Source: an uncultured Alphaproteobacteria bacterium
Lineage (GTDB): Bacteria > Pseudomonadota > Alphaproteobacteria > RF32 > CAG-239
Assembly: GCA_944391375.1 (NCBI GenBank)
Contig: CALXTJ010000001.1
Span: 49,729-113,728 of the forward strand
Length of the DNA: 64,000 nucleotides
Direction: 5' to 3'
Each line of letters starts with the position of its first letter. The stretch's first letter is position 1. A program made the position numbers and the translations under genes. Of the stretch, positions 1 through 64,000 are shown piece after piece. The notes under the pieces were generated by a model. That model did no database searches, had not been told where the DNA came from, and saw nothing but the letters and a program-made list of their open reading frames with translations.

Positions 1-2
1 AC

Positions 3-287
3 GGGGCAGGTTTTGAAGGGGATGATGCCGCAAGCATTTCCGTAGAGTTGGGAACGGATGCCGATGTCGGCAATCTTGAAAGTTTATGGAGCGAATTATC
101 GCGTAAGTATTCTTCGGTTCTTGGCTCCTACCAGCCGTTTTATTCGGTAGATGCACCGGCTGACGGTCAGGGTAAAGAATTGTTCCATTTAAGAATAGGA
201 CCGGTATCAACCATTGATGTAGGTGATAATATCTGCAGTCAGTTGGGCCGTAACGGCGTATTCTGCAGCGTAGTAAGGGTTCAGTAA
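3..287 (+). CDS. 3' end of a CDS truncated at the window start; the C-terminus looks like a SPOR (peptidoglycan-binding) domain
   Basis: The reading frame is open from position 3 to the TAA at 285-287. The C-terminal sequence LFHLRIGPVSTIDVGDNICSQLGRNGVFCSVVR fits the SPOR consensus (yRVqvGpf...A..l...L...G..afvv). Confidence 0.45.
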   Translation, partial: GAGFEGDDAASISVELGTDADVGNLESLWSELSRKYSSVLGSYQPFYSVDAPADGQGKELFHLRIGPVSTIDVGDNICSQLGRNGVFCSVVRVQ

Positions 288-300
288 GAATTAAGGTAAA

Positions 301-3300
301 ATGAGTAAAGAAGTTCTGACACATTCCGAAAGATATGTACGCAAGACCAATAGAATAATTTTAATCGTTGGTATAACCTCATTTGTGGTATTTCTATTCG
401 GCCTGTTATTGTTATTTTCCAGCGGCACGACGGAGAATGAATATCAGGAGCCGGTATTTACCGAAGATGACAGTGCCATCAATTTCGGAGAGGATCGCAA
501 TCCGTTATTGGACACAATAGAATTTACGGATGTGGAGGAAAAAGATTTACCGATAACCACTACGCCCAATCCTATAAGTATGGGCCAGGTTGTTTTGGGT
601 ACCGATGCTAAAAATGTTTTAACTATAGGCACCAACGGAACAACACCGATAAGAGTTGTTTCGGTCAAATTGGCTGAGCCGCCGTTTGAAGGTTTTACCT
701 TTAGTGACGGCTGTACAAGTGCGGAATTACGAGGCAATCAGACCTGTAATGTAACCATGAACTGGGTTCCGGTAACAGCCGGTAATGTACAAAACAATTT
801 TATTGTTTCGTGGCATGAGGCTAATGTCAGTGCTCAAAATGCCAAAGCCCAGAAAATTCCGGTTGAAGGTAAAGCAGTTACCAAAGAGGAATGCAGCTCA
901 TGCAGTACGGTAACGGGTATTCCGGATGCGGTTCAGGTTATCAAAGATGAAAACGGCAATATCATCGGGTACATAACATCCGACGGTAAAGCCGTTGATT
1001 TAAATGGCAATGAAATCGGTGTCGTACAAGGAGATGTTGTCGTTGATGAAAACGGTAATGTTATAGGTAGGATTAGTGCCAATAATGACAATGTAAGAGT
1101 AGCCTACGGACCGGATGGAAAAGTAATCGGTTATGTAGATAAAGACGGCTATGTCAGAGATGAAAACGGCAATATTATCGGTCGGGTCAATGATGAGGGC
1201 TTAATCGTTGATGAAAACGGCAATATTATCGGAGTGGCCGGTAACGAAAAATTAGTTTATGATGAAAACGGTAATGTGATAGGTTACGCCACAACAGACG
1301 GCAGGGTCATAGATTTTAACGGTCGGCAAATAGGCCGGGTAATGCCGGATGGCACGGTAGTAGATGCCAACGGAGCAGTAATCGGCAAAGTCGTTGAATC
1401 GGGATATGTTTACGATGAAAACGGTAATGTCATCGGCCGTGTTTTGGAGGACGGAACGGTAGTTGATAAGAACGGTAATGTCATCGGCAGGCTGAACGAA
1501 AACGGTGAAGTGGTAGACATGAACGGCAATGTTATAGGCTATGTCAGTAAGCCCGGAAGGACGGTTACGGATGAAGACGGCAATGTTGTGGGAGTGGTCA
1601 TGCCCGATAATTCCATTGTAGATGAGAATGGTAATATTGTAGGGTATGTGGATGAAAACGGGGAGGCTTATGCTTTAAGCGGTGAAAAAATCGGCAAGAT
1701 GGGACCGTCACGAAGGTTATATTATGATGAAAACGGTAATGCGATAGGGTATATAGATGAAAACGGCAACATTGTTGATTTTAGCGGCAATACCATAGGT
1801 AAAATACTGGACGACGGCACGGTTTTAGATGCTCAAGGCAATGTTATCGGTAAGATGTTGGAAGACGGAACCATTGTTGATAAGGACGGTAATGTATTGG
1901 GCAAAGCCGGCGACTATGTTAATTTAGCGGTAGATGAAAACGGCAATGTCATAGGTTACATAAACAAAAACGGCGAGGTGATAGACAGAAACGGTAATGT
2001 CATCGGTCGTGTTGATAAAGACGGCAACATTATCAGTAATAAAGCAGTTCGGATAGGGGCGGTAGTACGGACGGAGTTAATACCGGTTACGCCTTCGGGT
2101 ACGGTACTTGGCAAAGTATCTTCCACGGGAGAAGTTGTTAATGAAAAGGGCCAGAGTTTGGGCCGTATTTTACCCAACGGTTTGGTAAAAGAAGCCAACG
2201 GCTCCAAGTTTATAGCCAAAGGAGTTAAGGGCGGACTGGTTGTGGGCTGGGGCTGTTCTCAGGTAGGAACGCTCGGAGAGGACGGAATTGTTCGTAAAAA
2301 CGGCCAAGACATGCCTTATAAAATTACTCCCGACGGAGGAATTTATGATGATAAGGGCATGTATCTGGGCGAAGTTGTAAAAACCGGAAAAGTTTTTGAT
2401 AATCAATGTAACTATTTGGGCACGGCCAATGAACGCGGCATAGTCCAAACCGACAACAAAAAATATGTCGGATGTGTAAATCCGGACGGAAAAGTATTAA
2501 ATGAAAACGGCGATATTATAGGTAAAGTGGCCGAATATAAGTTTGCGGTTAATGAAAAAGGGGATTATGTTGGTTATTTAAATGTTAATGGACAAGTATC
2601 CGGAAGTTCTTTATTGCCGGTAGGTTGTATGAATACGGACGGGGAAATATTCAACTCGGAAGGGGAATATATAGGCCGGCAGGTTGATAAATTTTACATT
2701 TTCAGCTTAGACGGTAAATTTATGGATACCGTATCCCGAGACGGAAAAATTGATATCAAAGGCACCCCCGGAGCCAAGCTGTTTTTGCAAAAATATATAG
2801 CAGACGGCAATAACAAAATCATAGGCGTAGCTTATCCGGAAAGGAACAGAATAATCAATGCCGACGGCAAAATAATAGGCCAGTTGTTCGCAGATGGTAA
2901 TATTTATGATGCCCAAGGAATGGTTGTAGACAGGATTTATGGTGAAGGATTAAGTTTTTATGGTGGGCGAGCCGGAAAAATTTTACCTTACGGAAAAGTT
3001 GTCAACACTAAAGGCCAAGAGGTAGGGTTTGTAAATCCTGACGGAAGAGTTCTCAGTCGTTTCGGTGAATATTTCGGAAATATTGACACTAAGGGAAGAT
3101 GGTTTAATCTTAAAGGAGAATACTCCGGAGGGGTGGTCCATACGGGGGCCGGTATCGGTTATGACGGTTCTTACTTAGGTTACGCTTCACATTCGGGAGC
3201 CATAATCGGTTCCGGAGGAAAGATAAACGGTTACGGCAACGGTGCGGGTTTAATTTTAGATGCCAACGGAAAAGTTTTGGGCGATATAGTTGCGTCCGGA

Positions 3301-3921
3301 GCAGTAGCGGATTTATTTGGAAAATACAGCGGTTATACAGATGTTAAAGGTAATGTGTATGACTTAAGTAATAAATTTGTTACGGCGGTATTACCCGGAG
3401 GCTCAACCGATAAAGGATTGAGTATGTTAAGAAGAGGTATTGTCATTAACTTTGGCGGCAATGTTATAGGAGCGGTATATCCTGATGGATCGGTTATCAA
3501 TACCCAAAATGTAATTATCGGCAAGGTTTATTCCGACGGCAAAGTTGTCAATGAAAAAGGTGAGCTGTTAGGTGAAGTTGCCGAAGGCGATATAGTAATA
3601 GACAATGCCGACAAAGTAATTGGTTATGTAGCTTTTGACGGCAGTATCCGCGGTCAAGATAACGGCATTATCGGAAGATTATTATCGGGAGGTTTGGCGG
3701 TAGATAATCAAAATAATATTTTAGGTAAAGCCTATCGTATCGGGGCTTCGGTAGTATCCAATGACGGAGCTTATATCGGGTATCTTTCATCAGACGGCAA
3801 GGTTATCGGCAATAACGGAGAAAATGTCGGTTATTTAAAAAACAACGGTTCGTTTGTTGATTTAGATAAAAAAGTTGCGGGATATGCTTTGCAGGAAGTG
3901 GCACAAAATCGGAGGAATTAA
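301..3921 (+). CDS. 1206-aa bitopic membrane protein with an N-terminal TM anchor, an Ig-like segment, and about 55 degenerate 17-aa DENGNVIGxVxxDGxV repeats
   Basis: The ORF has a Shine-Dalgarno (AAGGTAAA) upstream of the ATG. Residues 1-20 are hydrophilic and followed by a TM segment (IILIVGITSFVVFLFGLLLLF). Most of the remainder is a repeat with a 51-nt period, and the DNA motif gatgaaaacggYaatRtYatMgg recurs at 946, 1045, 1159, 1210, 1261, 1414 and beyond. Confidence 0.85.
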   Translation: MSKEVLTHSERYVRKTNRIILIVGITSFVVFLFGLLLLFSSGTTENEYQEPVFTEDDSAINFGEDRNPLLDTIEFTDVEEKDLPITTTPNPISMGQVVLGTDAKNVLTIGTNGTTPIRVVSVKLAEPPFEGFTFSDGCTSAELRGNQTCNVTMNWVPVTAGNVQNNFIVSWHEANVSAQNAKAQKIPVEGKAVTKEECSSCSTVTGIPDAVQVIKDENGNIIGYITSDGKAVDLNGNEIGVVQGDVVVDENGNVIGRISANNDNVRVAYGPDGKVIGYVDKDGYVRDENGNIIGRVNDEGLIVDENGNIIGVAGNEKLVYDENGNVIGYATTDGRVIDFNGRQIGRVMPDGTVVDANGAVIGKVVESGYVYDENGNVIGRVLEDGTVVDKNGNVIGRLNENGEVVDMNGNVIGYVSKPGRTVTDEDGNVVGVVMPDNSIVDENGNIVGYVDENGEAYALSGEKIGKMGPSRRLYYDENGNAIGYIDENGNIVDFSGNTIGKILDDGTVLDAQGNVIGKMLEDGTIVDKDGNVLGKAGDYVNLAVDENGNVIGYINKNGEVIDRNGNVIGRVDKDGNIISNKAVRIGAVVRTELIPVTPSGTVLGKVSSTGEVVNEKGQSLGRILPNGLVKEANGSKFIAKGVKGGLVVGWGCSQVGTLGEDGIVRKNGQDMPYKITPDGGIYDDKGMYLGEVVKTGKVFDNQCNYLGTANERGIVQTDNKKYVGCVNPDGKVLNENGDIIGKVAEYKFAVNEKGDYVGYLNVNGQVSGSSLLPVGCMNTDGEIFNSEGEYIGRQVDKFYIFSLDGKFMDTVSRDGKIDIKGTPGAKLFLQKYIADGNNKIIGVAYPERNRIINADGKIIGQLFADGNIYDAQGMVVDRIYGEGLSFYGGRAGKILPYGKVVNTKGQEVGFVNPDGRVLSRFGEYFGNIDTKGRWFNLKGEYSGGVVHTGAGIGYDGSYLGYASHSGAIIGSGGKINGYGNGAGLILDANGKVLGDIVASGAVADLFGKYSGYTDVKGNVYDLSNKFVTAVLPGGSTDKGLSMLRRGIVINFGGNVIGAVYPDGSVINTQNVIIGKVYSDGKVVNEKGELLGEVAEGDIVIDNADKVIGYVAFDGSIRGQDNGIIGRLLSGGLAVDNQNNILGKAYRIGASVVSNDGAYIGYLSSDGKVIGNNGENVGYLKNNGSFVDLDKKVAGYALQEVAQNRRN
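940..2040 (+). repeat. Best-conserved block of in-frame tandem 51-nt (17-aa) coding repeats, VxDENGNVIGYVxxDGx
   Basis: Spacings between successive gatgaaaacgg motifs are 99, 114, 51, 51 and 153 nt. More degenerate copies continue to about 3850 and recur across 4020-6900 in the next gene. Confidence 0.85.
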
Positions 3922-3922
3922 A

Positions 3923-6900
3923 GTGTTTGATAAGTCGGTAAAAAAAATAAAAGCACTGGCGGCGGTTATTGCAATCATGTTAATAACGGTCAGTCCGGCG
4001 TTTTCACAAGAAATTACGGCCATCAATTTTAACGGCGATTTAATCGGAAAAGTAATCCCCGACGGAACGGTAGTAAGTTTTGATAACGAAATTATCGGCA
4101 ACATAACGGCCGACAGCTTTATTGTCAACGGCAAGGGAGAGTTGATAGGCGGTATAGTTCCGCAAGGAGTGGCCATAGGCAATGACAATAAATTATTGGG
4201 CAGAGTAAGCAACGACGGTACGGTTCGTCTGCCTTCGGGTAAGATAGTCGGTAAAGTTTTGCCGACATCATTGGTGGTAGATGATGCGTACAACATTTTA
4301 GGTTCGGTTTTATATCCGGGCTTGGTTTATGATGATGAAGGAAAAACGGTCGGACGCTTAACCGGCGACGGTTTATACATTAGTCTTGAAAGTCAAAACA
4401 TAGGTTTTGTTTCGGCCACCGGCCATGCGTATCGTAATACCGGTAAAGGATTTATTTTAGACGGTAAGTTAATATCTTCCAAAATGGTAGTTTCGGCAGA
4501 AGGAAAATTTATCGGCAGCATTACTGCCGGAGGTGTAGTTACCGATTTTTCTTCAAATCCGCTCGGCCAAGTTCATGCTAACGGTTATGTATATGATAAA
4601 AACAATCAAGTTATTGGTAAGACGATATCTAAGGGGTACGCTTTTGACAATTACGGTCAGTATTTAGGTTTGGTAACTTATAACGGTGAGGTTTTAAGCC
4701 AAGGAGATATTAAAGGTCGGCTTCGTGCGGACGGAAAGATTATCAACAACGAGGCACAGGTAATAGGTTTTGCCATAGATATTTCGGCAACAGCTTCGGA
4801 TTTTAACGGCAAATATTTAGGAAGAGTAATTCCCGGAGGTCAGGTTGTTTACTCCGGAGAAAGCGTTGGAACGGTAGGTGCCGGAGGCTACATTTGGAAT
4901 AAAGACGGAGCAGTTATAGGTCGGATTATAAAACCCGGTCCGGTATTTGACTATTTAGGAGAGTTAAAAGGTCAAACTGCTTATAACGGTACGGTAGTAT
5001 CATTGCTTGGAGCACCGATAGGTTATGCCAAAGGCAAGATTGCCTATGATAATATAGGTCGTATATTAGGTTCGGCAATGGACAGTGTACTGGTTTATGA
5101 TAATGCGGACAGATTGTTGGGTTTAAGCGGTATAGGTTCGGAAATAAAGGCCAACAATCAAATATTCAAGGTTTCGCCTTTTGGATATGTTTATTCTGCG
5201 GACAATTTACTGGCCGGCCATACGGTAGATATTGATGCGGTATATGATGAGGCGGGTCGTCCGCTGGCTTATATAGGAATAAGCGGAGAGTTACAAAATA
5301 TTCCGGCGGAGAAAAACTATCAAATTACACAGTTCGGCTTGGTTACGGATAGCACCAACCGTTTACAGGGAGCTCCGATTAAGCCGTATTTTGCGGTAGG
5401 TGAAGACGGTCGTGAATTAGGGGTTCCGGCTCAAAACAATTTGTTGCTTGATAAACAACGCAAGGTAAGCGGAAAAATAGTTCCCGAGTATAAGGTTACG
5501 GCAGATACAGAAAACGGAAACAACAATCAAATGCCGATAATCGGCGGAGTTGGCCGTTTCAATTTAGCTTTAGGTATCGGAGGGGATACTTTGGGCTATG
5601 TAGATTTAAGCGGTAAAGTTCGTGATTATTCCGGTAATGTTATAGGACAGGCCTTAGGCGGTGAGACTATAGGAGATGTGAAAAAATCGGTTATCGGTAA
5701 GGTAATGGATTTGCAAGGAGTGGTAAATGACCAATGTTCTTTTGTAGGTATTGTCGGCCAAAAGGGAGAAGTTCGCAACAGCCGAGATGTTATTTTAGGC
5801 AAGATACTAAACAACAATCAGGTTATTTCGGAAGTTGGGAATGTGGTTGGTTTTGGTGTACCGATGGGTTTGGTAACTGATTTTACCGGTAACAGTATCG
5901 GCCATGTGAATGCGTTAGGGCGAGTAATCAATTATAATCGCGAAGACTTGGGTTGTATCCGCCATGATGGCCGTTTGTATGATAAAGACGGAAAATATTT
6001 AGCTCGCAGGGTAGTTACATCACCGATAATGAATTTTGAAAATCAGATTATCGGCCGCAGCAATCTTAACGGCAGAATTATAGATGAAAAGAGTGCGGAT
6101 ATAGGCTATATTACGCCTGATGGAAGTGCAGTATCTTCACAAGGCACTATTTTAGGTACGACATTTAATTACAAAGTGGCATTCAGTGAAGATAACAGCT
6201 TTTTGGGACGAGTTTTGGAAAACGGCACGGTGGTAAGCGATAAAGATGATGTTTTAGGTAAGGTATTATTTGACGGAACCGTAGTAAGTGAAGACAAACC
6301 GATAGGATATGCGTTATACGATTTTTACATATATGATGGAGCCGGCAAAGCCATAGGTTATTTATCGGGAAGCGGGGAAGTGCTTAATTTTGCAGGCAAT
6401 AAATTAGGCCGAGCCGATAAGGGATTTTTAGTGGATGCGGAAAAGGATATATTAAGAGGCCGAGGCCGTCGGGATTACTTTATTCGTGATGACGAAAATA
6501 AAGTAATAGGAGAGTTATCATTAAACGGCGAAGTTATCGGATTAAACGGTAAGACGGTTGGTAAATTGGGCAGTAACGGTGAAATCCTAAGCGATTCCGG
6601 AGAAGTTATCGGCAAAGCCCGCGAGTTACAATATTACACCATAGAAAAGCCCGAGCCGGTTAAGCCGGCAGATTGGGCAACAACCCAAAGAGGCAAGAGC
6701 GATAACATCCAAATGGAAGCCGTTCCGGTAGCGGAAGAAACCGAAGAAAGTAAGTACGGATTAAAGACGGTAGGTATAGCATTAACCCCCGACGGTAACT
6801 ATTTGGGAGATATTTTAGTCAATAATGATGTTATAGATAAGTTAGGTAATTTAATAGGCAAAAAGATGCCTGACGGCTTGATAGTAGACAATCAGGGAGG

Positions 6901-8158
6901 CTTAATCGGTATAGAAGAGGCTAAAGGGGTACAAGGCGGTCAGATGTTTATACCGGCCGGAACATTTGGGTCCGGCGGAGCATACGGCACGGGCAATAAT
7001 CCGGCTAATTTAGGTCCCGGCGGAGGTTTTGGTCCGGGAGAAAGATATGATCCTGTAAGATCAAGAGCATTGGCGATGGCACAGAATGCCAGAAGAGAAG
7101 AGATAGTTGTCGGCAAAATATCCAGCAACGAGGATCCGGAAAGTTTTGACGGCAAGCAGGCGTATTGGAAGGGAGTTCCGCGGCAAATATCCAGTTGGCG
7201 AGTTGATATGAGCGAGATGATATTGGCAGACAAGCCGATACCGGCGGTTTTGGCCCGAACGATTATGTCCAGCAACGGAGCTGATAATGTACCGGTAACG
7301 GCAATAGTAGAGCGAAATGTATATGCAGAAACCGGCCGCAACATAGTAATACCGGCAGGTAGCAGAGTTATGGGAACATCTTCGGGAGGAGCAGCCGGCG
7401 GAAGCGGAGCGGTAAGAGTTTCCATTACCTGGACGCGTCTTATTCGCCCGGATGGTTCGGCTTTTGAGTTTTCATCGGCCCAAACCGGAGATGCACAAGG
7501 TCGTGGCGGAGCGTTAGGATACATAGATGAGCAGTTGGTAAAAAAATATACCTTGCCGATGATTACCAACTTATTGAGCAGTGCGGTAGCTTATGTTGCG
7601 GCCAGCGGAGAAACAACTACGACAGCGGATGGAGGAACGGTAGAGAGTGCTCGTCAGGAAGCCTCGCAGGATGCCCGGGAGAACTTTTTGGATAATATGG
7701 ATACCATGTTCAACCAAATTTTGGCTGATAAAACGGATATTGCGGCAGTTACCTATGTTCCGGCCGGCACCCGCTTGATTATTTATCCTAAGGAAGACTT
7801 ATGGATAAGAACCAGAGAGCGTACGGAGGAAGAATCTTTAATGGCCAGCAACAAGCCTACGGTATTCTTAGACGATCGTGATCCGACCGGGGAACTTGAA
7901 AGATCCTCAGGCGGTAATGCCGGAGGCAATAGCAGTAGCGGAACGGGTACGGGAAGCGGCACCAGCGGAGTTGTGTATGTAGATAACAGCAATGCCGAGG
8001 TGCAAGGTACCCCCTTAATTGATGAAACAGATACCGGGGGCAAAAACAAAAAACAAACTCGTCCGACAGGTATACCTCCGGTAACTTCAACCGGAGCCAC
8101 ACCTCCGCCTCCGTCATCAACGGCGGGAGTAAATAATACTTCGGCCCAGCTGTTCTAG
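3923..8158 (+). CDS. virB10: Giant VirB10/TrbI-family protein of about 1411 aa: TM anchor, a periplasmic repeat region of about 1000 aa, a Gly/Pro linker, a VirB10 C-terminal domain, and a Gly/Ser/Thr/Pro tail
   Basis: The VirB10/TrbI signature lies at about 7190-7800: IPAVLARTIMSSNGADNVPVTAIVERNVYAETGRNIVIPAGSRVMGT...VRVSITWTRLIRPDGSAFEFSSAQTGDAQGRGGALGYIDEQ. The N-terminal region carries a degenerate xxDxxGxxIGxVxxxGxV repeat like the upstream gene. I prefer the GTG start at 3923, which has a GGAGG box 7 nt upstream, over the ATG at 3875, which overlaps the upstream gene by 47 nt. Confidence 0.85.
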   Translation: MFDKSVKKIKALAAVIAIMLITVSPAFSQEITAINFNGDLIGKVIPDGTVVSFDNEIIGNITADSFIVNGKGELIGGIVPQGVAIGNDNKLLGRVSNDGTVRLPSGKIVGKVLPTSLVVDDAYNILGSVLYPGLVYDDEGKTVGRLTGDGLYISLESQNIGFVSATGHAYRNTGKGFILDGKLISSKMVVSAEGKFIGSITAGGVVTDFSSNPLGQVHANGYVYDKNNQVIGKTISKGYAFDNYGQYLGLVTYNGEVLSQGDIKGRLRADGKIINNEAQVIGFAIDISATASDFNGKYLGRVIPGGQVVYSGESVGTVGAGGYIWNKDGAVIGRIIKPGPVFDYLGELKGQTAYNGTVVSLLGAPIGYAKGKIAYDNIGRILGSAMDSVLVYDNADRLLGLSGIGSEIKANNQIFKVSPFGYVYSADNLLAGHTVDIDAVYDEAGRPLAYIGISGELQNIPAEKNYQITQFGLVTDSTNRLQGAPIKPYFAVGEDGRELGVPAQNNLLLDKQRKVSGKIVPEYKVTADTENGNNNQMPIIGGVGRFNLALGIGGDTLGYVDLSGKVRDYSGNVIGQALGGETIGDVKKSVIGKVMDLQGVVNDQCSFVGIVGQKGEVRNSRDVILGKILNNNQVISEVGNVVGFGVPMGLVTDFTGNSIGHVNALGRVINYNREDLGCIRHDGRLYDKDGKYLARRVVTSPIMNFENQIIGRSNLNGRIIDEKSADIGYITPDGSAVSSQGTILGTTFNYKVAFSEDNSFLGRVLENGTVVSDKDDVLGKVLFDGTVVSEDKPIGYALYDFYIYDGAGKAIGYLSGSGEVLNFAGNKLGRADKGFLVDAEKDILRGRGRRDYFIRDDENKVIGELSLNGEVIGLNGKTVGKLGSNGEILSDSGEVIGKARELQYYTIEKPEPVKPADWATTQRGKSDNIQMEAVPVAEETEESKYGLKTVGIALTPDGNYLGDILVNNDVIDKLGNLIGKKMPDGLIVDNQGGLIGIEEAKGVQGGQMFIPAGTFGSGGAYGTGNNPANLGPGGGFGPGERYDPVRSRALAMAQNARREEIVVGKISSNEDPESFDGKQAYWKGVPRQISSWRVDMSEMILADKPIPAVLARTIMSSNGADNVPVTAIVERNVYAETGRNIVIPAGSRVMGTSSGGAAGGSGAVRVSITWTRLIRPDGSAFEFSSAQTGDAQGRGGALGYIDEQLVKKYTLPMITNLLSSAVAYVAASGETTTTADGGTVESARQEASQDARENFLDNMDTMFNQILADKTDIAAVTYVPAGTRLIIYPKEDLWIRTRERTEEESLMASNKPTVFLDDRDPTGELERSSGGNAGGNSSSGTGTGSGTSGVVYVDNSNAEVQGTPLIDETDTGGKNKKQTRPTGIPPVTSTGATPPPPSSTAGVNNTSAQLF

Positions 8159-8167
8159 GAGAGTAAG

Positions 8168-9139
8168 ATGAGTACATTTACCGTTTTAGAATCCGTTTTA
8201 AGACCTTTGGCGTATTGGTATAATCAGGATAACATAGAGGAAGTTGCCATCAATCGTTCCGGTCAAATATGGCTGCGTTTGCGAGGCAAAAGAGCTTATC
8301 CGTGGGTAATGTATAAAGATGAAAAGCTCACCAAGGAGTATTTAACCGATTTACTGTATATTGTGGCCAACACTTATGAGCTGCCGTTTGATCCGATACA
8401 AGGTTCGCCGGTGGTGTATGCCACAATTCCCGGAGATCACCGTTTTTCGGCCATAGCCGGTCGGAATATTATGTATGATCAGGACGATTTAACCGGAGGC
8501 GTGGCGTTAACCATTCGTGTTCATAGCGATGAAGTGGCTTTTGGTCTTGGTGACTATGGTTTGCAACAAGGTAAAGCTTTACACAAAATCAACCCGCTAA
8601 AACAGATTAAAGATCCGGAAGATCCTTATGAGAGATTGCTGTTAAGTATTAAACGAGGTGACCATATTTTAGTCAGTGGTGCCACTTCAACAGGTAAGAC
8701 CACTTTTTTAAATAACTTACTCAAAATTTTGGATATACATAAACGCATTGTAACCATAGAAGATACACGAGAACTTATAGTTCCCCATCCTAATCGTGTA
8801 CATTTGGTATTATCTCGTACTGAGCAAACCAATGAGATGGACTATGCCAAAATTATTGACTTGGTGGTTCGTTTTACTCCCGATGCGATAATCGGAGGTG
8901 AGATTTCCACAAGCAATGCCGGAGCGTTGTGGGAGTTGATGGGTTCCGGTCACGATAACTGCTTAGCAACTATTCACGCCGAAAGTTCGGAAGCTGCCTA
9001 TCAAGCGTTTACGGACCGAATTTTGCATACATATCCCAGTATAGACAGGGCCAAGACCATAGAAGAAATGCGTCAAAAGTTAAGGGTTGTACAAATCAAT
9101 CGTGACGGCAACCTGCGTGCAATTACGGAAATTACCTAA
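8168..9139 (+). CDS. virB11: VirB11-family type IV secretion ATPase (323 aa)
   Basis: The Walker A region reads ILVSGATSTGKTTFLNNLLKIL, followed by IVTIEDTRELIV, which is typical of VirB11/TrbB hexameric traffic ATPases. A GGAGAG ribosome-binding site lies upstream, and the gene starts 9 nt after the virB10 stop. Confidence 0.85.
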   Translation: MSTFTVLESVLRPLAYWYNQDNIEEVAINRSGQIWLRLRGKRAYPWVMYKDEKLTKEYLTDLLYIVANTYELPFDPIQGSPVVYATIPGDHRFSAIAGRNIMYDQDDLTGGVALTIRVHSDEVAFGLGDYGLQQGKALHKINPLKQIKDPEDPYERLLLSIKRGDHILVSGATSTGKTTFLNNLLKILDIHKRIVTIEDTRELIVPHPNRVHLVLSRTEQTNEMDYAKIIDLVVRFTPDAIIGGEISTSNAGALWELMGSGHDNCLATIHAESSEAAYQAFTDRILHTYPSIDRAKTIEEMRQKLRVVQINRDGNLRAITEIT

Positions 9140-9156
9140 AATCAATATAAAAAGAG

Positions 9157-9186
9157 AAAGGCTCGTTAAAAAACGGGCCTTTTATA
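9157..9186. terminator. Bidirectional rho-independent terminator between convergent virB11 and engB
   Basis: AAAGGCTCG-TTAAAAAA-CGGGCCTTTT is a stem-loop flanked by A and T runs. Confidence 0.5.
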
Positions 9187-9213
9187 ATAGAATGTTTTTA
9201 TAATTTTTAAAGT

Positions 9214-9855
9214 TTATATAAGTTCGGCAATTTCGGCTCTTACATTTTCAACACCCTGCTTTTTCTGGGAGCTGGTAGCTAAAATTAAAGGATAAGCGGC
9301 CGGATGTGCCTTGAGGATGATTTCGGCCTCATGCATGGCTTTTAAGAGCTCTTTATAACTTACTCTGTCGCTTTTGGTAAAAACAAGTTGGTAGGTAACG
9401 GCAGCCTCATCCAGCATTTTCATAATATCGGTATCAACTTTTTTTAAGCCGTGCCGACTGTCTATCAGTAAGAAAACGCGTCTCAAATGCGGCCTGCCTT
9501 TTAGATAAGTAAAAATCATCTGTTGCCATTTTTTTACTTCGGCATTGGGAGCTTTGGCAAAGCCGTAACCCGGCAAATCCACCAGATGAATTTTATTATT
9601 TAAGTTAAAAAAGTTCAATTGTTGGGTTCTGCCCGGAGTAGAGGAGGTTTTTGCCAAATCGGAGCGATTAAATAAGGCATTGATAAGGCTTGATTTACCG
9701 ACATTAGAGCGTCCGGCAAAGGCCACTTCATTTAATGAAGAATCCGGCAGTTGCGATAAGTCGGCAACACCTAATACAAAATTGCAGGGTTCGCAAAAAA
9801 GTTTTCTGCCAACTTCCAGTTTGGGCTTATCAAATACCGGTGGCCTTTTCATCAA
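9214..9855 (-). CDS. engB: Ribosome biogenesis GTPase EngB/YihA
   Basis: The G1 motif is GRSNVGKSSLINAL, with DLPGYG and TKSD motifs. It overlaps the yidC stop by 4 nt. Confidence 0.85.
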   Translation of the reverse strand: MMKRPPVFDKPKLEVGRKLFCEPCNFVLGVADLSQLPDSSLNEVAFAGRSNVGKSSLINALFNRSDLAKTSSTPGRTQQLNFFNLNNKIHLVDLPGYGFAKAPNAEVKKWQQMIFTYLKGRPHLRRVFLLIDSRHGLKKVDTDIMKMLDEAAVTYQLVFTKSDRVSYKELLKAMHEAEIILKAHPAAYPLILATSSQKKQGVENVRAEIAELI

Positions 9856-11540
9856 TCTACTCCGTTTTTACGCATAATGGCTTTTTGTTGCAAAATTGAC
9901 AACACATTGCTTAAGGTCCAGTAAATTACCAAACCGGAAGCAAAATGTCCGAGCATAAAAGTAAAGATTAAGGGCATTAAGGCAAACATTCTGGCCTGAT
10001 CCTTATTGGCAGGAGCGGGATTAAGTTTTTGTTGTATCCACATGGTAAGTCCCATCAAAATCGGCCAAACTCCGATATCCAAAAGGGAAGGCAGAGGAAT
10101 ATGCGACCAAACGGAGATAGTTAAAGGATCGGGAGCCGACAAGTCTTTAATCCAGCCGATAAAGGGGGCGTGCCTGATTTCAATAGATATATTTAATACC
10201 TTATAAAGTGAAAAGAATATAGGTATTTGGATAAACAAGGGCAAACATCCCGAAGCCGGATTGATTTTTTCGCGGCGGTACAAATCCATGGTAGACTGTT
10301 GCAAGAGCATTTTGTTATCTTTATATTTTTCTTGCAGGGCCATAATTTTGGGCTGTATTTTTTTCATTTTAGACATACTTTCGTAGGATTTGTTGGCAAT
10401 AGGGAACATCAACAAACGCAGCAAAGCGGCAAACAGCAAGATAGCCCAACCCATATTACCGATAAAACCGTACAAGAAGGTTAAGATGTAAAAGAAAGGC
10501 TTAGTTAAAAAGTAATACCAACCGAAATCAACGGCCAGGTCAAACTTTTTAATGTTGGCATTATCGGTATAGTTGTCTAAAAGTTTAATTTCTTTGGCAC
10601 CGGCAAAAAAGCGGACTTGTTTGGAAGCTGCAGCACCAGAAGCAATGGTGAGCGGAGCTCCGCGGTAGTCTATTTGGTAGGAGTTATTGCCATTGTTGGT
10701 AAAAGTCAGATTATTGTCCTGTGCATCGTTAAATATAAAGGCACTAAACCAATATCTGTCGGAAAATCCGGCCCAACCTTCGGAAACATTGAAAGTTTCG
10801 GGTTTTTTCTCTTTTAAGTCCTTATATTTTATTTCTTCCAAGTCGCCGTTGATAACACTGCTGATACCCTCATGAACGACGGCACTTTGTTGTTGTTCCG
10901 GATTATATACTCGGCTGATAAGCCCGTAAGGATACAAAACTATCGGATTTTGGGTATTATTTTCTACGGTTTGGGTAATATTGAACAGATAATTATCATC
11001 AACGGATATAGTTTGAATAAATTTTAAGCCCTGTCCGTTATTCCATTCCAAAGTAATGGGGGTTTGCGGGGTTAATTTTTGACCTTTAAGGGTCCATAAA
11101 GTTTCGGCCGAAGGAAGTTTGAGGGAGGTGTCATTACTGAGCCAGCCGACTTCGGCAAAATACGGAGTTTCGGAACCGGCAGGAAACAATAATTCCACAT
11201 CGGGACTGTTTTCCTCAAGAGTTTGTTTGTATTTTGCCAGTTGCAAATAGTCAAAACGAGCTCCCTGAAGACGAATGCTGCCGTTAATAGCGGAATTTTG
11301 AACCGGTATGCGTTGTTGATTTTCAATAATCTCGGCAACAGTCAAGGGTTGATTATCGCCAACGACTTTGTCGACATTGCTTTGAGCGGCAATTTCGGGC
11401 AATTTAGCTTCCGGCTGCGGAGTTGCAGATGTTTTTTGAGCCGGAAACAAATAATTGACTGTAAAAATGATGATGATAGACAGCAAAACTGCCAAATACA
11501 AACCTTTAGTTTCTTCCTTCACTTTAAATAAACTCCTCAA
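9852..11540 (-). CDS. yidC: Membrane protein insertase YidC
   Basis: A 562-aa protein with an N-terminal TM segment, a large periplasmic domain and the conserved C-terminal 5-TM core (…MPLIFTFMLGHFASGLVIYWTLSNVLSILQQ). Confidence 0.9.
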   Translation of the reverse strand: MRSLFKVKEETKGLYLAVLLSIIIIFTVNYLFPAQKTSATPQPEAKLPEIAAQSNVDKVVGDNQPLTVAEIIENQQRIPVQNSAINGSIRLQGARFDYLQLAKYKQTLEENSPDVELLFPAGSETPYFAEVGWLSNDTSLKLPSAETLWTLKGQKLTPQTPITLEWNNGQGLKFIQTISVDDNYLFNITQTVENNTQNPIVLYPYGLISRVYNPEQQQSAVVHEGISSVINGDLEEIKYKDLKEKKPETFNVSEGWAGFSDRYWFSAFIFNDAQDNNLTFTNNGNNSYQIDYRGAPLTIASGAAASKQVRFFAGAKEIKLLDNYTDNANIKKFDLAVDFGWYYFLTKPFFYILTFLYGFIGNMGWAILLFAALLRLLMFPIANKSYESMSKMKKIQPKIMALQEKYKDNKMLLQQSTMDLYRREKINPASGCLPLFIQIPIFFSLYKVLNISIEIRHAPFIGWIKDLSAPDPLTISVWSHIPLPSLLDIGVWPILMGLTMWIQQKLNPAPANKDQARMFALMPLIFTFMLGHFASGLVIYWTLSNVLSILQQKAIMRKNGVD

Positions 11541-11623
11541 AATATCTGATATGTTTTTCTGTTGTAGTATAAAAAAAGTTCAAACGCAAGAGCTTAGAAC
11601 GAGTTGTTAATGAAAAAGCACGG

Positions 11624-11881
11624 TTAATTTTTTGATTTTTTAATTTTTTTTGGCGGTACCGGATCAAAACCGGAGCCTCCCCAAGGGTGGCATCTTAGCA
11701 ATCTTTTTATACCTAAAAAAAGACCTTTGCAAACGCCGTGTATTTGAATAGCCTCAATCATGTATTGGGAGCAAGTAGGACGATAACGACAACATCCCGG
11801 GCAAAAAGGGGATATAAATTTTTGGTAAAACTTAATTAACAAAATAAAGATTTTATTCATTATTTTGCTCCGATAAGGCAA
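11624..11881 (-). CDS. yidD: Membrane protein insertion efficiency factor YidD
   Basis: An 85-aa protein with the conserved [10 protein letters not shown] motif. Confidence 0.8.
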
Positions 11882-12274
11882 TTATTCCGGTTTATTTTCC
11901 GGAGCTAAAGGGGAATTATTTTCCGGTTCGGAAAGCATTTTATTAGTTTTTTTCAAGGCCCATTTAATATCGCTTTTTAAGTCTTTAAATTTACAGTCGG
12001 CAGTATTAAAGCGGCTGATTAAAACATAGTCAACATTATCAAGAGCCATGGAAGGGAACACATCACGAACGATGGCTCTTAGTCTTCTTTTGGCTTTATT
12101 ACGGACATGAGCTTTACCGATTTTTTTGGAAGCGGTATAACCGATTCTAAAAGGGGTAGTATCGGTAGATAAATTACGAGCCGCCTGAAGTATGACGGTT
12201 GAAACAACCATTCTGATACCTTGAGCGGCTCTCAAAAAATCTTTTCTTTTTTTTAAGACAAGAATTTTATTCAT
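11882..12274 (-). CDS. rnpA: RNase P protein component
   Basis: A 130-aa basic protein (…KAHVRNKAKRRLRAIVRD…) lying immediately downstream of rpmH. Confidence 0.8.
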   Translation of the reverse strand: MNKILVLKKRKDFLRAAQGIRMVVSTVILQAARNLSTDTTPFRIGYTASKKIGKAHVRNKAKRRLRAIVRDVFPSMALDNVDYVLISRFNTADCKFKDLKSDIKWALKKTNKMLSEPENNSPLAPENKPE

Positions 12275-12281
12275 TGCAAAC

Positions 12282-12416
12282 TTAGGCTGAAAGTTTTTTA
12301 CGACCTCTCAAACGACGAGCGGCCAAAACCTTGCGTCCGCCGGCGGTAGCCATACGAGTACGAAAACCGTGACGACGAGCTCTTACGAGTTTACTGGGTT
12401 GATAAGTTCTTTTCAT
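12282..12416 (-). CDS. rpmH: 50S ribosomal protein L34 (absent from the supplied ORF track)
   Basis: The minus-strand translation is [49 protein letters not shown] ribosome-binding site lies upstream, and the KLSA C-terminus is typical of alphaproteobacteria. Confidence 0.9.
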
Positions 12417-12523
12417 TTCAAAATCTCCGGTTAGTTATTAGTTATTTAAAGCTTTTATAAAAAAGCTCTCGGGGTTTCAAAGGGGTTATACTAAGTTTTT
12501 AATTTTAAGTCAAGTCCAAAAAA

Positions 12524-12552
12524 ATAAAAACCGAAAAGCTCCGGTTTTTATT
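12524..12552 (-). terminator. Rho-independent terminator downstream of the histidine kinase gene
   Basis: AAAAACCG-AAAAGCTC-CGGTTTTT, with a T-run on the minus strand. Confidence 0.4.
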
Positions 12553-12578
12553 TAAGCACATATTTTCGTATGTGAGAT

Positions 12579-13934
12579 TTATAAGGGAATGGAAATGAGA
12601 ACCTTCAAGCCTCCCAATTTACTGTCGCCAAGTTCAATGGTTCCGCCGTGCGAAACAATTACATCTTTAGCGATGGACAAACCCAAGCCTACTCCGCCGG
12701 TTTCCTTATTTCTGGAACCTTCAATGCGGTAAAAAGCTTTAAATACATCTTCGCGTTTATCTTTGGGGATTCCCGGTCCGTCATCTTCAACGGTAATTTC
12801 CATTTTATGGTCATTGCTTTCCAAGCCGACAGCCACGGTTTTGCCATAATAAAAAGCATTGGCAATAATATTGGTAATAGCTCTTTTTAAGGCTTGTTCG
12901 CGTCCCTGAATGGCACTTACCTGATCGTTGGTAGTGTAACGAATCATCGTTTTGGAATTACGGAATTTATTTAATATGCTTAAAATCATTTCGTTCATAT
13001 CCACAAAGGTATTTTGTTCACCGCCTTCACCGCTGACAAAGGATAAATAGCCGTCCAGCATTTTTTCCATTTCGGATATATCTTCCATAAATTCTTTATT
13101 ATCTTCATTTTTGGGCAGCATGGCCAGTTGGAGCTTCATACGAGTTAAAGGGGTTTTCAAATCATGAGAGACACCGGCCAGCATTTGTGTTCTTTCGGAA
13201 ATTTGCCGATTGATGCGTTCCTTCATTTTAGTAAAAGCTATGCCGGCTTTTCGTACTTCGGAAGAGCCGTAAGGTTTGAAAGGAGTATCAATTCCTTTAC
13301 CAAAATCTTCGGCAGCTTCGGCCAATTGCTTGATGGAACGAGCCTGAACTCTCAAAAACAAAGCCGAAACCACAAACAGCAACAAAGATGTTCCGACCAT
13401 CCAGGCAATAAATCCGAATACCGAAGAGCTGAAAATGTTTTTAGTAGAAGTCGTAAATTTAAATAAGCCATCTTTAGTATCTACCAAAGTTGTAAGGACC
13501 GATTGTTTTTCGGTTAAGTAGGTAGAGGTAACGGCATCGGGAAAATCTTTATTCAAGGCTTCTTCAAAAAAACCGGTTACCAGTTTGTTGTTACGAGAAG
13601 TTTTGTTCATTTCCGAATGTTTGGTATCGTTATCAAAGAAATCCACATCAATGGCGTAGGTAGATTTTGCCAATTGTTTAAATTCGGGAAAATAACCTGG
13701 ATTTTGCTCGGTTAAACGGACAATAAAGGCCATATTGGAGCTCAAATTTTCCGACAAGCGGCGACCGACCTTGCCCCAACTTCCGTCAAAATAAGCAATA
13801 ATAGATACGATTTGCACCACGATTAACGGGATAAATATCAACAGCATGGTTCTAAAGAACAAAGTTTTGGGCAACAATTTAAGCTTAAGATATCTTAAAG
13901 CACCTTCAACTTTTTTAGGAAATACGATATGCAT
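12579..13934 (-). CDS. EnvZ-like sensor histidine kinase
   Basis: Two TM segments, an H-box (AGVSHDLKTPLTRM) and a HATPase G-box (GGVGLGLSIAKDV). Confidence 0.85.
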   Translation of the reverse strand: MHIVFPKKVEGALRYLKLKLLPKTLFFRTMLLIFIPLIVVQIVSIIAYFDGSWGKVGRRLSENLSSNMAFIVRLTEQNPGYFPEFKQLAKSTYAIDVDFFDNDTKHSEMNKTSRNNKLVTGFFEEALNKDFPDAVTSTYLTEKQSVLTTLVDTKDGLFKFTTSTKNIFSSSVFGFIAWMVGTSLLLFVVSALFLRVQARSIKQLAEAAEDFGKGIDTPFKPYGSSEVRKAGIAFTKMKERINRQISERTQMLAGVSHDLKTPLTRMKLQLAMLPKNEDNKEFMEDISEMEKMLDGYLSFVSGEGGEQNTFVDMNEMILSILNKFRNSKTMIRYTTNDQVSAIQGREQALKRAITNIIANAFYYGKTVAVGLESNDHKMEITVEDDGPGIPKDKREDVFKAFYRIEGSRNKETGGVGLGLSIAKDVIVSHGGTIELGDSKLGGLKVLISIPL

Positions 13935-13967
13935 TTAATTCTCCTTATACGAGTTCATTATTATTTG

Positions 13968-14657
13968 TTACTCAGGCAGAAGCATATAGCCTTTGCCGCG
14001 AATAGTTTGCAAATAGCGAGGATTTTTAGAATCCTTTTCAATTTTTTTACGCAGTCTTGTAACCTGAACATCAACCGAGCGAGGGCTTTGACCGGCACCA
14101 AGGGTTTGAGCCAAATATTCACGAGTAAAAATCTGTCCCGGTTTTTGGCTTAAAATACTCAAGAGCATTTGCTCTACGGGGGTTATATGAATAACATTAC
14201 CCTGCTTATCGGTAAGTTCTTTTTTGGTGATATCATACAAGCAAAAGCCCAGATTAAGTGGTGCGGATTCGTTATTTTTATTTTGAGGAGCTCTTTTCAA
14301 GATATTTTTAATTCTTAATACGAGTTCTTTAGGCTCAAAAGGCTTAGGCAGATAATCATCGGCACCGGCTTCCAGACCGGATATACGGTCGCCGGTTTCA
14401 CCCATGGCGGTAAGCATAATAACCGGCACATTATTTTCTTTGCGTAAATCGGCCAGAAATTCTATACCGTTTTTACCGGGCATCATAACATCAACAATCA
14501 GTAAATCAAACTTATATTGTGATAAAAACATATTTGCCTCATCGGCATCTTTAGCTGCCGATACCGCAAAGCCCTGCTCTTGCAGGAAGCGTCGGAGCAG
14601 GGATCTTAAGCGGGTGTCGTCATCTACGACTAAAATATGGCAAATATCTTTATTCAT
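13968..14657 (-). CDS. OmpR-family response regulator
   Basis: A receiver domain (ILVVDDD…DLLIVDVMMPG) joined to a winged-helix C-terminus (…VDVQVTRLRKKIE…). Confidence 0.85.
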   Translation of the reverse strand: MNKDICHILVVDDDTRLRSLLRRFLQEQGFAVSAAKDADEANMFLSQYKFDLLIVDVMMPGKNGIEFLADLRKENNVPVIMLTAMGETGDRISGLEAGADDYLPKPFEPKELVLRIKNILKRAPQNKNNESAPLNLGFCLYDITKKELTDKQGNVIHITPVEQMLLSILSQKPGQIFTREYLAQTLGAGQSPRSVDVQVTRLRKKIEKDSKNPRYLQTIRGKGYMLLPE

Positions 14658-14659
14658 GA

Positions 14660-15391
14660 TTATTTTTTAGCTTTAGTTGTTGCCGATGTTTTTTTCTTTT
14701 TAGCCGAAGTTTTTTTAAGGGATGTTTTTTTGGTTTTAGCTAAGGGTTGAGGTTTAATAACAATTTTAGCCTCAACGGTTTTGGCTTTTTCCAAATCTTT
14801 AACATAATCAAGACTTTTTTGGAAGTATTGATAACCGGTAATAAAGGTTAAAGCGGCGGCAATCCAGAGCAAAAATTCGCCGATATAAGGCCAAATCCAT
14901 AAGCCATGAAACAGCATCATGGAAAGAGCCGTCATCTGGAAGCCGGTTTTCCATTTGGCCAAACGAGTAACGGGCAGACCGACATTAACTTCGCGTAAAA
15001 ACTCTCTTAAGCCGGATACCAAAATTTCCCGACACAAGATAATAAAGGCCGGTATGTAAGAAAGCTTGCTCCAAACCATATCGGGCTTGGCTAAAATAAC
15101 CACCAAAGCGGAAGCCACCAAGAGCTTGTCGGCAATAGGATCAAGCAAGCGTCCGAAAGCAGATGTTTCGTTGCGGCTGCGAGCCAAATAGCCGTCAAAA
15201 TAGTCGGTTACGGCAGCGATCACGAACAACACGGCAATCAGCATTGTCCATCCGAAAGAAGAGATGTAAAGAGATAAGAATATAACCGGAATAACAATAA
15301 TTCTGGAAATAGTCAAAAGATTAGGCAGATTATACACGATTTCCCCCTTATAACAGTTAAAAGTCCTAAAAACACGAGTAGTATAGAACAA
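14660..15391 (-). CDS. pgsA: CDP-diacylglycerol--glycerol-3-phosphate 3-phosphatidyltransferase with a lysine-rich C-terminal tail
   Basis: The CDP-alcohol phosphatidyltransferase motif is DYFDGYLAR…GRLLDPIADK. The last 40 aa or so are K/T/A-rich (KTKKTSLKKTSAKKKKTSATTKAKK). Confidence 0.8.
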   Translation of the reverse strand: MFYTTRVFRTFNCYKGEIVYNLPNLLTISRIIVIPVIFLSLYISSFGWTMLIAVLFVIAAVTDYFDGYLARSRNETSAFGRLLDPIADKLLVASALVVILAKPDMVWSKLSYIPAFIILCREILVSGLREFLREVNVGLPVTRLAKWKTGFQMTALSMMLFHGLWIWPYIGEFLLWIAAALTFITGYQYFQKSLDYVKDLEKAKTVEAKIVIKPQPLAKTKKTSLKKTSAKKKKTSATTKAKK

Positions 15392-15396
15392 AAATT

Positions 15397-17202
15397 TTAT
15401 TTATGGAAGAAATTATATATTTTTTCAGCTGTTTTTTTACTTATGCCGGCCACTTTGGTTAAATCGGCGATTCCGGCCTGGGCAATTTCCTGTACCGAAC
15501 CGAAGTGATTAAGCAAATCTTTTTTGCGTTTAGCCCCGATTCCCTCAATATCATCAATGCGGGATTTAAATACGGATTTAGCTCTTTTTTTGCGATGCGT
15601 GCCTATGGCAAAACGGTGAGCTTCATCGCGTAAATTTTGCAAATAAAAGGCCAAAGCCGAGCGGTAAGGAAGGGCAAAACTTTGTTTGTTTTTCATGTGG
15701 TAAAATTCTCTGCCGGCATTTCTGTCCGGGCCTTTGGAAATGGCGATTATGGTAATGTCGGACAAGTCATAATTTTTTAAGGCCTCATGAACGGCATGCA
15801 ATTGTCCCAAACCGCCGTCCAGTAAAATTACATCAGGTTTGTTTTCGGGTGCCATTTTTTCAAACCGCCGCAATAAAACTTCTTTCATCATGGCAAAATC
15901 GTCGTTGGTAATATCGGGATTTTTAATATTGAAGGTTCTGTACGACTTTTTATCAAATCCGTCGGGAGTGGCAACTACCATGGCACCTATGGCATAACTG
16001 CCTTGAATGTGAGAGTTGTCGTAGATTTCAATGCGTTGCGGAAGTTTAGGTAAATCAAAGCATTTTTGCATTTCGGTAAGATTATTTTTAACCGAAGTTT
16101 GTTCGGCAATTTTTCTTTCCAAAGCGGCCTTAGCATTTTCTTTGGCATTTTCAATCAGCTTGGCTTTGTCTCCGCGAGTATATAAGGAAATTTTTGTATT
16201 AAGAGCCGATTCCAAAAAGTCCCGATTGGGAAGTTCGTGAGAAATATAAATTTCCTTGGGCGGAGTATGGTTAGCATAAAATTCGCTTATAAAGGCCTCC
16301 AAGATTTCCTGATCTTCGGCATCTTCGGTTTGTTGCGGAAAATAGGGAATGTTGCCGCAATTTTGCCCGTTTCTTATGATAAATAGCTGAATGCATACCA
16401 AATTGTTTTTACGAGCGATGGCAATAATGTCAACTGATTTTAAGGCGGAATATTCCACGGTATTTCCGGTTTGTACGGAGGTTAAAGCTTTTATTCTGTC
16501 ACGAAGCACGGCAGCGGTTTCAAAATCAAGATTATCACTGGCTTGTTGCATTTTAACGGCCAGTTCATCTTGAATTTTGGTGTTTTTGCCTTCCAAAAAT
16601 TCAATTACCTGATTAACCAGTTTATGATATTCTTCTTTACTGATTTTGCCAACGCACGGAGCCGAGCATCTTTTGATTTGGTAGAGCATACAGGGACGCG
16701 TCCGATTTTTAAAGTCGGTATCGCGGCAGGAACGGAGCAGAAAAGCCTTTTGGATAACATCCATAACATAATTAACGGCCGAGGCACTGACAAACGGACC
16801 GAAGTAACGGCAATCGGCGGTGCGTTTACCGCGTTGTTTACGAAGGGCGGGAAAATCTTCATGAGGGTTAATCATCAAATGCGGAAAAGTTTTATCATCT
16901 TTGAGCAGAATATTAAAACGGGGCGAAAAGCGTTTAATCAGTTCGTTTTCCATTAAGAGGGCCTTAGCCTCGTTTTCCACGATAATAAATTCCATCCGAT
17001 TAACTTCGGCGACCATGCGTTTTAGGCGGGTTGGAAGTTTATCAAACTTAGTATAAGCAACGATTCGCTTTTTAATATTTTTGGCTTTGCCGACATAGAG
17101 AACTTCTTCGGTTAAAGAAATCATCCGATAGACACCCGGTTTTTCGGGAGCTATTTTGACATTATTTTTAAGAACATCCAGTCCGTGTTTGATATCAGCC
17201 AT
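15397..17202 (-). CDS. uvrC: Excinuclease ABC subunit C
   Basis: A 601-aa protein with a GIY-YIG N-terminus (GVYRMISLTEEVLYVGKAKNIKKR), a UvrBC-interacting region, and a C-terminal HhH (GIGAKRKKDLLNHFGSVQEI). Confidence 0.9.
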   Translation of the reverse strand: MADIKHGLDVLKNNVKIAPEKPGVYRMISLTEEVLYVGKAKNIKKRIVAYTKFDKLPTRLKRMVAEVNRMEFIIVENEAKALLMENELIKRFSPRFNILLKDDKTFPHLMINPHEDFPALRKQRGKRTADCRYFGPFVSASAVNYVMDVIQKAFLLRSCRDTDFKNRTRPCMLYQIKRCSAPCVGKISKEEYHKLVNQVIEFLEGKNTKIQDELAVKMQQASDNLDFETAAVLRDRIKALTSVQTGNTVEYSALKSVDIIAIARKNNLVCIQLFIIRNGQNCGNIPYFPQQTEDAEDQEILEAFISEFYANHTPPKEIYISHELPNRDFLESALNTKISLYTRGDKAKLIENAKENAKAALERKIAEQTSVKNNLTEMQKCFDLPKLPQRIEIYDNSHIQGSYAIGAMVVATPDGFDKKSYRTFNIKNPDITNDDFAMMKEVLLRRFEKMAPENKPDVILLDGGLGQLHAVHEALKNYDLSDITIIAISKGPDRNAGREFYHMKNKQSFALPYRSALAFYLQNLRDEAHRFAIGTHRKKRAKSVFKSRIDDIEGIGAKRKKDLLNHFGSVQEIAQAGIADLTKVAGISKKTAEKIYNFFHK

Positions 17203-17239
17203 ATTATCACTCTTTCAAGCCCATATTTAACAGAAAATT

Positions 17240-17270
17240 TAGGAAAAGCCAAACAAAAAACCCGCCTTGA
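17240..17270 (-). terminator. Rho-independent terminator downstream of the BI-1 family gene
   Basis: CCCGCC-TTGAG-GGCGGG, followed by TTTTTT on the minus strand. Confidence 0.45.
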
Positions 17271-17297
17271 GGGCGGGCTGTTAATATTGCAAGCCGA

Positions 17298-18026
17298 TTA
17301 TCTTCTGTCGCCCATAATTCTTAACAAGTTAAGGAACAGGTTGATAAAGTCCAGATACAAAGACAAAGCACCGGCAACGGCCTTACGAGTTAAAGTATCT
17401 TCACTGTCGGCGGATATGTACATATTGCGAATTGCCTGAGTATCATAAGCGGTTAAGCCGACAAAGATAGCAACAGTGATGTATGACAAAGCATAATCCA
17501 TGGCCGCACTTCTCATAAAGATATTAACGATAGAGGCAATAATAACGCCCCACAGTCCCATAATCAGGAAGGAGCCCATACCGGTCAAATCGCGTTTGGT
17601 GGTGTAGCCGTATAAGCTCATAGCCCCGAAAGTACCGGCGGTAATTAAAAATACCTTAGCCATACTGGTAGTGGTATACATAAACAAAATCGGGGTTAAG
17701 GAAGCACCCATTAAAGCGGCATAAGCCCAGAATACGCCTTGTACCTGAGCAATAGAACCACGAGTTACCACCCAGTTAAAAGCAAAAACCATAATCAAGG
17801 GGGCAATAAACAAGAGCCATCCCAAGCCGGAAAGACTTACCGTACCGGCGGCATGATTGATATTAAAGAACATACCTATTAAGGAAGTGTTCAAAATAAG
17901 AAAAGATACCAAAGCCGTCAGGCACAATCCTCCGGCCATAAAGTTATAAACTTTAATCATATAGCTGCGTAAGCCTTCGTCAACGGAAGTTCTTTCCACG
18001 GCTGAAGTATAAGATTTTGTTTCCAT
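17298..18026 (-). CDS. Bax inhibitor-1/YccA family membrane protein
   Basis: A 242-aa protein with 7 predicted TM segments in the layout typical of BI-1/YccA. Confidence 0.7.
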   Translation of the reverse strand: METKSYTSAVERTSVDEGLRSYMIKVYNFMAGGLCLTALVSFLILNTSLIGMFFNINHAAGTVSLSGLGWLLFIAPLIMVFAFNWVVTRGSIAQVQGVFWAYAALMGASLTPILFMYTTTSMAKVFLITAGTFGAMSLYGYTTKRDLTGMGSFLIMGLWGVIIASIVNIFMRSAAMDYALSYITVAIFVGLTAYDTQAIRNMYISADSEDTLTRKAVAGALSLYLDFINLFLNLLRIMGDRR

Positions 18027-18095
18027 AATTTTCTCCTAAAAAAATATCACTAATAATAAATATAGAAATTTTTTATTAAAAAATCAATAAGGATA

Positions 18096-18127
18096 TAAAA
18101 AACACCCGCAAGTAAATTGCGGGTGTT
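18096..18127 (-). terminator. Rho-independent terminator downstream of the aminotransferase gene
   Basis: ACACCCGCAA-GTAAAT-TGCGGGTGT with a T-run on the minus strand. Confidence 0.5.
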
Positions 18128-18146
18128 GGTAAAAAGATTGATAAAA

Positions 18147-19322
18147 TTAAGCAGCCTTAGCCGAATATTTGGCGGCGAACTCGTTCATTTTTTCAATGAT
18201 ATAGGACTGTTCGTCTTTTTCCAAATAGGGGTGCATCGGAATACTTAAAACGGTTTTGGAAAGTTTTTCACAAACCGGAACCGAGCGGGTGTTCCATTTA
18301 GCATAAGCGGTTTGAGTATTAACCGGACGCGGATAGTAAGCACCGCAAGGAATGCCGTTTTCCTTTAAGAAGGCCATCAATTCATCGCGATGTTCACAGT
18401 TGATGGTATATAAAGCATAAGCCGAACGGCAATTATCAAGGATTCGCTGTTTACCGAAATATTCGCTCAATTCGTTATCATAGCGTTTGGCAATTGTGTA
18501 ACGATCTTCCAATTCTTTATCAAATACGGTTAGTTTTTGTAATAAAACGGCGGCTTGGAAGGTATTCATACGGCCCGTCATGCCTAAGCGAACATTATCA
18601 TAGTGATCTTCGGGGCTCATGCCGTGAACGCGGCAAGATTTAACCAACTCGTTTTCGTCATTGTTGTTGGTAAATACGGCACCGCCGTCGCCGTAACCGG
18701 CCAAGGGCTTGGTCGGATAGAAGGAAGTGGCAGTCATATCGGCAATGGAGCCGGCTCTTTTGCCATGGTAAACCGAACCGTAAGATTGGCAAGAGTCAGA
18801 CAAAACTTTCATGCCGTTTTCATGGGCAATTTTAATAATCTCGTCCAATTCGCAAGGCGAGCCGAAAATATCAACCGGAATAACGGCTTTAAGGTGCAAT
18901 TTACCTTCTTTTTTAACTTCGGCGATAGCCCGTTTCAAATCTTCGGGATCCATATTGTAGGTATCGGGTTTGGAATCAATAAAAATCGGGGTAGCACCCA
19001 ATAAAACCGGAGCTTCGGCGGAGGAAACGAAAGTAAAAGACGAAACAAAAACGGCATCGCCGGGTTTAACATCCCAAGCCATCAAAGCCAAGGTTAAAGC
19101 ATCGGTACCTGAACCGCAGGTTGAGCAATATTTGGTGCCGGAATATTCGGCCAATTTTTGATCCAATTCTCTGGTTTCGGGGCCTTGACAGTAAGCACCG
19201 TGGTCTAAAATTTTTTCAAAAGCGGCCATAAATTTTTCACGGCCGATAACCTTTTGCGAAGTAGCACAATCAAACAGGTTAATGTTTTTATTAGGTTTGT
19301 TTGTCATCAATTTAATCCTCAT
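18147..19322 (-). CDS. DegT/DnrJ/EryC1/StrS-family PLP-dependent sugar aminotransferase
   Basis: A conserved Lys lies in TSFYPTKPLAGYGDGG, and the N-terminal region (…FDCATSQKVIGREKFMAAFEKILDHGAYCQGPE) matches the family. The true start may be the internal Met at about 19307. Confidence 0.75.
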   Translation of the reverse strand: MRIKLMTNKPNKNINLFDCATSQKVIGREKFMAAFEKILDHGAYCQGPETRELDQKLAEYSGTKYCSTCGSGTDALTLALMAWDVKPGDAVFVSSFTFVSSAEAPVLLGATPIFIDSKPDTYNMDPEDLKRAIAEVKKEGKLHLKAVIPVDIFGSPCELDEIIKIAHENGMKVLSDSCQSYGSVYHGKRAGSIADMTATSFYPTKPLAGYGDGGAVFTNNNDENELVKSCRVHGMSPEDHYDNVRLGMTGRMNTFQAAVLLQKLTVFDKELEDRYTIAKRYDNELSEYFGKQRILDNCRSAYALYTINCEHRDELMAFLKENGIPCGAYYPRPVNTQTAYAKWNTRSVPVCEKLSKTVLSIPMHPYLEKDEQSYIIEKMNEFAAKYSAKAA

Positions 19323-19497
19323 AAAAGTTCAAACTGGGAGCGATATTAAGCCAAAGAGGGAAGCGATGCAACACACAAAAAATTTCTTGATTGTAACAAA
19401 AATATCCAAAACCGTACCTTAAAAGAGAATATTTATGTTGAATAAAAATATAAATTGTTTAATTATAAGGACGACAAGTATTTTACAAGGTGAGTAT

Positions 19498-20283
19498 ATG
19501 ATAAAAATTAAATTGATGTTGGCATCGTTTTTGTTGTTGGCCGCATGTGCGACCAATCCGGACGGAAGTAAGTTGGATACAAGCAACGAAACGACGCTTG
19601 AAGCTTACAATCGAGCAATGTTTAATTTCAACTATCAACTGGATAAAAAAGTTATATATCCGGTGGCTAAGGGTTATAAAAAAGTAACCAATCAGTTTGT
19701 AAGGGACAGAGTAACATCGCTATTTAACAATTTAGATGAACCGTCTTATTTTATTAACGACTTATTGCAAGGCGAAATTAAAGACAGCGGAATTTCATTG
19801 GGCAGATTTTTAATAAATTCCACTTTAGGCTTGTTTGGAACCTTTGATGTCGCTTCAGGTTGGGGTTTGGAAAGGAAAAAGAATTCATTTGATGAAACTT
19901 TAGCTAAGTATTGCGTACCGGATGGCCCGTTTATCATGATGCCGGTATTAGGCCCTTCCACGCCGAGGTCTTTGGTAGGCTTGGGCGGAGAAGCCTACAC
20001 CAGCCCGCTGTTCTGGGCCTTTATAGATACCGACGATGCGTGGGTTGATATTGGAGTAGCCGGAGCTACGGCGTTAAAATACATTAACTTAAGAGCCGAA
20101 AATGAGTTTTTGCTGCAAAGCTTGGAAGATGGTTCGGTAGATTACTACATGACCATAAAATCATCATGGCTGCAAAATCGGCAAAAGTATGAAAGTTTGT
20201 GCACAAAAGCATCTGATGAAGGTGCAAGTCCGAGCTATGATTTTGACTTTGGTTATGATGAATTTGATGAAGAGTTTGAATAA
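19498..20283 (+). CDS. mlaA: MlaA/VacJ outer-membrane lipoprotein
   Basis: The lipobox is LLAAC|ATN, the rest has VacJ-family similarity, and the C-terminal tail is acidic. I prefer the ATG at 19498 over the track start at 19435. Confidence 0.8.
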   Translation: MIKIKLMLASFLLLAACATNPDGSKLDTSNETTLEAYNRAMFNFNYQLDKKVIYPVAKGYKKVTNQFVRDRVTSLFNNLDEPSYFINDLLQGEIKDSGISLGRFLINSTLGLFGTFDVASGWGLERKKNSFDETLAKYCVPDGPFIMMPVLGPSTPRSLVGLGGEAYTSPLFWAFIDTDDAWVDIGVAGATALKYINLRAENEFLLQSLEDGSVDYYMTIKSSWLQNRQKYESLCTKASDEGASPSYDFDFGYDEFDEEFE

Positions 20284-20296
20284 AAGGAGAGTAACA

Positions 20297-20899
20297 ATGA
20301 AAAAATTTTTAGCAACATTTTTGGGAGTGCTTTTTGTGTGTCATGCAGCATCATCTGCGGAAATTGACGGTCAAAAGGCCGAAAAGTTTATAAAAAATTT
20401 GACGGATACCGGTATAGAAGAAATAATCAATTCGGATGTTTCGGAAGAGGAAAAAGACCAAAGATTTGAAAAGTTATTTAATGAAAACTTGGACTTGGAT
20501 TTTATCGGTCGTTTTGTACTGGGCAGATACTGGAGAACGGCAACGGCTGAGGAAAGGAAAGAATTTATCAATGTTTATCGGGAACTTAATATCAAGACAT
20601 GGTCAAGTCGTTTTGATGAATTTAAGGGTAAAAGCTTTATATTCAAAGGCACATCACCGTCCAGCTCGGCCGGACAAATTTTTGTAAACACGGAAGTTCC
20701 GATGGATCAGGGAGCTCCGGCCAAAGTAGTGTGGCGTGTAAAGGAGAATAAGGGGCAATTTAAGGTAGTTGACATCATTATTGAAAATGTAAGTTTGGCC
20801 ATTACGGCTCGTAACGAATATACGGCATTTATTAAAAATTCACCGGAAGGTGTGCAAGGACTGATAAACAATCTAAAAAGCAAATTGCAAAATCAATAA
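20297..20899 (+). CDS. mlaC: MlaC/Ttg2D periplasmic phospholipid-binding protein
   Basis: A signal peptide (MKKFLATFLGVLFVCHAASSA) followed by a toluene-tolerance Ttg2D-like sequence. The ribosome-binding site AAGGAGA sits 7 nt upstream of the ATG at 20297. Confidence 0.75.
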   Translation: MKKFLATFLGVLFVCHAASSAEIDGQKAEKFIKNLTDTGIEEIINSDVSEEEKDQRFEKLFNENLDLDFIGRFVLGRYWRTATAEERKEFINVYRELNIKTWSSRFDEFKGKSFIFKGTSPSSSAGQIFVNTEVPMDQGAPAKVVWRVKENKGQFKVVDIIIENVSLAITARNEYTAFIKNSPEGVQGLINNLKSKLQNQ

Positions 20900-20926
20900 T
20901 TGCGTATAATAAAAGCAAGTAAGCAA

Positions 20927-20955
20927 TTGACAATTGCCAAGTTTTTGTGTAACAT
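20927..20955 (+). promoter_or_regulatory. Sigma70-like promoter upstream of the cysteine-rich gene
   Basis: TTGACA, then 17 nt, then TAACAT. A second -10-like TAGTAT follows, then a GGGGGCGG ribosome-binding site before the ATG at 20994. Confidence 0.4.
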
Positions 20956-20993
20956 GGTAGTATATGTAGGTATTATTTACATCGGGGGCGGAT

Positions 20994-21992
20994 ATGCTTA
21001 AGGTTAAGAACTTTTTTATAACACTTGCGGCAATAGTGCTGTTTAGCTCTGTTTCTGAGGCAAGGGTATGCTTTCTTGTCGGGAGTGATGATGAAGAAGG
21101 CTGTTTAACGGCTACCTATGAAATAGAGAGCCTTAAATGTAAGGGTTTTTCATTATGTGAAAGTCCAAGAAAGGGCAGCAGTGTTTGTATAGATGCCGGT
21201 AATAACTATTACAAGCCCGAAGATTGTTGTTCCAATCCGGAATTTTATGAGCCGTGCAACGGAGATGGAATGGTCTGCGAAGGAACTGTATGTAAGAGCT
21301 CCGGGGAAAACGGCGAAGATGTAATATGGTGTGAAATCGGTCAGTGCAAGTGCGATCCTTCTTACTCTGAAACATGTGATCCGGCCCAAGGACTTGAGGG
21401 CGTGGGAGAACCGTGCGGAAATAAGTATAAGAGTTGTCGTTGCGGATCTTCATATTATCAATGTGATAGTTCGGCAACCGGTTCCGGCAGCACTTGTCAG
21501 GACGACAGAGGAACATTATACAGTTCCTGTACCTGTCCGACAGCCGGTGAAAACGGATGGGTAACAGATCCGGATGAGTGTTGCAGCGGTTATTCAAATA
21601 CCTGTACAAACCAACCCGGAGGTCAAGTTGTATACAAGTGTCGTACCACAAATTTACCGGAGTGCGTTTGCGGATATGTTTTCAGCCCCAGTAAGCAGGC
21701 ATGTGTAACCGGTTGTACGGATGATGGGTATGCGTATAAAGGTGAGTTACCGGCCAATGCTACTTGTACGGGTTCGGTTGCGGCACTTAGCGAAGGTTTC
21801 GTATGTGCAGAAAGTTGCCAGTGTAATGATGGCTATTGGGATTTTGTTGAAACATGTACAAAACAAAATGATAATGTTTGTGAAGTATTGGGCTATGTAG
21901 ATACCACTTGTGAAGGCGATTGGGTAGCCTGTCCTTACGATGTTTCAGCCAAAAAATGTTTGCATATCGGCAAAAACACCGGAGAAGGCTAA
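20994..21992 (+). CDS. Secreted cysteine-rich protein (332 aa, about 12% Cys) ending at an in-frame TAA
   Basis: A signal peptide (MLKVKNFFITLAAIVLFSSVSEA|R) is followed by dense C-x-C/CC patterning (…CCSNPEFYEPCNGDGMVCEGTVCKSS…). Confidence 0.7.
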   Translation: MLKVKNFFITLAAIVLFSSVSEARVCFLVGSDDEEGCLTATYEIESLKCKGFSLCESPRKGSSVCIDAGNNYYKPEDCCSNPEFYEPCNGDGMVCEGTVCKSSGENGEDVIWCEIGQCKCDPSYSETCDPAQGLEGVGEPCGNKYKSCRCGSSYYQCDSSATGSGSTCQDDRGTLYSSCTCPTAGENGWVTDPDECCSGYSNTCTNQPGGQVVYKCRTTNLPECVCGYVFSPSKQACVTGCTDDGYAYKGELPANATCTGSVAALSEGFVCAESCQCNDGYWDFVETCTKQNDNVCEVLGYVDTTCEGDWVACPYDVSAKKCLHIGKNTGEG

Positions 21993-22154
21993 GGCGGTGG
22001 AGGCGATTCTGCGGTTTGCCCGGAAGGTTATTCGGCAGATAAAACTCAAGTATCTGATTGTGGCGATTCCGGAGCCAAAGGTTGGCTGTTTGAGTCGCAA
22101 ACAGTTGGAGATACGCTTGTTTGCGGTGAGTGTTGGCAAAAAGCTTCAACATCT

Positions 22155-22565
22155 ATGTCTTGTTCTGATTACACTCCGGGAACATGTGGATACTGTTTTT
22201 GCATGGGTAAAGACTATTTATGTAATGGAACATGTTCCGATGTTGATCAAAAAGGTCCGGGAGGAGTTTCTATCTGTATCGCTTGTTCGCCGACAAGTGG
22301 AGGAAGTACTGTCGGTGGCGGTACGACCGGCGGCGGTATTACAACACCTCCTGTAAGCGGTGGCTCTACCCCTGTAGGTGGTGGCGGAAGTGCCAGTGCA
22401 TTGCAATGTAATCAACTGACAATGGATGAGTGTGAATATAAATTGTGTATTGATCCGAACTATTGTTCAAACAGTGCCGGTTCGGGAGGAATGGATCAGA
22501 GATGCTGTCAGACAGACAAGACTGAAGGATCAGCAACGGGAGGCGTGACCAAACCTACATTCTAA
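22155..22565 (+). CDS. Cysteine/glycine-rich ORF in the same frame as the upstream gene, probably its original C-terminal part
   Basis: The start at 22155 is in the same frame as 20994..21992. Reading past the TAA gives a continuous Cys-rich sequence (GEG*GGGGDSAVCPEGYSADKTQVSDCGDSGAKGW…). There is no signal peptide of its own. Confidence 0.4.
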   Translation: MSCSDYTPGTCGYCFCMGKDYLCNGTCSDVDQKGPGGVSICIACSPTSGGSTVGGGTTGGGITTPPVSGGSTPVGGGGSASALQCNQLTMDECEYKLCIDPNYCSNSAGSGGMDQRCCQTDKTEGSATGGVTKPTF

Positions 22566-22602
22566 GCTTTCACTTAATCCGCAAATTTAAGGAGCAGTCT
22601 TT

Positions 22603-22623
22603 GAAAAGGCTGATCCTTTTTTA
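22603..22623 (+). terminator. Rho-independent terminator after the Cys-rich locus
   Basis: AAAAGG-CTGAT-CCTTTTTT. Confidence 0.45.
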
Positions 22624-22780
22624 GTTGCTTTACAGAAAACCTCCGGTTTGGCAACGGATATCTATTATGAATTTTTATTATACTTGCATAATTTATTTAC
22701 TGATATCTAAAATTATCTTGAGTTGTTGCCGAAAATATGATATACATTAAACAAAAATTTCGGAGGGGTATTGATTTGCC

Positions 22781-23140
22781 ATGATTATCAATAGTAACGA
22801 TATATCACAAAGAAATATTTTAACTAATAAATGTTTTTATCAAACCACGGCTCAAATCATGAGGGATTTTGAGCAAAAGGGTTACGCCAATTCGGCTGAT
22901 GAAACCGCTAAGGTAATTGCGGCCTATCATAGCATCGCACAAAAAAAGAGCAAAAATCACTACAATAAAGACTATAATGAAGCCTTTGGAAAAATTGATA
23001 ATGCCATAAAAAGCATGGCAAATAAAGTGTTTTATACTTATGATAAAAAAAGTTATGATTATGCGTATCAATCTTTCCAGAATTTTGACTATATCAATGC
23101 CATAATCGGCCGCCAGCGGCTTAAAAAGAAAAATCCGTAA
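22781..23140 (+). CDS. Hypothetical protein (119 aa), an orphan ORF in an AT-rich spacer
   Basis: The ORF has a GGAGGGG box 9 nt upstream. I recognise no homologous family. Confidence 0.35.
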   Translation: MIINSNDISQRNILTNKCFYQTTAQIMRDFEQKGYANSADETAKVIAAYHSIAQKKSKNHYNKDYNEAFGKIDNAIKSMANKVFYTYDKKSYDYAYQSFQNFDYINAIIGRQRLKKKNP

Positions 23141-23254
23141 TCTTACAAAATAATTAAATATAGTTTGTTGATTTTTTATTTTACCGATTGCATAAAAAAC
23201 GCTTTGGGTTAGACTATGTAATATAAAAAGAACTACATAAAATAAGGACGAAAC

Positions 23255-24232
23255 ATGAAACAAATATCGGTAATCGGGTGTGGCCGTTGGGGAACATTTT
23301 TAGGCTGGTATGCAGCCAACTATTGCGTAGATAGTGTTATTTTATATGATATCCCAACCTCGCCCAATTTTATTGAATTACAGCAAACGCGTCGCAACAG
23401 CTATTTAGAGCTCAGTGATAATATGGTTTTAACGCCGGATATATCCCAAATTTTGATCAATGATTATATTATCATATCCATAGGTTGCCAATATTTAAGG
23501 AGTTTGGCCAAGCAGCTAAACGGATATAATTTATTGGGCAAGCACTTTTTGCTGGCTATGAAGGGCTTGGAGGAACCCAGTGCCAAAACATTGGTAGATG
23601 TTTTTAAGGAGGAAATTAAACAAGATATTCATGTAGCATGTTTAGGCGGTCCCGGTCATGTTCAAGATTATATGAAAAAAGTTCCTTCCTGTGCGGTGAT
23701 AGACAGTTATGAAGAGGCTGAAAAAGATTGTTGGATAAAGTTGTTGCAAAGTGATCTGATTCGTTTTTACTACGGTAATGATGTTATCGGCAATCAAATA
23801 GGGGCGGCTTTAAAAAATGTAATAGGTATTGCTGCCGGAATTTTGGACGGTTTGGAATGGTATGGATTAAAAGGAGCGTTAATGGCCCGAGCTCCGGTTG
23901 AGGTTGGTCGTTTAATTAAGCATTTTGGCGGCAATCCGTTTACGGCCTATGGTTTAGCTCATTTAGGAGATTATGAAGCAACATTATTTTCCAAACACAG
24001 TCATAATCGTATGTACGGCGAAATGTTTGCCAAAGGTGAGCGATTCGGTAAGCTGGCCGAAGGCGTAGCCACTTTAAAGGCGGTAAAGATAATTGCCGAT
24101 AAGGAAAATATTGATATGCCGATTTGTCAGGCCTTGTATAAGGTCATTTATGAAGATGCAGACATTAAGGCGACTATCAAAAGTATGTTTGAACGAAGCC
24201 TTAAAAAGGAGTTTGATCATATTACGGATTAA
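23255..24232 (+). CDS. gpsA: NAD(P)H-dependent glycerol-3-phosphate dehydrogenase (GpsA family), divergent
   Basis: N-terminal dinucleotide fold GCGRWGT, plus GAALKNVIGIAAGILDG and GLAHLGDYEATL, and a C-terminal …MPICQALYKVIYED…, all paralleling GpsA. Confidence 0.7.
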   Translation: MKQISVIGCGRWGTFLGWYAANYCVDSVILYDIPTSPNFIELQQTRRNSYLELSDNMVLTPDISQILINDYIIISIGCQYLRSLAKQLNGYNLLGKHFLLAMKGLEEPSAKTLVDVFKEEIKQDIHVACLGGPGHVQDYMKKVPSCAVIDSYEEAEKDCWIKLLQSDLIRFYYGNDVIGNQIGAALKNVIGIAAGILDGLEWYGLKGALMARAPVEVGRLIKHFGGNPFTAYGLAHLGDYEATLFSKHSHNRMYGEMFAKGERFGKLAEGVATLKAVKIIADKENIDMPICQALYKVIYEDADIKATIKSMFERSLKKEFDHITD

Positions 24233-24270
24233 AAAATTAAGCCCCGCTGAATGCGGGGCTTAAAGTTTAT
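24233..24270. terminator. Bidirectional terminator between convergent gpsA and the flavodiiron gene
   Basis: AAGCCCCGC-TGAAT-GCGGGGCTT is a perfect 9-bp stem. Confidence 0.6.
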
Positions 24271-25457
24271 TTCAAACAATCGGCTAATTCTTCCAAAGAT
24301 TGCAGCTGATTTTCTTTTAAGGCAGATTTAATGGTGGGGATATTATCAAGGAGATTAACATTTTTAAGATCTGCCAAAATATTTTTCATTAAATTGCCGG
24401 AAGTAGGAGCCCAAGAACCGTTTTGCAGCAAGGCAACGGTACGATTTTGCAGATTATGGGCTTTAATTTCGTGTAAGACATATTCCATTTTAGGGAAAAT
24501 TCCGGCATTATAGGTCGGAGAGGCAAAAACCCAGCGATCGTATTTAAAAGCATCGGCAATAATAAACGAGCAATCGGTAGAGGAAACATCATACACGGCA
24601 ATATTTTTAACACCTTTCTCCGAGAGTTTATTGGCTAAAACATTGATAGCATTTTCGGTATTGCCGTAAATGGAGGCATAAGCAATCATAACGCCTTTTT
24701 CCTCAGGAGTATAGGAGCTCCAAAGATTATATTTAGCGACAAATTCGGCAATGTTTTTGCGGATGATAAGCCCGTGTAGAGGGCAAATCATGTTAATGGC
24801 AAGAGAAGAAGCTTTTTTAAGCAAAGCTTGTACTGAAGGTCCGTATTTACCGACGATATTGGTATAATAACGACGAGCCTCGTCCAGATATTGATGATTA
24901 AAGTCAATTTCATCATCAAACAGATGTCCGTTTAACGCCCCGAAACTACCGAAAGCATCGGCCGAGAAGAGGATTTTATCGGTAGTATCGTAAGTTACCA
25001 TAACTTCCGGCCAGTGCACCATGGGAGCCATAACAAAGGTTAGGGTGTGCTTACCGACATTTAAGGTATCACCCTCTTTAACAACAAGGGAGCGTTCATT
25101 AGCGTTAAATGCAAAGAACTGGTTAATCATGTCAATGGTTTTGGCATTGGCCACGATTGTCACTTCGGGATATCTTAAAACAATTTCCCCGATAGTTGCC
25201 GCATGATCGGGCTCCATATGATTAACAATAAGGTAGTCCAACTTGCGTCCGTTTAAGGCATGTTCCAAATTTTCCATAAACTGGAGGCAAACGGAATGAT
25301 CAACGGTATCTAAGAGCACGGTTTTTTCATCGGTCAAGAGGTAAGAGTTGTAAGATACGCCGTGGGGTATAGGGTAGATATTTTCAAATAAAGCCAAGCG
25401 GCGGTCGGAAGCACCGATATAAGTTAAATCAGGGGTAATTTGACGAGTACAATACAT
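24267..25457 (-). CDS. Flavodiiron protein (FprA/flavorubredoxin-like), with a metallo-beta-lactamase domain and a flavodoxin domain
   Basis: The di-iron site motif is HMEPDHAA, and the flavodoxin-like domain reads VMIAYASIYGNTE…WVFASPTYN. The preferred start MYCTRQ (25457) has a GGAGA ribosome-binding site. The track ORF extends to 25565. Confidence 0.8.
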   Translation of the reverse strand: MYCTRQITPDLTYIGASDRRLALFENIYPIPHGVSYNSYLLTDEKTVLLDTVDHSVCLQFMENLEHALNGRKLDYLIVNHMEPDHAATIGEIVLRYPEVTIVANAKTIDMINQFFAFNANERSLVVKEGDTLNVGKHTLTFVMAPMVHWPEVMVTYDTTDKILFSADAFGSFGALNGHLFDDEIDFNHQYLDEARRYYTNIVGKYGPSVQALLKKASSLAINMICPLHGLIIRKNIAEFVAKYNLWSSYTPEEKGVMIAYASIYGNTENAINVLANKLSEKGVKNIAVYDVSSTDCSFIIADAFKYDRWVFASPTYNAGIFPKMEYVLHEIKAHNLQNRTVALLQNGSWAPTSGNLMKNILADLKNVNLLDNIPTIKSALKENQLQSLEELADCLK

Positions 25458-25558
25458 AAAGCTTCTCCAAATTTTAAAATTTAATCCTAAGAAGTTATTA
25501 TAACGAGAGGCAAAATATTTCAACATAAATAATAAAATATTAGTAATTTTATGATAAT

Positions 25559-26050
25559 ATGGCAAATGAAGGGGGAATGGTAATGAGCACTTTTTACTAT
25601 GATAATCAAAAATTACAAAAATTAGTGTTATTTAATGCTGTTTTGTTAAGTTTGGTAATTTTTGCGGGTAACATTTGTCCCGAACACATGGGATTTATAA
25701 GTTCTATAGCCGTTTTATGTTTAATTTCATTTTCGGCATCGTTATATGTGGTAGTTTTTCCGCAAAGGTTGGCTTTAATAGACGAAGAGGGTATAAAAAT
25801 TGACCATAATGCCAAGCTCAAATGGGAAGAAATTGCCAAGGCCGAACACAAAAAAGTTAAAGGTTGCATGAATAGGGAGATTATTACCTTAAGCGTTAAG
25901 GATGGAGTAAAGTATCGTCGTCGTTTTATGCAGCATTTAAGCAAACATTCGCCTTACGGAGAATTTTCCATACCGTTATATGCCATGACGGAGGATGATA
26001 AAAAGGCCGTTGTGCAAGAGCTTTCCAAATATATTAAGATTGCTGATTGA
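25559..26050 (+). CDS. Hypothetical membrane protein (163 aa)
   Basis: Two hydrophobic segments lie near the N-terminus. No family recognised. Confidence 0.4.
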   Translation: MANEGGMVMSTFYYDNQKLQKLVLFNAVLLSLVIFAGNICPEHMGFISSIAVLCLISFSASLYVVVFPQRLALIDEEGIKIDHNAKLKWEEIAKAEHKKVKGCMNREIITLSVKDGVKYRRRFMQHLSKHSPYGEFSIPLYAMTEDDKKAVVQELSKYIKIAD

Positions 26051-26120
26051 TTTTGCCTGATTGACAATTAAGCGGATTCGGTTATTATGCGAGTAATAAC
26101 CGAATAATTTTTATATATTT

Positions 26121-26669
26121 ATGAAAAAGTTTTTATTATTAGCATTATTGCTTATTTCTTGCCGGAGTTATTCCCAAGATTTTAAGAGGGTTTATCATGA
26201 AGGTGACAAAACCGTAAGCACCACTATTTCTCGTTTTTATTCCAAAGAGATAATGGTAAATTTGCCGGCCATTTACCGGATGATAAATCAAGAAGCGAAA
26301 GGATTTTCCTATGCCAAAGTGGATGAAGGACGGATATATTGGTTTGTAGCCGTTTTTGAAGCCGATAACATCTATGAAGGCCAAAGCATTAAGGTGGTAT
26401 TGGTTGATTCGTATCGGATGAGTATAATTACCATGCAGGGCGGATTAACCGATGAGGCGATAGACGAGATGGTAGAATACGATATGGGTATTGGGATTGG
26501 TAAAGATGATATCAGCCTGAGCGTATTTGATTTTACTACGGATACAAACGGGATGACGATACAGAATCCGCAAATTGAAGTTCCGGCTCTGACATTGTCT
26601 TTACCGGCTTTAAGGGAAGACAAATTAAAGTTGGCCGGACGAGGTAACCAAGGGTGGCAAGAAAATTAA
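26121..26669 (+). CDS. Hypothetical secreted or lipoprotein-like protein (182 aa)
   Basis: The signal peptide MKKFLLLALLLISC|RSYSQ has a possible lipobox. Confidence 0.45.
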   Translation: MKKFLLLALLLISCRSYSQDFKRVYHEGDKTVSTTISRFYSKEIMVNLPAIYRMINQEAKGFSYAKVDEGRIYWFVAVFEADNIYEGQSIKVVLVDSYRMSIITMQGGLTDEAIDEMVEYDMGIGIGKDDISLSVFDFTTDTNGMTIQNPQIEVPALTLSLPALREDKLKLAGRGNQGWQEN

Positions 26670-26674
26670 GAAAA

Positions 26675-26706
26675 ACAAAAGGGGAACGATAGTTCCCCTT
26701 TTGTTA
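26675..26706. terminator. Bidirectional terminator between convergent genes
   Basis: AAAAGGGGAAC-GATA-GTTCCCCTTTT. Confidence 0.6.
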
Positions 26707-26725
26707 TATTTAACACCTTACGGAT

Positions 26726-36389: not shown

Positions 36390-36782
36390 ATGAACACGAT
36401 TAAAAATATTGAAAAAGAGCAGATTGCAAAGCTCACCGAAGGTAAAAACCTTCCGGATTTTAAAGCCGGCGATACCTTAAAAGTTCACACCAAAGTTAAA
36501 GAAGGTGATCGTGAGCGTATCCAAGTTTATGAGGGCGTTTGCATTGCCCGTAAAAATGACGGATTAAATTCTTCGTTTACGGTTCGTAAAATTTCTTTCG
36601 GTGAAGGTGTTGAAAGAGTATTTCCGCTTTATTCTCCGAATGTTGCCAAGATTGAAGTTTCGCGTATCGGTAAAATTCGCCGTGCCAAACTGTATTTCTT
36701 GCGTGCATTGCGTGGCCGTTCGGCTCGTATTGCCGATGATTTAACGGCAACTTCAAAAGCTGCTGACAATCAAGCCGAATAA
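36390..36782 (+). CDS. rplS: 50S ribosomal protein L19
   Basis: The L19 sequence is conserved and the gene follows trmD. Confidence 0.9.
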
Positions 36783-36803
36783 CGGAATTGATTTTATGCT
36801 ACA

Positions 36804-36838
36804 AAAAGCCTCGCTTTAAGCGAGGCTTTAGTTTTTTT
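36804..36838. terminator. Rho-independent terminator after rplS, bidirectional
   Basis: AAGCCTCGC-TTTAA-GCGAGGCTT, then TAGTTTTTTT. Confidence 0.65.
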
Positions 36839-36842
36839 AATA

Positions 36843-37334
36843 TTATTGTGCATTAGAAGGAGTGGCTTTGGGAACGGGCATATTGGCCTGAGCTCCGGGT
36901 CCGTCCACAGCCTGCATAATGGCTTTGTAATTTTGTTGCAATTCCTGCTGTTGTAATTCTAAATCGCGTTGTACCTGGTCAAATTCCGGCAATTCGTAAT
37001 CTTCTTCCGGTTCTCCGCTAAACGACATAACCATAATAAAGAGCATGCTGAATATAAAAGAAACCACAAACATCAAAAAGTGCCCGACAATAGTTTGCGA
37101 AGTTAATTTCCAGTCGGTTTCATCACGATTCGGAATAACCGTACGTTTAAAAAAGTAAACATATAATCCGGCAATCAGGAGCATTAAAAGATAGAGGTGA
37201 TAATTGGTATAAAAAGCGTGCAATTGCTCATCCGACATTGTTCCCATAGAAACAAAGCCCAGAATAATTCCAAGCAAGACCATCGGGTTAAAAATAAGAC
37301 CTGATCTAAATAATGCGGCAATACCTTTAAGCAT
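36843..37334 (-). CDS. Hypothetical inner-membrane protein (163 aa)
   Basis: Four hydrophobic segments and a Gln-rich C-terminus. Confidence 0.45.
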   Translation of the reverse strand: MLKGIAALFRSGLIFNPMVLLGIILGFVSMGTMSDEQLHAFYTNYHLYLLMLLIAGLYVYFFKRTVIPNRDETDWKLTSQTIVGHFLMFVVSFIFSMLFIMVMSFSGEPEEDYELPEFDQVQRDLELQQQELQQNYKAIMQAVDGPGAQANMPVPKATPSNAQ

Positions 37335-37405
37335 TTTTACCTCTTTAATTGTTTGTATTTAAGACAAGCATATAATATCGCTTTGAGGTAAATAAAGGTT
37401 TAAGC

Positions 37406-38752
37406 CTAACGATATTTTTCAATTTCGGTTACGATACGGTTGCTCAATTTGGTAACCAAATCGTTATCTTCGCCTTCAACTCTGACTTTAATCATCGGTT
37501 CGGTACCTGATTTTCTGACAATAACCGAGCCTTGATTTTCTATTTGGGCTTTAGCCTCGTCAATGGTCTTATTAACAATCGGCGAGTTAAAAGCAATATT
37601 AACTTCTTCAGGCGATTTAAATTTTAAGTTGGAAATTATGCAGGGGCATTTTTCAAAGAGAGGGAAAATTTCGCTCATTTTTTTGGAGCTTTTAATTAAG
37701 CCTAAGCTGATAATTAAGCCGGTCAAGAGGGCATCTCCGGTTTTGGCATAATCGGAAAGAACCATATGGCCGGATTCTTCGCCGCCCAAATTGGAGCCTA
37801 CTTCTTGCATTTTTTCAATAACATAGCGTTCACCTACGGCAGAACGAAAATAATCAATACCCAAAGTGTGTAAATATTTTTCCAAGCCTAAATTAGACCA
37901 AACGGTAGCCACCACGGCATTACCTTTAAGCAATTTTTCCTCCTTAAGATAGGTGGCTAAAAAGGCAATAATCTGGTCGCCGTCAATACGATTGCCGTTT
38001 TCATCACAGATGATGATTCTGTCACCGTCGCCGTCTACGGCAATACCGAGTTGAGCGGTCGTGTTTTTAACCACTTCCTGCATTTTTTCGGTATGTTGCG
38101 AGCCGCAGTCTTTGTTGATGTTATAACCATCAGGAGTATCAAATAAGGTAATAACTCCGGCTCCTAAATCTTTAAAAATTTGGGGCATAATTTTAGAAAA
38201 TGCACCGTTGGCACAATCCAGTACCACTCTTAAACCTTTTAAGGCATTAAAATTAGGAGCAATTTTGCGGGCATTATCCATATATTCGGGAATACTTTTA
38301 TCGTCTTCAAAAACGCGGCCGATGGCTTCTTTGGAGTGTTCAAAAGTAATATCGGAAGTTAAAAGTTTTTCAAGTTCGGCGGTTTGGGTATCGGAAAACT
38401 TATTACCTTGTCCGTCAACCAGTTTAATGCCGTTGTCGTAGTAAGGATTATGGGAGGCAGTAATCATAACGGCCATATCAACATCTAAATTATGTACCTG
38501 AGCGGTCAATAAAGGAGTAGGGACTACTCCCATTTTAATAACATCAACGCCCATGGAGGTAAATCCGGCGATAAGGGCCGATTCTAACATATCTCCTGAG
38601 ATTCTGGTATCTTTACCGATAGCGATGCGTTTTTTTTGAACTGCTGCCAAAGAGCTCAAAGACAAAGCCAAGCGGAAAGCAAATTCCGCCGTCATTGGAA
38701 AAACATTAGCCACGCCGCGTACGCCGTCTGTTCCGAAAAGTTTACCGGCCAT
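37406..38752 (-). CDS. glmM: Phosphoglucosamine mutase
   Basis: MAGKLFGTDGVRG… and an active-site region TASHNP. The start at 38752 has a GGAGG ribosome-binding site. Confidence 0.9.
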   Translation of the reverse strand: MAGKLFGTDGVRGVANVFPMTAEFAFRLALSLSSLAAVQKKRIAIGKDTRISGDMLESALIAGFTSMGVDVIKMGVVPTPLLTAQVHNLDVDMAVMITASHNPYYDNGIKLVDGQGNKFSDTQTAELEKLLTSDITFEHSKEAIGRVFEDDKSIPEYMDNARKIAPNFNALKGLRVVLDCANGAFSKIMPQIFKDLGAGVITLFDTPDGYNINKDCGSQHTEKMQEVVKNTTAQLGIAVDGDGDRIIICDENGNRIDGDQIIAFLATYLKEEKLLKGNAVVATVWSNLGLEKYLHTLGIDYFRSAVGERYVIEKMQEVGSNLGGEESGHMVLSDYAKTGDALLTGLIISLGLIKSSKKMSEIFPLFEKCPCIISNLKFKSPEEVNIAFNSPIVNKTIDEAKAQIENQGSVIVRKSGTEPMIKVRVEGEDNDLVTKLSNRIVTEIEKYR

Positions 38753-38831
38753 AATAACCTCCTTATAAAATAAATCACACTGCAAAGTTTAATCATAGTA
38801 GGATAAAACACAAGCATAAAAAACAAAATCG

Positions 38832-38866
38832 CACAAAAAAAGAGCTCTGCAAGCAGAGCTCTTTCA
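38832..38866 (-). terminator. Rho-independent terminator downstream of the OMP gene
   Basis: Perfect palindrome AAAGAGCTCTGC-AA-GCAGAGCTCTTT, with a T-run on the minus strand. Confidence 0.55.
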
Positions 38867-38883
38867 GATTGGCTAAACCAATT

Positions 38884-39477
38884 TTAGAACACATAGCGAA
38901 GACCGCCGTAGATTTCCTGAGCGGTAACATCGGCATTATGCAATCCGCCCATATCGTAGTAACGATAACCCACATCAACATTGAAGCGGTTGGTAACTTT
39001 CAAAGACAAACCGCCGCCGACTGACCAGGTAAAGTTCAACGGATCATAGTTGCCTTTGGTATCAACACCGGCAGCAAGATCGTCTACACGAGCAAAATCA
39101 AGCTGTGTCAGGCCGATACCGACACCGACATAAGGTGTCCACCAGTTATAGGGCATAAAGTCGTAGTAAGCATTTAACATATAAGAATAGGATTTAAATT
39201 CAGTTTTACCGAACTCTCTTTTGTGTTCGGTTTTATCACGCCAAACATACTCAAGTTCAGCTCTCCAGTGCTCATAGCGATAACCCAAAGCACCGCTGAT
39301 CATCAGTTTGTTATCATCTAAAGTGGTTCCTGAAAAAGCAAGACCTCCGTTAGAAACATCGTGTTGAGCAACGCCGGCCCGAATAGCACCGTAGAAGCCG
39401 TCACATTCGGCATGAGCCGGCATGGCAAAAGCGGCAACAACGGCAATAGCGGCAGTTGACATTAAAAATTTTCTCAT
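38884..39477 (-). CDS. Small outer-membrane beta-barrel protein (Omp25/OmpA-like beta-barrel family)
   Basis: A signal peptide (…AAFAMPAHA|E), alternating amphipathic strands, and a C-terminus …YGGLRYVF with a terminal Phe. Confidence 0.7.
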   Translation of the reverse strand: MRKFLMSTAAIAVVAAFAMPAHAECDGFYGAIRAGVAQHDVSNGGLAFSGTTLDDNKLMISGALGYRYEHWRAELEYVWRDKTEHKREFGKTEFKSYSYMLNAYYDFMPYNWWTPYVGVGIGLTQLDFARVDDLAAGVDTKGNYDPLNFTWSVGGGLSLKVTNRFNVDVGYRYYDMGGLHNADVTAQEIYGGLRYVF

Positions 39478-39595
39478 GAGAGTAACTCCTTATAAAAACA
39501 TAAAACTGGGTAAATGTTAGGAACAAATCCCTTAAAATATGTTTAATATTCCAAAAAATATTTGCTTTTATAACTAAATGTGTATAGCTTAAAAC

Positions 39596-39989
39596 ATGGG
39601 TGGTCGGATAGCCGCGTTGCGAAAAGTAAGATTCGTTAATGAGGAAAGTCCGGGCTTCATGGAAACAGGATACCGGATAACATCCGGCCGGAGCGATCCG
39701 AGGGAAAGTGCCACAGAAAATTACCGCTTGGCTATATGCCAGGTAAGGTTGAAAAGGCGAGGTAAGAGCTCACCGCTAAAGTAGCAATATTTTAGGCAAG
39801 GTAAACCCTATCCGATGTAAGACCAAATGAGGAGTATCAGATTTATCTGACGGAGCGTTTCCACTCTGTCCAGAGGTAGGTCGCACGAGCAAACCGGCAA
39901 CGGTTTGACAAGATGAATGGCTATCGCGGCAAACTTTATATTTTATAAAGCAATTGTCAGTACAGAACCCGGCTTACAGACCACCAACT
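39596..39989 (+). ncRNA. rnpB: RNase P RNA (bacterial type A)
   Basis: The universal GAGGAAAGTCCGGGCT motif lies at 39641-39656, GGTAAGGTTGAAAAGGCGAGGTAAGAGCTCACCG follows, and the conserved 3' ACAGAACCCGGCTTACAG is present. P1 pairs 5' GGTGGTCGG with the 3' CAGACCACC. Confidence 0.9.
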
Positions 39990-40009
39990 TTTTTATTAAG
40001 GAGGGCATT

Positions 40010-40870
40010 TTGCAAACCACGATAAGGACGGAAATAAGCATAAAAGGCATAGGATTACATTCCGGTTGCGATTCGGTATTAAATATCAAACCGGCACCGG
40101 TTAATAGCGGCATAGTGTTCAAACGCATTGATATTGCCGATTCGCCGTTAATACCCGCCACTTATGATAATGTTGTTGATACCCGCAATTGTACTTGTTT
40201 GGGCAAAAACGGAGTGTTAGTAAGTACAATAGAGCATTTAATGGCGGCTTTGTCGTTAAGCGGTATTGATAATGCTTTGATAGAGTGCAATAATCAGGAA
40301 TTGCCGATATTGGACGGCAGCGGTAAAGTATTTTTTGAAATTTTGCAAAAGGCTTCCAAGGTAAATCAAGAGCTATCAAGGAAGTATCTAAAAGTATTAA
40401 AACCGGTTAAATTTACCGACGATAAAGGCAATTTTGTAGAAGTTGCTCCTAATGACGGTAAAAACATGTATGTTAAGTTTGATATTGAATTTCCATCTCA
40501 TATTGTCGGACATCAAACTTTTGACGGCAAGATTAGTCCGGAGATTTTTGCCTCCGAGATAGCTCCGAGCCGTACATTTTGTGAAAAATATCAGATAGAG
40601 TATTTGCAGTCTTTGGGGCTGATTAAGGGCGGCAGTTTGGAAAATGCCGTAGTTTTGGACGATGAGGACATTTTAAATCCGGAAGGGTTTAGGGTTAAAA
40701 ACGAGTGTGTTAATCATAAAGTGCTGGATTTGTTGGGTGACATGTTTACTTCCGGCTACCATATTTTGGCAAATATTACCGCTTATAAGAGCGGACACTT
40801 CCATAACAATGAGGTACTAAAACTTTTATTTGCCGATAAGGATAATTACAAAATTGTTGATAAGGAATAA
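40010..40870 (+). CDS. lpxC: UDP-3-O-acyl-N-acetylglucosamine deacetylase
   Basis: …IKGIGLHSGCDSVLNIKPAPVNSGIVFKR… I prefer the TTG start at 40010, which has an AAGGAGGG ribosome-binding site. The track ORF start at 39917 would run back into rnpB. Confidence 0.85.
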   Translation: MQTTIRTEISIKGIGLHSGCDSVLNIKPAPVNSGIVFKRIDIADSPLIPATYDNVVDTRNCTCLGKNGVLVSTIEHLMAALSLSGIDNALIECNNQELPILDGSGKVFFEILQKASKVNQELSRKYLKVLKPVKFTDDKGNFVEVAPNDGKNMYVKFDIEFPSHIVGHQTFDGKISPEIFASEIAPSRTFCEKYQIEYLQSLGLIKGGSLENAVVLDDEDILNPEGFRVKNECVNHKVLDLLGDMFTSGYHILANITAYKSGHFHNNEVLKLLFADKDNYKIVDKE

Positions 40871-40874
40871 GATC

Positions 40875-41636
40875 ATGAAGAAGTTATTGGTTACTATCTT
40901 CGGACTATTGTTAGTATCATCTTGTGCCACAAAAGACGAAACGGTTGCCACAGATTTAACGGCCGAGGAATTATATCGTCAAGGGTATGAGTATTTGCAA
41001 AAAACATCGTATGCCAAAGCGGCGGAAAGCTTTGAAAAACTTGAAATAGAGCATCCTTATTCCAAGTGGGCGGTTAAGGCCAAGTTGATGGGAGGTTATG
41101 CTTATTACAAAAATGAACAGTACGATGATGCGATAATGAGTTTTGAGAGGTTTATCAAATTCCACCCCGGTAACAAGGATGTTGCCTATGCTTACTATAT
41201 GAAGGCCTTGTGTTATTATAATCAGATAAGTCCGGCGGATAAAGACCAGTCGGTAACCGAGCAAGCCAACACGGCGTTAAGACAGGTTATAATAATGTTT
41301 CCGGGCAGCGAATATGCCAAAGATGCGGCTCAAAAGCTTAACTTAACCAATGACCACAAAGCCGGACAGGAAATGGCAATCGGTAGATATTACCTTAAAA
41401 ACAAAAATTATCTGTCGGCGTTAAACAGGTTTAATACGGTGGTAAACAGTTACCAGACCACTCCGCAAATTGAAGAGGCATTATATCGCCAAGTTGAAAT
41501 TTATACCATTTTAGGGCTTGATAATCAGGCACTGAAGTCAGCCAAAGTTTTGGAACATAATTATCCTGAGAGTAATTGGAATAAAAAAGCCCAAAAGCTG
41601 GTTAATAAGATAGCTAAATCGGAGAATAAAAAGTAG
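40875..41636 (+). CDS. bamD: Outer membrane protein assembly factor BamD
   Basis: A lipoprotein signal (LLLVSSC|ATK) and TPR-like repeats. Confidence 0.8.
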   Translation: MKKLLVTIFGLLLVSSCATKDETVATDLTAEELYRQGYEYLQKTSYAKAAESFEKLEIEHPYSKWAVKAKLMGGYAYYKNEQYDDAIMSFERFIKFHPGNKDVAYAYYMKALCYYNQISPADKDQSVTEQANTALRQVIIMFPGSEYAKDAAQKLNLTNDHKAGQEMAIGRYYLKNKNYLSALNRFNTVVNSYQTTPQIEEALYRQVEIYTILGLDNQALKSAKVLEHNYPESNWNKKAQKLVNKIAKSENKK

Positions 41637-41639
41637 ATA

Positions 41640-43304
41640 ATGTTAAAGTCGCTTTCCATTCGCAATGTGGTTTTAATTGATAAACTGGACTTAGATTTTA
41701 CCTCCGGATTAAATGTTTTCAGCGGCGAAACCGGAGCCGGAAAATCTATTTTACTGGATTCTCTGGGTTTGATTTTAGGCAATCGGGCGGAAACGAGTTT
41801 AATCAGACAAGGTGCGGATAAATTGACGGTAAGCGGCAGTTTTGAAATTGCCGATAAAAATAATCCGTTTTTTAAGCTATGTGCCGAAAACGATTTGGAA
41901 ATTGATGATGAAATTATCATTAAGCGTTCATTAAGCACGGACGGCAAGGGAAAAATATTTTTAAATGACCAGCCGATAACCGCAAGGCTTTTAAAAGAAT
42001 TGGGAGCTTACTTGGTTGAAGTTCATGGTCAGTTTGATAATCAAGGATTATTAAATCCGGCCACCCACTTGCAGGTTTTGGATTCGTTCGGCGGTTATGA
42101 TGAAGAGCTTGAAACGACGGCCTCGGCATACCGTAAATATCAAGATTTAAGTAAAAAATTAAGTCAGGCACAAGCTGCTTTTAATGAGGCGGTAAAGGAG
42201 GAGGATAATCTTCGCCATTGGGTAGATGAGCTGGAAAAAGCCAAAGTTAAAAAAGGTGAGGAAGAAGAGCTTAACCGCAAACGAACGGAGTTAATGCATG
42301 CCGAAAAAATTATGGAAGGATTAAATACGGCGTATTCATCATTGCACGGCAGAGATATCGGTTCTTTAATACAAAAAGCTCAAGGAGCGTTATCTAAAAT
42401 AAACGGCTTGACGGGTGGTAAGTATGAAGAGATTGAAAAATCTTTGGATTCGGCATTGATTGAGTTGGATGAAGCGGTAAGTTTAATAGAACAGGCTTCG
42501 CAGGATATAAACATTACCTCCGGCGAGGCCGACAGCATAGAAGAAAGATTATTTGCACTTAAAGCATTATCCCGCAAGCACCAAGTCGGCATAGATGAGT
42601 TGCCGGAAGTATTGCTTAAATTTAAGGGAGAATTGGCGGCTCTGGATAAGGGCGGCGAAGATATTGCCGATTTACACAAAGCGGTAAATATCGCCCAAGA
42701 AGAATATTTCAAAGCGGCCGAAAGATTGAGCGAGTTGCGTAAAAAAGCGGCAAGTATTTTAGATAAAGCGGTTATGGGAGAATTAGCTCCGTTAAAAATG
42801 GAAAAAGCCAAGTTTGTAACCGAAATAAGTAGGGTAGAAGAAGGCGAATGGAGCGAAAGGGGCTTTGATAGGGTTTGCTTTACGGTTGCCACCAACTTAG
42901 GCTCACCGCAAGGAGCGTTAAACAAAATAGCCTCCGGCGGAGAGCTGGCTCGTTTTATGTTAGCCTTAAAAGTTAATTTAGCCCAAAAGAGCAGTGTTGA
43001 GACATTAGTTTTTGATGAAGTGGATTCGGGTATAGGCGGAGCCACGGCTCAAGCGGTGGGAGAGCGTCTGGCAAGATTGGCCAAAAAAGTGCAGGTTTTA
43101 TTAGTAACACACTCGCCGCAAGTTGCATCATTTAGCGACGAACATTTTAAGGTGTTAAAGCAAGCCGAAAATGGTACGACATTAACAAAAGTTTACAAGT
43201 TATCGGCGGCAGAAAAGAAGGAAGAGATTGCCCGTATGTTATCGGGAGAAAAAATAACCGATGCCGCCCGAGCCGCTGCCGAGGCCTTAATTGTAAACGG
43301 ATAA
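41640..43304 (+). CDS. recN: DNA repair protein RecN
   Basis: An N-terminal Walker A region (FSGETGAGKSILLDSLGL), a long coiled-coil middle, and a C-terminal LVFDEVDSGIGG. Confidence 0.9.
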   Translation: MLKSLSIRNVVLIDKLDLDFTSGLNVFSGETGAGKSILLDSLGLILGNRAETSLIRQGADKLTVSGSFEIADKNNPFFKLCAENDLEIDDEIIIKRSLSTDGKGKIFLNDQPITARLLKELGAYLVEVHGQFDNQGLLNPATHLQVLDSFGGYDEELETTASAYRKYQDLSKKLSQAQAAFNEAVKEEDNLRHWVDELEKAKVKKGEEEELNRKRTELMHAEKIMEGLNTAYSSLHGRDIGSLIQKAQGALSKINGLTGGKYEEIEKSLDSALIELDEAVSLIEQASQDINITSGEADSIEERLFALKALSRKHQVGIDELPEVLLKFKGELAALDKGGEDIADLHKAVNIAQEEYFKAAERLSELRKKAASILDKAVMGELAPLKMEKAKFVTEISRVEEGEWSERGFDRVCFTVATNLGSPQGALNKIASGGELARFMLALKVNLAQKSSVETLVFDEVDSGIGGATAQAVGERLARLAKKVQVLLVTHSPQVASFSDEHFKVLKQAENGTTLTKVYKLSAAEKKEEIARMLSGEKITDAARAAAEALIVNG

Positions 43305-43323
43305 GACTTATACTGATTTTAAT

Positions 43324-44262
43324 CTACTTATCAGCGAATTGTTCAATAATTGACAGTTGCCCAGATTCAATTAGTTTATTCATGTATTTTCTTTTCACTT
43401 CGTTAATAAAATCTTTTATAGCCTCAGGATGATTCTTTAAAAACCATTTTATATGATTTTCAATATAATTTAACCTTATAACATCATCATTTAGATCGTT
43501 AGGTATGCGTTTCATTCTTTCATCTATACTATCAAAACCTTTAAATGGCAAAGATAAACGTGTTTTTGCTATTTGTATATATTCTGGGTTTATATCAATA
43601 CCTATGGCTTTTCGGTTTGTTTGTTGGCAAACTCTTAAAAGAGTTCCGCTTCCAACAAAAGGATCTAGAATTATATCATTTTCATTTGAAGAAGTCAGTA
43701 CAATCCTTTCATAAAGACCTTCAGGCTTTTGAGTTGGGTGTAGCTGTCTGTTTTTATTACAGTAATGCATATGAGAAAATTCCCATACATTTCCCGGATT
43801 TGCCCCTCTCATATTATTGATAGAGCGATAAAATTTTTGAGGGACTCTAACAGCATCAATATTAAACACATATTTGGATTTATTTTTTGTAAAAAATAAA
43901 ATATCATCATGTCTTGGCGAGAAGCCTCTGGTCTTTCCAATGCCTTGGGTATAAAACCAGGTAATCCAAGAATTAAAATATAAACCTAATTCTTTTTCCA
44001 TAATTACATAAATATAAGATATATATTTCATTCCCATAAAAACATATATTGAGCCGTTTTTAGAAAGTATTCTGTAGGCTTCTCTAAGCCATTCCCTAGA
44101 AAACTGTATATACTCTTCAAAAGCCAAGCAATCTTGGTTATTCCCATAATCCTTATTTAGATTGTACGGAGGATCCGTTACAATTAAATTTATACTTTCT
44201 GTAGGAATTTTTTTCATTTCATCAATAGCGTTTCCACAAATTAATTTTAAGTTTTTATCCAT
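43324..44262 (-). CDS. Beta-class N4-cytosine or N6-adenine DNA methyltransferase
   Basis: Motif IV is IVTDPPYN near the N-terminus, motif I is DPFVGSGT near the C-terminus, and an HPTQKP motif is present. The gene lies in AT-rich DNA. Confidence 0.8.
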   Translation of the reverse strand: MDKNLKLICGNAIDEMKKIPTESINLIVTDPPYNLNKDYGNNQDCLAFEEYIQFSREWLREAYRILSKNGSIYVFMGMKYISYIYVIMEKELGLYFNSWITWFYTQGIGKTRGFSPRHDDILFFTKNKSKYVFNIDAVRVPQKFYRSINNMRGANPGNVWEFSHMHYCNKNRQLHPTQKPEGLYERIVLTSSNENDIILDPFVGSGTLLRVCQQTNRKAIGIDINPEYIQIAKTRLSLPFKGFDSIDERMKRIPNDLNDDVIRLNYIENHIKWFLKNHPEAIKDFINEVKRKYMNKLIESGQLSIIEQFADK

Positions 44263-45011
44263 TTATTTTTTTTTGCCTCTCTATAAAAATCTTCTATAGT
44301 TCTCCTTGAGGAATGAAGGTATTTTTTATCTAATAACTGACACATTTCCCAAGTGGTTCTGTACTGATAAGTTACATAATGTATATCTTTAATCTGGATT
44401 TGTCCTGTTCCTAAAGCAGGATTATAACTAATATCATTATCCCCAATATACTTTAGATCGTAGGCATTATAGCCTACAATTTCCATTACTCCATCCACTA
44501 ACCCTGAATTTTCATTACGTTCAGAATAGACTTTATGTTTTATTGATAATAAGATAAACATAAAATCAGGATCTTTTACATATGAAGTGCGAATACGAGA
44601 AAAAGAAGTTATATTAGGACCTCTACCGCTATTAGGTATATCATTAGCTGTAGCTTTAACATCTATATTTCCTGTCAAGACTCTATCATCTTTTCTGAAT
44701 TGTAAAATAATGTCTGCCATTCCTAAACGTTCTTGTGTTTCAACATTAATAAGAGCATAGATATTATCTTTTGAATCTCTTATACCAGAAAAAACCTCAC
44801 CAGCCCAAGCCTCTACCATAGGTCCAGCAATTTTATTTATATTTTCAAGAGGTAGTCCTAATTTTAAATTAGTGTTTATAACTATCTTATTGTCACGAGC
44901 ACTTTTTCTTTCATCTAAAATATGTATAATTTGCTTCACTACAAAGTCTGAATCCTCTTTGTATGAGGCAGACTCTTTGGGTATTTTAAAAATCATATCT
45001 TCATATTTCAT
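44247..45011 (-). CDS. Putative type II restriction endonuclease paired with the methyltransferase
   Basis: A 254-aa orphan ORF immediately upstream of the MTase, overlapping it by 16 nt. It shares the AT-rich composition and I recognise no family. Confidence 0.5.
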   Translation of the reverse strand: MKYEDMIFKIPKESASYKEDSDFVVKQIIHILDERKSARDNKIVINTNLKLGLPLENINKIAGPMVEAWAGEVFSGIRDSKDNIYALINVETQERLGMADIILQFRKDDRVLTGNIDVKATANDIPNSGRGPNITSFSRIRTSYVKDPDFMFILLSIKHKVYSERNENSGLVDGVMEIVGYNAYDLKYIGDNDISYNPALGTGQIQIKDIHYVTYQYRTTWEMCQLLDKKYLHSSRRTIEDFYREAKKNKWIKT

Positions 45012-45039
45012 AATATCAATCCTAATAACAAATTTTAGT

Positions 45040-45495
45040 CTACTCCAAGCCTTTGAGCTTGTTTTTAATATCTTCGGGGATGCGGATGGGACGCTTTTTG
45101 CTAAGGCTTACATAAACTACCTTAACATCAATTACCGCCAAAACTTCATCACCTCTTAAAATTTCCTGATGCATAACCGCCGAGGCTCCGCCGTCTTCGG
45201 TAAGCTCACAAGAAACGGTGAGCAAATCATCTAACTTGGCAGAAGCTTTATAATCAATTTCCAAATGCCGTACCACAAAGCCGCACATATCGCCTTCCAA
45301 AGCATTTTGTTGCGGAGCCGCTCCGATATAACGCAAAAATTCGGTTCGGGCTCTTTCGGCAAATTTTAAATAGTTGGCGTAGTAAACAATCCCGCCGGCG
45401 TCGGTATCTTCATAATATACCCGTGCCGGAAAAACAAAAACTTTACCGTACATGCTACCTTGCGGAGAAGTTATTTCAAAACTCATTTTCTTCAT
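45040..45495 (-). CDS. ybgC: Acyl-CoA thioesterase YbgC (hotdog fold)
   Basis: …[30 protein letters not shown]…. Confidence 0.8.
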
Positions 45496-46555
45496 CCCTT
45501 TCTATGTTGGAAAGTAAATCAAACTGTTTGTTATCGGTTTTAATTTTGGGGTGTGCAATACCCATATATTGACATCCTAAATCAGAGATAATTCGGCCGC
45601 GGGGCGTGCGTTGAATAAAGCCCAGTTTTAATAAAAACGGTTCCACAACCTCTTCAATGGTATCGCGTTCCTCCGAAAGAGCGGCAGCTAAAGTATCGGC
45701 TCCGACCGGACCTCCGCCGTAATTTACGGCAATACATTTTAAGTACCGTCTGTCAAAAGCGTCCAGTCCATAGTTGTCAACATCCAAACGCCGCAAAGCG
45801 GTATCGGCAATTTTATTGTCAATTTCGCTGCCGCCGCTTACGGCTCCGAAATCGCGAACACGACGAAGCAATCTGCCGGCCACACGGGGCGTACCGCGAG
45901 AGCGTTTGGCAATTTCCAAAGCTCCGTTGTCGGAAATGGGCATACCCAGTAAAGCAGCTCCCCTTAACACAATCTTTTTAAGCTCCTCATGAGTGTAAAA
46001 ATCCAACCGCAAAGGAATGCCGAAACGTTCACGAAGCGGAGTTGAAAGCAAACCGGAACGGGTGGTGGCACCGACTAAGGTAAAGGGTTGCAAATCTATT
46101 CTGACCGAACGAGCCGAAGGACCTTCACCGATAATTAAGTCTAACTGAAAATCTTCCATGGCCGAATATAAAACTTCTTCAATGGCCGGATTTAAACGGT
46201 GAATTTCATCAATGAAGAGCACATCATTAGGCTCTAAGTTGGTTAAAATTGCCGCTAAATCGCCGGATTTGGTAATCATCGGTGCTGAGGTTGCTCTAAA
46301 GCCCACTCCCAACTCTTTGGCAATAATGGAGGCCAGGGTTGTTTTACCCAATCCCGGAGGGCCAAAAAGCAAAACATGGTCAAGAGCCTCGTGTCTTTGT
46401 TTGGCCGCTTCAATAAAAACTTTTAAGTTTTGGCATACGGCAGTTTGCCCCACAAAATCGGCTAAGCATTCCGGACGCGTATTAACCGGAGCATTGATAT
46501 TGTTTCTTTCATCTTCGGGTTGAGGATGCGGACTGACCAATCTTTCTTTTTCCAT
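45476..46555 (-). CDS. ruvB: Holliday junction branch migration ATPase RuvB
   Basis: Walker [15 protein letters not shown], plus sensor motifs. Confidence 0.95.
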
Positions 46556-46558
46556 GGC

Positions 46559-47200
46559 TTAAAAATCCTTTCTGGCAAATTCTTTTAAGGATAAGCGGAT
46601 TAACTCTGATACCGATTTATCGGCATTTTCGGCATAAACCTTAGATACAACCTTATAGGCCTCTAACCGCTGATAACCTAGGTTGATTAGAGCCGAAATA
46701 ACATCTTCAACCGTATCGCTTGCAGCTTCGGATAATGGTGTGGCAGACGGTATGGTATCATCGCCGGCAATATCGCCCAAACTTACATCACCGGTTGGAA
46801 TGGTAACGATTTTATCTTTTAATTCGGTAACAATACGAGCCGCCAGTTTAGGGCCTACGCCGCTGGCTCTTAAAAACGAACTTTTATCCTGAGCGGAAAC
46901 CGCCTGAGCAAGCTGCGAGGGATTGAGAGCCGATAAGATACTCAAGCAAACTTTAGCCCCAACGCCTTGGACTTTGGTTAAAGTATTAAACCACTCTTTT
47001 TCCCAAGCATCATAAAAACCGAACAAAGATATGCTGTCTTCCCGGACAACGGTTTCAATCAAGAGCGAAACCTCCGTTCCTTTATTTAATCTTCCGAGAG
47101 TTTTGGATGAGGCTGATACCAAATAGCCCACGCCGTTTACATCAATAATACAGCAATCTTCATAAACGCTGTCAACAATTCCACGCAATTTTGCAATCAT
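46559..47200 (-). CDS. ruvA: Holliday junction DNA helicase RuvA
   Basis: MIAKLRGIV…, plus HhH motifs. Confidence 0.9.
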   Translation of the reverse strand: MIAKLRGIVDSVYEDCCIIDVNGVGYLVSASSKTLGRLNKGTEVSLLIETVVREDSISLFGFYDAWEKEWFNTLTKVQGVGAKVCLSILSALNPSQLAQAVSAQDKSSFLRASGVGPKLAARIVTELKDKIVTIPTGDVSLGDIAGDDTIPSATPLSEAASDTVEDVISALINLGYQRLEAYKVVSKVYAENADKSVSELIRLSLKEFARKDF

Positions 47201-47365
47201 GCTTTAGATCCTTAAAAACACTTACTTAGCCAAAGATATACGATTTCAGACTCTGTCGCAAGTAAATAAATCAATCTTTGCAATATTTTGGCAGGCTCTT
47301 TTTTTAATAAGTTGAGTGATTATATAGCAAAAGTAATGAGATTTTTATCAAGAAAGGGAAGGCGT

Positions 47366-48502
47366 ATGAAAAGATATATATTTATTTTAGCTTTACTGGC
47401 AATGGGTTGCACTCAGGCTCAAGCCCGAAGTTTAGAAAAAGACTATACAGATTTTAAGGACTGGCTAAACAAAACTTACGGTCTTGATTACGGAATAGAT
47501 ATAAGCGTAACCGGCCAAAGAGGAGCTCCGAGCGGCAAAAACAATGCCGTGCAGACTTATATTTATCCGTATTTAACCTGGACCAATTTTGATAATGAAT
47601 ACGGCACGGGTTCATTAAACATGGCTTATAACATTGTTCGTTACGGCAATCATAATTCTGCCGACATTGATAATAACATAGGTGTGGTAAATGCCATTAA
47701 CGACTTTGATGATAACGCCAATGAGTTTGTAGAATTTTATTATTCATGGCAGCTTGGCGGAGATTGGGATTGGCTGACCTTAAATGCCGGACAATTTCCG
47801 ATATATAACTTTGACGGAACAGCCTATGATGCCAATCAGCAAGTCAATTTTATAAACTATGCTTTATCCCAAAACGCCAGCTCCACTTATTCCACGGCGG
47901 GTATAGGCTTTTTTGCCGAGATGGCTCCCAAAGGAGATTGGAGTTTTGCCATCGGTGCCCAAGATGCAACCAATGTAGACGCTCCGAGTATTAGGGTAAA
48001 CGGCATACACGACAAGCATTATACAACTTTTGCTCAAGCAACTTACGCTCCGACCAACAGATTAGGTGATGCCGAGGTTTCGGTTTTGGTATATAATCAA
48101 CCATGGGTAAAAGAGCAAGCCCAAACTACCAACGGTTGGTCCATCAATCTATCACAGAATATCGGTGAAAAATGGAGTGTGTTCGGACGTATTAACGGAG
48201 TATCCGGAGATGTTGCGGAAATAGAGCAGTCTTGGGTAGCGGGTGTTGTCTGGTTAAATCCATTAAACCGCAATAGCTTAGATCAAATCGGTTTAGCGTA
48301 TGCTTATAATAAGCTCAATGAAGAAGCGGTCGGTGAGCCCTTGGAGCATGATGCCGAACAGGTAATAGAGGCTTATTGGGCATGGGGAATTTCTAAATAT
48401 ATGACAATAACGCCCGATGTACAATTTTATATCAATCCGGCGTTAAATCAAAAATCTGATTATGCCACGGCGTTTTCGTTAAGGTTTACGCTTTTCTTAT
48501 AA
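47366..48502 (+). CDS. Putative outer-membrane porin (OprB-like carbohydrate-porin fold)
   Basis: A signal peptide (MKRYIFILALLAMGCTQAQA), a beta-strand-rich sequence with aromatic girdle residues, and a C-terminus …RFTLFL. Confidence 0.45.
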   Translation: MKRYIFILALLAMGCTQAQARSLEKDYTDFKDWLNKTYGLDYGIDISVTGQRGAPSGKNNAVQTYIYPYLTWTNFDNEYGTGSLNMAYNIVRYGNHNSADIDNNIGVVNAINDFDDNANEFVEFYYSWQLGGDWDWLTLNAGQFPIYNFDGTAYDANQQVNFINYALSQNASSTYSTAGIGFFAEMAPKGDWSFAIGAQDATNVDAPSIRVNGIHDKHYTTFAQATYAPTNRLGDAEVSVLVYNQPWVKEQAQTTNGWSINLSQNIGEKWSVFGRINGVSGDVAEIEQSWVAGVVWLNPLNRNSLDQIGLAYAYNKLNEEAVGEPLEHDAEQVIEAYWAWGISKYMTITPDVQFYINPALNQKSDYATAFSLRFTLFL

Positions 48503-48512
48503 GGTTGCCAAT

Positions 48513-48544
48513 AAAAAAGAGGCTAAATTTTAGCCTCTTTTTCA
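48513..48544 (+). terminator. Rho-independent terminator after the porin gene
   Basis: AAAAAGAGGCTA-AATTT-TAGCCTCTTTTT. Confidence 0.65.
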
Positions 48545-48670
48545 TACTACGGGAGTTGTAATAATTATCAAATATTTTTGGGGACAAATCGGAATAAATA
48601 ATATTTTTGCTTTACAAAACGGCATAAAAATGTCTAAAAATAAGAGATGTTTTTATATCAGGACAAATAC

Positions 48671-49213
48671 ATGAGAACTTTTATCAAGATTATGAGCATA
48701 ATGAGTTTAACATTTTTTTTAAGTTGTTGCCAAAGCTCAGATACCCCGTCACTTCTTCCGGGAATTGTACCGGCCGAACAGAAAACCACCATTATTAACA
48801 ATCGCCCGTCCAATATTATAGGTGCGGTAGAACCGATTTATATTTTACCGATGAAATCGGCGTTTGATGCCCGGATAGATACCGGAGCTACCACCTCATC
48901 ATTGGATGCCGACGATATTAAAGAGTTTGAAAGAGACGGTGAAAAGTGGGTTTCGTTTACCATTACCAACAGGCAGTCCGGCGAAAAGTATGAATTTGAA
49001 AAACCAATACTTAAGAGTGTAAAGATTAAAAGAATAGAAGACAGAGAGCACCGAGTAAAAGTTAATATGGCAGTAAGTTTCGGAGGTGAAAAGTTTACTG
49101 CAGAGTTTACTTTGGCCGACCGCGATAAATTTGAATACCAAATTTTAATTGGCCGTAATATACTAAGCGGCAGAGCCATTGTTGACACATCGGTTTCGCA
49201 CACTCTTAAATAA
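48671..49213 (+). CDS. Retropepsin-like protease (the Pfam family named 'putative ATP-dependent zinc protease'), first gene of the RimK-like cassette
   Basis: A lipoprotein-like signal (LTFFLSCC) and a DTGA aspartic-protease motif (RIDTGATTSSLD). Confidence 0.65.
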   Translation: MRTFIKIMSIMSLTFFLSCCQSSDTPSLLPGIVPAEQKTTIINNRPSNIIGAVEPIYILPMKSAFDARIDTGATTSSLDADDIKEFERDGEKWVSFTITNRQSGEKYEFEKPILKSVKIKRIEDREHRVKVNMAVSFGGEKFTAEFTLADRDKFEYQILIGRNILSGRAIVDTSVSHTLK

Positions 49214-49228
49214 TAAGGGACAGAGGCT

Positions 49229-50761
49229 ATGAGTAAATTTTTTACGGTGCGTAAGGTTTTAACTTTATTTTTGGTATTATCGGTTATCTTTGCGGCATTC
49301 AGTGCTTACTATAAAATCAAGTATTGGGGTTTTGATTTTAGGCCTAATCGTACAACTAAAGTTTGGAATATTGATGCCAACATTACTTTTGAACCGACCG
49401 GAGAACCGATAAGAGTTTCTTTAGGGGTACCCAGCAGCGGCGATGAGTTTAAAATTTTAAATGAAGATATTCAGGCCCGAGGGTACAAAGTTACCAAAAA
49501 CACCCAAGAAAATCGCGTAGAATTCAGTTCATCTGCCAAGGAAAAAAGTCAAAACTTATATTACCGATTGACAATATATGATAATGAAGACGGTAATGGG
49601 AAAGTAAGAGAGGCTAAAGTTGCAACTCCTCGTAAACCGCTGTATGATGAACAGCAACGACAAATGGCAGAAGAAATTTTGACTGAAGCAGGTAAATTGC
49701 AGGGTTCCTGGCCGCAAAAAATTATTCAAATATTTAATCAAGAGCCGATGAATCCGACCTTAAACGCCTTTTTGCCGGTAAAGATGAATCAAAAGCAAAG
49801 AGCTGATAAAATTATTGAACTGCTGGCGGTAAAATCCATACCGGCTCGTTTGGCCCGAGGGGTGCGTTTGGAAGAAGGCAAACAGGCAGCCGAAGCTGAC
49901 TTAATGATGGAAGCTTATGACGGTAACAAGTGGATGTTATATGATTTAAATACCGGAAAAGAAGGCCTACCTAAAAACTTTATTATCTTTCAAAGAGGAG
50001 GGACATCTTTATTGGATGTAAGCGGAGGAGAGGATTCTAAGGTACGATTTTCAGTATTAAGGTCGGTTGTTTCCTCATTTAAAATGGCCGCGCACCGTTC
50101 GGAGTTAAACAATTATAAAATAATGTTTGATTATTCCATTTATAATCTGCCGTTACTGGAGCAAAATACATTAAAGTGGCTGATGGTTTTTCCTTTAGGT
50201 ATTTTAATAGTAGTTTTAATGCGAAATATTGTCGGTATTAAAACCATGGGAACATTTACCCCGATGTTAATTGCCATGTCGTTGGTTAAAACCGGATTTT
50301 GGGCAGGTTTGGTAAGTTTTTCGGTGATTATAGCTATCGGACTATTGTTAAGAGCCGTATTGTCCAAACTAAATTTGTTATTGGTACCCCGAATTTCGGC
50401 AGTGGTGATATTCGTTATTCTGATTATGCAGTTTATGACTATTATCGGCTATCGTATGAACTGGAGCATTGCCTCATCGGCGGTATTTTTCCCGATAATC
50501 ATTACGGCCTGGATTATTGAAAGAGCCTCTATTACCTGGGAAGAAGAGGGAGCAGGCAACGCCGTATCGGAAATTTTTTACAGTATGGTAACCGCGGTTG
50601 TTACTTATTTGGTAATCAGCAATGAGTATATTCGCCATATTACTTTTGCGTTTGATGAAATCAATTTGGTGATATTGTTTACGGTAATGTTGCTTGGTAC
50701 ATATACGGGCTACCGTTTAACCGAATTAAAAAGATTTACGCCTTTAGCCAAGGGGGAATAG
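49229..50761 (+). CDS. Inactive transglutaminase-like domain fused to 7 TM helices
   Basis: A 510-aa protein with an N-terminal TM, a soluble domain of about 250 aa, then 7 hydrophobic helices (…LMVFPLGILIVVLMRNIVGIKTMGTFTPMLIAMSL…). Confidence 0.65.
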   Translation: MSKFFTVRKVLTLFLVLSVIFAAFSAYYKIKYWGFDFRPNRTTKVWNIDANITFEPTGEPIRVSLGVPSSGDEFKILNEDIQARGYKVTKNTQENRVEFSSSAKEKSQNLYYRLTIYDNEDGNGKVREAKVATPRKPLYDEQQRQMAEEILTEAGKLQGSWPQKIIQIFNQEPMNPTLNAFLPVKMNQKQRADKIIELLAVKSIPARLARGVRLEEGKQAAEADLMMEAYDGNKWMLYDLNTGKEGLPKNFIIFQRGGTSLLDVSGGEDSKVRFSVLRSVVSSFKMAAHRSELNNYKIMFDYSIYNLPLLEQNTLKWLMVFPLGILIVVLMRNIVGIKTMGTFTPMLIAMSLVKTGFWAGLVSFSVIIAIGLLLRAVLSKLNLLLVPRISAVVIFVILIMQFMTIIGYRMNWSIASSAVFFPIIITAWIIERASITWEEEGAGNAVSEIFYSMVTAVVTYLVISNEYIRHITFAFDEINLVILFTVMLLGTYTGYRLTELKRFTPLAKGE

Positions 50762-51718
50762 ATGTTTGCGTGGTTAAAAAAATTTAGCCGACCGTCAGCT
50801 CTTAAAGCCAACGGAGTTTTGGGCATGAATGCCCGTAATTATAAAATAATTGCCCGTTGTAACAATCGTCGTTTATATCCCTTGGTAGATGATAAAGTTC
50901 AGACGAAACGGTTGGCAGACAAGGCCGGTATTAACACGCCGCATTTAATCGGGGTTATAGAATACCAACATCAGGTAAAAGATTTTTTGGAATTGGTAAA
51001 AAATCATCCGCAGTTTGTAATTAAGCCGGCACACGGCAGTGGCGGTAAGGGCGTGTTGGTAATTAAACATTGGGATGACGACTGCTTTGTTACGGCCTCA
51101 GAAAGAGTTTTAACATTTAAGGATGTGTACCAGCACATATCCAATACATTAAGCGGATTGTTCAGTTTGGGCGGACAATATGATGTTGCCTTAATAGAAG
51201 AGATGGTAAATTTCAGCGATATATTCAAAGATTTCAGCTATCAAGGTGTTCCGGATGTGAGGATTATTGTTTATAAAGGCTATCCGGCGATGGCTATGAT
51301 GCGATTGGCCACGGCAGAATCCGGCGGCAGAGCCAATTTGCACCAAGGTGCGGTAGGGGTCGGCTTAGATATTAAGAGCGGTAAGACCTTAAATGCGGTA
51401 ATGCACAATTTGCCGATAAGCGTTCACCCTGACACCAAGGCCGATTTAAAAAGTTTGGTAGTTCCGTTCTGGCGGGAGCATTTAATTATCGGAGCCAAGG
51501 CCTATGAGATGACAGGCTTAGGGTATTTAGGGGCAGATATTGTGTTGGATAAAAACCGCGGTCCGATGATGCTGGAATTAAACGCCCGCCCGGGACTGGC
51601 CATTCAAATAGCCAACGGTAAGGGTCTGGTTGAAGTGATAAAAAAAATAGATAAGACCTATCCTCAAAATTTGACGGCGGAAGAAAGAGTTGATTTTATC
51701 TTGAATATGAAAAAGTAA
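50762..51718 (+). CDS. RimK-related alpha-L-glutamate-ligase-like ATP-grasp enzyme
   Basis: …GMNARNYKIIARCNNRRLYPLVDDKVQTKRLADKAGINTPHLIG… with an ATP-grasp fold. The start codon abuts the previous stop (TAGATG). Confidence 0.7.
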   Translation: MFAWLKKFSRPSALKANGVLGMNARNYKIIARCNNRRLYPLVDDKVQTKRLADKAGINTPHLIGVIEYQHQVKDFLELVKNHPQFVIKPAHGSGGKGVLVIKHWDDDCFVTASERVLTFKDVYQHISNTLSGLFSLGGQYDVALIEEMVNFSDIFKDFSYQGVPDVRIIVYKGYPAMAMMRLATAESGGRANLHQGAVGVGLDIKSGKTLNAVMHNLPISVHPDTKADLKSLVVPFWREHLIIGAKAYEMTGLGYLGADIVLDKNRGPMMLELNARPGLAIQIANGKGLVEVIKKIDKTYPQNLTAEERVDFILNMKK

Positions 51719-51764
51719 AACCCTACATAAGAGAATAGATATTTTAATAAGGAAGGGATTTATT

Positions 51765-52370
51765 ATGACAGAATTACTAAAAAAATCCGAAACTAAAAAT
51801 TTAGGTAAGTCGGAAACCAAAAATTTAGCGGCTGAGGACAAAAAGCAGTTGGGCATGAGTGAAACGCGTGCCAAGAAAATAAAACATTCATATAAAGTAA
51901 AAGATGCGGAGAACTCGCTGTTGCTAAAGCTCAAAGACGGCGATGTGGTAATAGAGATGTATCCTGACGAAGCTCCTAATCATGTTGCCCGTATCAAAGA
52001 GTTGGTAAGACAAGGATTTTACAACGGATTAAAGTTTCATAGAGTTATTGAAGGCTTTATGGCACAAACCGGCTGTCCGTTAGGAACGGGTACGGGCGGC
52101 AGCGGCAAAAAATTGAAAGCCGAATTTAACCGCAAGCCGCATTTAAGAGGCACGGTATCTATGGCCAGAGCCATGGATGTAGATTCGGCCGACAGTCAGT
52201 TTTTTATTTGTTTTGCCGATTGCCCGTGGTTAAACGGACAATACACCGTATGGGGCGAAGTAACCTCCGGTATGGAATATGTTGATAATATTAAAAAAGG
52301 CGGCGGTGCTAACGGAATGGTAAGCTCACCTGATGAAATTATCAGCATGTCGGTCATTGCCGATTTGTAA
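51765..52370 (+). CDS. ppiB: Cyclophilin-type peptidyl-prolyl cis-trans isomerase with an N-terminal tandem duplication
   Basis: …FHRVIEGFMAQTGCPLGTGTGGSG… The N-terminus contains KSETKNLGKSETKNLA, encoded by a direct repeat at 51786-51833. Confidence 0.85.
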   Translation: MTELLKKSETKNLGKSETKNLAAEDKKQLGMSETRAKKIKHSYKVKDAENSLLLKLKDGDVVIEMYPDEAPNHVARIKELVRQGFYNGLKFHRVIEGFMAQTGCPLGTGTGGSGKKLKAEFNRKPHLRGTVSMARAMDVDSADSQFFICFADCPWLNGQYTVWGEVTSGMEYVDNIKKGGGANGMVSSPDEIISMSVIADL

Positions 52371-52388
52371 GTTATTAAAGCACAAAAA

Positions 52389-52425
52389 CAAAAATGAGCC
52401 TTAAGTTTTTTAAGGCTCATTTTTA
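52389..52425. terminator. Bidirectional terminator between ppiB and topA
   Basis: Perfect 15-bp inverted repeat AAAAATGAGCCTTAA-GTTTT-TTAAGGCTCATTTTT. Confidence 0.7.
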
Positions 52426-52445
52426 ATTACATAGGTTTACATATG

Positions 52446-54902
52446 TTACTTTTTAGCGGCAATAACTTTTAAGGCATCTTCTAAAGTAAGCTCTTTACCT
52501 TTAAGCTCTTTGGGCAAAGCATAGTTATTTTTGCCGCATTTTAAGTAAGGACCGTAGCGTCCGGAACTTAAAATAATATCATTACCGGATTTATCTTTAC
52601 CCAAAATTTTGGCTTCGGTTTTGGCGGCAACATTTTGCAAAAGTTCGGCAGCTCTTTCGGCAGTAATATTAAAAATAGTATCATTGCCGGTCAAAGAACG
52701 TGATTTGGTACCTTGTTTAATGTAAGGTCCGAACTTGCCGATATTTACCTCAATACCGTTGCCTAAATCTTTAGGCAGACTGATAAGAGTTACGGCTTGT
52801 TCAAAAGATACATCTTCCGGTTTCAGATTTTTCGGCAAGGCCATGCGTTTGGGTTTTTCGGTTGTAGCGGTGGCATCTTCGCCCCATTGGATATACCAAC
52901 CGTAAGGACCTTTTTTAAGGTAAACATTAAGAGTTTTGTAAACGCCTAAATTTTTATCTTCGGGTTTTTCGGGCTTTGGGGCATCAAGAGCCTGTTCCTC
53001 TTCATCTTTAACATCGGTTAGGGGCTTGGTATATTTACATTCCGGATAATTGGAACAACCTAAAAAGGCACCGAATTTACCGAGTTTAACGCTTAACAAA
53101 CCTTTTTTGCATTCCGGACATAAGCGAGGATTGCTGCCGTCGGCTTTGGGAGGAAACAGATGATATGATAAAACCTCATCAATCTTGGCAATAACATCTT
53201 TGACCTGCAAAGGTTTTACGGCATCAACATTTTTAATAAATTTGGCCCAGAAACCGGCAAGCAGTTTTTTCCAGTCCATTTGTCCGGCGGAAACATCATC
53301 CAAAAATTCTTCCAGTTGGGCGGTAAAGTCGTACTCAACATATTTTTTGAAGTAGTTTTCCAAAAATACGGTAACGATTCGCCCTCTGTCTTCAGGGATA
53401 AATCTTAACTTTTCAACACGTACATATTTGCGTTCCTGCAAAACGGCAATAATGGTGGCATAAGTTGAAGGACGGCCGATACCGAGTTCTTCCAGTTTTT
53501 TAACGAGGCTTGCTTCGGTAAAACGCGGCGGAGGTGTTGTAAAGTGCTGTTCGGGTTTAATTTGACCTTTATCAACGGCTTGTCCTTCATTAACATTGGG
53601 CAAAATCCGATTTTCATCGTCATCATCGGAGTCGTCTTTGCTTTCTTGATAAAGTTTCAAGAAACCGTCAAAGGCAATAACCTGTCCGTTGGCCCGCAGC
53701 AAAATCTGCTTATCCTGAGAAAGCGAATCAATGGTAACTCTGTCAAATACGGCAGGGTTCATTTGGCAAGCAACGGTGCGTTTCCAAATAAGCTCGTAAA
53801 GTTTATAGGCATCGGCATCCAGTTTGGCTTCCATTTTTTTGGGAGTATTCATCACATCGGAAGGACGAATAGCCTCGTGAGCTTCCTGAGCGTTTTTGGA
53901 TTTTGTTTTATATTCTTTGGCAACTTTGGGCAGGTAAGCCTCACCGAAATATTTTAAGATGGCATCACGACAAGCAGCTATTGCTTCTTTGGAAAGATTT
54001 ACGGCGTCGGTACGCATATAGGTAATAAAACCGTCTTCATAGAGCTTTTGAGCTACCTGCATGGTCTTTTTGGCCGAAAATCTGAGCTTGCGAGCCGCTT
54101 CTTGTTGCAAGGTGGAGGTGGTAAACGGCGGAGCCGGATAACGATTGGCTTTTTTGCGTTCTACCGAGGAGATGTTAAAGTTTTGAGCCTCAATTTTGCT
54201 CTTGGCCTCATTTGCTTTGGCTTCGGTATTAAGGTCAAACTTTTCAAGTTTTTTGCCGTCTAAATTGATAAGATGTGAGGGAATAACGGCTTTATTGTCG
54301 GCCAATAAATCAACATCAATGGTCCAGTATTCTTCGGATTTAAATTTTTCAATTTCGGTTTCGCGGTCGCAGATTAAACGCAAAGCAACCGACTGGACGC
54401 GTCCGGCTGATTTGGAACCGGGGAGTTTACGCCATAAAACCGGAGATAAGGTAAAGCCTACCAAATAGTCCAAAGCACGTCTGGCCATATAGGCGGAAAC
54501 CAAATTATCGTCAATAGAGCGGGGATTTTTAATAGCTTCGGTAACGGCCGATTTGGTAATTTCGTGAAAGACGACGCGTTCAATTTTTTTGCCGGCAATT
54601 TTTTTACGGGCAGTTAATTCCTCTAAAATATGCCAAGCAATAGCTTCTCCTTCTCTATCCGGGTCGGAGGCGAGAATAATGGTGTCACAGTCTTTTAAGG
54701 CGGCGATAATGTCATTAAGGCGTTTTTTACCGCCGGGGCTTAATTCCCAAGTCATGTCAAAATCATGATCCGGATTAACCGAACCGTCTTTGCTGGGCAA
54801 ATCGCGAATATGGCCGAAACTGGCCAGCACTTTATAATCGCTGCCCAAATATTTGTTGATAGTTTTGGCTTTTGCCGGAGATTCTACAATAACTAACTTC
54901 AT
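52446..54902 (-). CDS. topA: DNA topoisomerase I
   Basis: A TOPRIM N-terminus (MKLVIVESPAKAKTI…), a catalytic region, and C-terminal zinc-ribbon-like repeats. Confidence 0.95.
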   Translation of the reverse strand: MKLVIVESPAKAKTINKYLGSDYKVLASFGHIRDLPSKDGSVNPDHDFDMTWELSPGGKKRLNDIIAALKDCDTIILASDPDREGEAIAWHILEELTARKKIAGKKIERVVFHEITKSAVTEAIKNPRSIDDNLVSAYMARRALDYLVGFTLSPVLWRKLPGSKSAGRVQSVALRLICDRETEIEKFKSEEYWTIDVDLLADNKAVIPSHLINLDGKKLEKFDLNTEAKANEAKSKIEAQNFNISSVERKKANRYPAPPFTTSTLQQEAARKLRFSAKKTMQVAQKLYEDGFITYMRTDAVNLSKEAIAACRDAILKYFGEAYLPKVAKEYKTKSKNAQEAHEAIRPSDVMNTPKKMEAKLDADAYKLYELIWKRTVACQMNPAVFDRVTIDSLSQDKQILLRANGQVIAFDGFLKLYQESKDDSDDDDENRILPNVNEGQAVDKGQIKPEQHFTTPPPRFTEASLVKKLEELGIGRPSTYATIIAVLQERKYVRVEKLRFIPEDRGRIVTVFLENYFKKYVEYDFTAQLEEFLDDVSAGQMDWKKLLAGFWAKFIKNVDAVKPLQVKDVIAKIDEVLSYHLFPPKADGSNPRLCPECKKGLLSVKLGKFGAFLGCSNYPECKYTKPLTDVKDEEEQALDAPKPEKPEDKNLGVYKTLNVYLKKGPYGWYIQWGEDATATTEKPKRMALPKNLKPEDVSFEQAVTLISLPKDLGNGIEVNIGKFGPYIKQGTKSRSLTGNDTIFNITAERAAELLQNVAAKTEAKILGKDKSGNDIILSSGRYGPYLKCGKNNYALPKELKGKELTLEDALKVIAAKK

Positions 54903-54917
54903 CGGTTTTTCCTGTTT

Positions 54918-56039
54918 TTATTTGGTATCTGTTATAAAAATCACACCGTTTATTCTTTTAATTTTGCCCTCAAGTTCCAACTCGGTAATTTTGAGCATGG
55001 TTTCGGTAAAATCCATACCGCTGTTTCTTAAAAGTTCGTCCAATTCAACACCTTGCGGAGTAATCAGGTTCAACAGGTCGGCATTTTCATGCTCCGGAGT
55101 TTTACTCTGAGGTGGAATATTGTCAATTTTTGGAGCTTTGTCAAGAGTATTTGCAAATAAGTCGGTGGATATAAAATCTTTAATTTGCTGATTTTGCGTT
55201 AAACTCAGTACCTGCAATATATCATCTGCGGTTTCGGTTAATATGGCACCTTCTTTAATAAGTTTGTTGGCACCCATGGAGCGACCGTCCAAAGGGGAGC
55301 CGGGTACGGCAAAAATATCCTTTCCCTGTTCCAAGGCAAGCCTTGCGGTAATCAAAGAGCCGGAGTTGATTGAGGCTTCCACGACCAAAGTTCCGGCACT
55401 TAGGGCGGAAATTATGCGATTGCGTCGCGGAAAATTTTGCGGTTGAGCGGTTGTGCCGAGCGGCAACTCGGAGATAACGACACCCTGATGGATTATTTGT
55501 TCATATAATCTTTGATTTTCCGAAGGGTAGGGCACATCAACACCGGTACCTAACACGGCAATGGTCGGACCTTGTTTGTTTTGGGCCAACAGAGCACCTT
55601 TATGAGCGGCGGTATCAATACCTCGGGCCATGCCCGAAACGATAATTACTTCATTTTCGGTTAAATCAAAAGAAAGTTTGGAAGCGATTTTTTGCCCGGA
55701 AATGGAGGCACTGCGGGAGCCGACAACGGAAATCATGGCCGGATAGTTTAGTAAATCGGCATTACCCTTCACATACAAAACCGGCGGAGCGTCATTGAGT
55801 TGAGCCAAATTAAACGGATACTTTTCATCGTTTCGGGTTAGGATAAGGACATTTTGGCGATGAGCTTTTTCAAGTTCATATTGTGCATCCTTATACGCAA
55901 AAATGGGCTGTTTGGATTGTAAGTTTTGCAAAGCCTCATGAGCCGAACCGAATTTAGCGAGCAACTTATAAAATCCGATTGGTCCGATACCGTCGGTATT
56001 GATAAGTTGTATCCATTCAATCAGTTCTTTTTGTTGCAC
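54918..56039 (-). CDS. dprA: DNA processing protein DprA
   Basis: The Rossmann-like DprA core reads SGMARGIDTAAHKGAL…GTGVDVPYP. Confidence 0.85.
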   Translation of the reverse strand: MQQKELIEWIQLINTDGIGPIGFYKLLAKFGSAHEALQNLQSKQPIFAYKDAQYELEKAHRQNVLILTRNDEKYPFNLAQLNDAPPVLYVKGNADLLNYPAMISVVGSRSASISGQKIASKLSFDLTENEVIIVSGMARGIDTAAHKGALLAQNKQGPTIAVLGTGVDVPYPSENQRLYEQIIHQGVVISELPLGTTAQPQNFPRRNRIISALSAGTLVVEASINSGSLITARLALEQGKDIFAVPGSPLDGRSMGANKLIKEGAILTETADDILQVLSLTQNQQIKDFISTDLFANTLDKAPKIDNIPPQSKTPEHENADLLNLITPQGVELDELLRNSGMDFTETMLKITELELEGKIKRINGVIFITDTK

Positions 56040-56045
56040 GATGTT

Positions 56046-56696
56046 TTACTTTTCAGCAGTTTTTTTAAACGAAATTTTGCTTTCTTCACCTTTAAGCAGA
56101 CGGCGGATATTGGCATGATGTTTTAATATAACCAACAACGCAGTAATAGCATAAAAGAAAGTATAGACTTGCGGCAGCATAAAGAAGGCCGCAATCGGCA
56201 GAGCAACGGCAGCGGTTAAAGCCGAGAGGGAAGAATAGCGGAAAGTAAAAGCCATAACGAGCCAAACAATAAGAGCTATAAGAGCCAAGGGCCAGTAGGT
56301 TATGAGTAAAAAACCGAAAGCAGACGAAACGCCTTTGCCGCCTTTAAATTTGAGCCATACGGGGAACATATGTCCGATAACCCCCGATAAACCGGCAATC
56401 ATTCCGCCGATAAGGGATGTAGTGGCCGGCCAGCCGAACATAAAGCACAATTCATTGGGAACGGTTTTAAAAGCTATATAAGCGGCAATACCGGCTTTAA
56501 AGGCGTCTAAAATAACGGTAAGCAAAGCCAAAGTTTTGTTACCGGTGCGTAACACATTGGTAGCACCGATGTTGCCCGAGCCGATTTTACGAATATCACC
56601 GTATCCTGCCAAGCGGGTTAAGACCAAGCCGAAAGGGATAGAGCCCAACAGATATCCGCCCAAGGCACATAAAATAAAAATTACGGTAAAGTTCAT
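56046..56696 (-). CDS. plsY: Glycerol-3-phosphate acyltransferase PlsY
   Basis: …GSGNIGATNVLRTGNK…. Confidence 0.9.
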   Translation of the reverse strand: MNFTVIFILCALGGYLLGSIPFGLVLTRLAGYGDIRKIGSGNIGATNVLRTGNKTLALLTVILDAFKAGIAAYIAFKTVPNELCFMFGWPATTSLIGGMIAGLSGVIGHMFPVWLKFKGGKGVSSAFGFLLITYWPLALIALIVWLVMAFTFRYSSLSALTAAVALPIAAFFMLPQVYTFFYAITALLVILKHHANIRRLLKGEESKISFKKTAEK

Positions 56697-56879
56697 AACA
56701 CATCCCCTTATATAGTTTTTACGGATAGGGTACTATAAGCACAAACTTTTCGTAATTTCAATCTTTTTATCAAAACAGTCCGCAAAGATTACAAATTATC
56801 AACTGCCTATAAAAATAAGATGACAAAAGAGTTAAATAAGCTAATATAAACACGTAAACATTATTAAGGGGCAAGTTAA

Positions 56880-64000: not shown

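What the first reader, a model, noticed from the sequence alone, without database searches (positions are those of the whole stretch)
3923..9139. CagY-like giant VirB10: a VirB10/TrbI C-terminal domain fused behind about 1000 aa of periplasmic tandem repeats, followed by VirB11
Canonical VirB10/TrbI proteins are about 380-480 aa. This one is about 1411 aa. After the N-terminal anchor comes about 1000 aa of a degenerate 17-aa repeat (xxDxxGxxIGxVxxxGxV), then a Gly/Pro linker, then an unmistakable VirB10 barrel-antenna domain (ITWTRLIRPDGSAF…GALGYIDEQ), then an 80-aa G/S/T/P-rich tail. The only architecture I know that resembles it is Helicobacter CagY, a VirB10 homologue whose large repeat regions recombine to tune T4SS activity. 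No alphaproteobacterial vir/trb VirB10 is known to carry such a domain, as far as I know. A bona fide VirB11 ATPase directly downstream argues that the protein belongs to a functional secretion machine rather than being a decayed fragment.
Basis: partly seen in the sequence, partly recalled or inferred. Interest (0 to 1): 0.9.

Follow-up and report, generated by a model that had tools for sequence, protein, structure and literature searches.

The report
Split giant VirB10 of gut Alphaproteobacteria
This gene encodes the outer-membrane half of an unusually large, naturally two-piece VirB10 channel protein in a near-complete type IV secretion machine conserved in hundreds of uncultured gut Alphaproteobacteria, and its roughly 1,000-residue repeat region is a fixed, conserved beta-hairpin scaffold rather than a CagY-style variable region.

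Summary
Window 3923-8158 encodes an intact 1411-aa protein: about 52 beta-hairpin repeats of 17 aa (Pfam beta-flower families), a conserved Gly-rich segment, a true VirB10/TrbI C-terminal domain with two antenna helices, and a disordered tail. VirB11 follows.

The CagY reading is only partly right:
- The repeats are beta-hairpins. CagY's are alpha-helical.
- The gene contains no recombinogenic DNA repeats.
- 14 of 15 strain variants are exactly 1411 aa.
- The main array has no indel in homologues down to 47% identity.

The "N-terminal anchor" looks like a cleavable signal peptide. The real anchor lies in the upstream ORF (301-3921, 1206 aa), which has a cytoplasmic tail, a TM helix, an Ig-like domain and a paralogous hairpin array. 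Sister lineages carry one 1930-2406-aa VirB10 with that same N-terminus and the same C-terminal domain, at the same operon position. The window pair is therefore a split giant VirB10.

Same-species contigs show the operon: VirB2x3, B3, B4, four secreted proteins, B8, B7-like, B8, B9, the split B10 and B11. No VirB6 or VirD4 was seen. At least 309 gut alphaproteobacterial species genomes carry a relative. I found no literature. Verdict: a new variant of a known kind.

The parts
3..287 (+). 3' end of virB9 (the last 94 codons plus stop), a C-terminal SPOR-like extension of a 524-aa VirB9/CagX
   Evidence: The frame-3 translation is identical to the C-terminus of the 524-aa CagX-domain protein in L005. 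Pfam CagX E=1.1e-11; SPOR E=0.01.
301..3921 (+). Inner-membrane half of the split VirB10 ('p1206', 1206 aa). It has an 18-aa cytoplasmic tail (MSKEVLTHSERYVRKTNR), a TM helix (aa 19-37, nt 355-411), an Ig-like ASH/choice-of-anchor-D-like domain (about aa 85-167) and a very regular 17-aa beta-hairpin array (about aa 215-1200).
   Evidence: Pfam Bflower_2 E=4.7e-79 in 9 stretches. The TM Kyte-Doolittle score is 2.93. It aligns colinearly with the VirB10 array: 337-1198 against 34-901, E=1e-50. Residues 6-1199 align with residues 7-1188 of the unsplit 2287-aa VirB10 P0246, E=7.5e-97. The same tail-plus-TM motif occurs in at least 15 unsplit VirB10 clusters.
3909..3925 (+). Junction: Shine-Dalgarno GGAGGA, the TAA stop of p1206 (3919-3921) and the GTG start of virB10 (3923)
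   Evidence: Read directly from the sequence. The conserved 'KIGG(I/T)KV' pre-sequence in other species shows that this junction is conserved.
3923..4006 (+). Predicted cleavable Sec signal peptide of VirB10 (aa 1-28, ...SPAFS|QEITAI)
   Evidence: It has a short hydrophobic core with a KD score of 1.79. An AxA-like -3/-1 pattern sits directly before an invariant xEITA(I/V)xF mature N-terminus in 72 species. This is an inference; no SignalP run or proteomics was available.
4007..6622 (+). Main beta-hairpin array (aa 29-900; 97 strands, about 49 hairpins of 17 aa)
   Evidence: AF2 with a 60-sequence alignment gives pLDDT 89.5 and pTM 0.83, all-beta. The periodicity is shown. Pfam beta-flower families match. 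No indel of 8 aa or more occurs in 23 homologues down to 47% identity.
6623..6766 (+). Disordered acidic and Pro-rich linker (aa 901-948), the family's insertion hot spot
   Evidence: pLDDT is 29-45 here. Homologues carry insertions of 10-360 aa of extra hairpins at this site. A sister species shows a 48-aa copy-number polymorphism at this site.
6767..6922 (+). Three highly conserved terminal hairpins (aa 949-1000)
   Evidence: Six strands with pLDDT 85-88. Mean identity to homologues is 0.73.
6923..7057 (+). Conserved Gly-rich segment (aa 1001-1045, ...GGAYGTG..NLGPGGGFGPGERYDP), sitting where the canonical Pro-rich region would be
   Evidence: Mean identity is 0.71 with many invariant residues. 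It is disordered in the monomer model.
7058..7810 (+). VirB10/TrbI C-terminal domain (Pfam match aa 1100-1294, nt 7220-7804), with two long antenna-like helices (aa 1203-1226 and 1243-1270, nt 7529-7600 and 7649-7732)
   Evidence: Pfam TrbI E=1.5e-30. PDB sequence hits: ComB10 6.6e-20, then CagY, TrwE, VirB10 and TraF. The top 24 Foldseek hits are all VirB10 homologues, probability 1.0, TM-score against the target 0.5-0.6, although the model is of low confidence (pLDDT 53).
7811..8158 (+). Disordered Gly/Ser/Thr/Pro-rich tail (aa 1297-1411) ending in a conserved C-terminal ...xLF motif, plus the stop codon
   Evidence: pLDDT is 28-36. The tail varies in length. The terminal (Q/A/D/S)L(F/L) is conserved in 70 species and in the unsplit forms.
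8168..9139 (+). virB11 (323 aa), the last gene of the operon
   Evidence: Pfam T2SSE E=4.7e-22. TIGR02788 VirB11 E=4e-43, below its cut-off. Best PDB hit is Brucella VirB11, 1.4e-18. The next gene (yihA) is convergent on the minus strand.

Best explanation
The ORF at 3923-8158 is the outer-membrane-proximal half of a giant VirB10 that has been split into two adjacent, translationally coupled genes.

Shown:
- The upstream ORF (301-3921) carries the conserved cytoplasmic tail, the inner-membrane TM helix, an Ig-like domain and about 55 beta-hairpins.
- The downstream ORF carries a signal-peptide-like N-terminus, about 52 beta-hairpins, a conserved Gly-rich segment, the VirB10 barrel with its antenna helices, and a disordered tail.
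- In sister lineages one 1930-2406-aa polypeptide has all of these parts and sits in the same place in the operon.
- The pair belongs to a chromosomal VirB-type (P-type) T4SS operon conserved across gut-associated uncultured Alphaproteobacteria. The operon is near complete; VirB6 and VirD4 were not seen.

Inferred:
- The signal peptide is cleaved, so the VirB10 C-terminal domain enters the outer-membrane core complex with VirB9 and the VirB7-like lipoprotein, while its hairpin array hangs in the periplasm.
- The two paralogous hairpin arrays associate non-covalently. This rebuilds the link from inner to outer membrane that a canonical one-piece VirB10 provides, and adds a large, rigid, multi-copy periplasmic scaffold. 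The expanded core complexes of Cag and Dot/Icm are the analogy.
- The main array is a fixed structural element, not a variable one. Length change in the family is confined to one linker hot spot, to the C-terminal tail and to the inner-membrane half.

The secreted substrate is unknown.
For: VirB10 identity.

Intact and conserved:
- The exact protein occurs on several independent assemblies.
- All 120 homologues listed carry Bflower plus TrbI.
- There are 309 confirmed relatives in species-representative genomes, and all 80 loci kept show the same order: B8, B8, B9, hairpin protein, B10, B11.

The split:
- p1206 has a strong N-in TM and a conserved tail, whereas VirB10 has a signal-peptide-like N-terminus with an AxA-type site before an invariant xEITAIDFNG in 72 species.
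- At least 15 clusters (at 50% identity) of 1930-2406-aa proteins combine the p1206-type N-terminus (SSSEQYxKKSNR plus TM) with beta-flower repeats and a TrbI domain whose C-terminal region is 43-53% identical to the window's.
- p1206 residues 6-1199 align with P0246 residues 7-1188 (E=7.5e-97). The VirB10 C-terminal domain aligns with P0246 1955-2171 at 52% identity.
- In L090 the single 2287-aa gene lies between virB9 and virB11.
- A GGAGGA Shine-Dalgarno sequence lies 8 nt before the GTG start.

Fixed scaffold:
- AF2 gives pLDDT 89.5 and pTM 0.83.
- aa 29-900 contain no indel of 8 aa or more in 23 homologues.
- 14 of 15 strain variants are 1411 aa.
- The longest exact DNA repeat, 12 nt, equals chance, and TRF finds nothing.

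Operon on same-species contigs: three VirB2-like pilins, a VirB3-like protein, an 810-aa VirB4, and so on.
Against: - No direct evidence shows that the signal peptide is cleaved or that the two halves interact. The structure tool folds monomers only, and I could not inspect coordinates, so the shape of the array (rod, ring or stacked flowers) is unknown.
- The summed length of the two halves is not conserved: 2514-3239 aa across 61 species, Spearman -0.37. This argues against a simple end-to-end molecular ruler.
- No VirB6-like polytopic protein and no VirD4 were seen in the operon or the window. The rest of the genome was not searched.
- All components score below the NCBIfam equivalog cut-offs, so function is extrapolated from distant homologues.
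- The direction of the event (a split rather than a fusion) is inferred from canonical VirB10s being bitopic. It was not tested with a rooted tree.
Confidence: 0.72

Rival explanations
1. A CagY-like rheostat. The repeat region recombines in frame to change repeat number and so tunes T4SS activity or evades immunity.
For: The overall layout is a repeat-expanded VirB10. In a sister human-gut species (P0079 type, 98.5-99.9% identical sequences), 5 sequences carry a 48-aa in-frame insertion, three copies instead of two of a 3-hairpin module of about 50 aa, at the linker hot spot. The inner-membrane half varies from 1100 to 2446 aa between species and contains a 23-nt exact DNA repeat.
Against: In the window gene the longest exact DNA repeat is 12 nt, against a codon-shuffled mean of 12.3. 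TRF finds no array, and direct-repeat copies are only 60-77% identical. Fourteen of 15 strain variants are 1411 aa and one is 1410. The main array has no indels and its residues are conserved position by position across the clade. The window ortholog has a 48-aa non-repeat linker at the hot spot. CagY's repeats are alpha-helical (PMC9371333).
Confidence: 0.08
2. The hairpin array is a ligand-binding module, for peptidoglycan, glycan or lipid, that fastens the machine to the cell wall or a membrane. It would not be a protein-protein scaffold between the two halves.
For: Beta-flower relatives have been annotated as cell-wall-binding or MORN-like, and the clan includes the lipid-binding Tubby domain (PMC10584680). 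The adjacent VirB9 carries a SPOR-like (peptidoglycan-binding) C-terminus. No VirB1 lytic transglycosylase is seen in the operon.
Confidence: 0.12
3. The array is exported and displayed on the cell surface as an adhesin or sheath that contacts target cells, as has been proposed for the CagY repeat region.
For: The array is large, strongly conserved, rich in Asp/Asn/Gly and resembles YD/Rhs repeats, as many surface proteins do. The bacteria live in animal guts.
Against: Topology: the array is N-terminal to the outer-membrane-inserted domain and follows a Sec signal, which places it in the periplasm. In the unsplit forms the same array is tethered at its other end to an inner-membrane helix, which is incompatible with surface display.
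Confidence: 0.05
4. Artefact or decay. The two ORFs are one gene broken by a sequencing error or a recent frameshift (a pseudogene), or they are rejoined by programmed frameshifting.
For: The VirB10 reading frame stays open for 48 nt upstream of its start and overlaps the end of p1206 in the +1 frame. Unsplit versions exist.
Against: The same junction occurs in independent assemblies and in 61-72 species. The junction carries a Shine-Dalgarno sequence and a start codon. The downstream half has acquired a conserved signal peptide and a conserved mature N-terminus. Both halves are conserved at 45-65% identity with no internal stops.
Confidence: 0.03

Closest known systems
Helicobacter pylori CagY (Cag T4SS VirB10 homologue, 1927 aa)
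   Same: It has a C-terminal VirB10 domain behind a very large repeat region and belongs to an 'expanded' T4SS in which VirB9 and VirB7 homologues are also enlarged. The C-terminal domains match by sequence and fold.
   Different: CagY's repeats are alpha-helical modules encoded by recombinogenic DNA repeats. Here the repeats are 17-aa beta-hairpins with diverged DNA and a fixed number. CagY is one polypeptide with its own N-terminal TM; this protein is split. No Cag3, CagM or CagT homologues were seen.
Legionella DotG/IcmE with DotF (Dot/Icm T4BSS)
   Same: DotG is a VirB10-like C-terminal domain behind a long repeat region, partnered by a separate inner-membrane-anchored periplasmic protein (DotF) encoded next to it. 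Both contribute to a large periplasmic ring (PMC9371333). The model's C-terminal domain also hits DotG structures (ranks 23-24).
   Different: From my own knowledge, DotG carries pentapeptide repeats; no Pentapeptide family hit occurs here. The gene context here is type IVA (VirB2-B11). p1206 is a paralogue of, and the former N-terminal half of, the VirB10 itself; it is not an unrelated partner.
Canonical VirB10/TrbI/TraF/TrwE/ComB10 (about 380-480 aa)
   Same: The TrbI domain scores above the Pfam cut-off. The best solved relative is ComB10 (E=6.6e-20). The two-helix antenna is present. The operon neighbours are VirB9 and VirB11.
   Different: This protein is three times larger, and the Pro-rich spacer is replaced by about 52 hairpins plus a Gly-rich segment. 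There is no cytoplasmic tail or TM helix on this polypeptide. It scores below the NCBIfam VirB10 and ComB10 equivalog cut-offs (88.9 against 220; 105.5 against 300).
Beta-flower proteins (Pfam PF21784/PF21785, clan CL0395; Durairaj et al. 2023, PMC10584680)
   Same: The Pfam matches are significant (153 bits against a cut-off of 38). The repeat unit is a beta-hairpin with [DNEQ]xxG at the tip.
   Different: The described beta-flowers are single closed barrels of about 100 aa with 8-12 strands. Here there is one uninterrupted array of 97 strands, predicted as a single confident body (pTM 0.83) and fused to a secretion-system subunit.
Rhs/YD-repeat shells (T6SS Rhs, teneurins, Tc toxins)
   Same: There are weak RHS_repeat and YD Pfam/TIGRFAM hits on p1206. 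The Foldseek local-geometry hits are the best in the PDB (E about 1e-21).
Rickettsiales vir homolog (rvh) T4SS
   Same: VirB8 is duplicated, with a small VirB7-like lipoprotein gene between the copies, followed by B9, B10 and B11. There are several VirB2 paralogues, and the system is chromosomal (PMC2653234).
   Different: VirD4 does not follow VirB11 and there is no VirB6 expansion. B2, B3 and B4 lie in the same operon. The VirB8 copies match Bartonella and Agrobacterium VirB8 structures rather than a Rickettsia one. The resemblance is a lead only.

Membership tests
VirB10/TrbI (PF03743) | C-terminal TrbI domain scoring above the family cut-off | tested here: met
   106.9 bits against a cut-off of 35, E=1.5e-30, profile positions 2-187 of 188.
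VirB10/TrbI (PF03743) | Fold of solved VirB10 C-terminal domains, including the two-helix antenna | tested here: met
   The top 24 Foldseek PDB hits are all VirB10 homologues (probability 1.0, TM-score against the target 0.5-0.6). Two helices of 24 and 28 residues flank a 16-residue loop. Caveat: the model's pLDDT is only 53.
VirB10/TrbI (PF03743) | Bitopic topology: an N-terminal cytoplasmic tail and inner-membrane TM helix on the same polypeptide | tested here: not met
   The N-terminus looks like a signal peptide with an AxA-type site conserved in 72 species. The tail and TM lie on the upstream ORF and on unsplit relatives.
VirB10/TrbI (PF03743) | Encoded with VirB8, VirB9, VirB11 and VirB4 | tested here: met
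NCBIfam T4SS_VirB10 / T4SS_ComB10 equivalogs | Score above the curated equivalog cut-off | tested here: not met
   88.9 against 220 and 105.5 against 300 bits.
CagY-type VirB10 | Large repeat region N-terminal to the VirB10 domain | tested here: met
CagY-type VirB10 | Alpha-helical repeat modules | tested here: not met
   The model is all-beta. CagY's repeats are alpha-helical (PMC9371333, its ref. 80).
CagY-type VirB10 | Near-identical DNA repeats and in-frame length polymorphism between strains | tested here: not met
   The longest exact repeat is 12 nt, equal to chance, and TRF finds none. Fourteen of 15 variants are 1411 aa. A 48-aa polymorphism exists, but only in a sister species at the linker hot spot.
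DotG/IcmE-type VirB10 | Pentapeptide repeats and a type IVB gene context | tested here: not met
   No Pentapeptide family hit. The operon is of VirB type.
Beta-flower (PF21784/PF21785) | Pfam match above cut-off and a [DNEQ]xxG hairpin-tip motif | tested here: met
   Bflower_2 153.3 bits against a cut-off of 38. The motif is visible in the repeat register.
Beta-flower (PF21784/PF21785) | Closed 4-, 5- or 6-fold shallow barrel of about 100 residues | not testable with these tools
Rhs/YD-repeat shell | YD-repeat cocoon fold | tested here: not met
rvh-type T4SS | Duplicated VirB8 flanking a VirB7-like gene, then B9, B10, B11 | tested here: met
   The gene order in Rickettsia is taken from PMC2653234.
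rvh-type T4SS | VirD4 downstream of VirB11, expanded VirB6 paralogues, and specific sequence affinity to Rickettsiales components | tested here: not met
   No VirD4 or VirB6 in the operon or window. The best solved VirB8 relatives are Bartonella and Agrobacterium. No phylogeny was made.

The most novel reading that the evidence does not exclude
The roughly 100 beta-hairpins contributed by the two halves, in many copies per machine (14 if the core complex keeps canonical symmetry), assemble into a new kind of periplasm-spanning beta-structure. It could be a palisade of rods or stacked beta-flower tubes. This structure would couple the inner-membrane ATPase platform to the outer-membrane gate without a covalent link. 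The clade would then be a natural experiment showing that VirB10's envelope-spanning signal transmission does not need one continuous polypeptide. Because the beta-flower clan includes lipid-binding Tubby-like barrels with hydrophobic channels, the array could even act as a conduit for lipid or other hydrophobic cargo between the membranes.
Probability: 0.2. Interest if true: 0.85.

Novelty: new variant of a known kind. Interest (0 to 1): 0.66.

Why it matters
VirB10 is the one T4SS subunit thought to span both membranes and to pass on energy-dependent gating signals. That description comes from established knowledge of the VirB/VirD4 system, not from this work.

- This clade offers a naturally split VirB10 alongside unsplit sister forms. 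That pairing allows a direct test of whether covalent continuity is required.
- It adds a third, independent type of 'expanded' T4SS beside Cag and Dot/Icm. Its repeat fold is a continuous array of 97 beta-flower-type strands, and no solved structure matches it.
- The system is chromosomal, strongly conserved, and present in at least 309 species-level genomes of uncultured Alphaproteobacteria from human, ruminant, horse, rabbit and chicken guts. The lifestyle of these bacteria and their interactions with hosts or other microbes are essentially unknown.
- A conserved secretion machine is one of the few mechanistic handles available on them.

Tried and rejected
1. Recombination substrate. I tested for a CagY-like substrate with TRF, the repeat finder and the longest exact repeat against codon shuffles. 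There is none in virB10.
2. Strain length variation. I looked at the members of the 90%-identity cluster. There is none.
4. Downstream partners. I checked genes downstream of VirB11 in five other species for VirD4 or other T4SS genes. I found PEP-utilising enzymes or no family hit.
5. Large window ORFs. I checked ten of them for VirB4, VirD4 or VirB6. All identifiable ones are housekeeping genes (topA, bamA, recN, ffh, dprA and others).
6. p1206 N-terminus. I searched the first 215 aa for fusion to TrbI. The word-index search returned only short fragments of the same family. The answer came from the exhaustive search with the C-terminal domain instead.
7. Molecular ruler. I tested whether the summed length of the two halves is constant. 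It is not: SD 192 aa, Spearman only -0.37, not corrected for phylogeny.
8. rvh affinity. I tested it through solved VirB8 structures and found no Rickettsia preference.
9. AFDB Foldseek library. It was unavailable.
10. Literature. Searches for RF32 or 'Azospirillum sp. CAG' with 'type IV secretion' or 'secretion system', and for DUF3659, found nothing relevant.
11. Terminator scan after virB11. It was uninformative.

Full report
**Observation**

The ORF listing and translation show one uninterrupted frame ending at 8158. Independent gene calls on metagenome contigs that encode the identical protein start it at GTG 3923, giving 1411 aa. This start lies 1 nt after the TAA of the preceding ORF and 8 nt after a GGAGGA Shine-Dalgarno sequence.

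Pfam places a TrbI/VirB10 domain at aa 1100-1294 (E=1.5e-30, 106.9 bits against a cut-off of 35). It matches the beta-flower families Bflower_2 (E=2.7e-45, 7 stretches), Bflower and DUF3659 over the first 1,000 residues or so.

Motif spacings are 17, 34 and 51 aa. DNA repeat copies are spaced 51, 102 and 153 nt. In the structure model, strand pairs recur every 17 residues in 55 of 95 cases.

The C-terminal 411 aa match solved ComB10 (6.6e-20), CagY, TrwE, Xanthomonas VirB10 and TraF by sequence. A model of aa 940-1411 has low confidence (pLDDT 53). Even so, its top 24 Foldseek PDB hits are exclusively VirB10 homologues, and it shows two long helices where the antenna belongs.

The ORF at 8168-9139 is a divergent VirB11.

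**The repeat region**

I ran AF2 on aa 25-1005 with a 60-sequence family alignment. It gave pLDDT 89.5 and pTM 0.83. The model is purely beta: a 5-residue and a 3-residue strand alternate in each 17-aa unit. There are 97 strands in a main array, then a disordered stretch (model residues 895-921), then 6 more strands.

I could not inspect coordinates, so the overall shape is undetermined.

**Not a CagY-like variable region**

- TRF finds no tandem DNA array.
- Direct-repeat families are only 60-77% identical.
- The longest exact DNA repeat in virB10 is 12 nt, equal to the codon-shuffled expectation of 12.3.
- Of the 22 sequences within 90% identity, the 15 listed comprise fourteen of 1411 aa and one of 1410 aa.
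- In an alignment of 24 homologues down to 47% identity, aa 29-900 contain no indel of 8 aa or more. Dozens of positions are invariant, and mean identity there (0.52) approaches that of the TrbI domain (0.70).

All length change is concentrated in two places: the disordered linker at about aa 915-938 and the C-terminal tail. In other sublineages the linker site holds 140-360 aa of extra, much more regular hairpins.

In one human-gut species (P0079 type, sequences 98.5-99.9% identical) five sequences carry a 48-aa in-frame insertion there, three copies of a 3-hairpin module instead of two. Repeat-number polymorphism does therefore exist in the family. It occurs at a hot spot that in the window ortholog is a 48-aa non-repeat linker.

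**The missed partner and the split**

The upstream ORF (301-3921, 1206 aa) is also a beta-flower repeat protein (Bflower_2 E=4.7e-79). Its parts are:
- an 18-aa cytoplasmic tail;
- a strong TM helix (KD score 2.93);
- a weak Ig-like (ASH/choice-of-anchor-D) match;
- a very regular 17-aa array.

Its array aligns colinearly with that of VirB10 (337-1198 against 34-901, E=1e-50).

VirB10 itself has only a short hydrophobic core (KD score 1.79). In 72 species an AxA-type site follows this core, directly before an invariant xEITA(I/V)xF. That is a Sec signal peptide, not an anchor.

An exhaustive HMMER search with the C-terminal domain found 84 clusters (at 50% identity) at E<=1e-30. At least 15 of these are proteins of 1930-2406 aa, and there is one of 1498 aa. 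The three scanned (P0246, P0288, P0291) hold beta-flower repeats plus TrbI. Their N-termini are the p1206 type: tail motif SSSEQYxKKSNR, then a strong TM, then an Ig-like region.

BLASTP maps p1206 6-1199 onto P0246 7-1188 (E=7.5e-97). It maps the window C-terminal domain onto P0246 1955-2171 at 52% identity. In its own contig the 2287-aa gene sits directly between virB9 and virB11, after the same B8, small ORF, B8 run.

Hits weaker than about 1e-33 are mostly TrbI proteins of roughly 420-630 aa; the three scanned carry TrbI only.

The window's two ORFs therefore correspond to the two halves of a single giant bitopic VirB10. The junction, the signal peptide and the mature N-terminus are conserved across the clade, so this is an old, functional split and not an error.

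**Context**

The window begins inside virB9. Contigs carrying the identical proteins give this operon:

| Order | Gene product |
|---|---|
| 1 | three VirB2/TrbC-like pilins (116, 123 and 351 aa) |
| 2 | a 96-aa VirB3-like protein |
| 3 | VirB4 (810 aa) |
| 4 | four Sec-signal, coiled-coil or low-complexity proteins (about 585, 222, 410 and about 1522 aa) |
| 5 | VirB8 |
| 6 | a 62-aa lipoprotein (VirB7-like) |
| 7 | VirB8 |
| 8 | VirB9 (524 aa, SPOR-like C-terminus) |
| 9 | p1206 |
| 10 | VirB10 |
| 11 | VirB11 |

The 585-aa and 1522-aa proteins vary in length between strains.

No polytopic VirB6, no VirB1 and no VirD4 occur in the operon or the 64-kb window. Downstream lie the housekeeping genes yihA, yidC, yidD, rnpA and rpmH.

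The order B8, B8, B9, hairpin protein, B10, B11 is invariant in 80 species-representative genomes. A total of 309 relatives were confirmed. Most records are labelled as uncultured Alphaproteobacteria, with a few evidently mislabelled bins, and they come from human, ruminant, deer, horse, rabbit and chicken gut. One named member, Candidatus Scatocola, sits in Rhodospirillaceae incertae sedis in NCBI. From memory this corresponds to GTDB order RF32; I did not test that.

Every component scores below the NCBIfam equivalog cut-offs, so this is a deep, divergent VirB-type lineage. The duplicated VirB8 flanking a VirB7-like gene recalls the Rickettsiales rvh system (PMC2653234). However, solved-structure searches give no Rickettsia affinity, and VirD4 and expanded VirB6 are missing.

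**Mechanism**

Shown: the domain content, the split, the conservation and the operon.

Inferred:
- After Sec export and cleavage, the C-terminal domain joins VirB9 and the lipoprotein in the outer-membrane core, with its antenna helices in the outer membrane.
- The two paralogous hairpin arrays, one tethered to each membrane, associate in the periplasm. This restores the envelope-spanning VirB10 link and builds a large scaffold, by analogy with the expanded Cag and Dot/Icm cores (PMC9371333).

Evidence against a simple ruler model: across 61 species the inner-membrane half varies from 1100 to 1832 aa, while the outer half stays at 1362-1533 aa. The sum is not conserved (SD 192 aa, Spearman -0.37, uncorrected for phylogeny).

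The substrate is unknown. VirB11 without an adjacent VirD4, together with several Sec-exported proteins encoded inside the operon, would fit a Ptl- or Brucella-like mode. The C-terminal domain's best solved match is the DNA-uptake ComB10. Both points are leads only.

**Novelty**

Some database entries are named 'TrbI/VirB10 family protein' or 'hypothetical protein'. Four literature searches found nothing on this system.

It is a VirB10 and a T4SS, so the kind is known. Three features make it a new variant of that kind:
- a beta-flower-type hairpin array of fixed length;
- a natural split into an inner-membrane half and an outer-membrane half, with unsplit sisters;
- a wide distribution in gut commensals.

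Noticed in passing
window 26726-31540 (- strand): A 1604-aa ORF with no Pfam or NCBIfam hit. It is rich in Ala, Glu, Lys and Gln and has no signal peptide. It carries tandem 'AAAQNREDQFEAA' and 'EAPAKEAEAPAKEQPAQ' repeats and a central Gly/Ala-rich hydrophobic stretch (about aa 570-740). It could be an effector or a surface protein.
   Followed up: partly
window 31741-33054 (+ strand): A 437-aa ORF with no family hit that contains an HExxH motif (VYHECGHLL). It may be an unclassified metalloprotease. It is transcribed divergently from the 1604-aa ORF.
   Followed up: no
L005 1966-6534; L087 8254-10011 and 11901-16565 (same-species contigs, upstream of the window): Two Sec-signal, coiled-coil or low-complexity proteins inside the T4SS operon vary in length between strains that share identical neighbouring genes: about 577-637 aa and 1522-1554 aa. 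These proteins, not VirB10, are the strain-variable components of the system.
   Followed up: partly
L087 3481-5351: Three VirB2/TrbC-like pilin genes lie in a row. One is 351 aa, with a long Cys- and Gly/Asp-rich C-terminal extension after the two pilin TM segments.
   Followed up: no
window 3-287; L005 8413-9987; L090 8249-9979: VirB9 is enlarged (524-576 aa) and ends in a SPOR-like, putatively peptidoglycan-binding domain. No VirB1 transglycosylase is present in the operon.
   Followed up: partly
L087 1-3084 (- strand): Transcribed divergently from the T4SS operon are a secretin, a TcpQ-family protein and a 572-aa protein with no family hit. This suggests a pilus or secretin system next door.
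   Followed up: no
window 8105-8155 (VirB10 C-terminus) and homologues: The otherwise variable, disordered tail ends in a conserved ...(V/I)P(Q/S/D/A)L(F/L) or ...SAQLF carboxy-terminus in both split and unsplit forms. It is unexplained and may be a docking or sorting motif.
   Followed up: partly
window 6923-7057: The 'Gly/Pro linker' is among the most conserved parts of the protein (mean identity 0.71, many invariant Gly, Tyr, Arg and Asp residues). It is probably a functional contact segment rather than a passive linker.
   Followed up: partly
window 1-8000: GC skew is strongly positive (0.24-0.29) across the two repeat genes, against about 0-0.1 in the ten kilobases that follow. This probably reflects the Gly/Asp/Val-rich repeat codons.
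   Followed up: no
L020 and table: The inner-membrane half ranges from about 1100 to 2446 aa between species (29-79 motif hits). The window copy contains a 23-nt exact DNA repeat (1159/1210). This gene, rather than virB10, is the likelier site of repeat expansion and contraction.
   Followed up: partly

Follow-up and report, generated by a model that had tools for sequence, protein, structure and literature searches.

Within the window, which is the whole 64,000-nucleotide stretch of DNA that was analyzed, positions 20994–22565 can be read in a single frame of 524 codons, which contains one internal stop and ends with a terminal TAA at 22563–22565. The first open reading frame (ORF1) extends from the ATG at 20994 to the TAA at 21990–21992 and its translation gives 332 amino acids, while the second (ORF2) starts with the ATG at 22155 and gives 136 amino acids. 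The two share one frame, as both start coordinates are divisible by three, and only the TAA at 21990–21992 interrupts this frame between them. The translation across the stop reads ...KNTGEG*GGGGDSAVCPEGY..., exactly as quoted in an earlier interpretation made from the letters only (hereafter, the sequence-only reading). ORF1 contains 38 cysteines, which make up 11.4% of the full sequence and 12.3% of its mature portion, in agreement with the value of about 12% given in that reading, and the 190 codons past the stop encode 9.5% cysteine and 19.5% glycine. No other ORF of at least 200 amino acids in the window has a cysteine content above 4%. The description of ORF2 as rich in cysteine and glycine and devoid of a signal peptide also held, with 10.3% cysteine (14 residues), 19.9% glycine, and the start MSCSDYTPG without a hydrophobic segment. 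When codons 334–380 and 381–447 were aligned with the coding part of intact alleles, the nucleotide identity was 95%, hence the frame past the stop is not open by chance, and the view of ORF2 as the same-frame continuation of ORF1 was confirmed.

The N terminus of ORF1, MLKVKNFFITLAAIVLFSSVSEA followed by RV, is organized into n, h, and c regions like a Sec signal peptide, as judged from its sequence and as already proposed in the sequence-only reading, and a helix was predicted at residues 3–17 in the AF2 model. The features of the locus are collected in Table 1. The number of promoter-like matches in the region was no higher than in shuffled sequence, and no promoter-like or terminator-like site was found between ORF1 and ORF2.

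TABLE 1. Features of the cysteine-rich locus, with positions numbered in the window
Feature	Position	Strand	Basis or remark
Promoter-like TTGACA, 17-nt spacer, TAACAT, upstream of the gene	20927..20955	+	consensus match
G-rich Shine-Dalgarno-like stretch (GGGGGCGG), 2–9 nt 5′ of the ATG at 20994	20984..20991	+	sequence; putative function
Sec-type signal peptide, codons 1–23 (MLKVKNFFITLAAIVLFSSVSEA)	20994..21062	+	present in all homologues
Conserved Cys-rich core, codons 24–322	21063..21959	+	alignments, profile search
Inter-domain linker, codons 323–341 (LHIGKNTGEG*GGGGDSAV)	21960..22016	+	predicted disordered
Premature TAA, codon 333	21990..21992	+	G-to-T at 21990 versus GAA (Glu) in intact alleles
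Context of the stop site, ...GGAGAAGGC-TAA-GGCGGTGGA...			
M1 remnant (first CxxC module of the extension), joined in frame to the final part of M7	22017..22133	+	95–98% nt identity to L001
Junction of the ~600-nt in-frame deletion at the short repeat GT(A/G)AGTGT	22123..22142	+	20-nt overlap of two BLAST segments
ATG of ORF2, an internal codon, GCG (Ala) in intact alleles	22155..22157	+	sequence comparison
M8 remnant (last Cys module, CSDYTPGTCGYC...ICIAC)	22161..22286	+	95% nt identity to L001, L025
Gly/Ser/Thr-rich spacer and strain-specific tail T3 (...QCNQLTMDECEYKLCIDPNYC...RCCQTD...KPTF)	22287..22565	+	sequence comparison
Terminator-like hairpin with T-run	22595..22622	+	sole one in the region; follows the second stop, not the premature stop

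Origin and spread of the premature stop codon

Intact alleles from the same species encode proteins of 449, 697, 710, and 711 amino acids (98% nucleotide identity), which continue GEGEGGEGDSAVCPEGY... uninterrupted across the stop site. Position 21990 is a G in contigs L001, L023, L024, and L025, which are 98–99% identical at the nucleotide level across the locus, and a T in all stop alleles. An A-to-G substitution at 22000 (E336G) was always linked to this T; the intact alleles read GEGEGGEGD, and the window reads GEG*GGGGD. The perfect linkage of the two positions, which are 10 nt apart, points to a single origin of the stop. The finding of GAA in the conspecific intact alleles bears out the view of a single secreted cysteine-rich gene split by one in-frame TAA and, among the three options that the sequence-only reading had left for its origin, it favors a nonsense mutation that gives a truncation over a sequencing error or readthrough. 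The intact ORF of about 520 amino acids expected there was not found, as the conspecific intact alleles span 449–711 amino acids; the difference arises because about 600 nt are also deleted, in frame, from the window. The stop stands in the context TAA-G. Since TAA terminates 28 of the 42 long ORFs of the window, seven of them as TAA-G, it is the main stop there and an altered genetic code was rejected. A phase-variable gene was also rejected, because the change is a single G-to-T transversion in the non-repetitive sequence GAAGGC[G/T]AAGGC.

ENA, Logan, and NCBI together contain at least 12 contigs that encode the exact 332-amino-acid product (P0015). These contigs come from several independent samples and assemblers, and the T together with the linked G at 22000 occurs in assemblies of scaffold_, NODE_, k87-style, and Logan unitig type. 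One of the contigs, L007, comes from another run and matches the window over 4779 nt at 100% identity. Two further 332-amino-acid alleles, P0022 and P0024, bring the ORF1 protein alleles with the stop to three, and the fragments P0018, P0019, and P0027 likewise finish with ...GEG. The stop allele is present on at least four haplotype backgrounds. Both alleles also occur side by side within single studies, with the intact allele in SRR7457741, BRZ_SG, and ERR4096627, and the stop allele in SRR7457757, BRZ_KT, and ERR4096494 of the same respective studies. Some of the searches behind the allele counts used the stop allele as their starting point, and hence the counts are not unbiased frequencies. 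Among the alleles found, with 15 of the 21 members of protein cluster 1 listed, there was no intact allele with the architecture of the window (523 amino acids) or with its tail. The exact-pattern scans of JGI metagenome contigs gave no matches for the window-specific tail, and none for the stop site in either allelic form. The occurrence of the same stop in independent samples and assemblies rules out a sequencing error, and its presence as a common allele on several haplotype backgrounds does not agree with a recent private mutation. As judged from these sequence comparisons, the TAA is a common segregating nonsense allele of the species.

Position of the stop between the conserved core and the extension

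The conserved core opens with an invariant RVCFL motif, closes with ...ACPYDVSAKKC, and contains about 35 invariant cysteines. The profile search detected about 25 clusters with the whole core, with E-values down to 1e-152, and ORF1 was 47–96% identical to its homologues over residues 1–322, with every invariant Cys, G, W, and Y column present. Residues 50–220 were modeled by AF2 with a pLDDT of about 88. For the intact allele P0001, AF2 gave the linker residues 324–339 pLDDT values below 50, between two confidently modeled regions, and the alignment showed that the linker sequence differs between species. The last invariant cysteine is C322, and the stop lies 10 residues beyond it. Among the homologues, the clean short forms are 309–329 amino acids long, while the intact long forms have 449–1543 amino acids. 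The natural short forms P0005, P0007, P0008, P0010, and P0012 (309–325 amino acids) terminate right past ...SAKKC, and in L002, L016, and L018–L021 the stop is followed by only about 150–200 nt of intergenic DNA and then by a conserved gene of 119 amino acids. As the stop is located at the domain boundary, the extent of ORF1 equals that of the natural short orthologues. No lesion was found inside the core in the 15 alleles examined, and all damage lies downstream from codon 332. Truncation fits this position of the stop better than the pseudogenisation of the whole gene.

The sequence downstream from the stop

The stretch deleted from the window corresponds to positions 3821–4420 of L001, which cover M2–M6 (five CxxC modules) and parts of M1 and M7. 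The repeats are in phase, so that deletions between them preserve the frame automatically. From 22334 on, the tail does not resemble that of any other allele, and three unrelated C-terminal tails occur within the species. The protein database search with ORF2 found the T3 tail in no other called protein and returned only ORF2 itself, but the index also missed P0001, which shares about 70 amino acids at about 90% identity. In the sister lineage represented by L004, identity to the window is 100% as far as 22142, where a different tail follows, which is joined at a GCAAAAA microhomology and is one base out of frame. This frame shift falls 50 codons past the stop, and four more contigs resemble L004. 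The stop alleles have three architectures, and the downstream frame is still open in two of them, for 190 codons in the window type and for 116 codons in the L005 type, in which it is the frame of the intact 449-amino-acid allele. Because the downstream part of L004 is out of frame, the remnant behaves as untranslated, and the 573 nt at 21993–22565 would be a no-longer-translated remnant of the extension. The substitutions in codons 334–378, three synonymous and one non-synonymous, are too few to decide, and may be compatible either with a recent stop or with continued constraint.

ORF2 was annotated by gene callers on only one contig (as protein P0029), and no Shine-Dalgarno sequence was present upstream of its ATG. 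An arrangement of two genes in orthologues, in which the second has its own start and signal peptide and which would make the stop ancestral, was sought and not found. The stretch 20994–22565 should be annotated as one locus, which consists of a truncated, probably functional 332-amino-acid coding sequence and a non-coding remnant. Neither the 136-amino-acid ORF2 nor the out-of-frame ORF of 119 amino acids at about 21997–22356, which has been called in identical contigs, should be called as a gene.

Explanation of the locus and its alternatives

These data are very probably explained by a segregating nonsense allele, which leaves a modular secreted protein with only its core. The full gene would encode a signal peptide, a disulfide-rich core of about 300 amino acids, a disordered linker, and a fast-evolving extension, which would consist of four-cysteine modules of 30–40 amino acids, each ending with CxxC; a Gly-rich spacer and a short cysteine-containing tail would come next. 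The G-to-T substitution turned the linker Glu codon 333 (GAA) into TAA, so that the product would be a precursor of 332 amino acids, about 309 when mature, consisting of the core alone. The remnant would have been shortened by the repeat-mediated in-frame deletion of about 600 nt, and ORF2 would be a by-product of an internal Met codon rather than a gene. The same high confidence, given jointly to the explanation as a whole, extends to 20994–22565 being one gene and one transcription unit, and to the stop having recombined onto several backgrounds; because it is found on several of them, it would be tolerated, being either neutral or favored. It would follow that the core-only product is probably exported and functional, that the extension is presumably dispensable, and that no readthrough is expected to occur. 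The locus would then be a clear snapshot of how modular secreted proteins lose domains, from a nonsense codon in the linker, through repeat-mediated deletion and frame decay, to clean short genes like those of sister species. This would be an ordinary kind of gene decay caught part-way, which does not overturn current understanding.

A different view of the stop allele, in place of simple decay, would be that the polymorphism is selectively maintained, with a hypervariable extension, exposed for example to phages or antibodies, being lost in some hosts. The frequency of the stop allele on its several backgrounds is consistent with this view, as are the repeated loss or shortening of the extension both between and within species, the three unrelated tails, and the fact that the gene is the fastest-evolving one of its neighborhood (48–55% identity between species versus 73–93% for the neighboring genes). 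On the other hand, neutral loss of a dispensable module together with recombination gives the same pattern, and selective maintenance is rather unlikely. About as unlikely is the related proposal that the extension is shed or exchanged by strains as an escape from recognition by phage or host, using a nonsense codon, a repeat deletion, or the replacement of the tail by one of at least three unrelated tails; if it were true, recombination would move the stop, deletion, and tail states between backgrounds. It is unlikely that the whole gene is a dying pseudogene, with ORF1 as functionless as the remnant. Such a reading could draw on the recurrent damage to the C-terminal part, which includes the apparent frameshift of P0020 (655 amino acids) in the Gly tract, the deletions in the 449- and 697-amino-acid alleles, and L004, and also on the weak constraint within the species, with pN/pS of 0.26–0.49 in comparison to 0–0.04 for mlaA and mlaC. 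However, ORF1 retains the signal peptide and every invariant core residue, the damage lies entirely beyond codon 332 with no core lesions in 15 alleles, core-only genes are normal in at least six related lineages, and the stop allele is common on several backgrounds.

Some degree of readthrough or suppression of the TAA, giving short and long isoforms, is very unlikely. The open frame past the stop in the window and L005 types, and the mostly synonymous substitutions just past it, could be taken in favor of such isoforms. However, both release factors act on UAA, and in bacteria translation terminates efficiently where UAA is followed by G; in the window, TAA is the standard stop, also in the form TAA-G. 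The stop is missing from orthologues and from many conspecifics, which argues against a conserved recoding site; the long orthologues have a sense codon at this position, the short forms have no downstream coding sequence, and the carriers of the L004-type stop are out of frame downstream. No tRNA gene, and hence no suppressor, is present in the window. Even less probable is the presence of two genes, one for a secreted 332-amino-acid protein and the other for an independent 136-amino-acid protein. Both frames are open and start with ATG, and one gene-calling run annotated P0029, but ORF2 lacks a signal peptide, in spite of its 14 cysteines, and also a Shine-Dalgarno sequence, the intact alleles have an Ala codon in place of its ATG, the two ORFs are not separated by a promoter- or terminator-like site, and no orthologous locus shows a two-gene arrangement. 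The fact that the ORF2 protein search matched only ORF2 is weak evidence, because it was limited by the index. The chance that the TAA is a sequencing or assembly error, with GAA as the true codon, is close to nil. The window differs at this site from close relatives by a single base, as such an error might, but the T and the linked G at 22000 recur in at least 12 contigs that differ in sample, project, and assembler, and the stop is borne by three different ORF1 protein alleles.

Relation to known proteins

Modular surface and secreted proteins of bacteria can have segregating nonsense or truncation alleles, and the textbook case is Listeria monocytogenes, in which premature-stop alleles of inlA yield a truncated secreted internalin. 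Like those alleles, the one in the window has a single-base premature stop, is common in nature, and loses the C-terminal part while the N-terminal part remains intact. Unlike in inlA, the stop removes a repeat extension, which related species naturally lack. The window copy shares with its own family the signal peptide, the RVCFL motif, the approximately 35 invariant cysteines, the 300-amino-acid core, and the synteny, and it differs from it in the nonsense codon in the linker, the five missing extension modules, and its own tail.

No significant match was obtained when ORF1, the sequence past the stop, ORF2, and the long homologues were scanned against Pfam and NCBIfam, and at E-values up to 10 Pfam gave no match for the window protein, P0001, P0002, or P0013. 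Only sub-threshold noise was seen elsewhere: P0009 gave DUF5448, P0037 gave a 15-residue cEGF match, and very distant repeat proteins gave Lcl_C. The PDB sequence search with P0001 returned no match, and the Foldseek search with the predicted fold returned no significant structural match. Its top, non-significant matches were ladder-like disulfide-rich repeats of eukaryotes (TNF-receptor cysteine-rich, EGF-like, and NELL-type), which share all-beta short hairpins and a high cysteine density with the predicted fold. The EGF-like or eukaryote-like Cys-knot flavor suggested in the sequence-only reading thus found no counterpart among family profiles, PDB entries, or significant fold matches. The extension resembles CxxC-repeat variable surface proteins such as Giardia VSPs (PF03302) and the CysRRep repeats (bioRxiv 10.64898/2026.06.07.730663) in its repeated CxxC-ended modules of variable copy number, in its extracellular location, which is a predicted one here, and in tails ending with ...C...CC. 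It differs from Giardia VSPs in the lack of a Pfam match at E-values up to 10. The published CysRRep spacing is Cx6-9 Cx5-7 Cx8-11 Cx7-8 CC (10.64898/2026.06.07.730663), and the window tail, with C-8-C-4-C-5-C-12-CC, does not fit it; the two are set apart here by this published spacing.

The protein family and its neighborhood

The family consists of the homologues P0001–P0014 and P0030–P0043 from uncultured gut Alphaproteobacteria, and even the distant members P0043, P0047, and P0053 retain its RVCFL motif. The genome-contig scan for homologues detected relatives at up to 55% identity, and no published description of this cysteine-rich family was found in the literature. The family may be a previously undescribed, disulfide-rich secreted one that is specific to anaerobic gut Alphaproteobacteria. 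The gene order is kept and consists of a degT-like gene, mlaA, mlaC, the cysteine-rich gene, the 119-amino-acid gene, and gpsA. The tails are cysteine-rich peptides of about 60–75 amino acids with no family match. A polymorphic toxin with its immunity gene was considered and rejected, because the 119-amino-acid gene does not co-vary with the tail: it is about 99.5–99.8% identical whether preceded by T2 or T3, while between species its identity is 87–93%. This small, entirely unannotated, and fast-evolving family, located beside the mla genes in uncultured Alphaproteobacteria of the human gut, could provide a marker for strain typing or a factor that interacts with host or phage.

A single TAA interrupts one cysteine-rich reading frame

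Translation of the window showed that the region 20994-22565 is read in a single frame as 524 codons with one internal stop, which is flanked by ...KKCLHIGKNTGEG on the 5′ side and GGGGDSAVCPEGYSADKTQVSDCGDSGAKGW... on the 3′ side. The part before the stop, ORF1, contains 38 cysteines (11.4%; 12.3% in the mature part), and the 190 codons after the stop contain 9.5% cysteine and 19.5% glycine, while no other long ORF within the window has more than 4% cysteine. By inspection of the sequence, the N terminus of ORF1, MLKVKNFFITLAAIVLFSSVSEA with cleavage before RV, resembles a Sec signal peptide in layout, and its residues 3-17 are a helix in the AF2 prediction. The downstream ORF2, which is in the frame of ORF1, begins with MSCSDYTPG and has no signal-peptide-like segment. 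Hence, the translation and composition bore out the sequence-only reading that two cysteine-rich ORFs in one frame are separated by a lone TAA, and its main interpretation, a secreted cysteine-rich gene split by this stop, proved right in the comparison with homologues.

Coordinates of the features discussed in the text (window positions unless a contig is named)
Feature	Position	Strand	Remark
ORFs of 1206 and 1427 aa	1-8158	+	strong positive GC skew, ~0.26
ORF1	20994-21992		ATG at 20994; 332 codons
RVCFL	21063-21077		codons 24-28
In-frame TAA	21990-21992		end of ORF1
119-aa ORF after the stop	21997-22356	+	frame +2 relative to the gene
Microhomology joint of L004	22128-22142		L004 ~4140-4160
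ORF2	22155-22565		ATG at 22155; 136 aa
3′ end and flank T3	22334-22762		window
3′ end and flank T1	L001 4632-5452
3′ end and flank T2	L005 4158-4521
Segment missing from window	L001 3821-4420		~600 nt
Terminator-like hairpin	22595-22612		3′ of second stop
Conserved 119-aa gene	22781-23140	+	begins MIINSNDISQRNILTNKCFYQTTAQIM...
1603-aa ORF	26726-31540	-
RNase P RNA	39596-39992	+	bacterial class A, 269 bits
ORF at RNase P RNA	39917-40870		overlaps RNA 3′ end by ~75 nt

The stop codon is a common allele in one species

A search of a 5.8-billion-protein collection with the fused ORF1 and ORF2 sequence returned 14 homologues. The closest, P0001, is 710 aa long and 96% identical, and reads through the stop site as ...KNTGEGEGGEGDSAVCPEGY...; the contig that encodes it, L001, matches window 18324-22142 at 98.3% identity. 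The window has T at 21990 where L001 has G, which changes GAA (Glu) to TAA, and an A-to-G change ten bases further 3′ replaces Glu336 with Gly. Other conspecific alleles, of 449, 697, 710 and 711 aa, all have GEGEGGEGD at this site.

At least 12 contigs, drawn from NCBI, ENA and Logan, encode the exact 332-aa product of ORF1 (P0015); they correspond to about seven independent samples rather than twelve, because some ENA and Logan contigs probably overlap in sample origin. Contig L007 (run ERR4096494) matches the window at 100% identity for 4779 nt, two more 332-aa alleles exist (P0022 and P0024), three protein fragments likewise terminate in ...GEG, and individual studies contain both stop and intact alleles. 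Judged from these contigs, the stop is neither a sequencing error nor private to the window. Among 43 sites that vary in 15 sequences, T21990 and G22000 were perfectly linked, and the pair occurred on at least four distinct flanking haplotypes, one of which (L011, L012) is elsewhere similar to the intact 449-aa allele on L023 and L024. This pattern fits one origin and subsequent recombination in the population.

The stop follows a conserved core

The alignment of 12-13 homologues defined a core, residues 24-322, with about 35 invariant cysteines, which is bounded by an invariant RVCFL at its start and by ...ACPYDxSAKKC at its end; the stop follows the last invariant cysteine by 10 residues. 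When intact P0001 was modelled with AF2, pLDDT fell below 50 at residues 324-339, between a confidently modelled core (~80-88) and extension modules (~70-89), so that the stop is predicted to fall in a flexible linker. In six homologues of 309-325 aa the natural C terminus is a few residues past ...SAKKC, and the DNA of L002, L016 and L018-L021 has a stop at this point, with only about 150-200 nt of non-coding sequence between it and the conserved 119-aa gene. Long forms of 487-582 aa were found on L014, L015 and L017, and among 1.84 billion representatives searched with a profile only about 25 clusters had the entire core, at lengths of 309-1543 aa. The short forms, the long forms and this range of lengths show an architecture of a conserved core with an optional, highly variable extension. 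ORF1 of the window has the extent of the natural short form. The stop is thus a nonsense allele, natural and common, by which a modular secreted protein is cut back to the conserved core, an event of known kind, here in an undescribed protein family; it is of use to annotation and illustrates ongoing domain loss, and it is no surprise.

The RVCFL motif, which abuts the predicted signal-peptide cleavage site and is invariant across homologues, recurs as R[VI]CFL or GVCFL in the distant relatives P0043, P0047 and P0053. It does not qualify as a canonical lipobox, and may serve in sorting or maturation.

The region downstream of the stop is a rearranged remnant

In P0001 the extension is built from eight four-cysteine modules, M1-M8, of 28-42 aa each, mostly CxxC-terminated, followed by a glycine-rich spacer and a tail with cysteines. 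The window retains M1 up to ...VCG, joined in frame to the end of M7, ...EC-WQKA, with the deletion junction at a short in-phase repeat, GT(A/G)AGTGT. M8 and the spacer are still present at 95% identity, and the following tail and 3′ region, T3, are unrelated to those of L001 (T1) or L005/L023 (T2); in a protein search, limited by its index, no other called protein carried the T3 tail. At least three mutually unrelated 3′ ends with their flanks occur in this one species, and similarity between alleles returns abruptly at 22763, just 5′ of the 119-aa gene. From these alignments, the replacement of the gene end looks cassette-like.

The stop alleles have three downstream architectures. In the window type 190 post-stop codons are open, in the L005 type 116, with a layout identical to that of the intact 449-aa allele, and in the L004 type a window-identical left part precedes the T2 tail, which is one base out of frame. 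L004 is a recombinant, 100% identical to the window over 4149 nt ending at 22142 and L005-like on the right, with the joint at a 7-nt GCAAAAA microhomology; it was seen on the longest contigs, and four further contigs are similar. This overlap is too short for an assembly chimera. The persistence of a frame-breaking rearrangement in several samples is as expected for untranslated DNA, and selection is not required for the open frames of the other two types, because deletions between in-phase repeats keep the frame.

These data also bear on programmed readthrough of the TAA, by which the post-stop codons would be translated. This explanation is highly improbable, because the stop position is not conserved, the downstream part of L004 is out of frame, TAA-G is an efficient terminator, and the window contains no tRNA gene. 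The use of the standard genetic code follows from the fact that TAA ends 28 of the 42 window ORFs of at least 200 aa, seven of them as TAA-G. Nor is ORF2 a gene. Its ATG is GCG (Ala) in intact alleles, no Shine-Dalgarno-like run occurs in the 20 nt 5′ of it, and its product would have 14 cysteines and no export signal. No promoter-like or terminator-like site was found between ORF1 and ORF2, and the sole terminator-like hairpin is located 3′ of the second stop. Orthologues with two separate genes, which the sequence-only reading had set against a split gene, were looked for and are absent from every orthologous locus examined.

The comparison of alleles thus shows a G-to-T nonsense substitution in a linker codon, its spread through the population, an ORF1 equal in extent to natural short orthologues, deletion and tail replacement in the downstream part, and decay of the frame in a sister lineage. 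On this reading the 332-aa precursor would be exported, fold with disulfides and retain the core function, the extension would be dispensable, and the remnant would be decaying towards the clean intergenic DNA seen in species with short forms.

The 119-aa ORF directly after the premature stop, called automatically in the window-identical L007 and L009, is a spurious by-product of the Gly/Cys-rich sequence, distinct from the real 119-aa gene at 22781. A conspecific 655-aa allele, P0020, seen at the protein level only, ends with ...CSPTIGGSTGRRRRWKHR, which looks like a frameshift within the GGY-rich tract encoding GGSTVGGGTTGGGGGG; if so, it would be a second, independent route to a broken C terminus in the population.

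Protein family, gene neighborhood and rate of evolution

Sub-threshold noise aside, neither the window protein, in any of its parts, nor the long homologues scanned matched Pfam, NCBIfam or PDB sequences. The AF2 models, with mean pLDDT of 68 and 64, consist of all-beta hairpin stacks. The core motifs GVGxxCxGKYxxCxC and LGYTxxxCxGDxxxCPxDxSxxxC are repeated in other unannotated secreted proteins, which suggests an undescribed bacterial cysteine-rich repeat vocabulary. The motifs occur in tandem or singly: P0053 (658 aa) has nine tandem ...GVGxSCDGKYxSCxC repeats, ...IGYTETxCEGDxxxCPFDISKLYC is found in small proteins, and P0081 and P0092 are also among the motif-carrying proteins. Some very distant matches bear Lcl_C domains.

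The related loci are in MAGs titled "uncultured Alphaproteobacteria," one of them a human-gut MGYG-HGUT genome. The gene neighborhood is conserved, in the order Bax1-I, degT-like, mlaA, mlaC, the cysteine-rich gene, the 119-aa gene, gpsA and a flavodiiron-like protein. From the adjacency to mlaA and mlaC, the signal peptide and the cysteine density, the protein may be located in the envelope or outside the cell. Between species the cysteine-rich core is 48-55% identical, compared with 59-84% for MlaA, 73-82% for MlaC, 87-93% for the 119-aa protein and 83-92% for GpsA, and within the species pN/pS in cleanly aligned pairs is 0.26-0.49 for ORF1 versus 0-0.04 for mlaA and mlaC. These values, along with three unrelated tails and several extension lengths found within one species, point to a fast-evolving, probably exposed protein, under either relaxed constraint or diversifying selection. 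The 119-aa gene, which encodes a strongly conserved small protein, is invariably 3′ of the cysteine-rich gene, also where the cores are only ~50% identical, and its sole Pfam match is a sub-threshold one to RsgI_M (E 0.009).

Other features of the window

The 1603-aa ORF has no Pfam match at E ≤0.01. The RNase P RNA is the sole Rfam match in the window, and the start of the ORF overlapping it was probably called too far upstream, as judged from this overlap. The ORFs of 1206 and 1427 aa may, by their size and order, be rpoB and rpoC.

Follow-up and report, generated by a model that had tools for sequence, protein, structure and literature searches.

Between recN and the ybgC-ruvB-ruvA genes of an uncultured, gut-type alphaproteobacterium lie two overlapping genes, both on the minus strand (Table 1). 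The locus was analyzed within a 64-kb stretch of DNA, which is referred to here as a whole as the window. The upstream gene of the two encodes a 254-aa protein predicted to be a restriction endonuclease and the downstream gene a 312-aa protein predicted to be a DNA methyltransferase; gene and product are called R in the first case and M in the second. A first-pass annotation had proposed a type II restriction-modification (R-M) pair at this position, and both open reading frames, their strand and the 16-nt overlap are seen directly in the sequence. Read in the frame of R, the sequence at the overlap is AAT AAA TGG ATA AAA ACT TAA, and the ATG of M lies inside it.

Table 1. Features of the R-M locus and its surroundings. 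Positions are counted from the first nucleotide of the window.
Feature	Position	Strand	Description
recN, left flank	41640-43304	+	convergent with M; Pfam SMC_N and AAA_23; homologues named RecN in their sources
Acquired segment, whole	43305-45046		1742 nt; stands in place of an ancestral site of ~116 nt
recN/M spacer	43305-43323		19 nt between convergent stop codons; left insertion junction
M	43324-44262	minus	312 aa; beta-class DNA methyltransferase gene, M.HpaI-like; predicted N6-adenine methylation in GTTAAC
R/M overlap	44247-44262	minus	16 nt; end of R and start of M; read from the sequence
R	44247-45011	minus	254 aa; restriction endonuclease gene, R.HpaI orthologue; predicted homodimeric Mg2+-dependent PD-(D/E)XK enzyme
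Spacer, ybgC stop to R start	45012-45039	minus	28 nt; AGGA Shine-Dalgarno at 45023-45020
ybgC (acyl-CoA thioesterase)	45040-45495	minus	NCBIfam TIGR02799, E = 1e-43; 3' end altered
ybgC-ruvB-ruvA, right flank	45040-47200	minus	
Sole GTTAAC site in the window	8506-8511		within a 323-aa ORF (8168-9139, +)

The base composition of the pair sets it apart from its surroundings. The GC content of positions 43305-45039 is 0.300, as compared to 0.415 for the rest of the window (z = -5.1), and is the minimum among 1177 windows of equal length. GC3 is 0.19 in R and 0.23 in M, versus ~0.40 in the flanking genes. Both genes had been described as more AT-rich than their flanks, and when computed their composition is indeed atypical. 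A controller gene, in the form of a small helix-turn-helix gene beside R, is absent: the flanks measure just 28 and 19 nt, and the 1742-nt segment holds no extra coding-strand ORF. The pair differs in this respect from type II R-M systems controlled by a C protein, such as PvuII and BamHI. No mobility gene was seen in the cassette.

Predicted activities of R and M

R was matched by no Pfam or NCBIfam model, and a sequence search of the PDB gave chance matches only. The PADLOC model for type II restriction endonucleases matches R over its full length (E = 4e-125), and more than 3000 homologues were found, nearly all of them 253-256 aa long and, among the loci examined, at least 58% identical. 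The ORF had been called an orphan, a description that this match and these homologues do not allow. Source names were missing for almost all of the homologues, and the HpaI label was obtained with an HpaI sequence as the query. The HpaI system has an R of 254 aa and an M of 314 aa whose genes overlap by 16 bp, and this organization pointed to HpaI. The query sequence is 100% identical to the UniRef entry 'Type II restriction enzyme HpaI, Haemophilus parainfluenzae, T2H1_HAEPA', and R is 70% identical to R.HpaI over 253 of 254 aa, without gaps (E = 1e-136). The organization was confirmed by two contigs (L097 and L098) whose R proteins are 98% identical to HpaI; in both, a gene for a 254-aa R is followed by one for a 314-aa M, with an overlap of 16 nt.

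An alignment of 28 homologues was used to locate conserved residues. D100, D117 and K119 are invariant, and R shows no substitution at any of the invariant positions. D100 falls in a predicted strand (98-107) and D117-V118-K119 in the adjacent strand (110-122), and all three are putative catalytic residues. The predicted fold of R superposes on SwaI and HincII, members of the EcoRV-like, blunt-cutting branch of PD-(D/E)XK enzymes, and the alpha/beta core is present. SwaI, HincII and EcoRV share just 12-20% sequence identity with R and differ from it in recognition site and in DNA-contacting elements. Orlowski and Bujnicki (2008, PMC2441816) count HpaI itself among the PD-(D/E)XK enzymes whose assignment was validated by mutagenesis. 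R is accordingly modeled as a PD-(D/E)XK endonuclease with an EcoRV-like fold. A literature search on M.HpaI and R.HpaI found only HpaII or cloning-vector uses.

M carries the motifs TDPPYN (aa 28-33, with DPPY at 30-33), HPTQKP (aa 175-180) and FVGSGT (aa 202-207), which is the beta-class order recognized in the first-pass annotation. It matches Pfam PF01555 (N6_N4_Mtase) with 233 bits (E = 4.5e-69; gathering cut-off, 26.7 bits) and PADLOC MTase_II with E = 1e-91. The 314-aa methyltransferase of L097, taken as the M.HpaI comparison sequence by its place beside a near-HpaI R, is 68% identical to M, without gaps, over 294 aa. The region from motif VIII to motif X, the expected target-recognition stretch, is conserved between the two proteins.

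Comparison with enzymes of known structure was used to assess the base methylated by M. The best PDB match is M.BceJIV (8URK, 9C3U; E = 1e-39). Four N6-adenine enzymes (M.BceJIV, MboIIA, RsrI and CcrM) matched M with E values of 1e-39 to 1e-28; DpnA is a further N6-adenine match, and the N6-adenine enzymes as a group span 1e-39 to 1e-21. The N4-cytosine enzymes gave far weaker matches, with one entry at 1e-12 and PvuII at 2e-10. M thus appears to be nearer to the N6-adenine than to the N4-cytosine enzymes, and adenine is the probable methylated base. The enzyme had been likened to both PvuII and RsrI, with either N4-cytosine or N6-adenine as the product; that description is better narrowed to RsrI-like or BceJIV-like N6-adenine enzymes.

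M.BceJIV, from Burkholderia cenocepacia (PDB 8URK, 9C3S, 9C3T and 9C3U), recognizes GTWWAC and makes m6A at position 5, and this methylation blocks cleavage by HpaI (PMC11380664). Like M, it is a beta-class enzyme with DPPY and FxGxG motifs. It differs from M in being an orphan regulatory methyltransferase and in having a degenerate site; its target-recognition region is ~11 residues longer than that of M, and M has a C-terminal extension of ~75 aa relative to it that is common to M.HpaI-like proteins. Residues Y68, H147, D148, H205 and K218 of M.BceJIV align with identical residues in M. In contrast, R180, W188 and T106-W107-Q108 are unmatched in the HMMER alignment, in which the region from motif VIII to motif X is aligned with gaps. 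A transfer of specificity from the M.BceJIV-DNA structure was attempted and dropped: residues of the catalytic site and part of those at the minor groove could be aligned, whereas the alignment of the recognition region was unreliable. Because that region is gapped and several base contacts are not conserved, the solved structure leaves the specificity of M unfixed.

Target-site specificity and avoidance of GTTAAC

Occurrences of GTTAAC were counted in the window and compared to a maximum-order Markov expectation. The site was seen once, as compared to 20.9 expected (Poisson P ~2e-8); among the 1916 hexamers expected 12 times or more, none is more strongly depleted. All 18 of its one-mismatch neighbors occur at about the expected frequency. 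Among 80 host loci encoding an R homologue (see below), pooled counts gave 33 GTTAAC sites against 76 expected, a depletion of only ~2.3-fold that nevertheless ranks third among 4057 hexamers. A depletion of 20-fold in the host requires restriction pressure, but this copy of R need not be its source.

These counts bear on whether the pair might recognize some other site, either a degenerate one (GTWWAC or GTYRAC) or an unrelated hexamer. Specificity may change between homologous type II enzymes. The closest methyltransferase of solved structure recognizes GTWWAC, and HincII, the second-best fold match of R, cuts GTYRAC. However, the identity to the HpaI pair is 70% for R and 68% for M, without gaps in either case, and GTTAAC alone is depleted. 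The related sequences are at expectation: GTAAAC was seen 18 times (18.1 expected), GTTTAC 28 times (21.0), GTCAAC 11 times (11.3) and GTTGAC 8 times (12.5). Recognition of a different site is, in our judgment, very unlikely. GTTAAC is the predicted target of both enzymes, on the basis of orthology and of site avoidance.

A sister lineage that lacks the pair (described below) has 3 GTTAAC sites in 11.5 kb, where 5.6 are expected. Two of these sites can be aligned to the window, in which they read ATTAAC and GTTAAT. At a nucleotide divergence of 8-13% two sites are too few for significance, and the fit of these mutated orthologous sites to directional avoidance is suggestive only. Avoidance in the window extends to many other palindromes, and its pattern is not the same in the sister lineages.

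The recN/ybgC junction in the window and in a sister lineage

Relatives without the pair, which the first-pass annotation had proposed for a comparison of synteny, were found in two metagenome contigs (L088 and L089). Both have the order lpxC-bamD-recN, a 108-nt spacer and ybgC-ruvB-ruvA, with no R-M genes. Their RecN is 95% identical to that of the window, and the flanks share 87-92% nucleotide identity. Similarity by blastn between the window and this empty site extends up to 43304, the end of the recN stop codon (TAA), and resumes at 45047, inside ybgC; the DNA in between is therefore taken as the acquired segment (Table 1). What was lost in exchange is the ancestral ~116 nt, consisting of the 108-nt spacer together with the last two codons and the stop codon of ybgC. 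Because the junction lies inside ybgC, the YbgC protein ends in ...KLKGLE* in the window and in ...KLKGFA* in the empty-site relative. No target duplication was seen by eye at the junctions.

The spacer of the empty site can fold into a hairpin, with energies of -15.8 and -18.5 kcal/mol for its two strands (z = -2.9 and -3.7), flanked by runs of A and T. These features fit a bidirectional terminator. In the window, the DNA between recN and M forms no terminator hairpin, with a folding energy of just -4.7 kcal/mol (z = -0.4).

The pair is present on every one of the 12 contigs that encode a RecN identical to that of the window. An identical R protein is present on 22 metagenome contigs, with the same genomic context in all six places examined. 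Relatives with a RecN 74-76% identical to that of the window have other genes after recN and no adjoining R-M pair. One more distant relative has a 230-aa ORF after recN, with no match to a defense family.

The presence of an empty site in the sister lineage indicates an insertion event, and the pair appears to have entered the host lineage by horizontal transfer and to have been inserted between recN and ybgC. An insertion next to the ybgC-ruvB-ruvA block had been proposed earlier, and it now draws on the empty site and on the low GC content of the islet. One argument offered for it falls away. The position of ybgC beside recN instead of tolQ had been read as a trace of the insertion, but the empty-site relative already has ybgC facing recN, with no tolQ nearby.

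The same arrangement could have arisen in the opposite direction if the pair were ancestral at recN/ybgC and the sister lineage had lost it by deletion. A single empty-site lineage was recovered, and the event is not directly polarized by the more distant relatives, in which recN is followed by different genes. Nevertheless, the islet is 11.5 GC points under the genome, with a GC3 of ~0.2, and at the empty site the putative bidirectional terminator hairpin is well formed and the end of ybgC complete, unlike a deletion scar. The relatives with a RecN 74-76% identical all lack the pair beside recN. In addition, 80 genomes from many phyla, as well as a small plasmid, carry the same cassette in unrelated surroundings. 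An ancestral pair lost by deletion consequently has very little probability, and insertion is the preferred reading of the junction.

Distribution of the family and expression of the pair

Loci encoding an R homologue were collected from GTDB species genomes. In the 80 loci examined, the R homologues are 58-84% identical and the M homologues 57-77% identical to those of the window. A homologue of M lies directly 3' of R on the same strand in 79 of the 80, and a short overlap similar to that in the window is present in most. The hosts belong to Bacillota, Verrucomicrobiota, Spirochaetota, Fibrobacterota, Synergistota, Planctomycetota, Pseudomonadota and other phyla, and none of the 80 shares the neighboring genes of the window. 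The pair was also found on a 6-kb mobilizable plasmid of Acinetobacter junii. The GC content of the cassette is below that of its flanks in 71 of 72 hosts (mean, 0.37 vs 0.49). DNA similarity between copies of the cassette is limited to the two ORFs and at most ~20 nt upstream of the R ATG. An inspection for donor flanks or flanking repeats showed that similarity to the nearest copies (~76% identical) does not extend past the ends of the ORFs.

The lack of a nuclease fold or activity in the product of the 254-aa ORF, together with the absence of this ORF from related methyltransferase loci, had been named as the sign of a solitary methyltransferase. What was found is a pair that stays together in 79 of 80 loci and an R with a predicted PD-(D/E)XK fold, invariant D100, D117 and K119, and orthology to HpaI. 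The original suggestion that this ORF is the likely cognate endonuclease is thereby strengthened. The pN of R is 0.10-0.13 relative to the closer gut copies and 0.21 relative to the HpaI-proper locus, and that of M is 0.12-0.16, with pS at 0.65-0.86. The low pN, with pS near saturation, indicates strong purifying selection on both R and M across the family.

Carriage by phages is rare, with 2 matches in IMG/VR and 0 in INPHARED. On one phage contig (L103), the methyltransferase is accompanied by a remnant of R that is truncated at its 5' end. A truncated R gene is also present at one genome locus (L069).

These two cases demonstrate that decay of R occurs in the family, and it could be supposed that in the window only M is functional and that R is inactive or decaying, which would effectively leave a solitary methyltransferase. 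R in the window is, however, full length, with the same 254 aa as HpaI. It retains all of the invariant residues of the 28-sequence alignment, D100, D117 and K119 included, and the protein is identical in 22 metagenome contigs. The 20-fold depletion of GTTAAC in the host also argues against loss of restriction, with the reservation that the pressure need not have come from this copy. An inactive R is therefore improbable, with only a small chance of being correct.

Judged by its sequence, the pair is a member of the long-known HpaI family, and each defining feature open to testing was found. The R of the HpaI system of Haemophilus parainfluenzae (GTT^AAC) has the same length as R in the window; the HpaI-proper loci L097 and L098 have the same order of R and M and the same 16-nt overlap, and neither the HpaI-proper locus nor the window pair includes a controller gene. 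The differences are modest in the proteins, with 314 aa in the M of HpaI-type loci as compared to 312 aa here and ~30% of residues differing. They are larger in the setting: the host is an alphaproteobacterium and not a member of the Pasteurellaceae, and the pair, unlike HpaI, occupies the recN/ybgC junction, apparently fused to the ruvAB-ybgC operon. In summary, it is highly probable that the segment is a complete Type IIP R-M system of the HpaI family, with an R predicted to cut GTT^AAC and an M predicted to methylate adenine at N6, acquired horizontally between recN and ybgC.

By orthology, R would be an Mg2+-dependent homodimer whose cut falls at the center of unmethylated GTT^AAC and leaves blunt ends. 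M would use SAM to methylate N6 of an adenine in GTTAAC on both strands, as expected for its family, and host DNA would thus be protected. The blunt cutters nearest to R in predicted fold are consistent with these activities, as are the DPPY motif of M and its proximity to N6-adenine enzymes. The 16-nt overlap likely couples translation of M to that of R. As with type II systems generally, the pair would act in defense and could also act as an addiction module.

No convincing promoter for the pair was found: the scan gave 13 matches as compared to 13.6 expected, and the only local match straddles the R start codon. Because the distance from ybgC to R is only 28 nt and no terminator separates the two genes, co-transcription with ruvA-ruvB-ybgC is most likely, and the anatomy of the locus suggests that the pair would be read as the tail of that transcript. 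Control of the ruvAB-ybgC-R-M transcript by the SOS response was also considered. An alphaproteobacterial LexA box (GTTC-N7-GTTC, with at most 1 mismatch) was not found upstream of ruvA, and matches across the window are at chance level (30 vs 37 expected); an SOS coupling is therefore unsupported.

A stronger form of the co-transcription proposal is that the ancestral terminator was deleted and that a promoterless cassette, 28 nt behind ybgC, may now be expressed only in the form of distal genes of ruvA-ruvB-ybgC, as a domesticated, operon-embedded R-M system. This is a speculative possibility that we regard as unlikely. If it is true, the level of a DNA-breaking enzyme would be tied to the level of the Holliday-junction repair machinery, the M and recN transcripts could collide, and the arrangement would be a small new variation on the regulation of R-M systems without a controller.

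The finding matters little beyond annotation. The predicted GTTAAC/m6A specificity is useful for methylome binning and for genetic manipulation, in which incoming DNA could be pre-methylated or GTTAAC avoided. The locus is a clean example of an R-M cassette whose insertion junctions are resolved to the base pair and for which a sister lineage supplies the empty site. The HpaI family, which had one member in the 2008 classification (PMC2441816), now has more than 3000 homologues in many phyla. The 20-fold loss of target sites in the sequence of the carrier fits the general view that R-M units are minimal mobile elements and influence the oligonucleotide content of their hosts.

Gene content at the recN junction

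In the sister lineage in which the site is empty, the convergent recN and ybgC genes share a bidirectional terminator, and this terminator has been removed in the window by the insertion of the R-M pair. Here, recN and the methyltransferase gene converge across a 19-nt gap without a hairpin, and their transcripts may therefore collide. The gene content after recN varies among relatives: recN is followed by recR-ybaB-dnaX in one lineage and by a 230-aa ORF, overlapping the end of recN by 4 nt, in another. This ORF gave no above-threshold match in Pfam or PADLOC, and its sole signal was a faint N-terminal methylation motif. Separately, OprB-family porin genes are present as a tandem pair in the empty-site contigs and as one copy in the window; the extra copy contains one of the GTTAAC sites of these relatives.

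Coordinates of the features discussed
Feature	Locus	Position	Remarks
Convergent gap, recN/methyltransferase gene	window	43305-43323	
recN/ybgC spacer holding the terminator	L088	6666-6773	sister-lineage contig
Tandem porin genes	L088	9082-11457	
Tandem porin genes	L089	7287-9671	sister-lineage contig
Region after recN	L090	6684-9393	relative
Region after recN	L092	6680-7372	relative
M.HpaI-like methyltransferase + R remnant	L103	3788-5106	IMG/VR viral contig, 49.5 kb
R-M pair	L001		Acinetobacter junii plasmid p2_010059, NZ_CP028799.2; 6-kb MOBQ mobilizable plasmid
HpaI-like pair	L056	9973-11532	Clostridia MAG

Carriage of the R-M family

The methyltransferase of the phage contig is full-length (314 aa, 73% identical), and the match of the ORF located 5' of it is confined to R residues 197-254. 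This methyltransferase looks like an orphan carried by the phage and descended from the present R-M system, possibly serving self-protection. On the A. junii plasmid both genes are found, with identities of 64% for R and about 60% for M, and this mobilizable plasmid is one plausible means by which the family spreads. In the one Clostridia MAG, the distance between the pair and the ruvB and ruvA genes is about 3 kb, which is probably a coincidence because this proximity is absent at every other locus.

Palindrome avoidance and its apparent turnover

Depletion of palindromes in the window (1-64000) extends far past GTTAAC. ATTAAT ranked second among depleted hexamers (3 seen, 38.2 expected), and the depleted tetramers included TCGA (seen/expected 2/154), GCGC (2/82), CTAG (6/48), ACGT (14/121) and GATC (75/218); CCGG was in excess, with 393 copies compared to 112 expected from base composition. 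This pattern points to several further restriction systems acting on the genome, for example one of ATTAAT specificity. Within the 64-kb window, no methyltransferase ORF with a [DNS]PP[YFWH] motif was found other than M.

Avoidance differs by lineage when the window is compared to its relatives (L088-L093). The GCGC counts in L090-L093 (103/92 and 57/54) show no depletion, in contrast to the strong depletion of this tetramer in the window. TCGA is absent from L092 (0/23), and in L088 the values are 6/39 for GATC and 3/5.6 for GTTAAC. From these counts, restriction-site avoidance appears to turn over among closely related lineages.

Follow-up and report, generated by a model that had tools for sequence, protein, structure and literature searches.

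Within a 64-kb stretch of DNA from an uncultured gut alphaproteobacterium (the window, taken throughout at its full length), three genes, here called rloA, rloB and rloC, encode a retropepsin-like aspartic peptidase, a membrane protein with a transglutaminase-like domain and an ATP-grasp ligase (Table 1). They are co-directional and tightly packed, as an initial annotation of the same DNA had described: a 15-nt gap separates rloA from rloB, and rloB and rloC abut, the TAG stop of the former (50759-50761) running directly into the ATG of the latter (50762-50764; the junction reads GGGGGAATAGATGTTTG), with the ribosome-binding site of rloC, AAGGGGGA, lying inside the 3' end of rloB. For rloA we favour the start at 48671, which has an AGGA 7 nt upstream and is equivalent to the Met at which the closest ortholog (L001) begins; an alternative in-frame ATG at 48647 has no well-spaced ribosome-binding site. 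The GC content of the cassette (0.37-0.42) is the same as that of its flanks. Searches of the 64-kb window for further copies of rloA, rloB or rloC, and for rimK or rimB, found none.

Table 1. Genes and terminator-like structures at the rlo locus (positions counted from the first nucleotide of the window)
Feature	Coordinates	Strand	Description
OprB/AaxA-like porin gene	47366..48502	+	PF04966 at 5e-19; 378 aa from MKRYIF... start
Terminator-like hairpin 3' of porin gene	48514..48542	+	13-bp stem, -15.5 kcal/mol
rloA	48671..49213	+	Retropepsin-like (clan AA) aspartic peptidase, 180 aa, predicted lipoprotein
rloB	49229..50761	+	Inner-membrane protein, 510 aa, Cys-free transglutaminase-like domain plus 7TM module
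rloC	50762..51718	+	ATP-grasp ligase, 318 aa, cytoplasmic, alpha-L-glutamate-ligase-like (TIGR02291 / ATPgrasp_ST)
ppiB-like cyclophilin PPIase gene	51765..52370	+	201 aa; PF00160 at 2.9e-42
Bidirectional terminator hairpin, ppiB / convergent topA	52390..52424	.	15-bp stem, -18.3 kcal/mol

The neighbours are those first reported, a porin gene upstream and ppiB downstream. The porin shares its MKRYIF start with the ortholog in L001 and scores 275 bits against the AaxA model, below the cutoff of 600. The hairpin that follows its gene, lying between an A-run and a T-run (z = -4.2; none of 200 shuffles folds as well), sets the porin transcript apart from the rlo genes. Folding of the 46-nt spacer between rloC and ppiB against shuffles revealed no hairpin (z = -0.9); ppiB is preceded by the ribosome-binding site AAGGAAGGGA and followed by a second hairpin, detected by terminator scan and folding (z = -7.7; again 0 of 200 shuffles), which is probably the 3' end of an rloABC-ppiB transcript. 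The ppiB gene is a lineage-specific neighbour and probably the fourth gene on that transcript, its product carrying a K/E-rich N-terminal extension of about 50 aa. We claim no promoters, a consensus scan having returned 19 sites against 15.5 +/- 4.6 in shuffled sequence, which is no excess.

Profile searches gave strong matches to every family proposed at the outset: a retropepsin-like protease, a 7TM transglutaminase and a RimK-like ligase. RloA matches PF05618 (Zn_protease/RimB-like) at 1.3e-31 and, among solved structures, 9g59, 9g58 and 2pma. The two features by which the protease was initially described, a DTGA motif and a lipoprotein signal, are both present. The catalytic D70-T-G-A is encoded at nt 48878-48889, and DTGA is kept in 78 of 78 orthologs; the N terminus, which reads MRTFIKIMSIMSLTFFLS followed by C, is assigned from its motif alone as a lipoprotein signal, with a signal peptide at residues 1-18 and a lipobox, FLSC, whose Cys19 lies at nt 48725-48727. 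A Cys closes the hydrophobic region of the signal peptide in 79 of 79 orthologs. Residues R68, R128 and R151 correspond to K46, R114 and R137, the poly-Glu-binding residues of Pseudomonas aeruginosa RloA (numbering cross-checked on the 9g58 alignment), and these positions are invariant and basic in all 78 orthologs; K or R also stands at the equivalent of R92 in 69, and of K97 in 70, of the 78. In P. aeruginosa the substitutions R114A and R137A strongly reduced poly-Glu cleavage, more so than any others tested, and failed to complement (PMC12239564). The two disulfide-forming cysteines that periplasmic RloA orthologs are said to conserve (PMC12239564) are absent: the Cys121 equivalent is Ser in the window and varies among K, R and S within the clade, and the C-terminal tail with the second Cys is missing in 78 of 78 orthologs. 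The flap, moreover, is nine residues shorter than its Pseudomonas counterpart. Given the absent Cys pair and the short flap, RloA could handle its substrate differently here than in Pseudomonas.

RloB matches PF14400 (4e-27) and PF14402 (2e-84). Hydropathy, the positive-inside rule and the AF2 helix list together predict an N-terminal transmembrane helix at residues ~7-33, a periplasmic transglutaminase-like domain at ~34-305 and, at 306-510, the 7TM_transglut module with a conserved C-terminal tail. The periplasmic part has a fold match to the transglutaminase-like structure 3ISR from Cytophaga hutchinsonii; unlike that protein and the periplasmic domain of TgpA (6G4H), however, RloB has no cysteine anywhere along its length. 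Because Cys-His-Asp chemistry needs a Cys, catalysis by RloB as a transglutaminase is impossible, and with no Cys-His-Asp triad the protein was also rejected as a transglutaminase-like cysteine protease. Conservation lies elsewhere: 37 of the 41 positions conserved family-wide fall in the 7TM module and tail, against 4 in the transglutaminase-like domain, and most of the conserved charged residues are on the inferred cytoplasmic face, where R332, R375, R388, E431, R432 and E439 are placed. The tail, GYRLTELKRF, hardly varies within the family and is predicted to be cytoplasmic; the window protein terminates in ...KGE, three residues that show no conservation. For the 7TM module we found no convincing solved structural relative.

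RloC matches PF14397 at 8e-89, a family that Pfam names 'sugar-transfer associated ATP-grasp' (ATPgrasp_ST), and scores 421 bits against TIGR02291, above the cutoff of 314. Its RimK matches are weak, falling below both RimK-type cutoffs (TIGR00768, 44 against 143 bits; PRK10446, the S6-glutamate ligase, 24 against 331). The R-x-N-L-H-x-G and D...E-x-N ATP-grasp motifs align, and the nearest solved relatives are alpha-L-glutamate ligases. RloC retains a complete ATP-grasp signature and is a relative of RimK.

A genome scan found the triad kept in 80 related species-level genomes, all from one gut clade. Of the 80 loci, 78 have rloA upstream and 79 have rloC downstream, the misses being cuts at contig ends. 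In these loci ppiB lies directly 3' of rloC in 74 cases and a porin gene upstream in 65. The triad is a core chromosomal, syntenic locus of this large uncultured gut alphaproteobacterial clade. It occurs outside Pseudomonadota too: Victivallales-like contigs and Mucisphaera calidilacus (Planctomycetota) carry the genes in the same order, overlapping, amid unrelated flanks. Directly after rloC, the Victivallales-like loci have a Polysacc_synt flippase-family gene; the alphaproteobacterial, Pseudomonas and Mucisphaera loci have no such gene beside the rlo genes. The initial proposal of a functional unit is borne out: the three genes occur together, rather than separately, not only in the 80 related genomes but also in three further lineages of phylum or class rank. 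Their position between a porin gene and ppiB, by contrast, which had been singled out as notable, proves to be lineage-specific synteny: the flanks differ in the Pseudomonas, Victivallales-like and Mucisphaera loci, and ppiB and the porin, considered as core parts of the system, were dropped on finding both missing from all three.

These families in this order make up rloABC, the retropepsin-like osmotic-stress-tolerance operon of Pseudomonas, described in P. aeruginosa and P. fluorescens (PA14_41690/41710/41730, the same as PA1768-PA1766; Lormand et al., mBio 2025, PMC12239564). Set against a Pseudomonas locus (L081), the window proteins match at 31% for RloA (1e-19), 30% over 509 aa for RloB (2e-78) and 46% for RloC (2e-98), and the two loci are full-length colinear, equal in gene order and Pfam content, and close in size (180/510/318 aa here, 178/511/328 aa there). 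They share an exported DTGA-type RloA with the poly-Glu-binding basic residues, an RloB composed of Transglut_i_TM and 7TM_transglut, and a TIGR02291 RloC. They differ in host, a gut alphaproteobacterium rather than a gammaproteobacterium; in the RloA signal, predicted to be of the lipoprotein type (type II) here and type I secreted in Pseudomonas; in the RloA cysteines, C-terminal tail and flap already described; in flanks, ppiB (probably co-transcribed) and the upstream porin gene having no counterpart at the Pseudomonas locus; and in the number of rloA copies, one within the 64-kb window as against three paralogs in P. aeruginosa.

NCBIfam already has RloA and RloB models, and the window proteins score below the curated cutoffs of the RloA, RloA2, RloA3 and RloB models (108 against 210 for RloA3; 283 against 900 for RloB). 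These are 'equivalog' or 'exception' models, whose high cutoffs we take to be set for close relatives, and we read the sub-cutoff scores as divergence and not non-homology. The same triad was reportedly predicted in 2009, in Mol Biosyst, by Iyer, Abhiman, Burroughs and Aravind, from amidoligase gene neighbourhoods and by computation only, and PF14397, PF14400 and PF14402 presumably stem from that prediction. Their paper is cited by PMC12239564 and PMC12096838. Genetics, structures and in vitro protease specificity have been added since.

All of this identifies the cassette, as far as sequence can, as an rloABC ortholog, a new gut-alphaproteobacterial copy of a known system. The initial description of an uncharacterized system is consequently outdated in view of the 2025 work (PMC12239564), although its statement that no in vivo substrate is defined still holds. 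P. aeruginosa RloA cuts runs of at least eight Glu, including RpsF-8E in vitro (PMC12239564), and deletion of rloA1-3 is lethal in hypo-osmotic medium, a phenotype rescued by deleting rloB or rloC and known from Pseudomonas only (PMC12239564). Since loss of either partner rescues the protease-null strain, the protease counteracts the output of RloB and RloC. Ligase and protease do belong to one process, as first suggested, but this role of the protease differs from the processing step that had been pictured, in which it would mature a ligation product. In P. aeruginosa the rlo operon affects osmotic tolerance, beta-lactam sensitivity, biofilm formation and cell shape. Apart from the mBio paper and its preprint, a literature search for later RloB or RloC biochemistry returned nothing but the RimB paper.

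RimK, which synthesizes poly-alpha-L-glutamate, and RimB, which cleaves it (PMC11957791), offer a template for such an opposition of synthesis and trimming, pairing as they do a RimK-superfamily ATP-grasp ligase with a retropepsin-like DTG protease that recognizes poly-Glu. The joint reading we prefer, with a probability of about 0.6, is that the cassette is an rloABC ortholog in which RloC synthesizes poly-Glu, RloB passes or presents it and RloA trims it. RloC would use ATP to build alpha-linked poly-glutamate in the cytoplasm, as a free chain or on a carrier; RloB would take up this product through its 7TM module and cytoplasmic tail and pass it to, or present it on, the periplasmic side, its divergent transglutaminase-like domain acting as a binding module; and lipid-anchored RloA would cut the acidic chain in the periplasm. 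The balance of synthesis and export against trimming may then set an envelope property, for instance the polyanion load of the periplasm or cell-wall homeostasis, and RloB and RloC activity with no counterweight would be harmful, most of all at low osmolarity.

The RimK-RimB comparison might be pressed further, to the point of taking the cassette for a ribosomal protein S6 modification system of that type. The weak RimK and RimB profile matches favour this reading, but RimK and RimB are both cytoplasmic, act on RpsF and have no membrane partner, whereas the protease here is predicted to be exported and lipidated, with the corresponding signal in 79 of 79 orthologs, the membrane protein RloB is an obligate third partner, RloC falls short of both the RimK-family and the S6-glutamate ligase cutoffs, and Pseudomonas rimB shows no genetic interaction with rloA (PMC12239564). 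We regard S6 modification as effectively refuted. An analogy with RimK and RimB acting on S6 also underlies a less extreme proposal, namely that the locus is an rloABC ortholog whose RloC tags one particular protein, possibly RloB itself or one destined for the envelope, with a poly-Glu tail that RloA removes or edits. RimK does polyglutamylate a protein C terminus, P. aeruginosa RloA does accept RpsF-8E in vitro, and the nearly invariant C-terminal tail of RloB, predicted to be cytoplasmic, would be within reach of RloC, in a protein that here ends ...KGE. Those last three residues are not conserved, however, and a periplasmic protease has no access to a cytoplasmic tail; nor is a poly-acidic substrate encoded among the window ORFs of at least 80 aa, in which we found no run of six or more D/E, and Lormand et al. 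found no gene for a periplasmic poly-Glu protein in P. aeruginosa (PMC12239564). We consider a protein-borne tail rather unlikely.

A reading that departs further from poly-Glu has RloC joining an amino acid to an envelope precursor other than a protein, such as a sugar, a peptidoglycan intermediate or a lipid-linked intermediate, with RloB flipping or scaffolding that intermediate and the in vitro cleavage of poly-Glu being non-physiological. It draws on the name of the best Pfam match of RloC, on the flippase-family gene that follows rloC in the Victivallales-like loci, on the excess membrane vesicles made by a Shewanella rloB-type mutant, and on the cell-shape, beta-lactam, biofilm and exopolysaccharide phenotypes of Pseudomonas mutants. 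Against it, the poly-Glu-binding residues are needed in vivo in P. aeruginosa and invariant here, RloC has the RimK-type R-x-N-L-H-x-G motif and finds its nearest solved relatives among alpha-L-glutamate ligases, and the adjoining polysaccharide gene is a feature of the Victivallales-like loci that neither the alphaproteobacterial, the Pseudomonas nor the Mucisphaera loci share; we hold such a precursor to be improbable. That the three genes might be adjacent by chance or through close-kin ancestry, with no functional link, could be argued from the fact that all 80 related loci come from one gut clade, within which synteny can simply be inherited. This idea is refuted by the recurrence of the gene order, overlaps included, in Pseudomonas, Victivallales-like and Planctomycetota loci with entirely different flanks, and the published epistasis that ties rloA, rloB and rloC together also speaks against it.

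Returning to an rloABC ortholog that makes, passes and trims poly-Glu, we also entertain a bolder version, speculative and on the whole doubtful. RloB might be a hitherto unrecognized inner-membrane conduit for the poly-alpha-glutamate made by RloC; polymer and RloA together might form a tunable periplasmic polyanion system serving osmotic and Donnan balance; in gut Alphaproteobacteria the system might constitute a core four-gene operon with the cyclophilin; and the lipoprotein-type, disulfide-free RloA, shared with the Victivallales-like and Planctomycetota copies, might represent a second and older subtype.

The locus opens no new question, and that of the substrate and of RloB and RloC is no easier to address here than in Pseudomonas. 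What the locus adds, besides the core status of the triad in this clade and its occurrence beyond Pseudomonadota, is the existence of an RloA subtype that is predicted to be lipid-anchored and is free of the disulfide, together with a comparison that separates what varies among rlo loci, namely the disulfide, the sequence of the RloB periplasmic domain and the flanking genes, from a narrowed set of apparent essentials. In RloA these are the DTGA motif and three basic residues, in RloB the 7TM module and the cytoplasmic tail, and in RloC the ligase core.

The three genes form a compact cassette (table below), with 15 nt between rloA and rloB and the TAG stop of rloB abutting the ATG of rloC, a junction (50759-50764) that the initial annotation had placed correctly. 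Its rloA start at 48671 is also upheld as the better of two, because AGGA lies 7 nt upstream and the closest ortholog begins at the equivalent Met. GC content (0.37-0.42) is the same as in the flanks, and opposite-strand ORFs are short and unsupported. Profile matches bore out in every particular the three proposed family assignments and the flanking genes, an OprB/AaxA-like porin and a cyclophilin PPIase. RloA matches Pfam PF05618 (Zn_protease, renamed RimB-like; 1.3e-31) and the NCBIfam RloA3, RloA2, RloA and RimB models, every score under the narrow cutoff; RloB matches Transglut_i_TM (4e-27), 7TM_transglut (2e-84) and almost the whole NCBIfam RloB model (positions 9-507 of 508, E = 4e-84; 283 bits, under the 900-bit cutoff); RloC matches ATPgrasp_ST (8e-89) and TIGR02291 'alpha-L-glutamate ligase-like protein' (421 bits, over the 314-bit cutoff).

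Features of the cassette, its neighbourhood and compared loci
Locus	Feature	Position	Strand	Details
Window	Low-GC island	43324-45011	-	GC 0.30-0.31, ~0.40-0.45 around
Window	Porin-to-rloA region, with a single porin gene	47366-48646
Window	Hairpin after porin gene	48514-48542		13-bp stem, A- and T-runs on sides, z = -4.2
Window	rloA ORF	48647/48671-49213	+	188 or 180 aa by start
Window	Post-lipobox linker	48728-48800
Window	rloB ORF	49229-50761	+	510 aa
Window	rloC ORF	50762-51718	+	318 aa
Window	Cyclophilin N-terminal extension	51765-51915		~50 aa, K/E-rich
Window	Bidirectional hairpin after ppiB, before convergent topA	52390-52424		15-bp, z = -7.7
L001 (closest ortholog)	Region with two tandem OprB/AaxA-like porin paralogs and a 324-aa opposite-strand gene	1880-5281
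L083 (Victivallales-like)	Polysacc_synt gene	7543-8880
L084 (Victivallales-like)	Polysacc_synt gene	7543-8877
L085 (Mucisphaera calidilacus)	EAL-domain gene	2050-3126

The NCBIfam model names pointed to Lormand et al. (mBio 2025, PMC12239564), where exactly this triad in P. aeruginosa is named rloA-rloB-rloC; the annotation's family-level reading stands, but the system it called uncharacterised has been named and partly characterised. The RloA enzymes there are secreted retropepsin-like dimers of known crystal structure, with a positively charged substrate channel, that cleave runs of at least eight Glu in vitro; R114A and R137A affect this cleavage most strongly and do not complement. Hypo-osmotic medium kills a triple RloA protease mutant, which also has biofilm, beta-lactam and cell-shape defects; when rloB or rloC is deleted as well, the osmotic phenotype is fully rescued and the remaining defects in part (PMC12239564). 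Earlier screens had already picked up PA1766-PA1768, and excess membrane vesicles form in a Shewanella rloB-type mutant. With part of P. fluorescens RloA rebuilt from the PDB 9g58 alignment as query, we retrieved Pseudomonas RloA proteins and one Pseudomonas chromosomal locus, whose gene order and Pfam content are those of the window (products of 178, 511 and 328 aa). The window cassette is orthologous to rloABC, with identities of 31% for RloA (160 aa, 1e-19), 30% for RloB (509 aa, 2e-78) and 46% for RloC (322 aa, 2e-98).

A scan with the RloB alignment, one genome per species, gave 304 confirmed stretches. We examined the best 80 loci, nearly all of which carry labels of uncultured Alphaproteobacteria from the gut or rumen, for example Candidatus Scatocola, 'Acetobacter sp. 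CAG:977' and 'Azospirillum sp. 51_20', with humans, ruminants, horses, rabbits and chickens among the sources; the nearest has an RloB 88% identical to the window's. The rloB gene directly follows an RloA homolog in 78 of these best 80 and directly precedes an RloC homolog in 79; the exceptions are cut at contig ends. Since the 80 loci represent one clade, more distant lineages were searched. Among representatives of clusters formed at 50% identity, 411 clusters belong to the RloB family (E <= 1e-30); outside the clade, similarity is highest to Victivallales/Victivallaceae-labelled proteins (41-43% identity) and to that of the planctomycete Mucisphaera calidilacus (38%). These loci keep the order protease, transglutaminase-7TM, ATP-grasp, with rloB and rloC overlapping by a few bases, amid unrelated flanks, which argues against separate conservation of the genes and sustains the annotation's view of them as a unit; we reject chance adjacency, and the core unit is three genes. 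Four records titled Lachnospiraceae, Eubacteriales or Bacteroidaceae (L004, L050, L056, L064) have full alphaproteobacterial synteny (ruvA, porin, rloABC, ppiB), and one RloB 52% identical to the window's (P0241) carries a Lactobacillales label; mis-binning or mislabelling of MAG contigs probably accounts for all of these.

RloA is an exported protease that retains its poly-Glu-binding residues. All 79 clade RloA proteins have a short basic N terminus and a hydrophobic stretch ending in Cys, and the window's ...FFLS-C fits the lipobox pattern, whereas Pseudomonas RloA has a type I signal (...AIA|GEK); Victivallales-like and Mucisphaera RloA have lipoboxes LAGC and GVGC. DTGA is present in all 78 clade orthologs aligned, as is Arg at the equivalents of K46, R114 and R137 (P. 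aeruginosa numbering), while those of R92 and K97 are K or R in 69 and 70 of the 78. The two Cys that are disulfide-bonded in Pseudomonas RloA structures, and called conserved in periplasmic orthologs (PMC12239564), are missing from all 78, and the flap is 9 residues shorter than in Pseudomonas. From these features we infer that the enzyme is anchored by lipid in the periplasm and prefers acidic chains as Pseudomonas RloA does. Between lipobox and protease domain, window and clade RloA share a conserved linker motif, (I/V)VP(A/G)(I/V)VP...QK or VPAVEV, missing from the one Pseudomonas RloA compared (P0122). The lipoprotein, disulfide-free type is common to the gut alphaproteobacterial, Victivallales-like and planctomycete lineages, and the window RloB is closer to the RloB proteins of the latter two than to that of Pseudomonas, a pattern suggesting either two old rlo subtypes or transfer among gut bacteria.

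Judged by its sequence, RloC is an intact RimK-like ligase: the Lys and Gly-rich loop FVIKPAHGSGGKGV, the RimK-type R-x-N-L-H-x-G motif and the D...E-x-N metal ligands all align with RimK structures, and RloC has neither signal peptide nor TM segment. In RloB, a highly conserved membrane module carries a periplasmic domain that is not catalytic. The window protein contains no Cys, making transglutaminase or papain-like chemistry impossible; in its AlphaFold2 model (60 homologs, mean pLDDT 79), the matches of the 7TM part were all weak and generic. Among 138 family members that share 27-52% identity with the window protein, conservation reaches 90% or more at 41 positions, 37 of them within residues 306-510 and just 4 in the periplasmic domain. 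Our assumed topology places the N terminus inside (K3, R8 and K9 precede the first helix), followed by one TM helix, the periplasmic domain and seven crossings, in agreement with the positive-inside rule. Under it, going by helix list and hydropathy rather than model coordinates, the conserved R332, T342, R375, R388, E431, R432 and E439 (all polar) and the tail Y495-x-x-x-E499-x-x-R502-F503 would be cytoplasmic. On this reading the most conserved part of RloB would be turned towards the ligase in the cytoplasm, and its periplasmic domain would serve as a divergent binding module.

The bracketing hairpins, a 46-nt rloC-ppiB spacer free of stable structure (z = -0.9) and a strong ppiB RBS make rloA-rloB-rloC-ppiB the likely transcript; a promoter scan did no better than shuffled sequence, so no promoter is claimed. 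ppiB directly follows rloC in 74 of the best 80 loci, but is not beside rloC in Pseudomonas, Victivallales-like or Mucisphaera loci. The N-terminal extension of the cyclophilin carries a direct repeat (KSETKNLG KSETKNL), and most clade orthologs retain the longer form (tblastn matches over the full 603 nt). Many clade loci have a 1.1-2.5 kb gap between porin and rloA; L001 has there a 324-aa opposite-strand gene, absent from the window and matching no Pfam family. The Mucisphaera EAL-domain gene, ~1.3 kb upstream of rloA with two opposite-strand genes between, brings to mind rimA, which encodes an EAL phosphodiesterase in the rim locus, though the parallel may be coincidence. Beside ybgC-ruvB-ruvA, the window's low-GC island holds an N6/N4 DNA methylase (PF01555, 4.5e-69) overlapping a 254-aa ORF without Pfam match, and looks like an acquired type II restriction-modification pair. 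Directly 3' of rloC, both Victivallales-like loci have a Polysacc_synt (Wzx-type flippase family) gene, not seen there in the other lineages examined, which may hint at a connection with surface polysaccharide.

How might the three products act together? RloC would polymerise alpha-L-glutamate, free or on a carrier; RloB would take the product at its cytoplasmic face and then expose or export it; and RloA would trim it. A product that depends on RloB and RloC, does harm and is removed by the protease is consistent with the published epistasis. If it were a polyanion in the periplasm, osmotic and Donnan pressure there would rise, which by our own reasoning would explain why death occurs specifically at low external osmolarity. 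We put the probability of the chain of steps from RloC through RloB to RloA at about 45%, slightly short of even.

In one rival account RloC modifies a protein target rather than making free polymer; in another the acceptor is a non-peptide envelope component, as the Pfam name 'sugar-transfer associated', the flippase-family neighbour in Victivallales-like loci and the cell-wall phenotypes would favour. Ribosome modification of the RimK/RimB type, in which cytoplasmic RimB is a poly-Glu endopeptidase and RimK makes poly-alpha-L-glutamate (companion paper, PMC11957791), is rejected; RimK-family models match RloC weakly (44 bits vs 143). The locus is a new, divergent member of rloABC in gut Alphaproteobacteria, with modest variants: an RloA of lipoprotein type without the disulfide, and a cyclophilin gene that is probably co-transcribed.
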